Of a DNA stretch of 64,000 nucleotides, positions 1 through 64,000 are shown piece after piece; within the stretch, counting starts at the first letter, position 1; every line of letters starts with the position of its first letter. The DNA comes from Elsinoe ampelina (Eukaryota). The notes under the pieces were generated by a model. The model worked only from the letters and a program-made list of their open reading frames with translations. It was not told where the DNA came from and made no database searches. The position numbers and the translations under genes are program-made. Location: assembly GCA_010093995.1 (NCBI GenBank), contig ML992510.1, positions 199,504 through 263,503 of the forward strand, written 5' to 3'.

Positions 1-659
1 ACCGCCGCCATTCCCGTGACACATTTTTGGACTTGAGACGAACCAGAGGCAACGGAGAAAAACCCAGTTTCCCTGTCTCCAAAAGACTTGCCTTCGAAGC
101 CGCCATCCCGGGTCCCCGTCAAAATACCGCACCACCCACCACCCCTCTGCCACTGCAAAATTCTCAATTTACTCCCTGCTAATTTCACAACAACACGTAC
201 AAGCCTTCCACCACTTGCTGCATCCGTTACAGGATCACATCCAACACCGTAAAGGCCAGCGCCTCGAATCCTAGATCCCCCTGGCTCTGAAACCTAACAC
301 GAACAACTGTCTGGCTGCCTCAGCTCGCGCGTCATAGCCACAGCCCACCACATCTACCTCTACCTCACTCGCCTCACATTACCCTTTCACTGCTGTACCT
401 CTTCTGCGACCGTAACCAAAAGACCCTGTGTCGACCCTCGAATAACTCAAATCGGTCAACAACAGAGCATTCGTTTTCCGCGCTCCTATTCCTCACATCA
501 CGTCACAAGATGCCTGGCTTGATATTATAACACGAGCTGGCCTTCGGGTCCAAGTTTTGCGCCGAGTAATACTCTGCAAGGACTGTCAATTCATACACCG
601 CCTGTGTGCAAGAGCGCGCAGTCAATCACCCACCAATCTCATATACACACTTCGCAGCC

Positions 660-2960
660 ATGTTTGCGACACCACACACATCGAGTCAGGTCGCGGATGA
701 CCTGACCCATGAGTCGGAAGAGCCTCCTGACGAAAAGCTGCACAGTATAGCAGGTCAACCTTTGGAACCCAACTTCGCCAAGGCAATCCCAAGGCGCGCC
801 CTCTACACTAGGAGAGAGTCATTGCTCACGAAGCAACTGCACGCCAGCGAAGGCGAGTCGCATACTGAAGATGAGCGTTCGGAGTATCGCTCTACTGGTC
901 GCGCCCTCTCTACTTCCAGCATGGCCGACCTCACCAGCGACAACGACATGACAAGCCCTGGTACTCGAGGCAGTTCTCCTAGTCCTACACTGCCACCGGC
1001 CCGGCTCACACTTGCAGTCCCGACGCTAGAGAAGCAAATTGTCAAGGAGCCAACCATTGTTGAACAAGACGAGAATTCGCCGGCCACTGCGGTCACGGAG
1101 AAGGCTGTCGAGACTGGTCTGGGCCGACGCCGCTGTATAACGTTCGCATGTGGAAGAAAGGCGTCAGAAACCAAAGAACCCATCAAGGCACCAGAGCTTT
1201 CGTCGCAAAACAAGACGCCTACTCCACCCAAACGCAAGTGCGCCATCACCTTTGCTTGCCCCACCAGAACCAAGCCTGCGACTGAGAAGCTCACTCTCAC
1301 CACTCGCCATGTCAGCCCGGCACCCAAGTCTCCAAGATCACCACGTGTGTTTAAGCAGCACCGCGGCTCTGAAAGCACTGTCACCAACTCATCTCCATCG
1401 ACACTCAAGAAGGTTCCGTCTGTCATCAGACGTCGCAACAAGTATGTTGACGATGCCGATGAAGACAAGCGCGAGGCAAAGCGCTTCCACGAATTTGCTA
1501 TCGATGCTCATGCCGACGATGAATGGACCGAGGAGATCACTTGCCATCGTAAGCGTTTGACAGTCAAGGACACCCTCTACAAAGAGAACGTCATTCGCCA
1601 AATCGGCGAAGAGTTTGAAGAGGAAGAGGGAGCAGAAGATGAGATCGATGAAGAGGCTATTCTGGACGAATTGGACGAGGAAGAGGGCGACTTGGACGAC
1701 GATGAAGACGATGAGGATGAGGACGACGAAGATGATGATCTGGACGACGGCGAAAGTGCTCGGGCTTCAGTCATGGCACAGGCCGGCGACACTATATCCG
1801 ATGGGGGTTTCGACACCGATGATGAGGAAGGTTTCGCCAACACATCCGAGAGTGAGGGCGACGACAGCGATTTCGAATGGTGGGCTCCTGGCCGCTCTAC
1901 TGCAGCTACCTCCACGGATGCTCTGGAACACATTCGTCCCGCCCACCACCGAAAGCTTTCCGACTCATCACTCGAGTCTGCTCGTGAAGCTAATGGTGCT
2001 ACTATCAAAGCACACAAGAAGTCCCGTGCCAGATCTGCTGCTGTCAGGATCAATCGACCCTCGACACCAGAGCTGCCTGACAGCACTGATTTCGTCTGCG
2101 GTACACTGGATGAGGATCGTCCTCTGGAGCAGGCTTACCTATCTGCCAAGGAGCATCGCAAGGCCGCCAAGCACAAGATTACGCCCCAGGACATCGATCC
2201 TACCTTCCCTACCTCTGACCCCGAAATGGATGAGGAGGATGAGGAGGACGAGGTCGAGCAGGACGATGACGAGGAAGAGGGCCAACTTTTCATGCACGGC
2301 AATATGGACATCCACGAGGATCGTGGACGACGTGTCCACCACCAGAAGAAACGTTCTCCTCATCCCTCTCCTCGCCGCTTCAGGTCACCTCCACCCGCTG
2401 GACGCATCGTCCACAAGTCTCCGCCTCAGCCAACAAGGAGGACATCGCTGAGATCGCCGCCACCGCCTTGTAATCGTGGACGCCTTCGATCACCACCGCC
2501 GAGGAAGCTTTTTGGTCACTCTCCGCACCGTCTGAGGTCACCTCCTCCAAGCAATCGTCCGACTTCACCACCAAACTCGGTCGAAGGCACTCCAAAAGCA
2601 ACCTTGACGCCCCGCAACTCTGGCTTGGGAATCCGTCCGCAGTTGACAAAGACTGCATCTCTACCGCGGGTACCGACCATGACCAAGATTCAGACCTTGA
2701 ATCCAGGAGCAAAGTCGGACGATGAGGAAGAAGAAGCCAATCAAGATCTTCGTTGTCGTGGTGCCATTGACATTGTCAAAGGATTGGAGAAGAAGCGTCA
2801 ACGCCGCAAGGAGAAGCTTTACCAGAAGCACTGCCAAAAGCACAAGAAGGAAGTTGAGAAGAAATGCAGGCCTGGAAAGGGCGCTGAGAGAATGAGAGAG
2901 CTTGGTCTTGAGCTTGCTGCCTACCGCGGCAACAAGGCTGAACACATGCTCTCATACTAA
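660..2960 (+). CDS. Conserved fungal acidic/Pro-rich low-complexity protein, DUF2457-like
   Basis: Intronless ORF from the first ATG (660, context GCCATG). Two C.ITFAC motifs, RFHEF..DDEW, a long D/E tract, PELPDSTDFVCGTLDEDRP, repeated RLRSPPP and a basic C-terminus. Family assignment is from memory. Confidence 0.7.
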   Translation: MFATPHTSSQVADDLTHESEEPPDEKLHSIAGQPLEPNFAKAIPRRALYTRRESLLTKQLHASEGESHTEDERSEYRSTGRALSTSSMADLTSDNDMTSPGTRGSSPSPTLPPARLTLAVPTLEKQIVKEPTIVEQDENSPATAVTEKAVETGLGRRRCITFACGRKASETKEPIKAPELSSQNKTPTPPKRKCAITFACPTRTKPATEKLTLTTRHVSPAPKSPRSPRVFKQHRGSESTVTNSSPSTLKKVPSVIRRRNKYVDDADEDKREAKRFHEFAIDAHADDEWTEEITCHRKRLTVKDTLYKENVIRQIGEEFEEEEGAEDEIDEEAILDELDEEEGDLDDDEDDEDEDDEDDDLDDGESARASVMAQAGDTISDGGFDTDDEEGFANTSESEGDDSDFEWWAPGRSTAATSTDALEHIRPAHHRKLSDSSLESAREANGATIKAHKKSRARSAAVRINRPSTPELPDSTDFVCGTLDEDRPLEQAYLSAKEHRKAAKHKITPQDIDPTFPTSDPEMDEEDEEDEVEQDDDEEEGQLFMHGNMDIHEDRGRRVHHQKKRSPHPSPRRFRSPPPAGRIVHKSPPQPTRRTSLRSPPPPCNRGRLRSPPPRKLFGHSPHRLRSPPPSNRPTSPPNSVEGTPKATLTPRNSGLGIRPQLTKTASLPRVPTMTKIQTLNPGAKSDDEEEEANQDLRCRGAIDIVKGLEKKRQRRKEKLYQKHCQKHKKEVEKKCRPGKGAERMRELGLELAAYRGNKAEHMLSY

Positions 2961-3511
2961 GGAGTCATGAATATCACGAACACCGGATCCAGTGAATGGG
3001 CGCCGCCAATACGGCATCATGTCAGTCTATGGGACTGCTGGTCGCCCATCACTGTTGTCAGATCCGATTGCACATAACGCATAGCATGAAAGCCAACAAG
3101 GGCTACGCTAGCATTCTTTCGTTTTTACGTATATACCCAGCACATTGGATCAATCCTTTGATGCCTAGCATTGCATAACCTAGCTTGAACACGAATGGAT
3201 ATCATCTATCATTCTATCATTTCCCTTGCTTCACTTGGTCTTGTATATTTTGTGAGGACCGCTTCAAACGACGAGAGATATTGACGTAGATGATCTGGAC
3301 ATGAGAAGCTGGCCCTGAAAAGTTGCTCTCACGTGACTCGCGGAAGCGTGACGCCAGATGTTCAAGTGCTTCACAGCTGGGCACTTCTCCGACTTTCTGT
3401 GAACACCACGTCAACAAGTCCATCCTCCTTCTCATCCGACTGCCGCCTTCCTCCGTTTCAGCATCCAAATTTACCTCCACCACAGCGGCATCCGACCTCG
3501 CAACCGCAAAC

Positions 3512-4790
3512 ATGTGGATGATCGATTGGTGTGCGTCTCTAACCCGCCAAGCTCCTTCGATAGCTCGGGGCAGCCGCATCACCTCGACCTGGGATCGTGC
3601 TGACACCAAATACAGTCTGGGATGTCCTCGCCAACCTTGGCCTTCTCAACAAGCATGCCGTATGTGATCGCCAACACGAGCGGATGGAAGAGCAACGTGT
3701 CTGACCCTGCGCACAGAAACTCCTTTTCTTGGGTTTAGATAATGCCGGAAAGACAACTGTAAGATAGAAAGTTCTGTTCAGACTTGCAGGCTCTGGACGC
3801 TAACGTGCACAACAGCTCCTCCACATGCTCAAGGTGAGCGGATTCAAGAGCTTGGGATGAAACAATCGCTAATCTTGGACTCGTTTTGCAGAACGACAGA
3901 GTGTAAGGATCTCAGGCGCATGGCATGCAGGATCGAAGCTGACAATCTACCAGAGCTGTCCTCAACCCAACCCTTCACCCGAGTACGTCATGTGTAATTG
4001 GAGAAGCGAGCTTCGATGTCTGACCGCACTCCAGCTTCCGAAGAGCTCAGCATTGGTTCCGTCCGATTCACCACATTCGATTTGGGAGGTTTGTGGCATC
4101 AAGAATTAGCAAGGAGCTCGGATCTGACACATACAAGGACACCAGCAGGCAAGACGGTTGTGGAAGGATGTGAGTAATCAAGAGCTCGCGAGCTACAGAA
4201 GGAAGACTGACCAGCGACTAGTACTTTCCCGAGGTCTCCGGTATGGCACATAACGGCGGTCCACAAACGACACTTGCTCATGACTTTGACAGGTATCGTA
4301 TTCCTCGTGGACGCAAAGGACCCAGAACGTTTCCAAGAGAGCAAGGATGAGCTCGATGCACTCCTCGCCATGGAGGATCTGTCAAAAACTCCTTTCCTGA
4401 TTCTCGGCAACAAGATTGATCGTGAGTTGTGGAGCTTTGAGAAAGTGAATCACCTCTAACATGCGCCAGACCCGAACGCCGTCAGCGAAGATCAGCTAGT
4501 ATGTCGACTTTAGAATGAAGATGTTGAGAGAAATCTGACACAACTTCCAGCGACATGAGCTCGGCCTTTACCAGACTACCGGCAAGGGCAAGGTCCCTCT
4601 CGAGGGCATCAGGCCGATCGAGGTCTTCAGTAAGTACATTGAATCTTGTGTGTCCAGTCAAAGCTCTGATCGACCATAGTGTGCTCCGTCGTCATGAGAC
4701 AGGGCTACGGCGAGGGTATCCGCTGGCTGTAAGTCACCTTCTTGGAACGCCTCGTGTGATATTGACAACGTTAGCTCACAATACGTGTAA
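3512..4790 (+). CDS. SAR1: Small COPII coat GTPase Sar1 (14 exons)
   Basis: Hand-spliced exons 3512-3530, 3616-3659, 3717-3758, 3816-3833, 3892-3902, 3954-3982, 4035-4088, 4138-4169, 4222-4240, 4293-4421, 4470-4498, 4551-4629, 4680-4728, 4775-4790 total 570 nt = 189 aa. Contains [30 protein letters not shown] and ends WLSQYV*. Confidence 0.97.
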
Positions 4791-6399
4791 ACACTTCGCA
4801 CCAAACGACGAGCGCAGGGTCAACAATTGCGGGCACGGGAACGATACATCTGAGATGTTGCGACGACGCCATAGAGAAATTGAGGAGCGGCAGGCAACCT
4901 TGGATTCACAGCGTCTAGAGGCATTTGAAATTATCTTTGCACAGGCGTTTCAACCCAGAGGTACGAGTGGTAGCTAGTATGATAAGCCAGTCCGACAACT
5001 TTGCTCTATTTCGGTACGTGCGTGTGTCTCCTACCTACTGGTACGCCTCGTCTCAGGGCCACGGTCACAAAGGTGAATTGATATGCTGCATGGTACTGAA
5101 GCACTTCTCGTTCAAGTACTGTCTCGGACAGATCACAGGGTCGAAGTCAGGTCATTTCGAATTAAAATCTAAAATGACAACGATTTGCATTCCTCCGAGC
5201 ACACCTTGCATGCACGCCTCACCTAGTCCCTCACTTCAAGTACACCTGCAATTTCCATCTTCGTCATTGTAAGAGCAGATGTTGTCGGTCCTGGTCTCGC
5301 TTTCTACTCGATCAACGAGGTCCGCTTCGACGAGATCATCGCCTATATATCCCCCTACATCGCGGAGGATTGCAACGATGTGACGACCTGACCGTCGCTA
5401 TAGCTGCCTTGGGACTAACCTTCCGGTCAACATCACAAATGGAGTCTCAGAATGACAAAGTGGCTGCACATCTACAGGCTCTTTCGCTCGCAGGAGCCTC
5501 AGATCATCGAGACTATGTGTCACTGTCAGGGATACGTGTCAATAGCGCCGTTGGCTTCACCGGAACTCATCTTGGCTGAGCCTGGCATGCACTACAACCG
5601 CTCGGATTAGGAATTCGTCCCATCCAGGCTCAAGCGACAGAAGATGTGTCCCGTGCCCGAGTGTGCCAGACATCTAGACGACTGCTTGTTCGATATCGGA
5701 CAGCCGATTGCGGTGTGGACTTTCTTGCCACGAGTGTCACCGTGCTGAGGGACATGACTGAGGATATGTGTGTACCAAATGAGCGGTCTTCGCGGCACGG
5801 GTTTCTTTGAGATTCGGAACCGCGCCTCATCTAGCGGCAGATGCGCGAAGACGCAAGCTTCGGGCTAGAGTCGAGGCGCCGTGGGCGGCAGGCACCTACA
5901 CACAGACCGTATTCCCGCGCTGGAGGCACCGGAACTGAGTGAAAGTGTGCATGTACTCAACGACCTGCGGGGCCAAGCTACGTGATCTTCAGTAGATCCT
6001 TTCATGCAAGCTGAGAAATGCTGCAGGTGCAGCTCCAAGCGTACAAAGAGGGTCACGCGGACCCGTATACTCTCTGGTCAGCGTATATACTTCAACGCAA
6101 CAGCTAGAGATCTACAGAAAAGGTCAACATCGCCGATGATGCAGCTCAAATGTGGACGGAGGAGCTGTTGTTGTCCGAACAAGCTTCAGGCATGGATGCT
6201 ATGTATGCCAAGGCAGGCGAAGCTCTATTCATTGTGGGGGCCCCGCAAGGCATCACCATCGCAGCGGTCATACGGCGGCACTTGAGACTACAAACCCACA
6301 GCGTGCCCTCAGCGATGTTGGCAGTCGTGCTAATCTGGTTCTACCCTCACTGCACGCTGCCTCTCAACCTTGACCCTTTTCCAACAAATTGCAGACTTC

Positions 6400-7188
6400 A
6401 TGGCAGACGCCGCCGACCAGATCTCTCGCCGCAAGGTGTTTAGCCAACAGACCCGCTTGGATGTGGACAAAGAGACGTCCCCTTTCGAGCTTCTTGCACT
6501 TGCCCGCCGCTTCACCGATAACACTTCCCGCCGCCTCTCCCTTGCGCCTGCGAATGGCCTTGATGCAGAGCTTTTCGCATGGGACTGCCGGGACATTTTC
6601 TACATGTACGTGCGCCTGGTGGAGGTCGCGGACCTCGGAGCGGATGTCGTCGACAGTGCGGTAGTGTCCATCATAGCCACGAGGGAGCTCGGGTCTCTTC
6701 CGCTCGATTCGAATGCAAGAGACGGAAGCACGGCCGCTCGTGTCAGTAGGGCCATCTGGGGAGATCTGCCATTCTTGGTCGAGGCGTTGGACGCGGCCCT
6801 CGACAGCCGATCTGGCAAGGCCCGTCTGAAGCTGGTTCATTTCGCTGCCAAATTAATGGTGGTTGGCATTCATACAGAGCGCATGGCGCCTCTGATGATA
6901 CGTGACTTGGACGCGATGGAAGGCGAGCTAGTCCCAAACGCGGGGTCGCTGCTTGATGTTCTTACAGCGGCGGAAATATGGGTGCGGACTGCGGCCCAGA
7001 AGACTCTGACTTTGGCAAAACGCAAGATTGCAGACGTGGATGTGAGGAAGTGGAGTGCGTGGAAAGCTGCTCTAGGTGCCGTCGATGATGGTCAGCGAAA
7101 GGGCGAGGTCATAGAAGTGGCGAAAAGGGCGCTGTTTCACATGCAGCAGAGTGAACGGTTTCTTGCGCCGGAGATGGAAACCCAATGA
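6400..7188 (+). CDS. Hypothetical protein, DUF3632-like C-terminus
   Basis: 263-codon ORF from ATG 6400 with AAEIWV..AA and KWSAWK motifs resembling fungal DUF3632. An upstream exon is possible (ttgcag acceptor ending 6394). Confidence 0.5.
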   Translation: MADAADQISRRKVFSQQTRLDVDKETSPFELLALARRFTDNTSRRLSLAPANGLDAELFAWDCRDIFYMYVRLVEVADLGADVVDSAVVSIIATRELGSLPLDSNARDGSTAARVSRAIWGDLPFLVEALDAALDSRSGKARLKLVHFAAKLMVVGIHTERMAPLMIRDLDAMEGELVPNAGSLLDVLTAAEIWVRTAAQKTLTLAKRKIADVDVRKWSAWKAALGAVDDGQRKGEVIEVAKRALFHMQQSERFLAPEMETQ

Positions 7189-7522
7189 TGATGATCGGAT
7201 GCACGGCGTGGGCGTTCGGGAAGGCACCATGTTTTGGCTCAGCCACGAGCACTTTCGGTCGGAACGAAGAGGTCTCTCCGAGGAAATGAAGTCGGTCTAC
7301 ACTTGGCTCCACTGTTTAGCTCCACTCTCCGAGAATGGAATCTGGGGGTCTCGTGATCCAGAGAGGAACGTCTGGGTGACCAAGAGATTGCGAACGATTT
7401 GACTCTTGTATAGACATAGGCCAGCTTCGGACTGCCCGTTGAAATGGTAAAAACGACGACCACTCACTTCAAGAAGACCATGCCAGGCTAAAGAGAAAGC
7501 AATCCGAAGTATTCGGTCCAAA

Positions 7523-9055
7523 TTAGCACACCGGGTGTGCGCTTAGGCCCTGCAAAATCTCCTTCGAACTTAAGTCGCTCTCCACTGCCCAAGCTACGAT
7601 CCCATCTGGCCTGATCAGAAGCGCTTCCAGTCCCTTCTCGTCCTTTGCCCTGCCGGCAATGTAGCGAATCTCCGCTTTGCGTTTGACTTGCTCAGCCAGC
7701 GTCTCCATACCATTGAAAACGACGATCAGCCATCTTCCTTCTCTCATCTTCTCGCCCAGTCTTGTTCCATCCTCGAAATCAAAGTCTGGAGCACTCCTGC
7801 CGACCAGGTCATGCACTTCCTGCCCGTTCGACAGATCATACCTAATGTCCACACCCCACACCTTGGCGATCATCTGGCTCATGCCCTCAGTCGTAGCAAT
7901 CAGATCTTCCACGACCTTTCTGATGGCCTTGCCGTATAGGTCCGGCATCAGCGTCGACACCTGCGCTCTCGTCCATTCGAGCACCCAATCTGCGACGGGC
8001 GAGCGTTCCTTCTCGTAAGAGTCAAGCAGGCCCGTGTGCATCTGATTGCTCGTCCCATGTGCCTCAGCACGGACGAGTGCGCCAAGCTTCCAGCCCAGGT
8101 TCATCGCATCGCACAATCCGAGGTTGAGGCCTTGCGCACCTATTGGCGAGTGGATATGCGCAGCGTCGCCAGCGAGGATGACTCGGCCTCTGCGGTAAGT
8201 TGCGGCCTTTTTGCATCTATCTGTGGACGAAGTCACTTGATGGAGAGCAGTGACTTGGATATCTGTACGCCCAGAGATACGAGTGAAGGCTTCTTGGAAG
8301 TGCTCGAGTGTGATCTCCTGGGTGCGATCGAAATTGGCGGCAGAGAAATCGAGGAGGTGCACACAAGTGATCGGACCAGGTACCACGACCATGAAACCAT
8401 TGTCGGTCTTGTGAAAGCCCGGCTTGAGCATGTTCGGTGGATCGAGAGTGCATGTTGCGGAGAATGCAGTGTACTTTGGCTGGGTCCCGACAAAGTCAAT
8501 GGCAGCGAGCTTGCGAACGGTGCTACGACCACCGTCACAACCAACAAGATAACGACCCCGGAAAGTCTGTGACTGTGTTGTCTCGACGCGAACACTGCTA
8601 TTGTCCTGGGCCAAGCTAGTGATGCCATTGCCACGAACGATGTCTACCCCAACACTCTCTGCGTGTTTGCTCAAAATAGATTCGATCTGCTCCGTAGTGG
8701 TACGTCCAGGATTTACGCCTGGGGCCGCGATGCGATATTTCCAGCTCGAGCCTTTGAGATCACCAGCGATCAAAGGCAGACCTGCAAAATGTCCTGCAGA
8801 GCGGCTGAAGTCGAATCCCGCGGGTTTGTCTGAACCTGGGTTGTTGAAGTGATGGAGAAGTCCACGTCGATACAGTATCTCGACGGAAAGCATGTTCAGG
8901 CCTCGGAAGCCCAGCGGAAAGGACTTCCAAGGATTATCGGGCGTTGCATCGTGTTCCAAGACTAGCACCGAAGCACGAGCAAGTCGTAGCTCAGTCGCTA
9001 GGAATAGGCCGACTGGCCAACCGCCAGCAATGATAACGTCGTATAATTTGCCCAT
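7523..9055 (-). CDS. FAD-dependent aromatic-ring monooxygenase (PheA/TfdB, Rox-like, class A flavoprotein)
   Basis: Intronless. YDVIIAGGWPVG (altered GxGxxG), LVGCDGGRSTVRK, RVILAGDAAHIHSPIGAQGLNLG and C-terminal LIRPDGIVAW. Confidence 0.9.
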   Translation of the reverse strand: MGKLYDVIIAGGWPVGLFLATELRLARASVLVLEHDATPDNPWKSFPLGFRGLNMLSVEILYRRGLLHHFNNPGSDKPAGFDFSRSAGHFAGLPLIAGDLKGSSWKYRIAAPGVNPGRTTTEQIESILSKHAESVGVDIVRGNGITSLAQDNSSVRVETTQSQTFRGRYLVGCDGGRSTVRKLAAIDFVGTQPKYTAFSATCTLDPPNMLKPGFHKTDNGFMVVVPGPITCVHLLDFSAANFDRTQEITLEHFQEAFTRISGRTDIQVTALHQVTSSTDRCKKAATYRRGRVILAGDAAHIHSPIGAQGLNLGLCDAMNLGWKLGALVRAEAHGTSNQMHTGLLDSYEKERSPVADWVLEWTRAQVSTLMPDLYGKAIRKVVEDLIATTEGMSQMIAKVWGVDIRYDLSNGQEVHDLVGRSAPDFDFEDGTRLGEKMREGRWLIVVFNGMETLAEQVKRKAEIRYIAGRAKDEKGLEALLIRPDGIVAWAVESDLSSKEILQGLSAHPVC

Positions 9056-9392
9056 TTGAGATGTGCTAGTAACCAAGTCCAGGCCACCTGGTTTGCGCGG
9101 AGAAGAGAAGTTGGGGCGGCGTCTTCGAGTGGGCGTCTGGCAGCTTTGATGGCAAGGTTGATTCGTCTGAGCAACACATGACCGACTCTTGACTTATATA
9201 TAACAACACTGATACCGTTCTGGTTGATGACGATGCTCTCCATACATATGACAAGAGCATTGCTAGGTTCCACCGAGACGGACATTATGCTCGGCCGGTG
9301 ATGTCCACTCGGCCGAGGGTGGTGAAGAAACCCGAGCCTCAAGCCAATCAGCATCAAACAGCTTCGACCGGCTTGGCACCACCCGAGCTCCA

Positions 9393-11444
9393 TCATGTTT
9401 GATGACCTTGTACTAGCTGATCCCAGAAGGTCCAGTCGATGTTATCGAGGTTCATGTCCGTCTCCATGTTGAATTCCCCGATGCCAAATGGATCTTCGGC
9501 GTCCACTGGATGTTTGGGAGTCGCTCGACTTCCCATAACCGTATCCACTCGAGTCTCTGGTGTTGCAAGATCTTGAGTCACTAGGCTAGGTCGTTTGTAA
9601 TTCCTCAACTTGAGAACAAAGTCTGGTTGAATTGTGTCTCCAGTCCGTGGGTGGGCATCCCAAGCTTTGACGGCCAGTCGCCCGATCGCAGCGTAGAGAG
9701 CTTGCTTGAGCTCAAGAAATTCGCTGTGATCGTTATAGACTTGTTGAATCTTGTCCCAGGCAACATCGATCTGCTTCTGAGTAAGAGGCACAGACTCTGG
9801 CGATTGCAGACTAGTGAGAAGAAAGATGATGGAGTCCCATGAACCCCAAGCAAAGAACGATCTTGTGTGCCACATGAACCCCTTCACTCCGGCGTGGGCC
9901 CGCGCCGCAATATCAGTATCAAGAGTTTTGAGCGCCAATTGATATAGCTCTTTCCTGTCTTTCTCCGTGGAGATCTGATGTCGGACTCTGCCAAAGCGCA
10001 CTTTGATCCTCATAGCGGAGATGGCAGACCTTGATATTGCAATGGTCAAAAAGTGCAAAGGATTCACGATGTCGCAATAGCGGATGTACTTCTCTTCGAC
10101 TTCGGTTTCGGCATCCGCAATTATCCTCTCAATTTCCTCGGGCGACTGTTGATGCTTCACACCAGGCATAAGTAGTGTTCTTCCCGCTTTTGCAAAGACG
10201 CTTCCAGCACAAGCTCGCGCAAGGCAGAAGATCATCTCGGTAGCACCCTTTGTCTCCACGGGCTGTTCAGTCATGCCAGGCCATATCTGATCGTCGTTGA
10301 TATCGAGGGGTCGGATGGTATCCCAGCTGTCCGGGATGATACCAATGCCCGTGCCCGCCATCTGACTGGCCACTCCGTCAAGAGGGACCAATCGATAAAA
10401 GATACGTCGTCGCATCTGGATATCGAAGGGCGGCAGATTCAGACCCTCGCCATCTCGGTGGAGACCTAAACGCTGCGCAATTCTTGCCGCGACGCCCGTC
10501 AAAATCCAGTAGGTGTGCGAGTCGTAGTGGTGTCGACATGGCAAGAGAAACAAGATCAGTGCTTGTTCTACAATCAGCTCGGTAGTCTTCAAGAAAGTGG
10601 CATTGACTAAGGCTTGACGAGCTGCAAAGTGATACAGCTTGAGCTTGCGTTCCCTTGACCATCCTCGTTTCTCGCAGTCAGCGTCGGTCATGGAGAAGAT
10701 GGCGAAGTGATAGATCGCAAACAGTAAGCATTCCTCTCCTTTTGCTGCAATGATGGGTTCCTTTGAGATTGTCTTCAGCAGAGTTCCAGTAGATGGTACG
10801 TGCACCATCTTGATGAGAGGCTCGACATTGTCGCAATAAATATCCCATAGCAGCATCGCTTCTTGATGAGACGGATGTAGATCAGTCAGATCACGACGAT
10901 CACCTACCAGAGCTCCTGTAAGCGGGTCTTCGACGGCCATATCATGATGGGCATCAAGACCATCCGGTCCTTCGTTAGACAACTCCTCCATGTCATCTTC
11001 CCCGAGATTTCGCCAGAGACTCCCATCGATGTATCTCGTTTTGCCTTGACTGCTGAGCAGAGTGCCATTCTTAGACACTCCAGCGAAGTACCTCAAGGCA
11101 GTGTCCCCTTCTGGTAAGCCATCGAAGGCTTCAGCAGGGGCATGTTCGGTCTCTTGTGGGAGTAATCCATGCTGACTGAGGATACCCTCATAGCGTGCAA
11201 GCTTCTCATCAGCATCATTGCTCATCCGTCGCTTCCGACGTCGTGGGAGTGGCGCCTGATACGTGCAGTCGAGCTTGCTTTTGCGACATGTTGAGCATAC
11301 CGGGGCACTCTTGTCGCATTTCACCTTGCGTCGGGTGCATGTCTGACAAGCAAATGTCATTGTTCGGGCAGGTGGAGAGGCGGCATTGGCGCCAAGATGG
11401 GATGAATAAGCCGCCGGTGGCGTCGGAGCGAGCACGTTTGGCAT
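9393..11444 (-). CDS. Zn(II)2Cys6 transcription factor with Fungal_trans middle domain
   Basis: ACQTCTRRKVKCDKSAPVCSTCRKSKLDC and GVAARIAQRLGLHRDG..PPFDIQMRRR. Intronless. Start at ATG 11444 or 11360. Confidence 0.92.
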   Translation of the reverse strand: MPNVLAPTPPAAYSSHLGANAASPPARTMTFACQTCTRRKVKCDKSAPVCSTCRKSKLDCTYQAPLPRRRKRRMSNDADEKLARYEGILSQHGLLPQETEHAPAEAFDGLPEGDTALRYFAGVSKNGTLLSSQGKTRYIDGSLWRNLGEDDMEELSNEGPDGLDAHHDMAVEDPLTGALVGDRRDLTDLHPSHQEAMLLWDIYCDNVEPLIKMVHVPSTGTLLKTISKEPIIAAKGEECLLFAIYHFAIFSMTDADCEKRGWSRERKLKLYHFAARQALVNATFLKTTELIVEQALILFLLPCRHHYDSHTYWILTGVAARIAQRLGLHRDGEGLNLPPFDIQMRRRIFYRLVPLDGVASQMAGTGIGIIPDSWDTIRPLDINDDQIWPGMTEQPVETKGATEMIFCLARACAGSVFAKAGRTLLMPGVKHQQSPEEIERIIADAETEVEEKYIRYCDIVNPLHFLTIAISRSAISAMRIKVRFGRVRHQISTEKDRKELYQLALKTLDTDIAARAHAGVKGFMWHTRSFFAWGSWDSIIFLLTSLQSPESVPLTQKQIDVAWDKIQQVYNDHSEFLELKQALYAAIGRLAVKAWDAHPRTGDTIQPDFVLKLRNYKRPSLVTQDLATPETRVDTVMGSRATPKHPVDAEDPFGIGEFNMETDMNLDNIDWTFWDQLVQGHQT

Positions 11445-12870
11445 AACGTACTGCTCTTGCCAGGCACTGCAGCGAGCTGTACGCAGTAGTGTCCAGTCCG
11501 ATCGATGTGCCGAGTTGAAAATTGTGATTATTGATCGCTTCTTGCTGCCGCTGTCGCCTCTTGCGTAGTCGTGGGTGAGAGACTGGTCGACAGGTGGAGT
11601 CTGGCGCACTAGCCCTAACTCGGCCACGTGCAGATCGGAGCAAAGGCAAAACCTGGAAATGGCGGAGAAGATTCCCAAGAGCAAATTTCACTTTTGAACC
11701 TTGACGACTCTATCTCGTCTCCAGATTCGCTAGCCACAAAGTGCTCCCGACACGTGCATAGCCGTGCATGACAACCTGACAGCTCGATAAATTGCACCGC
11801 ATGGAAGCTTAACCTTTCGACAATGGCACGAAGCATCGACCAAGACCGCCGCAGACCGCCACCACTCATCAGCGGGAGAAGGACACGAGTCAGATGCCTC
11901 ACAGCCTTGCTTTTGCACCCACAATTGATCATCTCAGCCTTGTTCTTCACTTTGCGATAGAGATGGTCTAAGTGAAGCATGCAGGATGCGTCTTTAGCCT
12001 CATTACTGCAACCGCGTTGAATGGCTAGTCTCGGATGCGACCGTAGCTGGCCTCCTTTCCTATCCGTCGGCCCGATATGATATGCGAAATGCCATGGATC
12101 GTCCGGTACTCTAACTTTCTTGGGCCTGTGGTAGCCGGATATCACGAGTCATAAGTCGTCGTGCATGGCACAAAAATGTCCGATACGCAGAGACAAGTGC
12201 CTCCCACGTCAACCCACTTCATTTGTTGCCGCTCACTGGTGAGAGTCTTTCATCTGCAGCAATTGGCATTTGCATCCCACACATCGCAGCCTCTGACCAA
12301 TCGAGGCCCTACCTCGGTGCATGACCACCCTGGAACCTTCACCGACCTCTTGACAAGCCCCTGGAAACACATGTCGGTCCATCACGTTCCTTCGACAAGC
12401 GGGCGCTTCCCCCCTTTAGCCGAACAATTCTGGAAGGTGATCTTGTCAGTTTTTGCGACTTCTGTCCCTTCATGTCTCAGCTTCTTATTCGTGAAGTCTG
12501 GCTTACCCCCGCAACGTCCAATCAAGGCGTGCCTGTCAACATCATGGGCGCTTTAAGATTGCTCTAGTGGCTGATCGTGCAAGTTTCTCCCCGCAAGCCA
12601 AGATTAGTCCACATCCAACCTTGGTCAGGGACGGTCACCTGAGATCTTCATGGACTGTGCAGCCCAGCAAACTTTTGCAAGCTACTCGACCTCGTCTGTA
12701 AGCGAGCACAACCACAACGGACTCCAGCATCCTCTGTGGATCCCCACGGCAGCAACATATATGGCTTCGTATCCCACCCCTTGACGAAGAAGTAGGTCAA
12801 CCCAGGCCCAGCTCTCCTTCCTCTACCCCTTTGGTGTCTTGCCCCATTTACGAGCGTCTACATCTTCATC

Positions 12871-13626
12871 ATGAAGTTCACCCTCGCTACCATTGCCGCA
12901 CTGGCAGGCACCAGCGCCGCCGCTCCCTTCGCTCTCAAGGCCGGCCTTTCTGAGATTGCCAGCTCCCTCCTTCACCGCCGCCAGACAGGCACTTCTGCAA
13001 CTGAGCTTGAGAGCGGCGCTTGCAGGCGTATCACCTTCATCTACGCCCGCGGCTCCACTGAGCCCGGCAACCTCGTAAGCACTCCAATCTGGCCTTGACT
13101 AGACCGCCGCATGTCCTCAAATGTACTGACTTATATGCAGGGTGACTCCGGCGGTCCACAAGTCTGCGATGGCCTCAAGGCACGCTACGGCTCAGCCAAT
13201 GTCGCCTGCCAAGGCATCGGTGGCGCATACACCGCTGGCCTTCTCGAGAATCTGCTTGCAGCTGGCACTTCCAGCGGAGCCATCAACGAGGGCCTTCGCC
13301 TCTTCAATCTCGCCAACACCAAGTGCCCAAGCACTATCATCGTCGGAGGCGGCTACTCTCAAGGCGCCGCCGTTATTCACGGCCTCGCTAAGAAGCTGAG
13401 CACCACTGTCCAGAACCAAGTCCGCGGTCTGATCACGTTCGGCGACACCAGGAACGGCGAGGACGCTGGACGTATTCCACCTTTCGCTCCCGCCAAGGTC
13501 AAGATCTTCTGCCTCCCAGACGACGGTGTCTGTGGTGATTCTCTCCTCGTCACACCCGCCCACTCCGCTTACGAGCCATACTTCGACGATGCCTACAACT
13601 TCTTGATCTCTCGCATCGGAAACTAA
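12871..13626 (+). CDS. Secreted cutinase (CE5)
   Basis: Signal peptide MKFTLATIAALA, ARGSTEPGNL, intron 13075-13140 (GTAAGC..CTGAC..CAG), GYSQG nucleophile, FGD, DGVC and catalytic His in PAHSAY. Confidence 0.95.
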
Positions 13627-13992
13627 CCGTGGCGCGGATCCATGCCTTGAGGCGGCTCAATCCTCTGTAAATACTTCTCTTTGCGTGCTAAGCGAATATG
13701 TACATAGTCAAGAATGACAAGTCATGAGTCCAAAGCCATGCGTCGGACTATTCCGATGAGCCGACGTGCACATCACTAATCAAGGCGTCCGACCCGTGAG
13801 GTGTGCACCCAAACCTTCACCCCACACCCTCTCCACGTTTCCCCGCACCACGGACGCTGATCGCCACCAACCACACCGCGGCTGACACGGCATGTCAGTC
13901 CTCGCCTTTTGGATTCTTCGGGGAGTGCGTGACTCTGCACATTCATACCGGGCATTCGCGTGGTGCGAGTCAAGACCGCTATACCTGGAACA

Positions 13993-15794
13993 ATGCACTT
14001 CAAATCGAAGCAACCAGACATCGACCGTGAGTATGTCCCGTGCATCTGCATTGCCATTGCTGACAATTCCAGTGCCATGTGACATAACAGTATGGGAGTG
14101 GCTCTTTGAATCGCCCAAGCACTCACCGCTGCATAAATATGCCGATACGGACCTCGCGGGCTTCACCAATGCCATCACTAAAGAACGTTTGAACTGGCGG
14201 CAAGTCAAGGAGGTCTCTGAGTACTTGTCGACAGCACTTGTGAAGATGTATGGCCTCAAGCAGAACCAGACGGTGGCTCTGTTCAGCCAGAACAGCATCT
14301 GGTATCCAGTTGCCATGTTCGGCACACTTCGAGTCGGCGGCGTAGTGTCTGGTGCTTCTCCGGCATACAATGTCGAGGAGATGACCTATGCTCTCAAGAC
14401 AGCCGACGCAAAGTTCCTCATGACCCATCCAAACTCGATGGAAGTGGCGACGAAAGCAGCAGAAAATGCTGGCATCCCCAAGCAAAACCTCTTCCTGCTC
14501 GAAGGCACATTGGACGGCTACACCACCATCAAGGAGTTGATCGAGATTGGCAGAAGCTATGGCGACACCAACCAAGCAACACCCTTCAAGATCCCCCATG
14601 GCAAAACCAATTTTGACAGCTGCGGCTTCCTCTCATTCAGCTCCGGCACAACCGGTCTCCCCAAAGCCGTAAGCAACCTAGCCCCTTCCTCTTTTCCCCC
14701 TCTGACACCTCCAGGTCATGATCGCCCACCAAAACGCCATCGCGCAATGCCTTCAAATCGCCCAAATCACGCCCCCCACGCACAAAAAAGTCCTCGCCGT
14801 GCTCCCCCTCTTCCACATCACGGGCCTCGTGCACGCCCTCCACCTCCCCCTCCTCCTCAACGCAGAAGTCATCATGCTCCCCTCCTTCACCCTCCCCTCC
14901 ATGCTCAGCACCATCGTCACCTACCGCATCCCCGAACTCCTCCTCGTGCCCCCCATCCTCATCCGCATGATCCGCGACCCGGAAGTCGCCCGCCACGACC
15001 TGGGTTTCCTCACGCGCTTCTCCTCCGGCGCCGCCCCGTTGAGTGAGGAGGTGATACTCGAGTTGCAGCGCAAGTTCCCCGGCACGGGGTTCAAGCAGGG
15101 GTACGGCATGACGGAGTCGTGTTCGTGTATCACTGCGCATCCGCCGGGGTATTACGACTACAAGTACGCGCATAAAGTCGGGACCATCGTGGCGTCGACG
15201 ACGGTGAAGATTCTGCGGGAGGACGGGAGTGAGTGTGGCTTGAATGAGCCTGGGGAGATCTGTGCCAAGGGACCGCAGATTGTGATGGGGTATTTGAATA
15301 ATGAGAAGGCCACGAGGGAGACATTTGACGAGGAAGGGTTTTTGCATACCGGGGATCAGGGGATGATAGATGAAGAGGGTTTGGTTACGATTACGGATCG
15401 GATCAAGGAGATGATCAAGGTCAAGGGCATCGGGGTCGCGCCCGCAGAGTTGGAGGATTTGTTGCTGGGGGAGGAGAGGGTGGAGGATGTGGCTGTGCTG
15501 GGGATAAGGGATGATTATGAGGGGGAGGTGCCCAAGGCGTATGTGGTGCTGAAGCCGGGGGTGGTGGAGGGAAAGGGGAGGGAGGAGTTGAGGAGGGTGG
15601 GGAGGGAGTTGTTGAAGTTTGTAAGGGAGAGGAAGGTGAGGCATAAGTGGGTGAGGGAGGTGGAATTTGCGGAGGTGATTCCGAAGAGTGCGAGTGGGAA
15701 GATTTTGAGGAGATTGTTGAGGGATAAGGAGAGAGGTGGCGGGAAGGAGGGTGTCGTTGTGAGAGACGAGGCGGGGAGGAAGGCGAAGCTGTAG
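13993..15794 (+). CDS. Peroxisomal 4-coumarate/phenylacetate-CoA ligase-like acyl-CoA synthetase
   Basis: Exons 13993-14026, 14073-14668, 14715-15794. AMP-binding FSSGTTGLPK, QGYGMTE, LHTGD, DRIKEMIK, PKSASGKILRR. C-terminal AKL is a PTS1 signal. Confidence 0.93.
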
Positions 15795-16329
15795 ATTTGT
15801 ATAGACAGACGCTGTATACATGAATGTTCACTTCGAGGCCAAGTTGGAGGCCGAATTGAGGTCCCAGTTCCATACAGGGTCTCAGGGACTGGTTCGTTGA
15901 AAAAGCCCCGTCGGGCCCTGTCAAACCCCACAACATCGGGGTTAGCGGCCCTGTCAATTTCGGTGTCTTTTAACAAACTTGCACCCTTTGCATCACACCA
16001 TCACATCAGGAGATTTGCAGGAACACAGCATGGTCGCCGTCATGCGTGAAGTCAATGTCCATCAGCGTATTGCAATTACTTGAACCCTCAGGTTCTGCCT
16101 TAAGGCCGTCAACTTGGTCCCTGCGACGCAATCTCGGTACAGTAAGCAGAGATCTACCAACCCTTCTAACGACTAGTCCCTGTTGTGTCAGCACTATCTT
16201 TAGAGAGCCCAGAGATCTGGTCGGGACTAATCCTGGGTCTCATGTAAGCACCTCATACATCTTCTGAACCATGATCTCATCATTTGCTCCTTTTTCCCTT
16301 GCATTTTGGGTGTTACGACACAGCCCGGA

Positions 16330-17961
16330 ATGCTTTCTGAGATTGCCTTCGGCTTCACAGGCCTAGCAATCTTCGCCTACACGTTGCAATGGATCATAAG
16401 CACTTTCGACGACGCACGCGAGCCACAGCGGGTGAATCCAAGCATACCCTTGTTTGGCCATCTGCTGGGTATGCTTCGTTATGGACCTGATTACTACTCT
16501 ACTGCGAGGTATGACGTGGATGCCAGAAGAGAAGCTCCAGGACTAATGCCTCAGTACAGCAAAACCACCAATGCGGACATCTTCACCCTCGATGTACTCG
16601 GCACTAAGCTCTACATCTCCAAAACCCACCGACTAACGACTGCCATTCAAAGGAGTTCTAAAACGCTCTCGTTCAAGCCATTCATCAAGACCGCATCGCA
16701 GAAACTCGGTGGAGCTGGCGACGACACATTGAAGCTCTACACTGACGACTTCCTGGACGACTTCAGCCATGCAATGAAGTCCACCCTAGGTCCCAGTCCT
16801 GATCTGGACGCACAGAACATGCGCATGGGCAAACGAGTACTAGTTGACATCGACGAATTGACCAATGGCGACTCAACAGTCGTCAAACTCCTCGAATGGA
16901 CAATGCATGCTGTTGTACAAGCCAGTAGCTGCGGCGTCTTTGGTGAGAAACATCCATACCTTGACCAGAAGGTGGAAGACGCATTCTGGTGAGTAGCCAA
17001 AACAGCTGTATTGAATCAAAGAGGGCAGAGTTGATGCTAGGGCAGGACATGGCAGTCCTACGTACTCCAGCACTGGGCCAATCTGGACTTTACCCGCAAG
17101 GGCTACGCCGCTCGTGAGATTGTCTTCGACGCTTTCAAGGCTTACTGTAAGAAGCTTCCCTCGGACGTCGCGCCCGTGATCGCCGAACGCCAGCGTGTCC
17201 TCCTCGAAGGAGGCGTTTCAGAAGATAACGCAGCCCAACAACAAGCCACCTTCAGCGTGGCTGCCTTTGCCAACACCACTCCCACCCTCTACTGGACGAT
17301 CCACGAACTGTACGCCCGCCCAGATCTTCTCACAGCCGTACGAGAAGAAGTCATCTCCACTGCCGTCTCGGGCTCGCGGGAGAAGGGTTTCACCCTCGAC
17401 GTCTCCGCCCTCAAGACCAAATGCCCTCTCACCCTATCCGTCTTCCAGGAGACCCAACGAACCCGGCACATCCACGCCAACATCCGCAAAGTGACCGAAG
17501 ACACACTCCTCGACGGCAAATACCTGCTGAAAAAGGGCCACTTCCTCCAAATGCCCGGCGGCCCCGTCCACCACGAAAGAACCACCTGGGGTCCCACGGC
17601 CGACACCTTCGACCCCTACCGCTTCGTCCCCGTCCCCGCCTCCACCGGACAAAGCACCAAACGCTCCGTTCCACTAAGCAGTTTCGTCAGCTGGGGTGCG
17701 CCACCGCATCTCTGTCCTGCGCGCCAGTTCGCGACGACGGAGATCTTGATCGTGATGGCGTTATTGGCGGTGAGGGTGGATATCGAGCCGGCGCAGGGGG
17801 AGTGGGTGTTGCAGCCGCCGGTGCAGAAGGCGGATTTGGTGACGCTGCATAAGCCGAAGAAGGATGTGGAGGTGAGGGTCAGGAGGAGGGGGGAGTGGGA
17901 GGGGAAATGGGGGTTGGAGATGGGGGAGAGTAGGACTAGGGTGTCGCTTGCTTCGGGGTAG
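16330..17961 (+). CDS. Cytochrome P450, CYP7/prostacyclin-synthase-like fungal group
   Basis: N-terminal TM anchor, introns ~16509-16559 and 16989-17045, I-helix AAFANTTPT, ETQR (ExxR), FDPYRF, heme motif WGAPPHLCPARQFA. Confidence 0.9.
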
Positions 17962-18503
17962 ATAGTAGAGAAGAGGATAGGAAAAGTAGCAGTCCAGACC
18001 TTGCACGAACAGTAACGTTTCGGGCGCCTGTGTGATAGCCCGCGGCTCACTCGTAGCGTTCTGTCAAGCTTGTGTGCAGCAGCATCACTGTTATCGCAGT
18101 AGCGGAGGGTCGCCGGCGCCTCTGTCGCCTGATGTGCAAGCGGTTCCCACAGTGTCGAGCTTCATCTTTACAGAAGCGTGATCGTGCGTACGACTTTCCC
18201 GGTCTCAGGGTCAGTGGAGGTGGAATTGGCGAGAGATGTGATGCAGAACCTTAAGCCGAGGTAGATGGTGCCAAGATGTGGGACAGATTCTGCTGTGATT
18301 TGATTGGCCAAGCTCTCGCATATTACTGCGAGCCGGGATTTTGCTACGTTGTAATTTCGGTGTCTTTGCTGCGAAAGTGACAAGGTAGATGGCACGGAAT
18401 GCAGTGATAATCGACGCTAGCGAGAGGTAATGTGACCATAAAAGGATGTGCGTCGCGCCTCGACATCTTCGATATCAACTCTTCCACCACCGCCCTCGAG
18501 ACC

Positions 18504-19139
18504 ATGGACACTGTAGCACCTTTTGAAAATGCTCACGCCAAACTCGACGCGCAAATCCAGTCCACTGGCCATTCTAAGTGGGATTTCGTCATATACCGAT
18601 GCACGTACAAGTCGGACGCAGACTGGAACAAGATGATGACCAAATTGAAAGAGAAAGACGCAGAACCATATCACATGGCGTATTTCAACCTCACGAAGAG
18701 GCTTCGCGACTCCCTCGCCTACACTGTCTTTGAAGACGCAGATCTGGAGGGAGCAAGTAAAGAGGTTGTCTTGAAGCGCTTCAGCGACTGGGTCGAAAGC
18801 AAGCCATGGGAGACAGAACAACCACAAGGCAGTCGTCCTAAAAGCTCGACCAGGTATGAGATTTGTGTCATGGTTGACGAGGCGAGCTTGCAGTCTGTCT
18901 TGAACGAGCCTCAAGACTTCGTTCCCCCGGACATGGGTGAGTGGCAAGGTAAAGAAGAAGAAGCAGGCTGGGTTTACGCTCTACGACACGATCCTCGCCA
19001 ACATGCCGAAACAGAAGAGGAGGAGTACTGGTGGATGCGGATAAGTTTTTTCAGCCTCATGATTGGATGGTATGAAGTGCTGAGCGACGAGGGATGGCAT
19101 CACGAGCATTCACAGCATCCGGACATCGCCGTTCGTTGA
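18504..19139 (+). CDS. Unknown-function tandem paralogue 1 (W[GD]FxIYRCTY family)
   Basis: 211 aa. KWDFVIYRCTYKSDADW, FEDADLEGA, RYEICVMVDEASL and QHPDIAV are shared with the three downstream copies. Confidence 0.85.
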   Translation: MDTVAPFENAHAKLDAQIQSTGHSKWDFVIYRCTYKSDADWNKMMTKLKEKDAEPYHMAYFNLTKRLRDSLAYTVFEDADLEGASKEVVLKRFSDWVESKPWETEQPQGSRPKSSTRYEICVMVDEASLQSVLNEPQDFVPPDMGEWQGKEEEAGWVYALRHDPRQHAETEEEEYWWMRISFFSLMIGWYEVLSDEGWHHEHSQHPDIAVR

Positions 19140-19757
19140 AGTAGCAGTGCCTCTGCGCAGGCCAGGTATTACGGGCTCAGGCTACAGACTCGACTTGTCG
19201 CCGCACCAGACTGCATACTCTTGGTGCTCTCGCTGACATCAGGCCGACGGGTGGACCATTGTATTGGTCACATCTTGTTCAGTGCACACATCAAACCAAG
19301 CGCGTCTATGGGTGCTACAGTAAGTGACGGACAAGTATTCTCTTATCCTCTACATCGCTTTGTCTTCCAGATTCGGATGTGTCCTTTCAGACTAGATCCG
19401 CGTCGCTGTTGCGAAACAATGTCTGGATTGGTTCGAGAAGAGGCCTTGAACCGGCGTGGAGACTGGAATCTCTATGTCTCGCCTCCCTATGCACTGCCAA
19501 CAGGACCGGCGGTGTTCAGTGTCACAGTCATCTAATGTGCACGTGACTGCAACTCAGCGGACGCCCGGACCCTTCTGCAACATCTGATTGGCTAACACTT
19601 TCTACCTCCACCACTCACCAACCAAGACAAACACCATTTGTAATACCCTCCAACTTCTTGCGCCAATTCTTCGCTTGCGGCACAGCTGCAGTCAATCGCA
19701 ACGACAAGATAGCAGGTATCACTGATTTCTTGCACTTCTGCTGCCTTCGTCTTTCAC

Positions 19758-20401
19758 ATGTCGATGCCTCTGAACGCCTTTCACGAGTACGCCCATTTCG
19801 ACGCAGAGTTGCAAAGCTCTGGCCATTCTAAATGGGGTCTCGTCATCTACCGTTGTACTTACAGCTCGGACGACGACTGGAACAAGATGATGGACTACAT
19901 CAAAAAGAGAGATCTGAACCCCGACACGAGCCTTCGTGGGACGCTCTCGATCGGAAGATTCGCGGCGGTCTAGTATTCACTGTCTTCGAGGACAGGGACC
20001 TCCTGGACGGCGCGAGCAAGGAAACGGTTCTCCGGCGATTCACACAATGGGCTGACAGCAAGCCATGGCATGAGGAGCAGCCACCCGGATGCCGTCAAGC
20101 TGGATCAGCCAGGTACGAAATGTGTCTCATGGTTGACGAGACATCGCTTCAATCGATCTTAAAGCAGCCTGAAGGCTTCTTCCCTCCAGATATTGGAGAC
20201 TGGGACGGCGAAGAAGACGGAGCTGGATTTGAGTATGCATTGCGCTACAAAGGGACGAGTGCGGTCACTGGTGATGGCAACGTAGAGAATTGTTGGCTGC
20301 GGTTATCGTGCAACTTTCTTACCTTAAGGTGGTACGCCCTTCTGCGTAGTGGTGGATGGTACAATGAGTATCAACAGCATCCGGACATAGCTGTAGGCTG
20401 A
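19758..20401 (+). pseudogene. Tandem paralogue 2, frameshifted
   Basis: The N-half (KWGLVIYRCTYSSDDDW) and C-half (FEDRDLLDGA..QHPDIAVG) are in different frames. One base is missing at GAT-CT-GAA (19911-19918), where copy 1 reads D-A-E-P. Confidence 0.8.
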
Positions 20402-20737
20402 TGATTGTTCGGAACGGTGGTCGTTGCATAATTTCTCTGTTCGAGACGCTCCAACAGGATTGCTGCGCTGCAACACATCCGCTAATCACCGAGGCAGAGT
20501 GTGGTAAGATGAAGGACAGTTTGATGTGTTTTGATTGGCTACCGCTGAAAAATTCGCAAATGTGGCATGGTAACGGACCAGAAAGCACTGCATAGGACCC
20601 CGTCAGCTGGACCACTTCAAGCTCGATGCCCTCGCCCCAAGCTCGACTGCGCGGTGGCACGGAAATTAAGGGAAACGACCATACAGCCCCGTTGCCTGTT
20701 TCTCTACCTCCTTCTCAACATCGTTTCAGTAGCCATT

Positions 20738-21382
20738 ATGGCCAACGCAAACACTCCTCTCATGAGGGAACCCGCCCTTACTGCCCCAAACCAGCATGAT
20801 CGACTTGAGGCTGAGATGCGCCATTTGGGTCAAACGACATGGGGTTTTGTAATATATCGCTGCACGTTCGCTTCAAACGATGACTGGGAGAAGGTGATGG
20901 CGAAGCTCAAACAGCAAGATATGACTTTGGATGAGTGGCCATCATATGCCCTTAAGCCACACCTTCGGGACGGGCTGAAATATACCGTCTTCGAGGACAG
21001 GGCTCTTGATGGAGCGACCAAAGAACAAGTGCTCGAACAGTTCAAGGGATGGCTGGACACAGAGCCCTGGAGATCAGAACAGCCGCTTTCAGACAAAACA
21101 ATACGGCTAGCTGCACGATATGACATCTGTCTTATGATCGATGAAGCGTCGCTTAAGTCGATCCTGGACGTTCGTTTACAAGGCGGACGGGATGACGAAG
21201 AAGTTTCCATAGGCTACGTATACGCTCTGCGATATGAGGCCAATTCCCCTCCAGATCCTGACGAGAATTACTGGTGGATGCGGATATCGTTCGACGATCT
21301 ATCAATCCGATGGTATGACCTCCTCAGTCGAGACGGGTGGCACAACGAGCACAAACAACATCCTGACATCGCGCTGGGATAG
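20738..21382 (+). CDS. Tandem paralogue 3
   Basis: TWGFVIYRCTFASNDDW, FEDRALDGA, RYDICLMIDEASL, QHPDIALG. Confidence 0.85.
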   Translation: MANANTPLMREPALTAPNQHDRLEAEMRHLGQTTWGFVIYRCTFASNDDWEKVMAKLKQQDMTLDEWPSYALKPHLRDGLKYTVFEDRALDGATKEQVLEQFKGWLDTEPWRSEQPLSDKTIRLAARYDICLMIDEASLKSILDVRLQGGRDDEEVSIGYVYALRYEANSPPDPDENYWWMRISFDDLSIRWYDLLSRDGWHNEHKQHPDIALG

Positions 21383-21717
21383 CGACGAGACTGGTGGTAA
21401 ATCGTCGTAGAACCTGAAAGAATTGTAGGCCCTGGAAGATTCTGTCGAATGGTTAAGCAGGCTACTTCTTTGCGCTCATTTGGTGTATTTCGTCGCAGGA
21501 GGCAAGCACCTTACCCAGTTCAATTTGGAAATGAAGGAAGCCAAGAAATCGGACACTTTGTGGACAATTTGATTGGTTCTCGTCCATCTGCACAAGACAG
21601 TGAGGCACAGTCAATTTCCTTCGGTCCTCAACTTCGGTCCTCAACTCCAAGGTAGATACAGGAAAGTATAGGCAGTGATTCGTATGCTATGCTTGCACAA
21701 TACGCAAGCGTGCAAAC

Positions 21718-22347
21718 ATGGAAGACGACAATATATCTCGCTTCAACTCCAACTGGCGTCTTTATCAAGAGATCAAGAAATCAGGCCACTCCAAATGGGG
21801 ATTCACGATCTATCGCTGCACCTACGCCTCGGATGAAGATTGGGAGAAGATGATGGACAAGATGAAAGCTGGGGTTGAGGAACCTTCTGATAATCCTCTG
21901 TCGCACTTCCCTAGGTTGCTTTCCAATACTCTAACGTATACTGTGGTCGAGGACAGTGCTTTAGAGGGGGCGGGTAGAGAGGAGATCTTCAAACGCTTCG
22001 GTGCATGGGTGGACAGCGAACCGTGGAAGATCGAACAGCCGTCGGAATGCGCAGGCACCTCCGCGAGATACGACATCTGTATCTGGATCGATGAAGCATC
22101 GCTAAAGTCAATCTTGAACGAGCCAGAGAACTACATTGCTCCTGAACCAGGCACTTGGACTAAAGAGGAGGAAGACTTGGTCGGCTGGGTGTATGCTCTA
22201 CGATACTACAAGAAGCCGCTACCTGGAGCGGAGAGAGAATGGATGCGAATCACCTTCTTTGATCTTATGACTCGTTGGTATATCCTACTGCGAACAGATG
22301 GCTGGCACCACGAGTACAGGCAGCACCCAGATATTGCCGTTGGCTGA
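21718..22347 (+). CDS. Tandem paralogue 4
   Basis: KWGFTIYRCTYASDEDW, VEDSALEGA, RYDICIWIDEASL, QHPDIAVG. Confidence 0.85.
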   Translation: MEDDNISRFNSNWRLYQEIKKSGHSKWGFTIYRCTYASDEDWEKMMDKMKAGVEEPSDNPLSHFPRLLSNTLTYTVVEDSALEGAGREEIFKRFGAWVDSEPWKIEQPSECAGTSARYDICIWIDEASLKSILNEPENYIAPEPGTWTKEEEDLVGWVYALRYYKKPLPGAEREWMRITFFDLMTRWYILLRTDGWHHEYRQHPDIAVG

Positions 22348-22797
22348 TAGCGGTACTTCGGCGCGAGTGACAAGAGTACCTTTTGGACACCCAACCTCGA
22401 GCTCGCTCGGATATGACTACAGGTAGCATTATAAGCGGCCGACAAGCGCTCTGAAAGGCTAGAGCAAAGACACATTCCGTATCAGTGTCTACTAGTGCAA
22501 CCTCCTGGCATGACGAAGAACTCTCCTGTATTGCCCAGACGACGATCAGCCAAGGTGCTTTCGGAGACTTTTCAGCCGGCAGGCTCGGAGACTTTTGAAA
22601 CTCTCCACGATAACTTCATGTCGTGAGTCCAAGCCTACAGAACTTGCTCATTGATCTATATGGGATTGACACTGAGCAGAATGTCGCCGAACGTGATGGG
22701 TATTAAACTGCGGTACTTTCCCTATGACTTCTCGCTCATTATCCACTTCTCTCAATACACAGTGCTTACGCCTTGACTTTCCATAACATATATTAGC

Positions 22798-23841
22798 ATG
22801 GAGCTTCCAGCGATCGACGCAAGAACCTACGACGTTATCATCGTAGGTGGAGGACCAGCGGGCTTGCAAACAGCCCTGGGGCTAGCTCGACATCTGTGGC
22901 GCATTCTGGTCATCGACTCTGGCTCTTACCGCAATGACGCTACATCGCACATGCACAACGTCCCAGGATGGGATCACGCCAGACCTTCAGACTTCCGCAA
23001 CTCCGTCAGAGACCAAATCCTTGAGCGCTACGACACCGTCGACTTCATCCAAGGGAAATGGGCGACGAAGATGGAGAAGAATGCCGACGGGCTCTTCACC
23101 GCGGCGCTGGACGACGAGACTATGGTCTATGGACGGAAAGTGGTCCTTGCAACTGGCATCAAAGACCTCACTCCACCTATCTCAGGCTACGAAGAGCTCT
23201 GGGGCAAATACATGTAGGTTGTACCGTCCCTCTCCTCGACCTCACTGACAACACAAGCTTCCATTGTCTATTCTGCCACGGCTACGAAGAGCGCGGGGCC
23301 GAGTCCGCAGGTGTGCTTGCCACAGACGGGCTCGGCAACGAGATGCATGCCATGTGGGTCGCTCGATACGCACAGCGACTCGCCGCTCGCATCACTATCC
23401 ACACGAATGGCAATTCAGAACTAGCAGCCGCTCTCGAGAAGCAGGTTACGCCGTCCACCATATCCATCGACAATCGAGAGATCATCCGCTTCAAAAAGCC
23501 AGCCGATAGCGAAGGTGTCATCCTCCACTTCTCAGACGGCACACAGCAGCTACATAGATTCCTCGTACGTACTTACCCAGCCTCCTCCAAAGATACCGCT
23601 GACACCAAATCAGGTACACGGCCCCAAGCGGGCGCTGAAGAGCGACCTCGCCGAGCAACTGGGCATTCAGCTGACGGCGCCAGGGGAGATTCGGTCAATT
23701 TCTCCTTTTCATGAGACGAGTGTCGCTGGCGTTTACGCTGCTGGAGACTGTATGGTGGCTCAAGGGAGTGTGCTGCAGGCGATGTTCAATGCCTCGCTGG
23801 TCACTGCGGGGTTGAGTCAGGAGCTGTGCAGAGATGCATAA
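22798..23841 (+). CDS. GliT-like FAD dithiol/disulfide oxidoreductase (thioredoxin-reductase fold)
   Basis: Exons 22798-23213, 23258-23564, 23614-23841. DVIIVGGGPAG, YRN..SHMHNV, KVVLATG, IFHCLFCHGYE (CxxC) and GVYAAGD. Confidence 0.88.
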
Positions 23842-24186
23842 CAAGATATGATAAGATTGCTGGACTGCATGCAAATTGGCTTGGAGTGTTTATGTGCAGA
23901 GTAGCAGTGCCGGGTCGGCTGTCCAATACCATCGCCGCCGAGATTCTAGCCTCTCCTTTGTTGCCACCTCACTAGACCACGTACTCCTCGGTCCGACTTG
24001 GTGCTATCTGGAATCCATCGTGTTAGTCAGATGATATGGGGATTTCGAACACGCGAATCCCGCATCGTATCCTCCATCCAGCCATCCCTATTGCCCTGAC
24101 CCCCCCTTAACAAAGCGCGCTAGCCCCTGTACCCTCCACCTCAGGCCCCTCCTCGACCTCGCCCGTGACTACCACATCTGCCGATC

Positions 24187-25419
24187 CTATGTGCCCCACT
24201 GTGAGTTGAACGTTCGGGTATCAAGCTCTATACCGTCCTGGCTGGCGGGATCTGTGGCACGTTTGTGCCCCAGATCATTGTGCGTTGAAGCCATGTAGAA
24301 GTGCCCGTTAGTCTCCTTCAATGCCCAATTCGTCTTGAAATGCCTGCCGTGGGGACCACTACCGCAGCTACCAGCTAGGACTCCTGAATATGGGCTATTA
24401 AGCGCCAGAGAGAAGAGATTAGGCGGATCCGTGATATCTGTCACGAAAGCTTTCTGGAAGATGAAGTAGCCTAGTACAAATGCGCTACCGAGGAAGGTAA
24501 GGAGGAGTACGATAAGGAACGCTTTATCGGCTGATGTAATGCCGCCCGAGACGTACTCCCTGGCCTCGATAGAGATATTGAAATATTGAGGTTGGGGTCT
24601 TTCAAACAGGTCTACGTCACTGTAATTCTATCGTAATCAGCTAGGTATGTTTCTCAACAGAGGTATGACGGACCCAGGGAAAAGTGCCAACGGGACTCCC
24701 TCTACTGGAGAGGATTACAGTAGGCCCGGCGAGCACGGCGAGCGTCTCTGGTAATGAAGGACTGCAAGAGCTGAATTGTGGTTCTGTCAAGAGTGACATC
24801 ATCAATCTTCGTGAGATCGCATTATGGTCCTTTGAGAAGAGATTCAAGCCCCAGTCCACCGTCAGATCAGTCCAATTCCAACTTCTAGTCGTGGCGCCGT
24901 GAGGCGCATCGGGTGAGCTCACAAAGTATCGCATTTTATCGGCAACGTCCTCGCAGCGAGCTTCAAGTGTAGGTCCAGAAGTACTGGCAGAGTAATGTGT
25001 AGAGCAATTAGCGCTGAGACTAACGCTCAGTTCGCACACAGCATACGTTCCGCCATACTCGCCTTGCACGCCATCCTCATTCTGACCACTCTGTCCGAGA
25101 ATTAAAAAAATGAATCTCTGCCTTGCGGACTGCGCTCTGCCGAAGATAATGGAGCGTAGCTTGTAGAAACAAGGTAGGCGTCCGGGACTGCCGTAAAGAT
25201 AGGGTGGGCCCTAGCCACACGATTTGGTGTAGCGTATTGGGTACCCCATTCGAAAACGTGGTCTAGACGAGTACGATTCCATCCCAAACTGCGACTGCTA
25301 TCAGGAATTGTCGAATTCGTACTAGCCATAAGCGGCTCAAGATCCGCTTCGTCTGTGGTTTGAGTCTTGAGGGAAGGAGAACGTCGTGGACCCACGACCT
25401 GGGATGGGGTATCGTCCAT
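24187..25419 (-). pseudogene. Probable disrupted or 5'-truncated fungal membrane-protein gene of unknown function
   Basis: Three ORF pieces join through a frameshift in an A7 tract (25104-25110) and an intron 24628-24673. The product has a TM segment (FLIVLLLTFLGSAFVLGYFIF) followed by VTDITDPPNLFSLALNSP..LAGSCGSGP. Confidence 0.55.
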
Positions 25420-25631
25420 ACTGCTATTTCCGAGCTCTCGGAGACAAAGAGCTAGTCAAGGGAACGATTCGCAAGGGCAGTTTCGTAAATTTCGAAGGCT
25501 GCACTTTGTACAGCCTTTGCTGGTACATTCAAAAACTGTACATGGTCTCCGCTTGAAACGAGGAGGACGGGGGGAGAAATCGCGAACGAGAAGTTACAAT
25601 TGTGCTACATCAGGGAACGCCGCTGTACTTT

Positions 25632-25865
25632 TGTTGACTTGTGTGGGGGAGGAAAAAGGATTAATTACTGCCTAAACCACCAAAATGAGGTAGATTGTAA
25701 CTATATAAATACTTAACCTAGTATACTAAAAGATAGCTAAATCAAAAGAACTCCTTAATAGCAATAGATTAAGACAATAACTATCTAATTTAATTATAAA
25801 TTAGTAGAGTAGTAGATAAGTGTTTAGTTCTACTAGGGGATAAACTAAATTAGGGTCCTTCTTAG
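25632..25865. repeat. Copia left LTR (runs into assembly gap)
   Basis: Colinear with 37413-37646; the differences are almost all C/T or G/A. Confidence 0.9.
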
Positions 25866-28070
25866 NNNNNNNNNNNNNNNNNNNNNNNNNNNNNNNNNNN
25901 NNNNNNNNNNNNNNNNNNNNNNNNNNNNNNNNNNNNNNNNNNNNNNNNNNNNNNNNNNNNNNNNNNNNNNNNNNNNNNNNNNNNNNNNNNNNNNNNNNNN
26001 NNNNNNNNNNNNNNNNNNNNNNNNNNNNNNNNNNNNNNNNNNNNNNNNNNNNNNNNNNNNNNNNNNNNNNNNNNNNNNNNNNNNNNNNNNNNNNNNNNNN
26101 NNNNNNNNNNNNNNNNNNNNNNNNNNNNNNNNNNNNNNNNNNNNNNNNNNNNNNNNNNNNNNNNNNNNNNNNNNNNNNNNNNNNNNNNNNNNNNNNNNNN
26201 NNNNNNNNNNNNNNNNNNNNNNNNNNNNNNNNNNNNNNNNNNNNNNNNNNNNNNNNNNNNNNNNNNNNNNNNNNNNNNNNNNNNNNNNNNNNNNNNNNNN
26301 NNNNNNNNNNNNNNNNNNNNNNNNNNNNNNNNNNNNNNNNNNNNNNNNNNNNNNNNNNNNNNNNNNNNNNNNNNNNNNNNNNNNNNNNNNNNNNNNNNNN
26401 NNNNNNNNNNNNNNNNNNNNNNNNNNNNNNNNNNNNNNNNNNNNNNNNNNNNNNNNNNNNNNNNNNNNNNNNNNNNNNNNNNNNNNNNNNNNNNNNNNNN
26501 NNNNNNNNNNNNNNNNNNNNNNNNNNNNNNNNNNNNNNNNNNNNNNNNNNNNNNNNNNNNNNNNNNNNNNNNNNNNNNNNNNNNNNNNNNNNNNNNNNNN
26601 NNNNNNNNNNNNNNNNNNNNNNNNNNNNNNNNNNNNNNNNNNNNNNNNNNNNNNNNNNNNNNNNNNNNNNNNNNNNNNNNNNNNNNNNNNNNNNNNNNNN
26701 NNNNNNNNNNNNNNNNNNNNNNNNNNNNNNNNNNNNNNNNNNNNNNNNNNNNNNNNNNNNNNNNNNNNNNNNNNNNNNAGTCTCTTTATTAGTCTATCCC
26801 TTATAACTTAGATAGCTAGAAACTAGCTTAGATCTTTAAGCACCTTTATCTTATATTTAGTATAGAGAGCTATAATAATAATATTAGCTTTCTCCTTATA
26901 CTTTTTAAGATATATAATAGTAATATTATCTACAAAGAAGAAGATTATTACTTTAAGTATTATCTAAAAATATAGAGCCTTAGGAGCTTAAGTAAATCTA
27001 ATACTCTTTAGAGTAGTAGTAAATTTAGTATACTAGAGAGCTAGAGCTTACTTTAGGCTATATAGTACCTTATTAAGTAATAGAATTACCTCTAATAGAG
27101 TAATACTAGGATAGTCCTTTATAAGATCCTCTACTACTAGCTTAAATCTAGTAGAGATAGTATAGTAGGTAGTCTTATTAATAGAACTATTAATATAAGT
27201 ATTAATAATATTTATCTAAATAGCCTTTATATCTTTATAAGTAAGTAATACTATAAGTATTTTAAAGATCTTAGCTACTAGAGTTACTATATAAGTCTTA
27301 GATTCTATTAATTAGAGATTACTACTTATATAGACTCTTACTTTATACTTTATAACCTCTCCTTTATTATTAACTTTATAAGTAAATACCTATATTAAAG
27401 AGATAGGCTTACTAGTAGCTTAAGCTACTAGTATAATAGTCTATATATATTTTAAGTATAAAGTAAGTAATTTAGCCTTTATAGCCTCTTAAAATTGCTT
27501 CTTATAAGGATAAGCTTTAAGTTCTTTAATATTAGCTAGTAGTAGTAGAAGATTATCTCTTAATTCTAGCTTAGGCTAAGTTAGTGTTATTAATAGATAA
27601 GTATTAAAGGCTTAGTAATATCTAGGAGCTTTATTAGTTTATATAAGAGTAGTAATATATACTTACCTTCTTAGTTTTCTTATTCTCTTTATTATAAAGA
27701 TATATTTAGGAAGAAGATTAGCTAACCTTATAGTAATTCTTTAAGGGAGTTACTTAGGCTAAGCTTTAACTACCCCTTTAGTCTAAACTTCTATCTTATC
27801 TCCTTTAGCTTTATCTCCTTCTAATAGTAGAGAAGATAGCTATACTACTATAGATAGTAGTAAAGCTAGAGTATTAAAGAACTATTTATTTAGTAAAGAT
27901 TCCTAGATCTAAGCTAGGTTTAGATCTAAAATAGCCTTATCTAATTAGTCTAATAAAGGTAGTAACTAATCTAGTATAATAGGGTAACTCTTATCTAGCT
28001 ACTAAGATAGGCTTAGCTCTTAATCTAGATTACTCTAACTTAGAGTCTAAGATAGTATCTAGTTTAGCTA

Positions 28071-28274
28071 CTAAACTAGATTCTAAACTAGATTCTAAAC
28101 TAGATACTAAACTAGATTCTAAACTAGATTCTAAACTAGATTCTAAACTAGATACTAAACTAGATTCTAAACTAGATACTAAACTAGATTCTAAACTAGA
28201 TACTAAACTAGATACTAAACTAGATTCTAAACTAGATACTAAACTAGATACTAAACTAGATTCTAAACTAGATT
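28071..28274. repeat. 12-bp tandem repeat (CTAAACTAGATW) x ~17 inside the copia pol region
   Basis: Directly visible; two unit variants ending TT or TA. Confidence 0.95.
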
Positions 28275-30322
28275 TAGTTTAGTTATTCTCTCTACTTTAT
28301 ATACCNNNNNNNNNNNNNNNNNNNNNNNNNNNNNNNNNNNNNNNNNNNNNNNNNNNNNNNNNNNNNNNNNNNNNNNNNNNNNNNNNNNNNNNNNNNNNNN
28401 NNNNNNNNNNNNNNNNNNNNNNNNNNNNNNNNNNNNNNNNNNNNNNNNNNNNNNNNNNNNNNNNNNNNNNNNNNNNNNNNNNNNNNNNNNNNNNNNNNNN
28501 NNNNNNNNNNNNNNNNNNNNNNNNNNNNNNNNNNNNNNNNNNNNNNNNNNNNNNNNNNNNNNNNNNNNNNNNNNNNNNNNNNNNNNNNNNNNNNNNNNNN
28601 NNNNNNNNNNNNNNNNNNNNNNNNNNNNNNNNNNNNNNNNNNNNNNNNAGTAGATAGCTTATAATAAATTCCTTTACTATCTAGGAAGATAGTAAATTTA
28701 AGGCTAAAGGCTCTCTTATTATTACTCCTAAGGAATCTAATTTTAAAACTAAAATTGCTTTTAATATAAGTAATTATCTTAATATAGATTTTATTAATCT
28801 TATATCTATAAGTATAAGTAGTAACTAGTTAATAGTTAGTAGTCCTATAAGNNNNNNNNNNNNNNNNNNNNNNNNNNNNNNNNNNNNNNNNNNNNNNNNN
28901 NNNNNNNNNNNNNNNNNNNNNNNNNNNNNNNNNNNNNNNNNNNNNNNNNNNNNNNNNNNNNNNNNNNNNNNNNNNNNNNNNNNNNNNNNNNNNNNNNNNN
29001 NNNNNNNNNNNNNNNNNNNNNNNNNNNNNNNNNNNNNNNNNNNNNNNNNNNNNNNNNNNNNNNNNNNNNNNNNNNNNNNNNNNNNNNNNNNNNNNNNNNN
29101 NNNNNNNNNNNNNNNNNNNNNNNNNNNNNNNNNNNNNNNNNNNNNNNNNNNNNNNNNNNNNNNNNNNNNNNNNNNNNNNNNNNNNNNNNNNNNNNNNNNN
29201 NNNNNNNNNNNNNNNNNNNNNNNNNNNNNNNNNNNNNNNNNNNNNNNNNNNNNNNNNNNNNNNNNNNNNNNNNNNNNNNNNNNNNNNNNNNNNNNNNNNN
29301 NNNNNNNNNNNNNNNNNNNNNNNNNNNNNNNNNNNNNNNNNNNNNNNNNNNNNNNNNNNNNNNNNNNNNNNNNNNNNNNNNNNNNNNNNNNNNNNNNNNN
29401 NNNNNNNNNNNNNNNNNNNNNNNNNNNNNNNNNNNNNNNNNNNNNNNNNNNNNNNNNNNNNNNNNNNNNNNNNNNNNNNNNNNNNNNNNNNNNNNNNNNN
29501 NNNNNNNNNNNNNNNNNNNNNNNNNNATATTACTAGTAGCTAAAATAAATACTAAGTATAATCTAATAGTAATAGCTATATTAATTAATACTAGTAGAGT
29601 TAACCCCTTCTAATGTTATACTTCCTTAGTAATAGAAGTCTTAATTTTCTCTTTAAGAGTCTTATTATTTAGCCTTTGTTTAACCTCCTTTATAGTCTAC
29701 TAGTTTAGTATCTATCCTTCTAGCCTTAGATACTTATTTAAGTAATAGTACTTAATCTACTTATACTAGCCTTAGTATATATATTTAGGCTCCCTAGAGG
29801 GACTAGGTTTCTTATAAAGAATATTCTTAGTAGCTATAGAGAAGGCTATAGCCCCCTTACTAGCCTTTATAGTACTATATAGCTTATAGAGTTTATAAAA
29901 CTGTCTAAACTTAGTAATTAGTTTAAGCATAGTTAGTAGAGTTAGTAAATTTAGATTAATAAGGTACTTATTAGTAAATACTAGTTTAGTCTTTAAGATA
30001 GAAAGTAAAAAGTCTCTCTATAGCCTTAAGCCTTAAGCTTCTAGTAGATTATAGTTCCTAGCCTTATCTATAACCTCTTTCTATTACTAAAGCTAATAGT
30101 CTATATTCTATAAGGAAGAACTAGATAGCTACTTTCTCTAAAGTGCTTTAACCTTAAGCTAAATAGCTATATTAGATAGAGCAAATCTGTTCTTTAAGAC
30201 TCGAAGAATAGCCTAGAGATAAGAATCCCCCTCTAGTTAGATAATAGTAAGAACTTATAGTATAATTAATAACTAAATAAGGCTAGCTAAATTAGCTAAG
30301 GTCTTATACTATTTATTATATT

Positions 30323-30509
30323 TATAAGGGCCTAGTATTAGGGCGGCACTTAGTAGCGGCTAGTCCTACTTACGTGATATACCTACTTATCTTACGTAGC
30401 GCTTACGCCTTAGACTTAATAGCAATTAGTTCTACTACTAACGGACTATTTAGTTAGATAGGCGTTCTCTATATTATAATATATATAGCTTTAATATAAG
30501 GCTTTAATA
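30323..30509 (+). repeat. Gypsy 5' LTR
   Basis: Direct repeat of 36826-37012. Confidence 0.92.
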
Positions 30510-33500
30510 GTTCTAATTACTCCCCTATAGTTATAATCTATTAGACCTTATAGACAACTAGAACTCTATTAGTAAGGCGCTAGCGCCTTACGTAATCGAT
30601 GTTATAGAGATAGACTCTATTAAGTAGACTCCCCTAGAGAAAGAAGAGACCCTTACGGAGTAGCTACTATACCTACGCACTAAGTATAAGTATTTAGAGC
30701 TAAAGCTCGAGGCTTAGAGCCTCGAGAAAGAGATTAAGTAAATATACTATGTACGTAATATAGGATACTACTAAGGAGGCTTCGACTATAGCTTATATAC
30801 TTCTACCGAGCCTATAGTAAGTAATACTAGTACGTAGAGCATACGTAGCGGTAGTAGACTATTTATAAGGCTATTCTCTAAATAATCTTAACTAAGGGAA
30901 CTCTATCTCTACTAGAGTAAGACTCTAAAAGAGGTAAGATTCTTCCTAAAGAATCTCGAGGTTATCTTTGCTCTAGCCTTTAAGGCTTATTCTACCGACT
31001 AGTAGAAGGTGCTCTATAGAGTTATATTTCTTATAGGTAAGCTAGATAAGATATAGTATTACTACTACTACGTAGATAGCCTAGAAGGCTATATATAGAA
31101 GTAATTCTACTAGTTCGTGTAGAATGTAGTTAATAACTCTATTAATTATAGAGTGCGCGTAACTCTCGTATATAAAGGAGCCTAATAACGTAAGGGCTAA
31201 TCTATCTAGGCCTTCGCCTCGGAACTTACTACCCTTAAGAAGTAACTAGCTTTCTACTCCAAAGAGTAGAGAGTATACTATCTCCTTACTAAGCTATAGC
31301 CTACGCTACGTATAACTATTATTAAATACTATACTATTCTAGCTACGCGCTAGGAGTTAGTCTCTTTAGGCTTATATATTAAGTCTATAGACTATACTAG
31401 TAGTAAGTGCACTATATAGAAAGATAAAAGTAACTACCTACGTAAGTATAGTAGTTATAGTAGCCCTTAAGGAGAATACTACTACTAGTCTAGTAGTAGC
31501 TCTTAAGCTCGCTATAAGCGCGAAGCTACTAACTTACCTATTAAATAGTTTAGTAGTTAGGGAGATTTCTCCGACAAGTAGAAGAGAGACACTAAGTGCT
31601 ATAGTTATAGTAAAACTAGTTATATTAAGCTAGAGTATAGGTCGAAGCACCTATAGAAGAATAGTAAGTCTTAGGCAATATATAAGGTTACTACTATAGA
31701 CAAGTCTAATAACTCTAAGTTAGGAAACTTTAAGAGCTTAGCTAAAGAGCGTAACTAAGCTCTTCTCCCTTTCTAATTAACGCTTATCTATTGCTACTCT
31801 ATTATAGCGCTATTATAGCGCCTACAGGGCGTAAAGACTATACATTTCTTATAGACAATTATATAGAAGTTAATCTTATATCTTAGGTATTTACTCTTCG
31901 TTATAATCTACTAAGGGTTAAGTATACTTAGTATTTAAGTATATCTTCCTTTATAGGGCAAGCCGGATTCTACTATAGTATATACTATCTTTGTATATGT
32001 CTAGTAGACTTCTATAGCGACCTTAGGGAGACAATTAGCCTCTTCTACGCTATAGACTTAGGACTAGGCTCTCTAGTTATTTTAGAGTACCTATAGCGGA
32101 GAAGATAATATATAATTATAGATAGCACTATAGATAACTAGTTATATAGCTACTTCTTATATATAGTTCACCTACGCGAACTAGAAGACTTTATAAAGGA
32201 CCTCTAGAATAAGCTAAAGATATATACTATAGTATAAACTCCGTCTAAGGACTATACTTATACTATAGACGACCTAGCTCTACTATTAGAGTTCGTAGAG
32301 TTCTTTAATATCTTTATCTATAAGAATATTATAAATCTACTATACCTACTAGGCGCTAAGTATATAATTAAGCTAGAGCTAGGTAGAAGGCCTCTATTCT
32401 AGCCCTTATATAATCTTTCAGTTAAGAAGCTTAAAGTACTTAAGGACTATCTCGAGACTACTTAATTAAATAGGTAAATTAAGTACTCTATAAGCGAGGT
32501 AGGTACTTCTATTCTATTCGTGCCTAAGAAAGACAGTAGTCTACGCTTATATATAGATTATTAGGGCTTAAACGAGGTAACTATTAAGAATTACTACTTG
32601 CTCCTACTTATTAGCGAGACGCTTAATTAGCTTAGGTAAGCCTAGTAGTTTTCAAAGTTAGATCTAAAGGATGTCTACTATAGGATCTCTATTAAGTATA
32701 GTAACGAGTAGAAGACTATGTTCTATATATACTATAGCTATTTTAAGTACTTAGTTATGCCTTTTAGATTAACTAATGCCCTAGCTACCTTCTAAGTGTA
32801 TATTAATAAGGCGCTAGGTAGGCTAGTTAATACTATCTATATTGTCTACCTTAATAATATTCTTATCTATAGCAATTTAAGGGAGAACTATATATATTAT
32901 ATTTATAAGATCCTAGCGAGGCTATAGAAGTTTACTTTATATATTAACCTTAAGAAATATAAATTCTTTACTAAGGAGGTAGAATTTCTTAGCTATATTA
33001 TCTCTACTATAGGCATCTCGATAGATCCTAGTAGAGTAACTATAATTAAGAATTAGCTAAGGCCGAAGAGTTATTATAAGGTCTAGTAGTTTACTAGCTT
33101 TATAAACTTCTATCGTTACTTCGTATAGTACTACTTTAAGATTATTACCTCTCTCTCTAGCCTCCTTAAAGGCTTAGTTAAAAGTTATAAGTATAGCTCT
33201 TTCGTGTAGGGTATAAGCGAATAGTAGACATTTAAGGACATTAGGGACGTATTTATACGTACCTCTATCCTTCGCTACTATAATTCTACGCTGCCCCTAC
33301 GTATTAAAAGTAATACGTTAAAGTTTATAGTAGTAGCAATTCTATCCTAACTATTCGATAGTACTTAGCACCTAATAGCCTTTTAGTTAAGGAAGTTTAT
33401 TCTAGCTAAGTATAATTATAAGACGCATAACTAAGAGCTATTAGCGATTGTATATATATTTAAGCAATAGCGATACTACCTCGAAGATACCTTATATATA

Positions 33501-35615
33501 ATTTAAGTACTTACTAACTATAACAATCTCTAAGGATTTATAAAGCTAAAATAGCTAAACGGCTAATAAGCTTACTAGGCTACCTTTCTTGCTACTTTTG
33601 ACTTTATAATAGAGTATTAGCTAGGCATAAGGAACCTAGCTAATACACTCTCGAGGCGCCCTAACTACATAGTAGAAGAGTAAGAGGTATTATACCTCCT
33701 TTCTACTCTTTAGAATAAGCTTCGTATATAGGACTAGACTACTAACATTAAGGAAGCTACTTCGCTTGTTAGATGTATCTACGCTATATATAAGACTACT
33801 CTAGGACAGGCCTAGGCTACCTATACGCTATATAGTAGTAACTTCTCTTCTAAGAACTTCTAGAGGCTTATAACGACCTAGCGAGTTATAGTTATAGCAA
33901 CTACAAGAGAGAATCTCTTTAAAGATCTATCTACTAACCTAATATTAGTAGTAGAGCTACTATAAGGATAAGACCCTAAGATTATAAAGCTACATTCGTA
34001 AGTAAGGAGTAGTAGAGACAAGAGTAAAGTACTATAGAATATATAAGATAATTTTCTCTTCTATAAAGAGTTACTAGTTATTCTAAATAATAGCGCGCTT
34101 AAGGTATAGGTACTATATATACACTATAATAGCGAATAGGCTAGTTACTTTAGTAAGGATAAGACACTTAAACTTCTCTTATAAAAGTACTTCTAGGCAA
34201 CTATAAGAAAAGACATTAATAACTATATATAGTTATACTAAGTATGCTAGAAATATAAGGCACACCGCTATTGCCTCTATAGCGAGCTACGTACGCTACT
34301 AATACTAGACTACCTATAGTAAGAAATTATAATAGATTTTATTACTAACCTACTACTAAGTAAGTAAGGTAGTAGCGTCTATAATATAGTACTAGTAATT
34401 ATAAACTATTACACTAAGATATTACTATATGTCCCTACTACTAAGAAGTGTATATCTATAGAGCTAGTAAAGATCCTACGTAACTACGTTATTTGCTATT
34501 ATAGTGTCCTAAGAGAGATAGTAAGTAATTAAGAATCGGTCTTTACTAGCTAGTTCTAGAGTAAATTCTGTTACAAAACGCGTGTAAAGCGTAGGCTTAG
34601 TATAGCCTTTTACCTATAGATAGACAGTTAAACTAAGTAGTAAAACTAGACATTAGAATAGTACCTAAGGTACTACTATATAGAGCTATAGAATAACTAG
34701 GCTAAATGTCTATTATAAGTGGAATTTGTAAGTAATAATAGCATTTATACTACGCTACGTATAAGCCTCTTCTAAATAATATATAGCTACTATCTAGAGT
34801 TAGAGGTAATAGCTATTAAGTCTTAGGACAAGACTTTAGAGAGAAGAGTACTAGTAGTAGTAGAGTTAGTATAACACTTACGAGATATATATACGAAGCT
34901 AGTAGAGTAATAGAAAGAGGCTTCTACCTACTAGGCTAAGTACTATAATAGGAAGTATACGCTAAGGGTATATAGTATAGGTAACTTAGTACTACTCTCG
35001 GCTAAGAACTTATAGCTACCTATACTAAAGAAGAAGATAGAACTACAATTCCTTAGCTTATTTTACATACTTAATATAATTAGATTATAGGCGTATCGCC
35101 TAGCTTTACTAAGTTAGTATTATATCTATAATATCTTTTATATATCTCTTTTTAAACTATAGATAGGTAGAGCTAGTAAGAAGCTAGAAGAGAGTATACC
35201 TCTCGCTAACGAAGTAGATAAGTAGATAGTAGAGAAGATCCTAGGTAAGAGAACTACGAAGAGTAAGGTATTCTACTTAGTAAAGTAGAAGAACTAGTCT
35301 ATCGAGTTTAATAGCTAGGAACCTAAAGAGAATTATATAAATATAAGAGAGCTAATTACTATATATAAGTTATAGCTAAGAGTAGCTAAGAAAGGTTACT
35401 AAAGGTGCGAATTATAGAGCATATAAGTAGACAGATTATATAAACATATAAATAGGGCAAAGAGTAGACTCCTTATCTAGGGAAATATATTTTAATAAAG
35501 CGCTATACTTACGCTACTATTACAGGTATTAACCTAAACTCTATACTCTATTATACTCTATATAAGGCCTTATTATAGGTATAGCGCTAGAGATATATAC
35601 TTAGCTTATATATGC

Positions 35616-36411
35616 CTACTTGTCCTTACTATCCTCCTTGTCTACCTCTATACTAAGATTCTCCTCTATAAGTACTATAGGGGCTATAAGCTACCTACTA
35701 GCTATAATATAGTTAATTTCGGTAGTAGAACTACTAGAGTTATATACTATCTAAACCTATTAGCCGTGTTTATAACGTATAAGGAGTATAGTCTAACTTA
35801 CCTCCTTACTAATAGTAATTAAGCTATAAAGGCTACGCCTAATCTTCTATAGCTCCTTAACCTTCTCGCGCTCGAGTGTAACACTACTAAGTAAGCCGCC
35901 TATAAGCCCTATATAAGAAGTTAAGACCTTACCGATAACCTTATTCTTGTTAGTGTAGTATACCTTAAGTATAGTCTTAAACTTCTTAACCTTAGGGACG
36001 TTCTTATAGGCTATAGTATATATATACTTCTTAGCTGTAGTAATACTAGCCTAGTCGAGGGCCTTAAGCTTAGTAACTGTGTTAAAAGCGTTAATATATA
36101 CATTATATAGGATAGATAGAAGCGGCTCGTATATATACTTACTATAGGCGTAGTGTTTATACTTATAATAGAAGAAGATACTAAAGTTGCCTCTAGTATA
36201 GATATAACCTACTACGAATTAGTTATGTCCCTTATAAGAGCTCTATTAGCTTACCCTTAGTAACGCTATTAGCGCACCTAGTATAGGTATTAGCCTTCTC
36301 TTTAGGAAGTAAAGGGGTTATAGAGTCGGCGCTAGCGGCAATAGCTCTCTAGGCGCTAGCTAACCTTACGCTATAAGTGTTAGCTATAAGAGAGCTAGAG
36401 TTAGATAATAT
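35616..36411 (-). pseudogene. RIP relic of a spliced antisense gene within the gypsy element; Zn2Cys6-like N-terminus
   Basis: ~230 codons with only five internal stops, all TAG. Two introns: 36209-36254 (GTAAGC..CTAAT..TAG) and 35757-35801 (GTAAGT..GCTAATAG). Tyr/Cys spacing x2-x9-x12-x2-x6. Confidence 0.6.
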
Positions 36412-36825
36412 AATAGTTATAGGTAGTATACTTATATAGTAAAAAGTTAATAAAATATAAATGTGTTTTAGGTAGAAAAGAAGAATATAAGGGGAAATAA
36501 CAAGATTATATAGACTAACCTCTAGTACACTATATCTTTGTTATAGCTACTAGTATAAGGCACACGTCTCCTATAATACTACTAGGAATTCTAAGAAAAG
36601 TAATATTGTTACTACTAATTAGCTTTAGTACTATAGCGACTAGATAAACGCCCCTATAGGAACTAGATCCCCGGGACTACTACTACTAGACATTATATAA
36701 GACATATATAAGGCCTTTATAAAAATGCCTTAACTACCTTATATCTATATTACCTCCGAATAACACTATATATTATATAGTTCTAGTTAAGAGCTAAGAA
36801 TAGCTCTCCTAGAGAAGAAGGCAAT

Positions 36826-37012
36826 TATAAGAGCCTAGTATTAGGGCAGCACTTAGTAGCGGCTAGTCCTACTTACGTAACGTACCTACTTATCTTATAT
36901 AGCACTTACGCCTTAGACTTAATAGTAATTAGTTCTACTACTAACGAACTATTTAGTTAAATAGGCGTTCTCTATATTACGATATATGTAGCTTTAATAT
37001 AAGGCTTTAATA
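36826..37012 (+). repeat. Gypsy 3' LTR
   Basis: Direct repeat of 30323-30509, preceded by AGAGAAGAAGGC PPT-like tract. Confidence 0.92.
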
Positions 37013-37412
37013 ATATTATACTTGTTTCTTCTTATATATCTAAAAGAGTACTAAAAAGTTAATATTTACTACTTTTAGCCTCTAAGACTTAGAAAGCCCT
37101 TCTAGTTTAATAGTCTTCTAGGGATTAATAAGGTTCTATATCTTAGTATTTAATACTCTTATCTTAATAATATATAGCTAGCTAGCCTATTTAGCTAATG
37201 TAGTAAGAATAATAGGTGTTCTAGCTATTAAGGTATTAGTATCTATAGTTATTTATTTCTTTATTAACACCTAAATCCTATAGTTATATAAGGTAGTTCT
37301 TAACAGATTCTAATACTTAAAAAGTAAGATAGTAGAGAATTAACTAATAAATAGAGTAGGAAAGTAACTAAGTAATATACTTATATAGGGGTAGTTATAC
37401 TAGGCTTATAAC

Positions 37413-37672
37413 TATTAACTTATATAGGGGAGGAAAAAGGATTAATTACTACCTAAACTACTAAAATAAGGTAAATTATAACTATATAAATACTTAACCT
37501 AGTATACTAAAAGATAGCTAAATTAAAAGAACTCCTTAATAGCAATAGATTAAAACAATAACTATCTAATTTAATTATAAATTAGTAGAGTAGTAGATAA
37601 GTGTTTAGTTCCACCAGGGGATGAACTGAATCAGGGTCCTTCTTGGCGCTCCAGCTTATACCTCGGTTGACA
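37413..37672. repeat. Copia right LTR (260 bp)
   Basis: Matches the left LTR, ends GTTGACA and is followed by TSD ACTTT. Confidence 0.9.
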
Positions 37673-38104
37673 ACTTTAGGCAATGCCCACCGATCTCAGC
37701 TATGTGCCAAGCCGCTCTGGCTTGCAGCTGCTCTGCGCCTCCCCATGCCCGGTGTACACCTCAGGTCACCGTCTTGGCTTTGCATGCGGTGCAGGATAGC
37801 AGAACTCACACGCCGACCGTCACGTAAACCCTGTGCGATGACGCTTGATTCGTGCTACAGATTGACGTGTCTTCGATGCGACCTTGCAAATCTCTCAGGA
37901 GCCTGCATAGAAGCGCTCGAAGCGCTCGACAGATAGCTCCCTGCCATGGTGCTTCTCATGCCAATATCAATAATGCTAAGCTCTCACGAAGTGCCTGGCA
38001 ACGAATCGATGTGCAGATGCTACATTCCATTTCATGGTGGCACACTCGCTGTCGGTTACCTACATTCTTGTGCGTCGGCAGTTTACGTAAGCAGTTTCGG
38101 CCCG

Positions 38105-38312
38105 TGTGGGGCTCGGTCGCAGCTACAGTGCCAAGATTCACTTCATCCCAAGGGTGAACTAAGCACTTATCTACCACTCTACTAATTATAATTGAATTAG
38201 ATAGTTATAATCTTAATCTATTACTATTAAAAGCTAAAAGTACTAAAGAGTTAATTAACTAAAGAATATAAGATTCTTTAGTACTACTAAAGATATAAAG
38301 ATTATACTTACA
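38105..38312 (+). repeat. Diverged LTR related to the copia LTR, opposite orientation, followed by further RIP-like DNA to ~38540
   Basis: 38142-38232 is the reverse complement of the LTR core (TAATAGyAATAGATTAAGA..TAGATAAGTGyTTAGTTC..GGGATGAA). TG..CA ends are tentative and no TSD was found. Confidence 0.65.
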
Positions 38313-39032
38313 ATTTAATGTTGTATATTGACTAAGGCTATAGAGGGTAGTAACTTATTAATTAGTAAAGAGGCTACTAGTAGAGATAATAAGCTTAACT
38401 ACGTAGTACTATTAAGCTAGTATAGTTACTTAAAACTCTAACACCTTAAGAAGGACAATATTTACAAATTGTAGCAATTTTTACAGCTTTAATAAGCAGA
38501 ATTAGTAAGTTATTCGAGAAGTCTTTTTTACTATAAGAATTGCCAACAGAACGCGACGTCGCGGAGGTATAAAGCCGAGCCTAAAAAACGCTGTATCGAA
38601 ATTTAGGGTTGTCCTTGTGTAACACCTCACATGCTAACCTCGCCTTCTCGCGCGACCTCCACAGATCGGGACACATTGTGAAGAATCCAGTACATTCAAT
38701 CAGTATGTACCGTGTCTCCGATACAGTTGTTTCACGTTGTTCGCAATGACAAAATTCATCTCGAATGTTTCTATTTCCATCCCAACCCCGAACTAGGGCT
38801 TTGCCCTCCACGCTTTCTACATAGCACATTCCATCTTTCCCATGGATACAGTTAATTTGTTTAATGACGTTGAAGGAGTAGGTCAAGTCAAAAAGATGAG
38901 CTTCTACAATGAATCACTGTCTATCCTCAATCGAAAAAGCAAGTAAATTAAACCCCAACTCCCCCTCCCTTACAGCCACCCCATCCCATTCACCATCCAC
39001 ACCCACCCCACCCCTTACCAATCTCAATCACC

Positions 39033-39494
39033 ATGAAGTCCACAACCCTCCTCACCCTCCTCCTCAGCCCCCTCCTCGCCCTCGCCCGCGACCCCCCCAC
39101 CTGCCCCGCCGACGCCCGCTCCGTCCGCCACGCCTTCGTCCCCGGGGAAGACATCAGGCTCTTCGACGAAGGCTTACCCGCAGGCCACGACCAGGCCGTC
39201 GTGGAGATCGCCATGATGACGCGCCACCAATCCGGCTTGCCCGAGGAGCAGTACATCCACGTGTACAACAGGATGCCGGACCCGGTGACGGTCGAGGTCT
39301 ATGTCCCTGCCCGGCGGCGAGGGTCGACCAACCAGAACATCGGGTTTTTCGATGTGCCGCCGCCGCCGACGCCGGTGCCGGGTCGGATGACGCCCACCGG
39401 GGGGAGGAGGGATTGGTTCTTTCCCATAAGGGTGGCGGTGGGGACGGTGTTGTTGTATAATGTTAGGGTGAATCATCAGCAACATTGTGGGTAG
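39033..39494 (+). CDS. Small secreted protein, effector candidate (153 aa)
   Basis: CACCATG start, signal peptide MKSTTLLTLLLSPLLALA, two Cys (near the N- and C-termini), no recognisable domain. Confidence 0.75.
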   Translation: MKSTTLLTLLLSPLLALARDPPTCPADARSVRHAFVPGEDIRLFDEGLPAGHDQAVVEIAMMTRHQSGLPEEQYIHVYNRMPDPVTVEVYVPARRRGSTNQNIGFFDVPPPPTPVPGRMTPTGGRRDWFFPIRVAVGTVLLYNVRVNHQQHCG

Positions 39495-39714
39495 GATCGA
39501 GGATGGATGGGAGAGACGAGGGAATGCTGAGGGGTGGCGCGGTGTTGGGGTGTCGGTACTGGTCACTTGAGTCTGCTTGCTGCTGGTATTGGTCGATTTG
39601 ACTTGAATGATACATTACACTTTACTGATACTCTTTGTCTCTCATGAAGCGTTTCTTCATCTGTCGTGATATCCATCACCTACCCCATCCCTTCAAATCT
39701 AGTCGAGCCTTCTC

Positions 39715-41949
39715 TTACGGCGTCAATATCCCCGCGGCAACCTCTATCGCCCTCGCCGTCTTCCCCACCCACTCCTGCGCCATCGTCGCATTCTTATAAA
39801 ACGTCACCGCCTCGGTGACACCCCCGTACGTCACGGGCGCATAGCCTGTATCCAACCCCGGCGCGAAAACAACATGCTTGTAGAACTCCCTCGTCGGCAA
39901 ACCACCCTGGCTCACAAACCCACGGGAGAAATCCCTCAACTTCCCATTGATCACATCCACCAGTCTCGGCTCGGGATTACTGGCGATCAACTCCGTCATT
40001 GCATCAGCCGACGCATTGAATGTCTGAATCGCCTCCCTCAGCGGCGTCAGGTCGACAGAGGAGTAATTGCTCCCGCCCGTAGCCAATGTCCTCTCGAGCG
40101 CAGCGTAGTACGTCGTCATTTCCACGCCGTAGTTCTGCACGTTGAACGGGATGATCTCGCGCGTGGACAACTCGTAGGCCAGCAGAGTCAAGTACCGACA
40201 CATCACCTTGTGGGTGTTGAAGCCCACGTCGCCGAAGGTGGACATCCAGTGGTACGAGTCGTAATTGGAGTGGTAGGGGTAGATGGCGTCAGTGGGGCCT
40301 GCGCCAGCGCCCATGTCGATTGAGGAAATGCCGTTGTGCACGAAAGCGGTGTAGTCGCTGCCGGAGCCGAGGACGCCGACGTCGCCGCCGAGACCTTGCC
40401 AGACGTCGTAGAGGGTGAGGTTGTTGAGGCCGCGGTAGTTGTCGTAGACGACCTTTTTCATCGTGTTGATGGCGATCTCGTGGAGTTCCGGCGTGGCGGA
40501 GATGTCCGGATTGGGGCCGGAGGCGCCGACGTCGATGTTGAGGTAGGACACTGCGGCTTCGGTCAGCCAGGGGATGTATTCTTCGACGAATTCGGTGGAG
40601 CCGAGGAGGCCATATTCTTCGGCGTCCCAGGAGGCGAGGACGATGGTGCGGCGGGGGCGCCAGCCGGTGGCGAGGAGACGGCCGAATGCTTTGGAGAGCT
40701 CGACCATGATGGCGGAGCCCGAGTTGGGGTCGGCTGCACCGCCAACGATCCATGCATCTCTGTGGTTGCCAATGACGATGACTTCGTCTTGCGAGGTGCC
40801 GTTGATGATACCAATGGTGTCCCAGATTGTGGTAGTGTTCTCTTGCATCTCGTTTGACAGGCTGAGAGTCACACCTGGCGCTGGGCCAGTAGAGTAGGTC
40901 GCATTGAATGCACCTACCCAGTTGGTCCGGTTGACCTCACGGCCCGAAACGCCATAGCCGTCCAAGGCTTGGACGAGGGGTTGGGCTTGACCCCAAGAGA
41001 CGGGAAGTGAGGGGATGCCAGGGGTGACGACTTTCTTGTCGGCACGCGGGCTGTCTGGCTTGGAAGGGTATCCAGGGGTGGTCGGATCACCAGGGTAGGT
41101 CGAAAGAAACTGAACAGACCCACGCTGGACTGTGCTGGGATTTCTGGCCTTGCCATTTGGATATGCTTGTTCGCCCTTTGCCTCGGTGACATTGCCATCA
41201 TCGCCAGTATCAGTAAAAATGACGGCGCCGATCATGCCGTAAGCCTGAGCATTCTTGACCTTGAGACCACGGAAGGGTCCGCCGTATCTGGCAAGGGCAA
41301 TTTTGCCTTTGAGCTCGACGCCAAGTGCGACCAGACGCTGGAAATCGACGACCTGCCCACGACCTACATAGACGTACTCGGCTTCGGCTTTACCTGTGAA
41401 GCTGTAACCGTGGAAAGACGGCAGACGATTGGGGTACGAGCTGGTCTCGTCCTCGGCTAGGACGTCTTCGATCAAGTTGACTTCGCGGGAACCATTGGGA
41501 GAGTTCCAAGTGAGCGACTGGGCGACAGGGAAGTTGAGGAAGGTGTCTGTGGTTATTAGCCCCGTGTGCCTGCAGATCGAACGCACTACTCACAGTATTC
41601 CACAAGTCTGCTGTCGAATCCATTTTCAGCCCAACGATCAGCTGTCCATTGTGCCATAGTCTTGTTCTCGCCTGCCAAGTGCCTGCCATGGGTATAGTAG
41701 TAGGACCTGTCAGCGGTGTCAGAATAATGTCAACGTCTACCCCTTGTGGACCTACCATTCGTCGATTGTGGCATTATCGATGGAGCTGATCAGGATGGAC
41801 TCGTCTGCAGTCAAAGTCGGAGGAAAGACGGTCTGCTGCCGCTTCGCGAGCATGCGGTGAAGATGAAACTCATGCTTGTGCTGAATTTCACAGGCCTGCA
41901 CCCCCAGAACAGCAGTCAAAGCTGCCAGACAGCTCACGTAGGACCTCAT
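39715..41949 (-). CDS. Secreted glutamate carboxypeptidase II-like peptidase (M28B; PA and TfR-dimer domains)
   Basis: Exons 41949-41756, 41706-41594, 41546-39715. Signal peptide, GNHRDAW, GAADPNSG, SWDAEEYGLLGSTE, YLNID, GSGSDY, YHSNYDS. Confidence 0.93.
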
Positions 41950-43510
41950 GATGGTGAGAAACTGGAAAAGACCTACCAAAATTTACCAACCTGGAGCCTG
42001 AAGCTCTCTTGTATACCGACAAAGTTTCCGCAGCGGAGAGCTTCTGACGTATGTGGGTATATGCATGGTGTCTTTTCATGGACCATTGAAGATCATTCAT
42101 GCAGGAAGCATCAACGACCTTCCATGTACGGTTATGCCAAGCTCTTTCTTACTCGTTCTTAATCCTGCCCTGAGATAGCCGGGTGGTGAGATATGACGAG
42201 TGGTGGGCGGAAGGCAGCGGAGAGCTTGTCAAGGTTCAAGGCGGGGCAAGGCGCCGATCGCGATGCTTCGGCGCAAGAGACAGGCCTTGGACATGAGGGG
42301 TCGCCGACCGCTCGCGTGGTTGGAAGACGGTCAGATAGCGCCATGAGAAATGGCAGCCTTGATAGATGGTCCTTTGGTGCGGTTGTGTTGTTCCTGCATG
42401 CGGCTGCAAAATTGTCGAAATCGGATTACTTCGTGGCTTGTCGTCATCAGAATCGAGGAATGCTGCCACCAGTGCGCAGTAATTGATCTTCCTGACCGTG
42501 TCTCGAAGCTATCGCATGTCTACTTCCTTCGTGACACCTAGCAGTCGCGACGGTGCGTCGAGCTGTATCGCCGGGTGCGAGACAAACGACATGAAGGATC
42601 GCCCACTTCTCTACGCGCCATTGTTCTCAAGGCGTCGCCCACACCGCGTCCTGGATCCTCTCAGCAGAGGATACAAAGACGATGCATTTGAGGTTGAAAT
42701 GAAGCAAATGACAAGAGGTGAGGTTAAATGAAGCATGGCCAAGCTAGACAAGATCTGAAACGGTGTCTACCTACCCGAATGTCCATCGTCTTTCGACCAG
42801 GTCACGTGCGGCCTCAGCTGCAGCCAATAGCCCTTTATACTCGTATCCGAGTCGTATCCGAGAGACGAACATGTGCGTTACGCCATTCTGAACAGTTCGA
42901 GCATGTGTCGGATCCAAAGTGGTCGCCACGTGACCTGCTTGCAAGCTCCTTGACTAAGTTAATCTTCTGCGGTGTCTCGCACCATCTCGTCAACAAATCT
43001 CGGCTCCAAGCTCTTGTTTGCAGACGAATATGTGGAGGGAGCATTGGCACAGTGTGGAGGAAGGCGGCTCCCGCATGTTCTGGACGTCACCCCGCAAAGC
43101 GTTGTCCATGGTTCAATTTTTTCAACTGCCACTTCATACAAGAGATCACCCGCCATTGGAGTCTCTGTTAAGACTAAGCCTCTTCTGTCCAGTGGCAATG
43201 TCCTCGCCCACAATCTGGCGGTACATCATTACACCGAGCGTGTGGCCAGATTCCATACCATGGCTACCGGCGAAGCAGTCTCTGCCATTGGCATTGACCA
43301 CACTGTTGAATCGTCCGTTGCCAGTAATTACCCACTCCCTACAGATCTGGAGAACCTGGGGTCGCCATGTGGGCTAGTGTCAACCGCTCCGATCTCGCGG
43401 GACATGATCCCATGGGGAAGAAAGGATAAGTAGTTCTGTACCTCTTCGCGTTTCATATCTTGTCACTACACCACCACACAGCCTCATCTTCTACTCCAAA
43501 GACTGCCACC

Positions 43511-44719
43511 ATGCGTGTCCTCGACTTTACTTCCCTTCTCCTCCCGCTCTCCCTCCTCTCCCCCACCGCCGCCGCTCCCTCGTCCGATTCCAAGCCTTCC
43601 ACCAAGTATGTCAACTGGCGCAAGGCTTCCTTCACAGGTGTCAACCTCGGGGGCTGGTTCGTCCAAGAAAAATTCATCGACACGACCTTCTGGAACGCCA
43701 GTTTTGGCAGCGCTCCTGACGAATGGACTGGGTGCAAGAATCTGGGTGCCCAATGTGGCCCCGTCCTCGAGAAGCGCTACTCCACCTTCATCACCAAAGA
43801 CACCATCGACACCCTCGGGTCCTCGGGCGTGACCATCCTCCGCATCCCCACCACCTACGCCGCCTGGATCTCCGTCCCTGGCTCCCAACTCTACCACGGA
43901 AACCAACTCAAATACCTCCGCACCATCACCAACTACGCCATCAACAAATACAACATGCACATCATCCTCGACCTCCACTCGCTCCCCGGCGGCACCAACG
44001 GCCTCGAAATCGGCGAACGCTTCGGCGGCTACGACTGGTTCAACTCCAGCTCCAACCTCAACTACTCCCTCTCCACCGTCTCGGCCGTGCTCAACTTCAT
44101 CACAACAAGCAAATACCCCTCCCACTTCACCCTCGAACCCATCAACGAACCCTCGGACAACCGCGACCTCTCCAACTTCGGCACCCCCAACGCCCTCCTC
44201 CCCGCCGGCACCGAATGGGTACTGAACTACTACCGCTCCGTCCTCGCCCTGGCCAAAAAAGCCGACAAGCGCATCCCCGTCATGCTCTACGACACGTTCA
44301 AGTCCCCCGAGTTCTGGTCGCAGTACTTCGACCCGGCCAAGGACAACGTCGTCTTCGACACGCACAACTACTGGTTCCCCGCCGCGCGCGGCGCCAATTC
44401 GCGGAACGTGACGGCCCTCATCTGTCAGGACGCCCAGAAGCCCAGGGCGAGCAAGTTCCCCGTGTTTGTGGGCGAGTGGAGCCTGGAGGTGGCGTTTAAT
44501 AACACGTTGAAGCTCAGGGAGAGGAATCTCAAGACGGCCGTCAAGGCTTGGACGCAGTATGGGGCTGGGTCGGCGTTTTGGACCGCAAAGGTCACGAGTG
44601 ATGATCTTTTGGTGCCCGGCGAGGGGAGTAAGACGGATTATTGGAGTTGGGTCGAGTTTGTGAGGTTGGGCTTCTTCAAGGAGGGGAGGAAGGTGAAGGC
44701 GTTGACTTGTGGGTCGTAG
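43511..44719 (+). CDS. Secreted GH5 beta-glucanase (exo-1,3/endo-1,6 type)
   Basis: Signal peptide, GVNLGGWFVQE, LRIP, DLHSLPGG, INEP (acid/base), DTHNY, VGEWS (nucleophile). Intronless. Confidence 0.93.
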   Translation: MRVLDFTSLLLPLSLLSPTAAAPSSDSKPSTKYVNWRKASFTGVNLGGWFVQEKFIDTTFWNASFGSAPDEWTGCKNLGAQCGPVLEKRYSTFITKDTIDTLGSSGVTILRIPTTYAAWISVPGSQLYHGNQLKYLRTITNYAINKYNMHIILDLHSLPGGTNGLEIGERFGGYDWFNSSSNLNYSLSTVSAVLNFITTSKYPSHFTLEPINEPSDNRDLSNFGTPNALLPAGTEWVLNYYRSVLALAKKADKRIPVMLYDTFKSPEFWSQYFDPAKDNVVFDTHNYWFPAARGANSRNVTALICQDAQKPRASKFPVFVGEWSLEVAFNNTLKLRERNLKTAVKAWTQYGAGSAFWTAKVTSDDLLVPGEGSKTDYWSWVEFVRLGFFKEGRKVKALTCGS

Positions 44720-44736
44720 AAGGGATACGACTGGCG

Positions 44737-44750
44737 GAGAGAGAGAGAGA
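44737..44750. repeat. (GA)7 microsatellite
   Basis: Visible just after the GH5 stop codon. Confidence 0.8.
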
Positions 44751-44913
44751 GGGAAGATGAGGACCGGCAACGGGCACACAGTACAGATAGAATGGAAATG
44801 AAGATGATGTTTTTGCATACTGTCGTGGCTGCTGCTTGATGTGATGGACGCCGGTGCAATGCTGATACTCCAATGCCTACAACGCCTTCTCAACTCCCGA
44901 GAGATGTACTGCT

Positions 44914-46586
44914 CTATTGAGATTGACCCTCCCCGTCGACACCCACGTCGCCACTCTTTACCAGTCCCAGATTCGCCAGTAGGAACCCACGCTTAAAGTA
45001 CGTGTTTGGATGCAGAATTGTGTCGAGTTCACTCGCCGGCCAGAGACCTTGATCCTTGACCTTCTTGAGCTGGTCTTTGTTCTTGTATTCAAAGACTCGA
45101 TTGCAAGCAATGTGGTACCTTTGCTTGGTGACGTCTTCTCGTACGCCTTTGAGTGTGGCCGAGTCCGAGATACCTGTTGCGTTGAGAAGTGGAATTAGCT
45201 GATCAGGGGCGAATGTGCGGTAAGGACAGCCGTGGCTAGACGTATTAGCTCGAATCACCCATCACTAGGTGAGGACTAAGACTCACTGTTGACCTGTCCC
45301 AGGCAATGCCTCTGTGAGCAGCTTCTGGCAATTATACGGGCTGTACCCACGACCTCTCCGGTTGGCGTCACCTCCCACATCTCCATACGCGTGGCGGACA
45401 TTGTACTTGTACTCCTTGTTGAACTTTTCTGTGGCTTGTCAACACTGTACTCGCATGTAGACCTTCCATGAATATTACCATCAGTCATGAGCTTAAAGCT
45501 CTGCCTCCAAAATACAAGACACTCATTCATATCCATCCCCAACCCCTTCAAGAACAAAGTATACTGCAGCCTGCCATAATGCTTCAAGTGACTGCTCCTC
45601 CTCAACTCCCTGTGCAAGTTCTGCATACACAGCGGGAAGAACTTCGACAGCTCATCGATGCTCCTCGCCGTGATCGCCGTAGCATCTCCAATGCTACCTT
45701 CGCCTTCCGCGTACGCCGCGTCCGGTGCAGCAAAACTCTTGCTAAGATGCGTCAAGATGGGCGCCAACCTGTTGTCCTCGTCCAGTCTCGGCAAGGCCCT
45801 GCTCGCCAGCTCCAGACCCGCCTCCAGCCTCCTTCCAAACTCGGCCACAACCATTCCTAATTGCTCGCGGACATGCACGTACGCCATACCACCGCGTAGC
45901 AGGCACCGTCGCGACTCCACCAGCTCCGTCACCTGCTCAAAGGGCACTTTGAACCACGCTTGCTCCTCGTCTCTCCGCCAACCTGTCGCGTTTCGTAGAC
46001 TTTCGCCGAGCTCTTCCTTCTCCGCGTCGCTGACCACAGACCAGTCTAGTCCGAGAGACTCGATAAAGGCGCGTCGTTCTCTCGCGTCGTCTTGTTGAAG
46101 TCGGAGCTTGAAGAGTTGCGTCTCTAGTCGTGCGAATCGTTTGCGGAGATCCTCCGTTGCGGAGAAGGAGAGGCGGAGTGTCCAGTGGGAGTAGTGGTCG
46201 CGTTTTCGTTCGAGGTCGAGGGAAGAGGATCGAGAGGTGTTGCTGGAAAGAGGAAGATGCTTTGTGAGGATTGTGGACATGTAGGTCGAGGTTTCTTCGG
46301 GGGTTCGTGACCGGTACGAGCAGGACTCTAGCTCTGCGAGGACTGTTCAAGGTCAGTACCCATTCTGGACGATCCCTGCGCGTGAGATTGCACCTTTCAG
46401 CCTAGCGATCCCCCATTCCTCGAACTGCTCAATCGAAATATCGCCAGTCGGTGGTATGGCGTAGAAGTTCATGCGGGTGGTGTACTCCTGCTCCTTCCAT
46501 TGTGCCTTTGCGAATTGTCTCTTTTCGGGGTCAAGAACTGCTCGCCGCTTCGTGTCTATTCGCGTAATCGGTCGTGTGGCCAACAT
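44914..46586 (-). CDS. PRI2: DNA primase large subunit
   Basis: Three introns (46343-46393, 45429-45478, ~45236-45286). RDHYSHWTLRL, FPLCM, HLKHYGRLQYTLFLKG, HGCPYR, YHIAC and HPNTYF (4Fe-4S domain). Confidence 0.95.
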
Positions 46587-46799
46587 CTTGAATTCCGACT
46601 TCACAAGAAACTGTTTCGTGTATAATGTTAGAGCTGCTCGAGGTGAAGTGGTGGAGGGAGAAATGGCTTGCGGGGAGACGCGTTCCGCGACGCGCCTCGA
46701 AATGGATTACGCACGGGCACCCAGCATCGTTCGGTGCATAATTTGATGCTCAACTCATCACTCCATGTCCAACTATCTATGATTCGATAATGCGTCTCT

Positions 46800-47925
46800 T
46801 CACCCCAGAAGGTCTCCAAGCTTGTCCAAATAAGCAGTTGGCACTACCTCCGCCCCTTCAGCCAAGAAATCCTCCTTCTTACTAACACCCGTCAACACCG
46901 CCAGTGTTCCCCCAAGCTTCCCCTTGATGCCGAATTGAATATCCGTGTTCAGTCTATCGCCCACCATACATGTCCTGCTCCTATCGAACTGGAACTTGCC
47001 CTCGATCGCATCCATCATCGCCTGGCTCGGCTTTCCCAACGCGAGCGGCTCTTTACCCCACGCCTTGACGAGCGGTGCGCCGATACTACCTGCGCCGGGA
47101 AAGAGAGTGTTCGCGTTAGGTAGCGTAGAGTCGACGTTCGTAGCGAGAAAGACGGCACCCTTGCGTAGATACGCCAGTCCGAGTGACAGCTTGAGGTAAT
47201 TGACGTGAAAGTCTAGCCCAGAAAGCACGACGCCTACATCAGGGTCAAGCGCGCTCTCGTCCGCGATGCGCTTGTAATCCTCGGACTCCATATCACGGCG
47301 CAGAGACGGGTCGGTACCACCGCAGTATGGGATTGACTCGGACGCGAGCTCGGCTTCAATGCCTGCCTCTCCAAGCACAAACACCTTATTCTTCGGGGCA
47401 GACAGCTTGAGAATGCGCGAGATGTAGATAGCCGCCGAGTACGAAGATCCAAACACCTCCTCCTGTCTGGCATCAGTCACCCAGCACAACCGTGGTTGAC
47501 ACGTTCGCAAAACGTACCACTTTCGCTGGTATACCCAGATTGTCAAACTTCTTCTTGTAGTCCGCGCGTGACTTTGTCGAATTGTTCGTCACAAACACAA
47601 GCTGTTTGCCTGGCTACTGCTCAGTCCTGCTCCTTCGTACCTCGATAGGTATGTGTGTACCTTTCTCTCTGAGCATTGCGATCGTCTCGGCGGTGCCAGG
47701 AAATACATGATCGCCGGACCAGAGGACGCCTATCCTTCATTCGCGATCAGTGTTCGTTGTGCGGTCCCTGTGGTGCTATCTCGTACCGTCGCAGTCGAAG
47801 AGGAATACCTGTTGCGGTCAGTCGCAAGTCTGCTGTCTAGCGGATGCGAGGCGCACGTCAAAGCGGTCAAGGAAGGCATCTATAGCGGCTTTGTCGCCGG
47901 TGAGATACTGTGAGCCTGCCATCAT
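46800..47925 (-). CDS. PHO13: HAD-IIA 4-nitrophenylphosphatase / phosphoglycolate phosphatase
   Basis: Multi-exon. [43 protein letters not shown]. Confidence 0.9.
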
Positions 47926-48121
47926 GCACACGATACTTTGATTGTGTCGTTGAGAAGTCGGTGGCAGTCATGAAAGTGGGGTGGTGGGGTTGCAAAAGTG
48001 CAATGATGGCTTCGGCACCCCGCAAAAGGCAAGCCGCCGCCATCAATTCCACGACTTCACCCGGCAGCAAGGTCTCAAGAATATTGGAAGATCTTAGGTC
48101 ATCATACAGCACAAGCTACGC

Positions 48122-50257
48122 TCAGGCTTTCACAGCCTCTTTCCCAACTCTCGAACGTCTCTGATTCCTCTCCTTCAACGATGCGTCCCTTGCGAGCTCC
48201 TTCACAAATGGCTGCGAGAACGTGCCCGATTTCCTCCTCGCATCCTGACCTTCACTCGGCTTCAGCACTTCAAACGGATTCTTGCGGCCTCCTCTGCTCA
48301 GTGCTGACCAAGGAACCTCCGTGATCTTCGCTCCACCAGACTGAACACTGTAACGGCGAGATGTGCCACTGCTCGAATTGGACGTCGACGGCAAGGGGAT
48401 CTTCGAGGCTGCCAATTTTGCATCCCAGGAACCATCAATCCTGGTACCTTCGGCAGAGGGACCTGGTGGAGCTGCAGATGACTTCAAATTTGAAGATGGA
48501 GTCGGTCGAGTGCCAGGTCCTGTACCGCTAGGTTGAGACACCACCGATAGACTGCCTTGCATCTCCGATGGCGAGGTAAAGTCCATGTTCATTGTTCCAC
48601 TCGGACCAATCATGGGGACTGGCGTCGACTTTGGCATGGCTGCAGGGATGTTTACGGCCAAGATGAGTGGTGAGTCTGGCCGCATTGTGCGCGCGAGGTC
48701 TGTGGGCGAGCCCGAAGGTGTAGGATTGGCAGTAGCGTATGCTGACGCAACTTGTGGTTCGGGCATGGGCTGCGGCGGCGCTAGGCTTTTGTTCGCCGCT
48801 CGGTCTCGCAAGGTCTTTGCTGCTTGATCAAGCGGCCGTGCTGTCTCGTAAGGAGAGCCTTCGAGCGGGTCCAACTTGGGTGTAGCAGTTCCAACGTCGC
48901 CTTGAGCATCTTGCTTTGCGTCTTCCTTCTTGGGCAGTGAAACGCCGAGATCTTTGGCTGCCGAATCAATGTAGTCAATCAGGTCGGGTACAGATTTGGT
49001 ACGGGAGGTAAGAAACTCAGGTGGTGTATCAAGGATGATCGAGTATCGTCCACGCTCCGGGTCGAGCACATCTGCGCGCTCTGGTTTCATGGTACTCATG
49101 GAAGTGGATACTCGTGCTAGATCCTTTGAGATCTGCTGGAATGAGTCCATGGTTGGAGCCCCATTCCGTAGATTCGTAATGACCCTGTTGAGAGTCCCCC
49201 GGTGCTCAATGATGATTGCGTCAATCATATCACCGAGGTCCGCAGAAACGACTGACGACATGTCGGCCTCAATGATGCTGGGCACAGCGGAGCCTGGGAG
49301 TAAGACAGCTTGGTGATCCGTCGAAGTTCCGATCAAAGATGGTCCGGTCAGTGCTTCTTCCACGGGCGTACCTGGCTCAGTCGCGATCGATGAAATGTCA
49401 GCATTGCCTGGCGAGTCGTTCGGACTTGGTGGTGAAATGACAGGACTGGGTTGGCGTTCTGCATCCTCTCGTCGTCGAATTGTCTCTTCCGCAATACAAT
49501 CTGGGCAAGGTTCTGGCGATATCGAAGTTCCCTCTGTTTTCGTCAGAGCTCTCTCTATGTAGTAATAGGGACTGGTCGTCGGTATCTGATGTCGAATCTT
49601 GTAACCACTTGGAATGTACGCACCACTTCGGCTCCTCTCCATGCCCTCGAGAGTGGGACCACGTTTCTTCTTTACACCCAGTCGTCGCCCATGTCGAGCG
49701 CATGAGTGGTAGGCTGCCGGACTTGTCTCGAACGTGACATCGGGCTCGGTCTTGGGAGTGGCTGGCTGCCGTCTGATAAAGTCTGATCGGTTTCTGCTGG
49801 GCTCCCTTTCGCTGCGAGATACCTCAGAGGGTCTCGGAGTGTCGGGACTTCGGAAGAGGAGAGACGCATGTCTCTGTGGTACAGGAGTGTGTATAGTCGT
49901 TGGCTTGAGCGGTGATTGTGACTGCGTTACAGGAGCTGGTTCATTCTGCGGAACGGCATCTGCATCTCGCCTGACGAAAGGACTCATGCGCTTCGACAGA
50001 TTTGTGGACGTCCTGTGTGGCTTGCTCCCATCCGCCATCGTAACTTGGTCTCTTCTAGTGGGTGAGGCACTGGCTTTCCCTTTCGCCGGGTCATTGATGG
50101 CCTTGATACGGTCGGCTACGCTTGTCCTGCCTCGAGCTCTTGCTGGCATTGGAGGAGCGGCAAGAGCCTGCTCAATTCGTGTAGGTTGCTCTGCTGCACC
50201 GGCAGACAGACTTCGTACGCCGCTTGTCGATGACGGACCATCATCAGTGCCGTCCAA
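48122..50257 (-). CDS. Hypothetical Pro/Ser-rich protein; start uncertain
   Basis: 711-codon open frame that begins at TTG (an upstream exon or the internal ATG ~50148 is likely). Ordered islands SCARHGR, CPDCIAE, DLGDMIDAIIIEHRGTL. Confidence 0.7.
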   Translation of the reverse strand: MDGTDDGPSSTSGVRSLSAGAAEQPTRIEQALAAPPMPARARGRTSVADRIKAINDPAKGKASASPTRRDQVTMADGSKPHRTSTNLSKRMSPFVRRDADAVPQNEPAPVTQSQSPLKPTTIHTPVPQRHASLLFRSPDTPRPSEVSRSEREPSRNRSDFIRRQPATPKTEPDVTFETSPAAYHSCARHGRRLGVKKKRGPTLEGMERSRSGAYIPSGYKIRHQIPTTSPYYYIERALTKTEGTSISPEPCPDCIAEETIRRREDAERQPSPVISPPSPNDSPGNADISSIATEPGTPVEEALTGPSLIGTSTDHQAVLLPGSAVPSIIEADMSSVVSADLGDMIDAIIIEHRGTLNRVITNLRNGAPTMDSFQQISKDLARVSTSMSTMKPERADVLDPERGRYSIILDTPPEFLTSRTKSVPDLIDYIDSAAKDLGVSLPKKEDAKQDAQGDVGTATPKLDPLEGSPYETARPLDQAAKTLRDRAANKSLAPPQPMPEPQVASAYATANPTPSGSPTDLARTMRPDSPLILAVNIPAAMPKSTPVPMIGPSGTMNMDFTSPSEMQGSLSVVSQPSGTGPGTRPTPSSNLKSSAAPPGPSAEGTRIDGSWDAKLAASKIPLPSTSNSSSGTSRRYSVQSGGAKITEVPWSALSRGGRKNPFEVLKPSEGQDARRKSGTFSQPFVKELARDASLKERNQRRSRVGKEAVKA

Positions 50258-50725
50258 ACTTGGTGGCGAGGCTGCGTAAACACACGCAATGCTGGAACAG
50301 CCATAGCTTGAATTGGATGGATCTGCCTATGACCTTCTCCGAGTGGAGCCAGTCCGAGCTGCGTTTGCGTAGGTCACGAATGCTGGGCATTCGACGAGCA
50401 TCACTCGACATGAAATGTAGTAGGGGTTCTGCAAATCCTAGGATAAGTATGCGTGATGATATTGAACAAATAATGAAGAAAAAATATTGAATGAATCAAA
50501 GAGCAGGGTCGGCCTCTGATAAACGTCGGGTCTCTAATGGACGCTCCATAGATCACGGCTGACACTTGGTCAACTCGTACTTGCGAAGAAGGAGCGACGA
50601 AGTCTGAGCCGGAGGACGGGATGCTGCTCATAACATCAGTGGATACCGGAAGTGAATTCGAATGCTATCTCAAGTTCAGAATTCTCAAAAGTTGCCTGTT
50701 TGAAGCACGCTATGTACAACTCCGT

Positions 50726-51509
50726 CTACTTGAGAGCAGCTTGCAAACTCTCCAGAACCTGTCGTATTGTCAGCATGAACTATCATTTGAACCTCGCTTT
50801 GTCATACCTCGAGCTCTATTTTAGCCTCAGCGACATCCTGCTCACTTCCGCTGCCGTTCGCAATCTTCTGTGCCTCGGAGATCTGGTTCCTGACGGCCTG
50901 TCACATTGTCAGCGCTGTTTCTTCAACCCTCACCGAACACGCCTACCTCTGCGCTAAAGTCCTCGACCGCATATCCCTCAACAGCATTGATGCTGAGTTT
51001 CGAGCCAGGCTGCACGACGGCGAAGCCTCCAGACACTATTGCGCTGTATCAGCCATTGTCCAAGCTTATATGATGTTTCCCTTCGCATGCTCCGAGGGTC
51101 CAGGTCGTCACGTACGGAAGAATTGCTTGCTGCCTCCAGACTCCTCAATGACCTCAACGAGACCAGGCTTCAATTGCTCGATCGATGGAACGTGGCTGGC
51201 GAGGACACCCATCTCTCCGGACTCTGCTGGTATGTTGACTTGTACACTGTTTCGGTTGTCAGATCCAGCTCAAAGTATCGACACTGGTTTTGAATTCGTA
51301 CACATCTTGCGACTTGTAGATAGACTGTCTCGATTGTCAGCTATCACAGAAATGGCTGCTCCAGGCCGTCGACATACCTGGTGAGGAAGAGCGAGGGAAA
51401 GTTGGATCTTGTCCGCGGCCACATCGGCGTAGCCACGGCGGGCGACGATGGGCTTGAAAGCCGTAGGGCGTGCCCTGAGGACTGATCGCGCGACACGAAG
51501 AGATGACAT
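50726..51509 (-). CDS. ATP16: Mitochondrial F1 ATP synthase delta subunit
   Basis: Presequence MSSLRVARSVLRAR..RRGYA, LSLALPHQ, QVNIPAESGEMGVLASHVPSIEQLKPG, SGGFAVVQP, ends LESLQAALK*. Several introns. Confidence 0.95.
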
Positions 51510-51859
51510 TGTGCTGAGAGAATTCGTTGGTGTTCAATCGCTGTCGCTGTCGCGGATTGCTGTTCTTCTGAGGTTTGCACTCGGAAGCTGCAGGTCTTGG
51601 CACGGAAAAGACCGGATTATGTAAGTCCGCTGCTGGGCATAGGAGGAGCCTCACAGTGCCATCGACCTACACAATGCTTAATGCATAGCCGAGCGTACTG
51701 GTGCATTCACGAGATACATTAATTCGGCAATACAATCACAGATGGGCGTGAGTAAAAATCATCAAATTCGTTGCTAGGTTCTATGGGTATATCCTGGGTA
51801 CTCTTTTCGACTACTTGTCTTATCGTCCCAGACTTCCTTCCATTACATCTTCAACGACC

Positions 51860-53482
51860 TTAGTGGCCGCCGATCTGACCCTTTGGAAGAGGAGGAATCC
51901 AGGCGACAGCAAGGTTGATGGCAATGTACATGATGCCCATGATCCAGATGACAGTGTGATAGTTGGTACCATTGTAGCGGAAGATAATAGCGAAGATGAC
52001 TCCGCCAACTGCACATAGTTAGCATGAGGTACAGGATGGCAGCCTTGTGAAAAACTTACAGTTACCAGTCGCACCGACCATACCAGACAAGACACCATTG
52101 GCGTGCGGGTGAACGTGAGGAACCAGAGCAAAGTTGGCACCATTGCCAGCTTCATGGAAGAAAGCCATTCCGGCAATCAAACCGATCATGGTCGACAAAT
52201 CCTTCGGGTCTGTGATACCAATGGCGATGAGGAAAGCACCCGCCACGACTCCGACGAAGACAATCCACATCTTCTTCGCCCACAAGCTCTTGTTGGTGTA
52301 CTTGTAGATCAAATCACCGATGAAACCACCAGCAGGTCGAGTGACGACGTTGAGCAGACCGAACATGGCCGCCCACCGACCGCTGCCAGTCTGGCCGAGA
52401 GACGGGAAGTTCTTGAGGTAGTATGAGCCGAGGATGGAGTTGATGGCCAGTTCACCACCGAAGGAACAGAAGTATGGCATGGTGAGGGCAATGGTGTGAA
52501 GCGAGATGAAGATCTTGCCAATCTCCTTGGCGGTGGGTGCCTTGATGACTTCTCCTTGGGCTTCGCGGACCTCTGCCATCTCACCGACAGCGACGTCAGG
52601 GGTGGCTGCCTCCATGGCGCGGAGATCCTTCTTCTCCTTGCCTGCGTCGGAGCTGGTGCGTTTGGCCTCATCGCTGTCGCTTGCGGCGTCTGGTGTGGCG
52701 GCGACTACTGCCTGGGCGTTCTGCGCGACGGCTTGATGGCGTTCAGACCACTTGCCGACTGGGGTGTCTGGGCAGAAGATGAGCATGGCGATGGCGGTGG
52801 AGGTGATCATGATGAAGGGGACGATGAAGGCGACTCGCCAGGCGACGCGAGACTCGAGACCTCGTTGACGGACGAGGGAGTCGTAGATGGCTGGCATGAC
52901 GAAGCTAAGTAAAGGGTCAGTGTTGGCTCTACCATGGTGAGAGGGGTCCACTCACTATGTGATACCACCGCCAGCGTTACCCCAGCCACCTGCGAGGGCA
53001 TTGGCAGTACCGACGACGTTCTTGTCGAAGAATCCGGTGCACCATACTTGGCAAGGTACGAAGACGCCACCGAGGATACCGACGAAGAAACGGAGGGTGA
53101 TCAAGCCACCTGGAGTCGTCACAGTACCGGCAAGTGCTGTGGGGATAGATCCAGCCAGAAGCGTGAAGGCGAATACTTTTCGAGGTCCATACTTGTCACA
53201 AAGCGGTCCACAGATAAAGCGGACGAGCAGCGTGGCGGTAAGAGCGGCAATGTTGGAGTTGGCGACATCGTTGTTGGTCAATTGCAGATCCCGTCGGATG
53301 GTAATGGTCATAAGCGGGGGGAACGCATACCATGACCAGAAAGCGATCAGGAAGCCAAACCAGGAGAAGAAGAAAACTCGGCCGTAAACATTGACGACAT
53401 TGAAGACGGGAATAGAGCGGGCCTTGTGGTTGATAGGGTTGATAGTGGGGGCTCCGTAGAGATGGCGGAGTTTTAGACCCAT
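51860..53482 (-). CDS. crnA: High-affinity nitrate transporter (NRT2/CrnA, MFS nitrate-nitrite porter)
   Basis: [12 protein letters not shown], nitrate signature [36 protein letters not shown]-terminus [13 protein letters not shown]. Two introns near 52907-52955 and 52010-52060. Confidence 0.93.
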
Positions 53483-53732
53483 CTTGTTGGTTGTATATGC
53501 ACGATGATTACCCCAGGCCTGAAAAAGGGTACCGACAGTCTGGATAGGAGCGCCGAAAGATAGAGACTTGACGATGAAATGCACGAGACGGGCTCACTTA
53601 TTGTATCAACGAGGACGTCCATTGGCCAAGAAGACCAAGACTCAGGAGTGCTCAATGGCCCTATCGAGTCGCTGCGCCAAACTCTCATGTGGCAGCATAA
53701 CGAGCTTCAAGACATGGGATGATGTATTGCTT

Positions 53733-53740
53733 CTCCGCGG
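53733..53740. promoter_or_regulatory. NirA-type binding site CTCCGCGG upstream of the nitrate transporter, with several GATA (AreA) sites at 53540-54060
   Basis: Exact match to the CTCCGHGG consensus ~250 bp upstream of the ATG. GATAR/YTATC at ~53543, 53559, 53845, 53882-53892, 53958, 54040, 54055. Confidence 0.7.
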
Positions 53741-54802
53741 ATCTACTCCCATGTGGGAGGGGGGCGGAGAGGAAACATGTGCATGGCTGGAGATGCATCG
53801 ACGGAAGTGCAGATGTGGGTGAGAGGGACGAACGTGCGCCGAGAGATAAGAGACGTGAAACCACGCGCAAGAGAAAAGGGTCTTATCTGATAGTGGAGCC
53901 TCAGCCAAAACGATGCGACTGCCCACCAACGAATCCGGTCTTCTCTCATGCAGGTCTGATAATCGGGATGGAACGGGACCGAATGGCTGACGGACTCACC
54001 TGGTTTCTAAGGAGTCTCTCAACTGTTGCACGCGGGTTCTTATCTATGTGGCAGGATAGACCTTTAGCCTGGACCCCCAGGTGGTTTACGCATCTCCGTC
54101 GTCATGCTCTGACTGCGGTTAATTTCCATTGAGAAACCGTGTTTAGGCATCTCCGCGCTGGTATGGTCGATTGGTCGTGGATATTTTGGTCCGGAATGTG
54201 TGTCGTTCAGAGGCTGAAGTTGTTGAGGATTAGGATGCAGAGCTTCTGATTGGCTGCAGATATCAAGATGCAAATTCCGAGATCGGCATTCATGCTCAGC
54301 ACCTATTTTCCTGTCTGCCAATCGCGTTGTGTATAATTAATGTTGCAACATCATGTTTTGACCCTGCGAATTGAAAGTCATTCATGCGGGGATGTCGCCT
54401 CAAGTTGTTGCTGGGGGCAGAACGCACCCGGACGGAATCTACAAGAAAAAGCATGTCACGTGACCTTTGACGCACGTGATTAGGGCTCCACCGGTAAAAA
54501 CCAACCTCGCTAAGCATTACCGAGGAACCGGCATATGGTTTGGCTACCTCGAGACCACACATACCATGCTAGAACCTCAATTACTGGAGGTGCTGCTTGC
54601 CTCACTTGAACATCCTTCGGTTTGTATATGTACGGACGTATGACTGTAGGCAGCAGCAATAATTCACAACCAACACCGACCCACGCACTCTGGATGAGTG
54701 ATCAAATCAGGACATCCAAGTCAGACGGTTCGTAAATAGGGCAATCTCTTCCTATCATCCACGCATCTCCAGTTCTTCTTCCCTCCAACAACACCAATCA
54801 AA

Positions 54803-55660
54803 ATGTCCAAAATGTCCCTCCCCACCTTCCAACAGCTCACCCCCAGCGTCGCCATCTCCCACCCTCCCAGCCCCACCACCGCCCCCTCCCCTTCCGCCGC
54901 CCCCTCCGCCATCCTCCTCTTCACCTGGCTCGGCGCCGGCCCCCGCCACATCGCCAAATACACCGCGGGCTACCGTGCTCTCTTCCCCACCTCCGCCCTC
55001 ATCCTCGTCCGCATCGAATTCTGGGGCATGATCGGCCACCCGGCCTCCGCCGAACGCCAAGGCGTCACCGCCATCGAAGCCGCGCTCGCCACTGCGCGCG
55101 ACGCCGACCCCGCGCGGGTCCTCGTCCACGTCTGGTCCAATGGCGGCGCGTTCATGTACCAAGCCGCTGCGGGGGGGTATGCGCGGCAACACAAGGCGCC
55201 GTTCGCGCCGGGGGTGGTGTTTCTCGATTCGACGCCGGGGAGCGCGAGGTTTGTAGGGGCGTATGGGAAGGCGTTGAATTTGATGAAGGCGGTGCTGCCG
55301 AGGACGTTCCTCATGCGGTTGGTGGGGTATGGGTATGCGGTGTTGTTTGTGCTGGCGTTGTTTGTGTTGCCGAGGTTGAGGGGGTATAGGAGTTTGCCCG
55401 GGATGTTGAGGAGGAATTTGAATGATGTCAAGTATGTGCCCAAGGGGACGGCGAGGAGTTATTTCTATTCGGATGGGGATGAGTTGATTGAGAAGGAGTG
55501 GGTGGAGAGGCATGGGGAGGAGGCGAGGGAGAGGGGGTATGATGTGAGTTTTGTGGAGTTTGGAGGGACAGGGCATGTGGCGCATATGAAGGGTGATCCG
55601 GAGAGGTATTGGGGGCATGTCAGGGAGAGGTGGGAGAGCGTGACTACCAGGAAGGAGTGA
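54803..55660 (+). CDS. DUF829/TMEM53 (PaxU-like) alpha/beta-hydrolase-fold protein
   Basis: FTWLGA..RHIAKY, HVWSNGG, FLDSTPG, YFYSDGDELI, GHVAH. Confidence 0.85.
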   Translation: MSKMSLPTFQQLTPSVAISHPPSPTTAPSPSAAPSAILLFTWLGAGPRHIAKYTAGYRALFPTSALILVRIEFWGMIGHPASAERQGVTAIEAALATARDADPARVLVHVWSNGGAFMYQAAAGGYARQHKAPFAPGVVFLDSTPGSARFVGAYGKALNLMKAVLPRTFLMRLVGYGYAVLFVLALFVLPRLRGYRSLPGMLRRNLNDVKYVPKGTARSYFYSDGDELIEKEWVERHGEEARERGYDVSFVEFGGTGHVAHMKGDPERYWGHVRERWESVTTRKE

Positions 55661-56038
55661 GTGGTGGGCTGGCGGTTGTCAGTCTCTGGCAATGCTTGCC
55701 TACCAAACCCAGCTGTAGCTGTAATGTGGAAGTCAGAGAGCTACATGCTGAGTTGAGATGACGATGGCAGCTTCTACGCGGACAGGATCACTGGCATGGA
55801 TACCTCTGCCGCAATGCCGGCGTACTATCAGCCAACACGTCAAGTGAACCGAAAACGTTGGATGGACAGGCTTTTGTATGGTAGACCTGGTGGCTATCTC
55901 GTACATTGCAAGTAATTTAAATCCCCTAAAGATGCAAACCCGTCTACTGTTGTCATTCCCGAACGCCATCAACCCACGTAATTACCGTCTATTTACCGCT
56001 CTGCTCTTCAGACCTCTGCAAAGCCTCAGCTCGAGTGC

Positions 56039-57106
56039 CTATACTGATTCCGCCCTCTTGCTTACCTCCGTCATCTCTTTGTCATCCTTGGGTATCGGCT
56101 GGCCAATGTACTCTGGCCACTGACGCTCCTCCCAGAAGTTGGTCATCTTGTGACCGTGGCCGGTGAGGATACCGTAGATATTGAAAGGATCAATGGCAGT
56201 GGCAACGACAGAGCGCTTGTCCCTAGCAGAAAATCCAGGGCCGAGACGCTCGGTCTTGCCGTCGAATTGGTCGAGAAATACCTTGTGGGACTTGGGCAGG
56301 TAGGCGCCAGGCGTGAAATATGTTAAGAAGCACACGAAGAGTGTTACATTGGCGCTTTCCAGGACCCATAGCGGCCATTCGTGGGTGGAGAGGTAGCCGC
56401 AGTAGCCGAGAGGGTTGTCGCTCGATGGTACACACTTGGTCTTCTCGAATCCCTCAATAGTCCGGACGATGGTGCGGAGCAAGATCATGGATGAGGTGAG
56501 GTAAAGCATGTAGATCATGGTGCGGATATTCTTTGGTAGGGTGCCGGCTTTTGAAGCTCGGATATGGATCCATGCTGTGAGCGAGAAGAAGCAAGCTTCC
56601 AAGAGACACTGTAGGATGAAACCAGCTTTGTACATGGCGATGCCGGTCTTGATTTGCTGCGCATCACTGGGGTCGGCGCGGCCAATGGCATTTGAGGCGC
56701 CAGTATTGCACAGTACTTCGATTACGATTGAGATGAGGAGGAAGGTGCTTAGTACGCGGCCAGGGTGAATAGGGGCGTGATATGGTAAGTAGGCGAGGAT
56801 CCGCCCGAGAATGAAGGACTCGGCGGCGGCATAGAGAGGTGGACCGGCGAGCACCATTACGTACTGGGCGATGAAGATGGGGATATTCTGAACGTTGCGG
56901 ACAGAGATGGCTCTGCAGATGAATGCGGCGACCCACACCGTGGAGGCCCAGGTCATGATGAAGCCGAATCGCTGCCATTTGTACCTGAAGAAGTTCTGGT
57001 AGGCATTCAATCCCCCGAGGATGAAAATGAGGACAGCGAAGACGATGGGGAGAGCTTTGTTCGGATTGTAAGGGTAAAGAGACCAAGTACTTCCAGAGTC
57101 AGCCAT
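56039..57106 (-). CDS. RTA1-like 7-TM lipid-translocating exporter family protein
   Basis: YPYNPNK N-terminus, PPLYAAAESFILGRI, LLRTIVRTIE, HEW; seven hydrophobic segments. Confidence 0.88.
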   Translation of the reverse strand: MADSGSTWSLYPYNPNKALPIVFAVLIFILGGLNAYQNFFRYKWQRFGFIMTWASTVWVAAFICRAISVRNVQNIPIFIAQYVMVLAGPPLYAAAESFILGRILAYLPYHAPIHPGRVLSTFLLISIVIEVLCNTGASNAIGRADPSDAQQIKTGIAMYKAGFILQCLLEACFFSLTAWIHIRASKAGTLPKNIRTMIYMLYLTSSMILLRTIVRTIEGFEKTKCVPSSDNPLGYCGYLSTHEWPLWVLESANVTLFVCFLTYFTPGAYLPKSHKVFLDQFDGKTERLGPGFSARDKRSVVATAIDPFNIYGILTGHGHKMTNFWEERQWPEYIGQPIPKDDKEMTEVSKRAESV

Positions 57107-57263
57107 TGTGGTAATTTCCAATTGGTAATTGTCGGAGAGTTCAGTGTCGGGCGATGAGAGCGTTGCGATATGAAGCGGCGAGGATGATGTGACGTGAGAT
57201 TCTGGAAGTATTGATGCGTCGTTCTGGTGGTGTTTGCTAAGACCTGGCAGGATCGTGAAGATG

Positions 57264-57298
57264 GAATTTGGTGAATTTGGTGAATTTGGTGAATTTGG
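57264..57298. repeat. 9-bp tandem repeat (GAATTTGGT) x4 upstream of RTA1
   Basis: Directly visible. Confidence 0.9.
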
Positions 57299-58129
57299 GT
57301 GTGAGATCCGGAGTGGTCTAGCGGGCAGTCGAATCGAGACTGTCTTCTCTGTCTTTGAGACCCCGGAGTTCCCTTGGTAGAATTGAGAGTAAGTATGAAA
57401 AAGGGTTCAACATCGAGTAGGAGAGTCTTGATACTTATAACATGTCGATTTCAAACATTCAGACATGTCCCAAGGCAAAACAGGCAAGACACTACACAAT
57501 CTACATACACGCTCTGCGGCGGTGCAGTCGTTGAGCGCTCCATGTCGACACAAATGGGATAGCTCGCCAGTGAGACTGCCAGCATCTTTCGGCCGAAAGC
57601 GTTTCGAGTCAATATGCGTGTGGACCAGGACATCAGAAACGCAATCAAGCCTCGTCGGGTGGCCCGAAGGAAGCGAACGTGTAGAGGGCAAGAAGAGTAC
57701 AGTAGATGACGATGAATCAAGCTTTGAGCCAAGGAAAGCCAAACGGAGCGCAACGCATGTGCAGAAAGCGGTCGAGGTGCTTACGGATCAAACTGGGACA
57801 CGAGATGAGCCGTTCCTGGCATGGTGGGCTCACAACTGAAAGCTGCCAAAGACAGGGCTGGCACATCTGCAGGCTTGACACTCTAGCTCCAGCTACCCAA
57901 TCTGACGCGTGGTAGACGACGTGCCGCAATCCGGTCACGCTCCATCACATTCAGGCATCCCAACATGCTTATCCGACCTGTCAAGCTACAGATGCGTCTG
58001 CCTGATGCTATGGCTGCGGCTTGTGCCTGTAGCACAGACCCTACCTGATCGTGCTAACTCTATGGAGCTCCGCCCTGCGACCTTGCCCCCCCTTCTTCTA
58101 CATCTCGTTCACGTTCACTGTCGACGGGC

Positions 58130-60022
58130 ATGGTAGGGGTCCCTCTCAGTCGTGGATGCGAGGCTTGTAGGAAGCAGAAGAAAAGGGTAAGATTCTCTTC
58201 ACCGATCATTATAGAGTTCGTGATCGACTACATCCTTCCCACTTCCATTTGACCCTCCGTGGTTCATGGATGCTGACGCCGCTCTTCATGTCTGATCTGG
58301 AAAGACTGACTGCCTTTCCTAGTGCGAAGGTACAGCTGCGCCATGTGTCCGCTGCCGGCGATTGAACATCGACTGTGTTGGCCTGGGAGAGAAACGTTAC
58401 AAGTTCCAAGATGAGAACATTCGATTTTCTGCTCCTCAACAGTCGCGCAAGGCGCGGAAGGGCATGGCCCAGAGCAACTCAAATACTACCATAGTCGCTG
58501 TCGCGCCTAGCCATGGTAGTCTGGTGACCAGGACCAGTGCTAATTACATTGGAGATGCGGAGACTGAAGGTCTCACTTCAGGCGACATCAACTCAAGATG
58601 GGCCATGATGCTTAGCGAGGGCAGATCGAGCTTCGGCAAAGTACCTGACAATTCTCTGACACGAATGATCAGTCGCTTCACTGCCAATCTCGACACCGAT
58701 AAGAATTCCAACTTCCAACTACCATGGAACTTTGGACCGTTCCTCGAGGACGTACCGAGACGACTTGGGCACAATGCCGCCTTGGATGCTGCTACCGAAG
58801 CCATGATGGCAGCATACATGGCGTTTCGTAGTAGAGGGGAAACGAATGCTTCGATGAACAATCAGCTGTGCCTCAGATCCTATGGGAGAGCTGTGAACTC
58901 GTTGCGAGAGTGTCTCAACGACCATCGTGCCTCCAGTAGTGAGACGTTGTGCAGTACAATGATGCTTCTTATAGTCGAGGTAAGTGCCCCGGATGCACTT
59001 CTCGATGCTGTACTAACGCTCGCGAGACATTGTCTGGTCTGGATAAAGAAAAAGTTCTCAGTCATGCTGGTGGAGCTGCTGGCATCCTCAAAGCCAGAGG
59101 ACACGCCAAATCTCGCAACGCTTTCGAGGACAAGATTCTTCTTTCGCTGCGAGGACCTGTCATCATGCATGCTCTATTCACTACTGAGCCCCTGTTCACA
59201 GACGAACAGTGGGAGGAGCTGATCATCAATCCTATTGAGGGATACGGTGTTGACGGACGAGTCCTGAAGACGCTCGCTCTGTTTCCTAATCTCCTTCTCG
59301 ATACCCGAGCCGCCTTCTCACAGGAGCCGATTGACTATGAGAAACTACGCACTATCCATACGAAGATGAAGGACTTATACATCAATCATGCACTGAACAG
59401 GCAGGAAGTGGTAGCACGATTCGAAGAACTGGATTCCCGCGAACCAGATATCAAGCGCCTGTCGATTCCATTGCTTGTCATGCATAGCCACTTTGCCCGT
59501 CAAGCAGCTGTCACTCTATCATACGAGGCAATGCTATGCCTACTACTCTCGACCGTATGTTCTGCACCCTTGCCGCCACCGACTCCCCACCTGGACACCG
59601 GTGGCTTTGCATCGGATTCCGGACCCGAGCCCTGGTCTCCACTCATCGATCCATACATCTACCTTTCGCAAGCCAACACAGCGTCGAAATACCTCTCGGA
59701 TCTCTGCGATAAGGTCACGCAACATCGACCACTCGGCACCATCTACATGACTTTCGTCATGAGGGTGGCCCACGTAGCAGCTGCTACCGACGAGGCCAGA
59801 GCTCACATTCTCGAGCAATTGAGGAGCTTTGCGAAAGATATGGGTGGACCATCAGCACAGCTTGACGAGAAGGAGCTGAACGAGTTGGGTGACTATCTGA
59901 GCCTCCGGGATATGAGAGGTTGGCGGCCTGGTACAGGGTACTTGGATGACTTGTCTTTCAGAGGTGCACAAGATAGATGGGATGGCCCGGAGAGTGTCAG
60001 CGGCGCGACCGAGATACTCTAG
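58130..60022 (+). CDS. Zn(II)2Cys6 transcription factor divergent from RTA1
   Basis: Exon 1 58130-58186 MVGVPLSRGCEACRKQKKR, intron to 58322, exon 2 CEGTAAPCVRCRRLNIDC, second intron ~58980-59026. Confidence 0.88.
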
Positions 60023-60582
60023 ATGTGATAGCAGGAATCTCTATATGCTTCCTGTTAGTCCCACATGAGATAACTTTCGAAGACAGCAAGGCTCCCGTTG
60101 GTCTCGCCGCTTGAGGGATCGTAAGCGAAGCATTGGAGCCCAGCGGCCCCATGGCACAATCTCATAGGTCGCCCATGACGAAATCAGATGCACAAGGCGC
60201 TTCATCATGCTCGTTCCTGGTACTATAATCCGTGAATGTCCGTCAGCAAGTCTTAGCATGTTTTGTTGTCATATCGATGAAAAGCATATATCTATTGTTA
60301 ACGGGTTGATCTTGTTCTCGCCTTCCCGACTCTCTCACCACAAATACTTACATGAAACGTATATTTCATCCAAGCGGCGCTCATATTTCAGCACAAATTC
60401 AAACTACCCGAAAAGCACTGGATAAATTTCCAATCTCAAGAGGAAGTGCTATTCTGAGCTCACAAGAGACTGTGAAAATTTCAAGGCCTTGCCCGCGCCG
60501 ACCATTCATCGGACGACAGCACAACAGACTATTGCATTTTCGAAAGGGGAATGACTGGTTCGAGAAGATAAGGAAGAAACGG

Positions 60583-61808
60583 ATGATGGAATTGGAGGCG
60601 AAAGCATCCGAATCGGCGGATGGTGGCGAAACTGGCAGAGAAGACTCGTCGACAAGACCAGAGCAAGCATGAACCCCTTGTCCCGTCTGAACAGCAGATA
60701 TGCTGACATATGACTGCAGAATGGCACAGGACACCACGATACTCATGCGTTGCCACCCTTGTTCGTGCAAGAAGCATGCTGGCGATATAACAAGATGAAA
60801 CGAGCCGACCTGGACAACGACCCCAACATCATCGACTTTACCCGTGGGCTCAGCGAAGAGCAGAAGGCATGCCTCAAGCCTGAGAGCAGTATAAGCGCCA
60901 CCACAGTGCAAGCAGCATGTCAAGCTTTCTGGCAGGAGTCTATGCACGAGGACTTTCCCTCCACCATCACCACTGACGTGCCCATCTACTCCCACGTCAA
61001 GTTCCCTGGTACCTTCCCCCTTTCCCTTCTCCCCACTCCCCACTGACTCTTCCCCAAAGGCCTCCACCTCATCCCCTCCCTCCTCCCCCCCTCCGCCCAA
61101 CTCCTCTTCACCTCCCTCGTCCTCCACCGCCACCTCGCCAACCCCCTCCACACCACCAACCTCACCACCACACACCCCCTGACCCTTCCCCCCTCGGCCT
61201 CCTCCTCCCTCTTCCTCCTCCCCCCCTCCTCAACCCACACCACACCCCCGCTCACCACCTCCCAACTCCTCTCCTCCAAACTCCGCTACCTCACCCTCGG
61301 CACCCAATACCACTGGCCCACCCGCTCCTACCCCCGCTCCACCCCCACCCCCTTTCCCCCGGACCTCGCCCCCCTCATCACGACCCTCTTCCCCTCCTTC
61401 CGCCCCGAATCCGGCGTCTGCCTCCTCTACGGGCCAAAGGACTTCATGCCCGTCCACCGCGACGTGAGCGAACAGTGCGCCCGCCCGCTCGCGAGTTTCA
61501 GTTTCGGGTGCGATGGGATATTCCTGCTCGCGAGGGGGGAGGGGGACGGGGACGGGGAGACGAGGCAGGAGAGGGAGGCGAGGTTGCTGGCCGTCAGGGT
61601 CAGGAGTGGGGATGTGGTTTACCTCGATGGGGAGAGCAGGTGGGCTTGGCATGCTATGCCGCGGACGGTGGCGGGGACGGGGTCGGAGTGGGCGGGGGAG
61701 TGGCCTGTGGGGACGCCGGGGGAGGAGGGAAGGGGGGAGTGGGAGAGGTGGAGGGGGTGGTTGAAGGGGAGGAGGTTGAATGTTAGTTGCAGGCAGGTTT
61801 GGGATTAG
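60583..61808 (+). CDS. AlkB-family 2OG-Fe(II) dioxygenase (ALKBH1-like); 5' end uncertain
   Basis: PGLHLIPSLLP, KLRYLTLGTQYHW, HRD Fe ligands, LASFSFG, RSGDV, WHA, RLNVSCRQV. Intron 61008-61059. Confidence 0.85.
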
Positions 61809-61926
61809 GGGAATTCGAAATTGGCGAGATGGAATGCTGTACAGGGTGATCCTCAATGCAATGGTATCTACAATCCGGGACACCAAGACGCCGTGCTATG
61901 CCCTTCCGAACCCCCCTTCCCATGCT

Positions 61927-64000
61927 CTACGTCAAGATCCACGACAAAGCCAACACCAGCCCTCCCACCACCATCCTCAGTCCGACCCCTACCCTCCCCG
62001 CAGCAGCAACCTGATACACCGCCCCCGCGAAACTACACCTCACCCCCACCCCCTCACTGCGCTTCCCATACCCCGCCTCCAACCCCCTCCCCGGCGCAGG
62101 ACACGCGAATCCCAACGCACTCGGACAACTCCTGACCAAATCAAAGCACAAATCCTCACAAGGCAACAACTCCTTATACGGCCCCGGTCTCACCTCCTCA
62201 TCAATCCTCGAGTTCCGGGACCGGTTACTCGCAAACGTGCCCCCCAACACCTGCTGACTCGCACCACTCAAGCTGGGCGCGTCCCACATCGGGTTATAGT
62301 TCTGCTGCAACACCGCTTCAGGGAGGAAGCTGTCGTTCGCGATGAATGCCTGCGCGACGTTTCGCGACTGCAGGTAGGGTAGGGGGGAGGAGAAGTCCTC
62401 GCATCGTGGGATGGTGACGGCGCAGAGCCACTCTTTGTATGCCCGCGAGCAGTCGTCGCAGGTTTTGGAGAGGGAGTAGCGGGCGGTGGAGGAGGTGTTG
62501 CAGGGGATGAGTTGGAGGGAGAGGGAGAAGTTGGTGTACAAGTCTTGGGCGTAGGTGTCGTAGAAGGTGGAGAGGGAGGTGGTATTGGGGAAGGTGAAGG
62601 GGTTGGAGGGGACGGAGTAGGCGGTCGAGGAGCAGAAGGTGAGATTGTAGAGGAGGGCGCAGTTGCCGTCTGGGAAATGGTTAGGGAAGGACAAGGGGAA
62701 GGGGCAGGGACAAGTGCTTACCGGACTTGGTGGTGAAGTTTGTGGCTGTCCAGACTTTGCCGCCGCCACCTACTACGCCGTCGCCGATTGTGCTGGAATT
62801 ACCGTACATTGCGAGGATGGCTTGGTATGTGGAGCTGCCGTTCAGACCGCGGATGACGAACTGTTGTTTCGGCTTGTACCCGAGTCCTCGCGCGACCATT
62901 GACATCTGAATCGGAGCACTAGCATCGTCCGGGTTGGTCTGGCTTGCTTGCAGATCTGCAGACTCTGTGAGACCGCAATAGCTGAGCCGCATACCTGCTA
63001 TGTTATTCCGAGTGTTGTTACCTTGCGCAAACACGGTGAACGGCAGAGGCCTGATATCCATCCACTGATTGAACTCATCCGAGCCAGCATCAGCCTGGGT
63101 CAAATTGTCCGTCACCAAGAGAGCCGATTCGGTATCCGTATCCACTAGGTACAGGGGTGGTAATCCGTCATTAGCAGCATAGTAGTAATTATCGATCGAT
63201 GCAGCCACGCTGTACGTCCACGACCCTCTCCATCCATTACCAAGCGTCGGTGAGCGAATCGCGATGTACACGTCCCCTCTCGCAGTGACGTTGATCCTGG
63301 CAAACCCCTCGTGCAGCGGCACCTGGATCTGATCCGACGGCGCATTCGGTGCTCCCACTTGCGCAGAAGAGGAGGACACAAACAGCGTCAACTGAGCCGG
63401 AGAATCAGGTTGTTCCCCATTTCCGCTCCACGTCGGTTGCGAGCAGGTATTGATAGCGACATACACAGTCTTCTGGTTCTGGCGCTTGCTCTTGCTCTTG
63501 ACCCTCCTTTCCTCTTCTTCCCGTAACTTCCTGTGCCTCTCCCTCTCCTCATACGTGGTGCTCTGGTCTTCAAAGTCTACGAAACCTCCCGGTAGACCAG
63601 ATCCCGCATCCCCTGCCGGACCATTGACGTCTTCTCGGGAGAAGATCCAGCGCTGGATCTCTCCGCCCGTGATGTTGCTGCGGCCGGGGCTGTTGTTTCC
63701 AGGTAGGTCCTGTAGTGCTTGTGTGCCTTGTCGCTTCCTGAGCTCTGACTTTCCCTCCTCAGCTTGCTCCGACGCCACGTCTTCGGGCTTGGCTCCGCAT
63801 CGAGTGCAAGGTACTTCGTGCTCGGCTTGGTCGTTTATGAGGACCTCTTCTGTTGGCGGAAGTCCAAAGTCCTCCACGTAAGCTCCGAGCTCTTCATCCC
63901 ACGGATCGATGGGCGGGCCACCGTCCCATGCCGGCCGTGACGATGTCGACTCGTCGTCCGGCCCGCGCTCAGCTAGCCATGGCCGCGTGTCTTGCCCCGC
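61927..64000 (-). CDS. MID1: Stretch-activated Ca2+ channel component Mid1 (5' end outside the window)
   Basis: VYVAINTCSQP, LVDTDTESALLVT, SYCG, KQQF, intron ~62670-62721, NCALLYNLTFC, CDDCSRAYKEWLCAVTIPRC, PGPYKELLPCEDLCFDLVRSCP. Confidence 0.92.

Follow-up and report, generated by a model that had tools for sequence, protein, structure and literature searches.

In the usual view, gag and pol are all that an LTR retrotransposon requires. The retrovirus HTLV-1 carries a spliced antisense gene, HBZ, which encodes a bZIP protein and has its own promoter near the 3' LTR. Among fungal elements, the closest described system is brtn in Boty (Zhao et al. 2011, as cited in PMC8365987, PMC7264820, PMC4227169 and PMC5987419), an antisense gene of a chromodomain-bearing Ty3/Gypsy element. 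The Boty copy described in PMC4227169 carries a CHROMO domain, and the hosts that these accounts describe are Botrytis and Sclerotinia. PMC7264820 groups brtn with antisense open reading frames (ORFs) situated after pol and before the 3' LTR; it describes such ORFs, of unknown function, in the plant elements Grande, RIRE2, Retand and PvRetro13, and their conservation within families as like that of other element proteins. Retand belongs to a non-chromovirus lineage (PMC11963269). For fungal chromodomain Ty3/Gypsy elements, brtn is a published precedent of an antisense gene in this position. A six-cysteine antisense gene in fungal chromoviruses was not found described in the titles and abstracts listed by searches of open-access literature, and "antisense" has no occurrence in "LTR Retrotransposons in Fungi" (PMC3248453).

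Here, we describe a gene of the antisense additional ORF kind (brtn/aORF-3R) in the window, the whole 64,000-nucleotide stretch of Elsinoe ampelina DNA that was analysed. The gene lies at 36411-35616, between pol and the 3' LTR, and is antisense to gag-pol. In both respects it resembles brtn as described in the sources above, a comparison made by description and not by sequence. A family profile search of 5.8e9 proteins gave no match named BRTN, although this search is weak because it needs shared 5-residue words. The plant antisense ORFs agree with the window gene in position and orientation; they differ in having plant hosts, and no mention of a six-cysteine domain was seen in their descriptions in PMC7264820.

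The host element is a RIP-degraded Ty3/Gypsy chromovirus, as indicated by its LTR pair, its target-site duplication and, through homology to the protein P0002, an order of RT, RNase H, integrase and chromodomain (Table 1). The two LTRs are 93% identical, and their TA...TA ends are consistent with RIPped TG...CA. A DNA contig from the same organism represents the empty site, joining 30317 to 37013 with 5 nt shared at the joint. The RIP indices are 2.1 for TA/AT and 0.18 for (CA+TG)/(AC+GT). P0002 (KAF4546986.1) is the best database match of the window pol (E 1.9e-283, 47% identity over 100% of the query), and in tblastn its residues 2-1176 align at 46% identity. Pol relatives, P0002 included, carry PF00078, PF17917/19, PF00665 and PF00385. 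Between the end of pol homology at 35369 and the polypurine tract at 36811, about 1.44 kb has no gag or pol explanation. The initial annotation had remarked on some 1.4 kb of this kind, and the boundaries now show that it is an internal part of the chromovirus. Contig depth over 35348-36751 is the same as over gag/pol in the same genome, which speaks for a part of the family and against a passenger in one copy.

Table 1. Features of the chromovirus and of its antisense gene (positions in the window).
Feature	Position	Strand	Basis
Target-site duplication ATATT, 5' copy	30318..30322	.	same 5-mer at 37013-37017
Element, RIP-degraded Ty3/Gypsy chromovirus	30323-37012	gag-pol on +	LTR pair, target duplication, pol homology
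5' LTR, 187 nt, TA...TA ends	30323..30509	+	direct repeat pair, alignment
pol (protease-RT-RNase H-integrase-chromodomain), single frame full of TAA/TAG stops	31845..35369	+	tblastn with P0002
Exon 3: acidic C-terminal tail; stop TAG at 35618-35616	35616..35750	-	translation
Intron 2: GTAAGT donor; acceptor 35757 or 35751 (45 or 51 nt); in frame	35751..35801	-	sequence; intron of relatives
Exon 2: Cys3-Cys6, helical middle part, conserved helix with EKVKEL.KIRR	35802..36208	-	phmmer, BLASTP, fewest stops
Cys3-Cys6 positions, now Tyr codons	36200-36198, 36161-36159, 36152-36150, 36131-36129	-	translation
Intron 1: 46 nt, GTAAGC...TAG, CTAAT near 3' end; within the Cys2-Cys3 loop; frame-shifting	36209..36254	-	sequence, P0001 homology
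Exon 1: 5' end and start codon uncertain; Cys1 now TAT (36285-36283), Cys2 TGC (36276-36274)	36255..36411	-	translation; aligns to P0001 residues ~17-41
Polypurine tract AGAGAAGAAGGCAAT	36811..36825	+	adjoins 3' LTR, read directly
3' LTR	36826..37012	+	direct repeat pair, alignment
Target-site duplication ATATT, 3' copy	37013..37017	.	copy of 30318-30322

Within this segment, the minus strand holds an intron-bearing gene that has been killed by RIP, as first proposed from the letters alone and now borne out by stop counts and homology. The frame is the most open of the six that the element has, and more so than chance would give: when every 135-codon window is counted over all six, just seven contain as few as 2 stops; 35796-36200 on the minus strand has the fewest among the windows listed, and the best pol window has 3. 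The strand is settled by homology and not by openness, because the complementary plus frame over the gene is also fairly open (4 stops per 135 codons). Searched with phmmer against 1.84e9 representative sequences, the RIPped exon 2 has a sole match (E 1.3e-6), the 213-amino-acid Elsinoe fawcettii protein KAF4546987.1 (P0001), which is 32% identical to the window over 133 BLASTP columns. The two introns had been given as 45-46 nt long with GTAAGy donors. Both donors stand. The first intron is 46 nt, the only length that gives the x9 spacing seen in P0001, and the homology carries on to either side of it in different frames. The second may be 45 or 51 nt and contains four stops, among them the sole TAA. 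The internal stops of the spliced frame, originally counted as five TAG codons, number five with the 45-nt intron and four with the 51-nt one; all are TAG in either case. Contigs from three sequencing runs presumed to be RNA gave no match to 30200-37200, a result that carries no information about expression.

The spacing predicted from the RIPped sequence was C-x2-C-x9-C-x12-C-x2-C-x6-C, and un-RIPped P0001 has exactly this pattern, letter for letter. In the window, Y, C, Y, Y, Y, Y and Y stand opposite the seven cysteines of P0001, which places Tyr at five of the six motif positions and at the seventh cysteine, and retains Cys at Cys2. At position 36275, within this retained codon, other genomic copies have T on the plus strand, giving TAC (22 contigs). 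As 9.5% of residues in the window frame are Tyr, simple arithmetic puts the chance of six such matches at ~7e-7. With five of six motif cysteines changed to Tyr and four or five TAG stops, the window copy of the gene is dead. Reading Tyr as Cys in RIPped DNA can recover the motif of a dead protein, and this gene is a clean worked case. Compared directly with Pfam, the RIPped exons gave chance matches alone (Imm26 and LAGLIDADG_2).

P0001 and P0002 have consecutive accessions, and the longest contig is 18192 nt in both records. For the Elsinoe fawcettii homologue and its counterpart from Alternaria gaisen (P0142; locus AG0111_0g12727), accession order only suggests the orientation and the LTR context. 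As a lone query for homologous proteins, P0001 returned only itself; the whole protein found nothing but unnamed Ascomycota clusters in the ESM Atlas (score 0.91), and a metagenome scan with the alignment of P0001 and the window gave 593 pattern matches, 0 of them confirmed. In 80 metagenome loci of pol relatives, the six-cysteine exon is HMM-significant in seven, and a relaxed six-cysteine pattern occurs on the minus strand relative to pol in 15 loci and on the plus strand in two. The opposite orientation is thereby common to the window and these 15 loci. Where at least 1200 nt lie beyond pol, the domain is present in 11 of 30 loci; it was undetected in the other 19 and is absent throughout a 16-row pol clade, which suggests that the gene is dispensable or replaceable for some relatives. 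The two named homologues, P0001 and P0142, come from Dothideomycetes, whereas brtn, as described, comes from Botrytis and Sclerotinia.

The family has a constant head and a variable loop. All six cysteine columns are invariant in 8/8 aligned sequences, with the general pattern C-x2-C, long loop, C, loop, C-x2-C-x6/7-C. Cys2 and Cys3 are separated by x9 in the window as in P0001, while the seven close loci have x10-x15 and distant loci reach x30; the second half keeps x2 and x6/7 in the eight aligned sequences and ranges over x5-x8 under the relaxed pattern. Each of the seven exons examined has a GT donor exactly two codons past Cys6, after which an intron of 45-60 nt leads to an exon that begins with [IV]P. 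The helical segment and acidic tail reported for the window are conserved in relatives. Of the seven loci examined closely, L020, L061 and L079 contain both a helical exon and an acidic tail, with an intron ahead of the tail at a place equivalent to window intron 2, and acidic tails are also present in P0001, P0142 and L006. The splices of the annotated protein P0142 match the predicted first and last junctions of L079; P0142 is without a stretch of predicted L079 exon B. On these alignments and splice predictions, intact relatives encode proteins of ~210-230 residues with a six-cysteine N-terminal domain, a helical middle that includes one conserved helix, and an acidic tail. In all four pairs compared, third codon positions show about twice the differences of positions 1 and 2, the substitution pattern expected of purifying selection on the minus frame. 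Together with equal contig depth and pol-linked homologues, this third-position excess shows conservation between copies and across related families, as for antisense ORFs of this kind.

The domain lies 0.6-1.0 kb past the end of pol in L006, L008, L020, L061 and L079. No LTR pair was found in these five loci, and a location inside the element is therefore shown for the window alone. The contigs of L020, L061 and L079 are permuted or collapsed and run from the pol C-terminus through the antisense gene into the N-terminal part of gag/pol. A tree of pol joins the window and P0002 as sisters (support 100), and under midpoint rooting cysteine-bearing elements fall on both sides. The gene is located downstream of pol and ahead of the polypurine tract, is read from the opposite strand to gag-pol and is interrupted by short fungal-type introns.

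The identity of the six-cysteine domain was examined by sequence and structure. Pfam was run on 18 family members (P0001, P0142 and 16 locus translations), and nothing reached threshold. PF12511 (DUF3716, cut-off 22 bits) gave one match below it, L018:2878-3129:- (E 0.092, 13.1 bits), which is the only Pfam lead. An Atlas search of named clusters, in which scores below 0.9 are leads only, had at rank 3 an Ascomycota cluster with DUF3716 (score 0.77, the family on 28% of its members). A PDB sequence profile search returned only LIM and L40 (E 2.6-3.4). The AF2 model of P0001 has a mediocre pLDDT of 66 overall, and that of the domain alone (L004 exon), at 53, is too poor for searching. Foldseek with the P0001 model found nothing at E<=1e-3. 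The VIA structure comparison was swamped by the helical hairpin at residues 70-138 (Z up to 6.7) and is uninformative on the cysteine domain, and a homodimer prediction for P0001 residues 25-178 with zinc scored 0.02, which gives no verdict either way.

One reading of these data is that the six-cysteine module binds zinc and mediates contacts with protein or RNA, as a domain of the transposon-accessory type that is possibly distant kin of DUF3716. The protein would then serve as an adaptor or chaperone and not as a DNA-binding activator; through the acidic tail it may bind histones, Gag or integrase, or it may counter host silencing. The two DUF3716 leads point this way, as does the wide variation in loop length, which we judge unusual for a sequence-specific DNA reader. 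In the part of the literature that describes it, DUF3716 is a fungal Cys-containing domain of REP9-1 and REP9-2, accessory gene products of a Class II transposon of Zymoseptoria tritici (PMC8232023). As described there, it shares with the present family a small size, cysteines, fungal hosts, a transposon accessory protein and an unknown function; it differs in that its carrier is a DNA transposon and ours a retrotransposon. Both leads, however, are below threshold, 17 of the 18 members have no DUF3716 match, and the protein has no known partner. We consider this reading somewhat unlikely.

The initial annotation had called the motif a Gal4-like binuclear cluster with a longer first loop, and this assignment is not supported. 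The Zn_clus signature (PROSITE) begins with C-x2-C-x6-C, and the Gal4-type fold consists of two short helices, each starting from a C-x2-C, around two zinc ions. The family shares with Zn_clus its fungal hosts, six invariant cysteines in two C-x2-C halves and a second half of the Zn2Cys6 type (C-x2-C-x6-8-C, with x6/7 in the eight aligned sequences). In the P0001 model, short helices at residues 32-40 and 58-63 begin at the two C-x2-C motifs (pLDDT 62-81 there), and a weak Foldseek row at rank 39 is the Zn2Cys6 domain of Pho7 (6e33_A; E 5.2, target TM 0.49, rmsd 2.7 over 46 columns). A helical region followed by an acidic tail also resembles the layout of fungal activators. Against this stand the Pfam data: PF00172 (gathering score 21 bits) matches 0/18 members at E<=10, whereas a genuine Zn2Cys6 gene used as a control, L006:9824-11008:+, scores 29.3 bits (E 8.9e-7). 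The Cys2-Cys3 spacing of 9-30 residues never equals the canonical 6, and hhalign of the family with a Zn2Cys6 alignment, a weak test since that alignment holds just two canonical domains, returned a probability of 0.4% and aligned only the last C-x2-C-x6-C. No Zn2Cys6 chain appeared in the PDB profile search and no Zn_clus cluster among the Atlas matches listed. A true Gal4/Zn2Cys6 member with a lengthened first loop, dimerising on CGG-type sites and activating through its acidic tail, is thus very unlikely.

A different possibility is that the gene is a captured host gene, recently transduced and carried as a passenger with no role in the life cycle of the element. Capture of genomic DNA can give intron-bearing genes inside retroelements, and the absence of the gene from 19 of the 30 relatives with enough downstream DNA would fit such an origin. 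The gene is, however, found on both sides of the midpoint-rooted pol tree, in elements only 43-53% identical in pol. The only detected relative of the window gene has the nearest pol as its neighbour, gene and pol having thus tracked together in that pair, and the third-position excess points to selection. Family profile searches of 5.8e9 proteins gave seven matches, mostly fragments matching element loci, and found no free-standing host paralogue family. We therefore hold recent capture to be highly unlikely. That the minus frame is open merely by chance, through the composition bias left by RIP, or that the plus strand simply extends pol, so that no antisense gene exists, can in our judgement be dismissed: the plus frame continuing from pol is fairly open and Tyr-rich RIPped DNA does invite cherry-picking of cysteine patterns, but this reading is already refuted by the exact cysteine pattern of an independent homologue, the conserved donor sites, the family kept antisense to pol in 15 loci, a codon-position pattern that fits the minus frame, and the end of pol homology at 35369.

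The explanation that we favor, with some reserve, is that the segment is a RIP-killed accessory gene belonging to this lineage of ascomycete chromoviruses. For transcription the gene would need a promoter of its own near the 3' LTR. Its introns would persist because the genomic RNA is the other strand and they would never meet the spliceosome during retrotransposition. HTLV-1 HBZ offers a parallel, as a minus-strand retroelement gene whose introns survive for the same reason; it is a bZIP gene of an animal retrovirus, and the analogy is one of logic only. The six cysteines quite probably bind zinc. The product may act in trans, in the nucleus, for the element, possibly as the regulator or anti-silencing factor suggested at the outset. 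Most likely it would bind nucleic acid or chromatin and so regulate how the element is transcribed or silenced. A DNA-binding activator is a possible but tentative form of this role, to which we give rather less than an even chance. A bolder version, which we regard as unlikely, is that the whole lineage has its own trans-acting zinc-cluster transcription factor, encoded by the antisense, intron-bearing gene. The six cysteines would form its DNA-binding head, helices would serve for dimerisation and the acidic tail for activation, and the factor would recognise sites in the LTR of the element or in host promoters. Such a factor would be analogous to retroviral accessory genes and possibly link DUF3716-like transposon genes to fungal zinc-cluster factors.

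If the favored reading is correct, a conserved, selected and intron-bearing antisense gene with a putative zinc-binding head and an acidic tail is spread across a deep branch of the fungal chromoviruses, and these elements would bring their own nuclear factor. The finding bears on the origin of lineage-specific, cysteine-rich "hypothetical proteins" of fungi, and on why annotation misses the antisense gene, for which there are just two named database proteins. It also bears on how, in plant-associated fungi, such elements may be activated or evade silencing; in these fungi they form AT-rich, RIP-affected compartments.

The AT-rich block of the window (25.5-39 kb) has a GC content of 0.05-0.39, as compared to ~0.5-0.6 outside it, and its RIP indices are 2.1 versus 0.61 in flanking DNA (TA/AT) and 0.18 versus 1.14 ((CA+TG)/(AC+GT)). 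It holds a degraded Ty3/Gypsy chromovirus, the features of which are collected in the table. The bounds of the element are confirmed by an empty site, a DNA contig from the same organism that joins 30317 to 37013 with five letters shared. Reverse transcriptase (RT), RNase H, integrase, and chromodomain families are present in relatives of its pol. Because pol homology stops at 35369, ~1.44 kb (35370-36810) has no gag/pol explanation, in agreement with the ~1.4 kb noted beyond the chromodomain in the initial annotation. The element is high-copy in this genome, with 6506 contigs matching at ≥80% likeness, and the differences among copies are almost all transitions. Contig depth over the antisense-gene segment equals that over gag/pol in the same genome, showing that other copies carry the segment. 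Outer direct repeats of 230 nt, 93% alike (25634-25863 and 37415-37644), enclose the entire AT-rich block, placing the chromovirus within another repeat; an insertion-free version of this outer host repeat is seen in a same-genome contig. The region 26000-30000 is extremely AT-rich (GC 0.05-0.26) and includes a tandem array at 27999-28309 of ~17 overlapping copies of a repeat with a 12-nt period.

Features of the chromovirus and its predicted antisense gene (window coordinates)
Feature	Position	Strand	Details
Direct-repeat pair (LTRs)	30323-30509 and 36826-37012		187 nt each, 93% alike
Target duplication			ATATT, 5 nt; flanks both 187-nt repeats
Polypurine tract	immediately before 3' LTR copy		AGAGAAGAAGGCAAT
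pol	31845-35369	+	single frame, many TAA/TAG stops; tblastn with P0002, 46% identity, residues 2-1176
Exon 1	3' end at 36255	-
Intron 1	36209-36254	-	46 nt, GTAAGC...TAG, frame-shifting
Exon 2	36208-35802	-
Intron 2		-	GTAAGT donor, in frame, 45 or 51 nt; four stops inside, among them the sole TAA
Exon 3	ends with TAG at 35618-35616	-

A minus-strand frame with two short introns and exclusively TAG internal stops had been read in this segment, and that reading holds; every internal stop outside the introns (four or five, depending on the reading) is TAG. Only 7 of all 135-codon stretches across the six frames of the whole element have no more than 2 stops. The stretch at 35796-36200(-) has the fewest among those listed, and the best pol stretch has 3. 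With 4 stops, the complementary plus-strand frame is fairly open as well, so openness alone does not settle the strand. Homology, rather than openness, decides for the predicted minus-strand gene. A phmmer search of 1.84 billion representatives, using exon 2 with TAG read as X, returned a single match (E 1.3e-6), the 213-aa hypothetical protein KAF4546987.1 (P0001) of Elsinoe fawcettii. This un-RIPped homologue has the pattern C-x2-C-x9-C-x12-C-x2-C-x6-C, exactly the one that the initial annotation had derived by restoring Tyr to Cys. In a script-made spliced alignment, its seven cysteines lie opposite Y, C, Y, Y, Y, Y, and Y; Tyr makes up 9.5% of the window frame, and by our arithmetic six of six would arise by chance at ~7e-7. 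The sole surviving Cys codon, TGC (36276-36274), is TAC in 22 contigs of other same-genome copies. Homology to KAF4546987.1 flanks intron 1 on both sides in different frames, the x9 loop is restored solely by the 46-nt choice of this intron, and GNFS, TNKNK, and EKVKEL.KIRR are further shared motifs. The window copy of the antisense gene is dead.

The best match of the window pol (47% identity over the whole query) is also from E. fawcettii: KAF4546986.1 (P0002), annotated as "Tf2-5 polyprotein-like". The two accessions are consecutive, the longest contig listed for both is 18192 nt, and the two pols are sisters in the pol tree with a support of 100. We infer that KAF4546987.1 is encoded antisense to KAF4546986.1.

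JGI metagenome contigs scanned with six pol relatives provided 80 loci. An HMM of the Cys region, seeded with L004, L006, L008, L012, L061, and L079, matched L020 beyond its seeds (E 2.3e-6), and in every HMM-matched locus the region is antisense to pol. A relaxed Cys pattern occurs on the minus strand relative to pol in 15 loci. There are 2 plus-strand matches, and an ordinary host Zn2Cys6 gene accounts for one of them. The domain is found in 11 of the 30 loci with ≥1200 nt past the pol C-terminus, and in permuted or upstream positions in four others. Across eight aligned sequences, the only invariant columns are the six cysteines (Cys1-Cys6 from the N-terminus). In each of the seven close members, a GT donor lies exactly two codons past Cys6 and is followed by a 45-60-nt intron and an exon starting with [IV]P; CTRAY lies 13-16 nt upstream of the acceptor in five of these seven introns. 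The position of intron 1 differs in the window, lying inside the Cys2-Cys3 loop rather than two codons past Cys6 as in the seven HMM-matched loci; the window has no intron at the latter site. Downstream of the Cys exon, L020, L061, and L079 have a helical exon that is followed, past a second intron, by an acidic tail; the L006 member ends in an acidic tail too. Searching 5.8 billion proteins with a profile brought in a 226-aa hypothetical protein of Alternaria gaisen (P0142), the remaining matches being unnamed fragments. Its annotated splicing agrees with the predicted first and last L079 junctions, and a stretch of predicted L079 exon B is absent from it. In four locus pairs, differences at third versus first/second codon positions number 54 versus 26/24, 45 versus 24/25, 54 versus 28/24, and 48 versus 29/25. 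This approximately twofold excess at third positions in all four pairs argues for a selected protein frame. As judged by these comparisons, the antisense gene is a selected, spliced protein gene belonging to the element.

In the midpoint-rooted pol tree, Cys-bearing elements fall on either side of the root, and one 16-row clade has none. This patchy spread reflects either an old gene with losses or members missed by detection, since intron-split or RIPped versions, like the window copy, would escape the pattern. Tyr occupies domain Cys positions in the 84-aa protein P0143 and in L063:8284-8367 (-), with CxxY and Y for Cys5 and Cys6, which suggests RIP-type decay in other public copies too. The contigs of L020, L061, and L079 run pol C-terminus, antisense gene, gag/pol N-terminus, a circularly permuted or tandem order expected when two LTRs collapse in assembly; those of L004 and L012 are probably similar. 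P0126, a full-length fungal-type chromovirus pol in the P0005 pol cluster, is labeled by NCBI as an Oxalobacteraceae bacterium MAG; its contig is probably eukaryotic and was binned with bacterial sequences.

The six cysteines and the C-x2-C-x6/7-C second half of the family resemble Gal4-type (Zn2Cys6) domains. However, the Cys2-Cys3 loop has 9-30 residues rather than 6, and Pfam Zn_clus gives no match at E≤10 for any of 18 family members. A host gene on L006, the positive control, does match (29.3 bits); this gene (9824-11008, +; Zn_clus and Fungal_trans_2) has the neighboring element close by, with the antisense Cys6 gene ~1.2 kb away. Alignment by hhalign to two canonical Zn2Cys6 domains, the only comparators, gave a probability of 0.4%. 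One comparator is a C-x2-C-x6-C-x6-C-x2-C-x6-C motif in the GC-rich part of the window (11256-11357, -), presumably from an ordinary host gene for a transcription factor. The rows listed by a profile search of PDB sequences were limited to a LIM domain and ribosomal protein L40 (E 2.6-3.4). The AF2 model of KAF4546987.1 has short helices at both C-x2-C motifs (whole-protein pLDDT 66), and a domain-only model was of poor quality. Among the Foldseek rows, a weak one matches the Pho7 Zn2Cys6 domain (E 5.2); in a second look with VIA, matches were dominated by the helical hairpin. The observation and cysteine inference of the initial annotation were right, and its Gal4-like family assignment is not supported by the tests run. 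Two sub-threshold leads, hmmscan on the L018 member (E 0.092) and an Atlas cluster (score 0.77), point instead to DUF3716, a fungal domain reported (passages of PMC8232023) from accessory genes that a DNA transposon of Zymoseptoria carries.

Antisense genes in this position have already been published, for Boty, a fungal element (brtn; Zhao et al. 2011, as cited in PMC8365987, PMC7264820, PMC4227169, and PMC5987419), and for several plant elements (passages of PMC7264820). Among the titles and abstracts found in the open-access literature, none presents an antisense gene with six cysteines for fungal chromoviruses. Such a gene would be driven by a promoter of its own close to the 3' LTR, and its introns would be retained during the life cycle of the element because they lie on the strand opposite to the genomic RNA. 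The six cysteines probably bind zinc. A DNA-binding activator is one candidate for the predicted product, at less than even odds, and a non-DNA adaptor or anti-silencing role is somewhat less likely still. With its helical middle and acidic tail, the product would most likely act on nucleic acid or chromatin inside the nucleus, to the benefit of the element.
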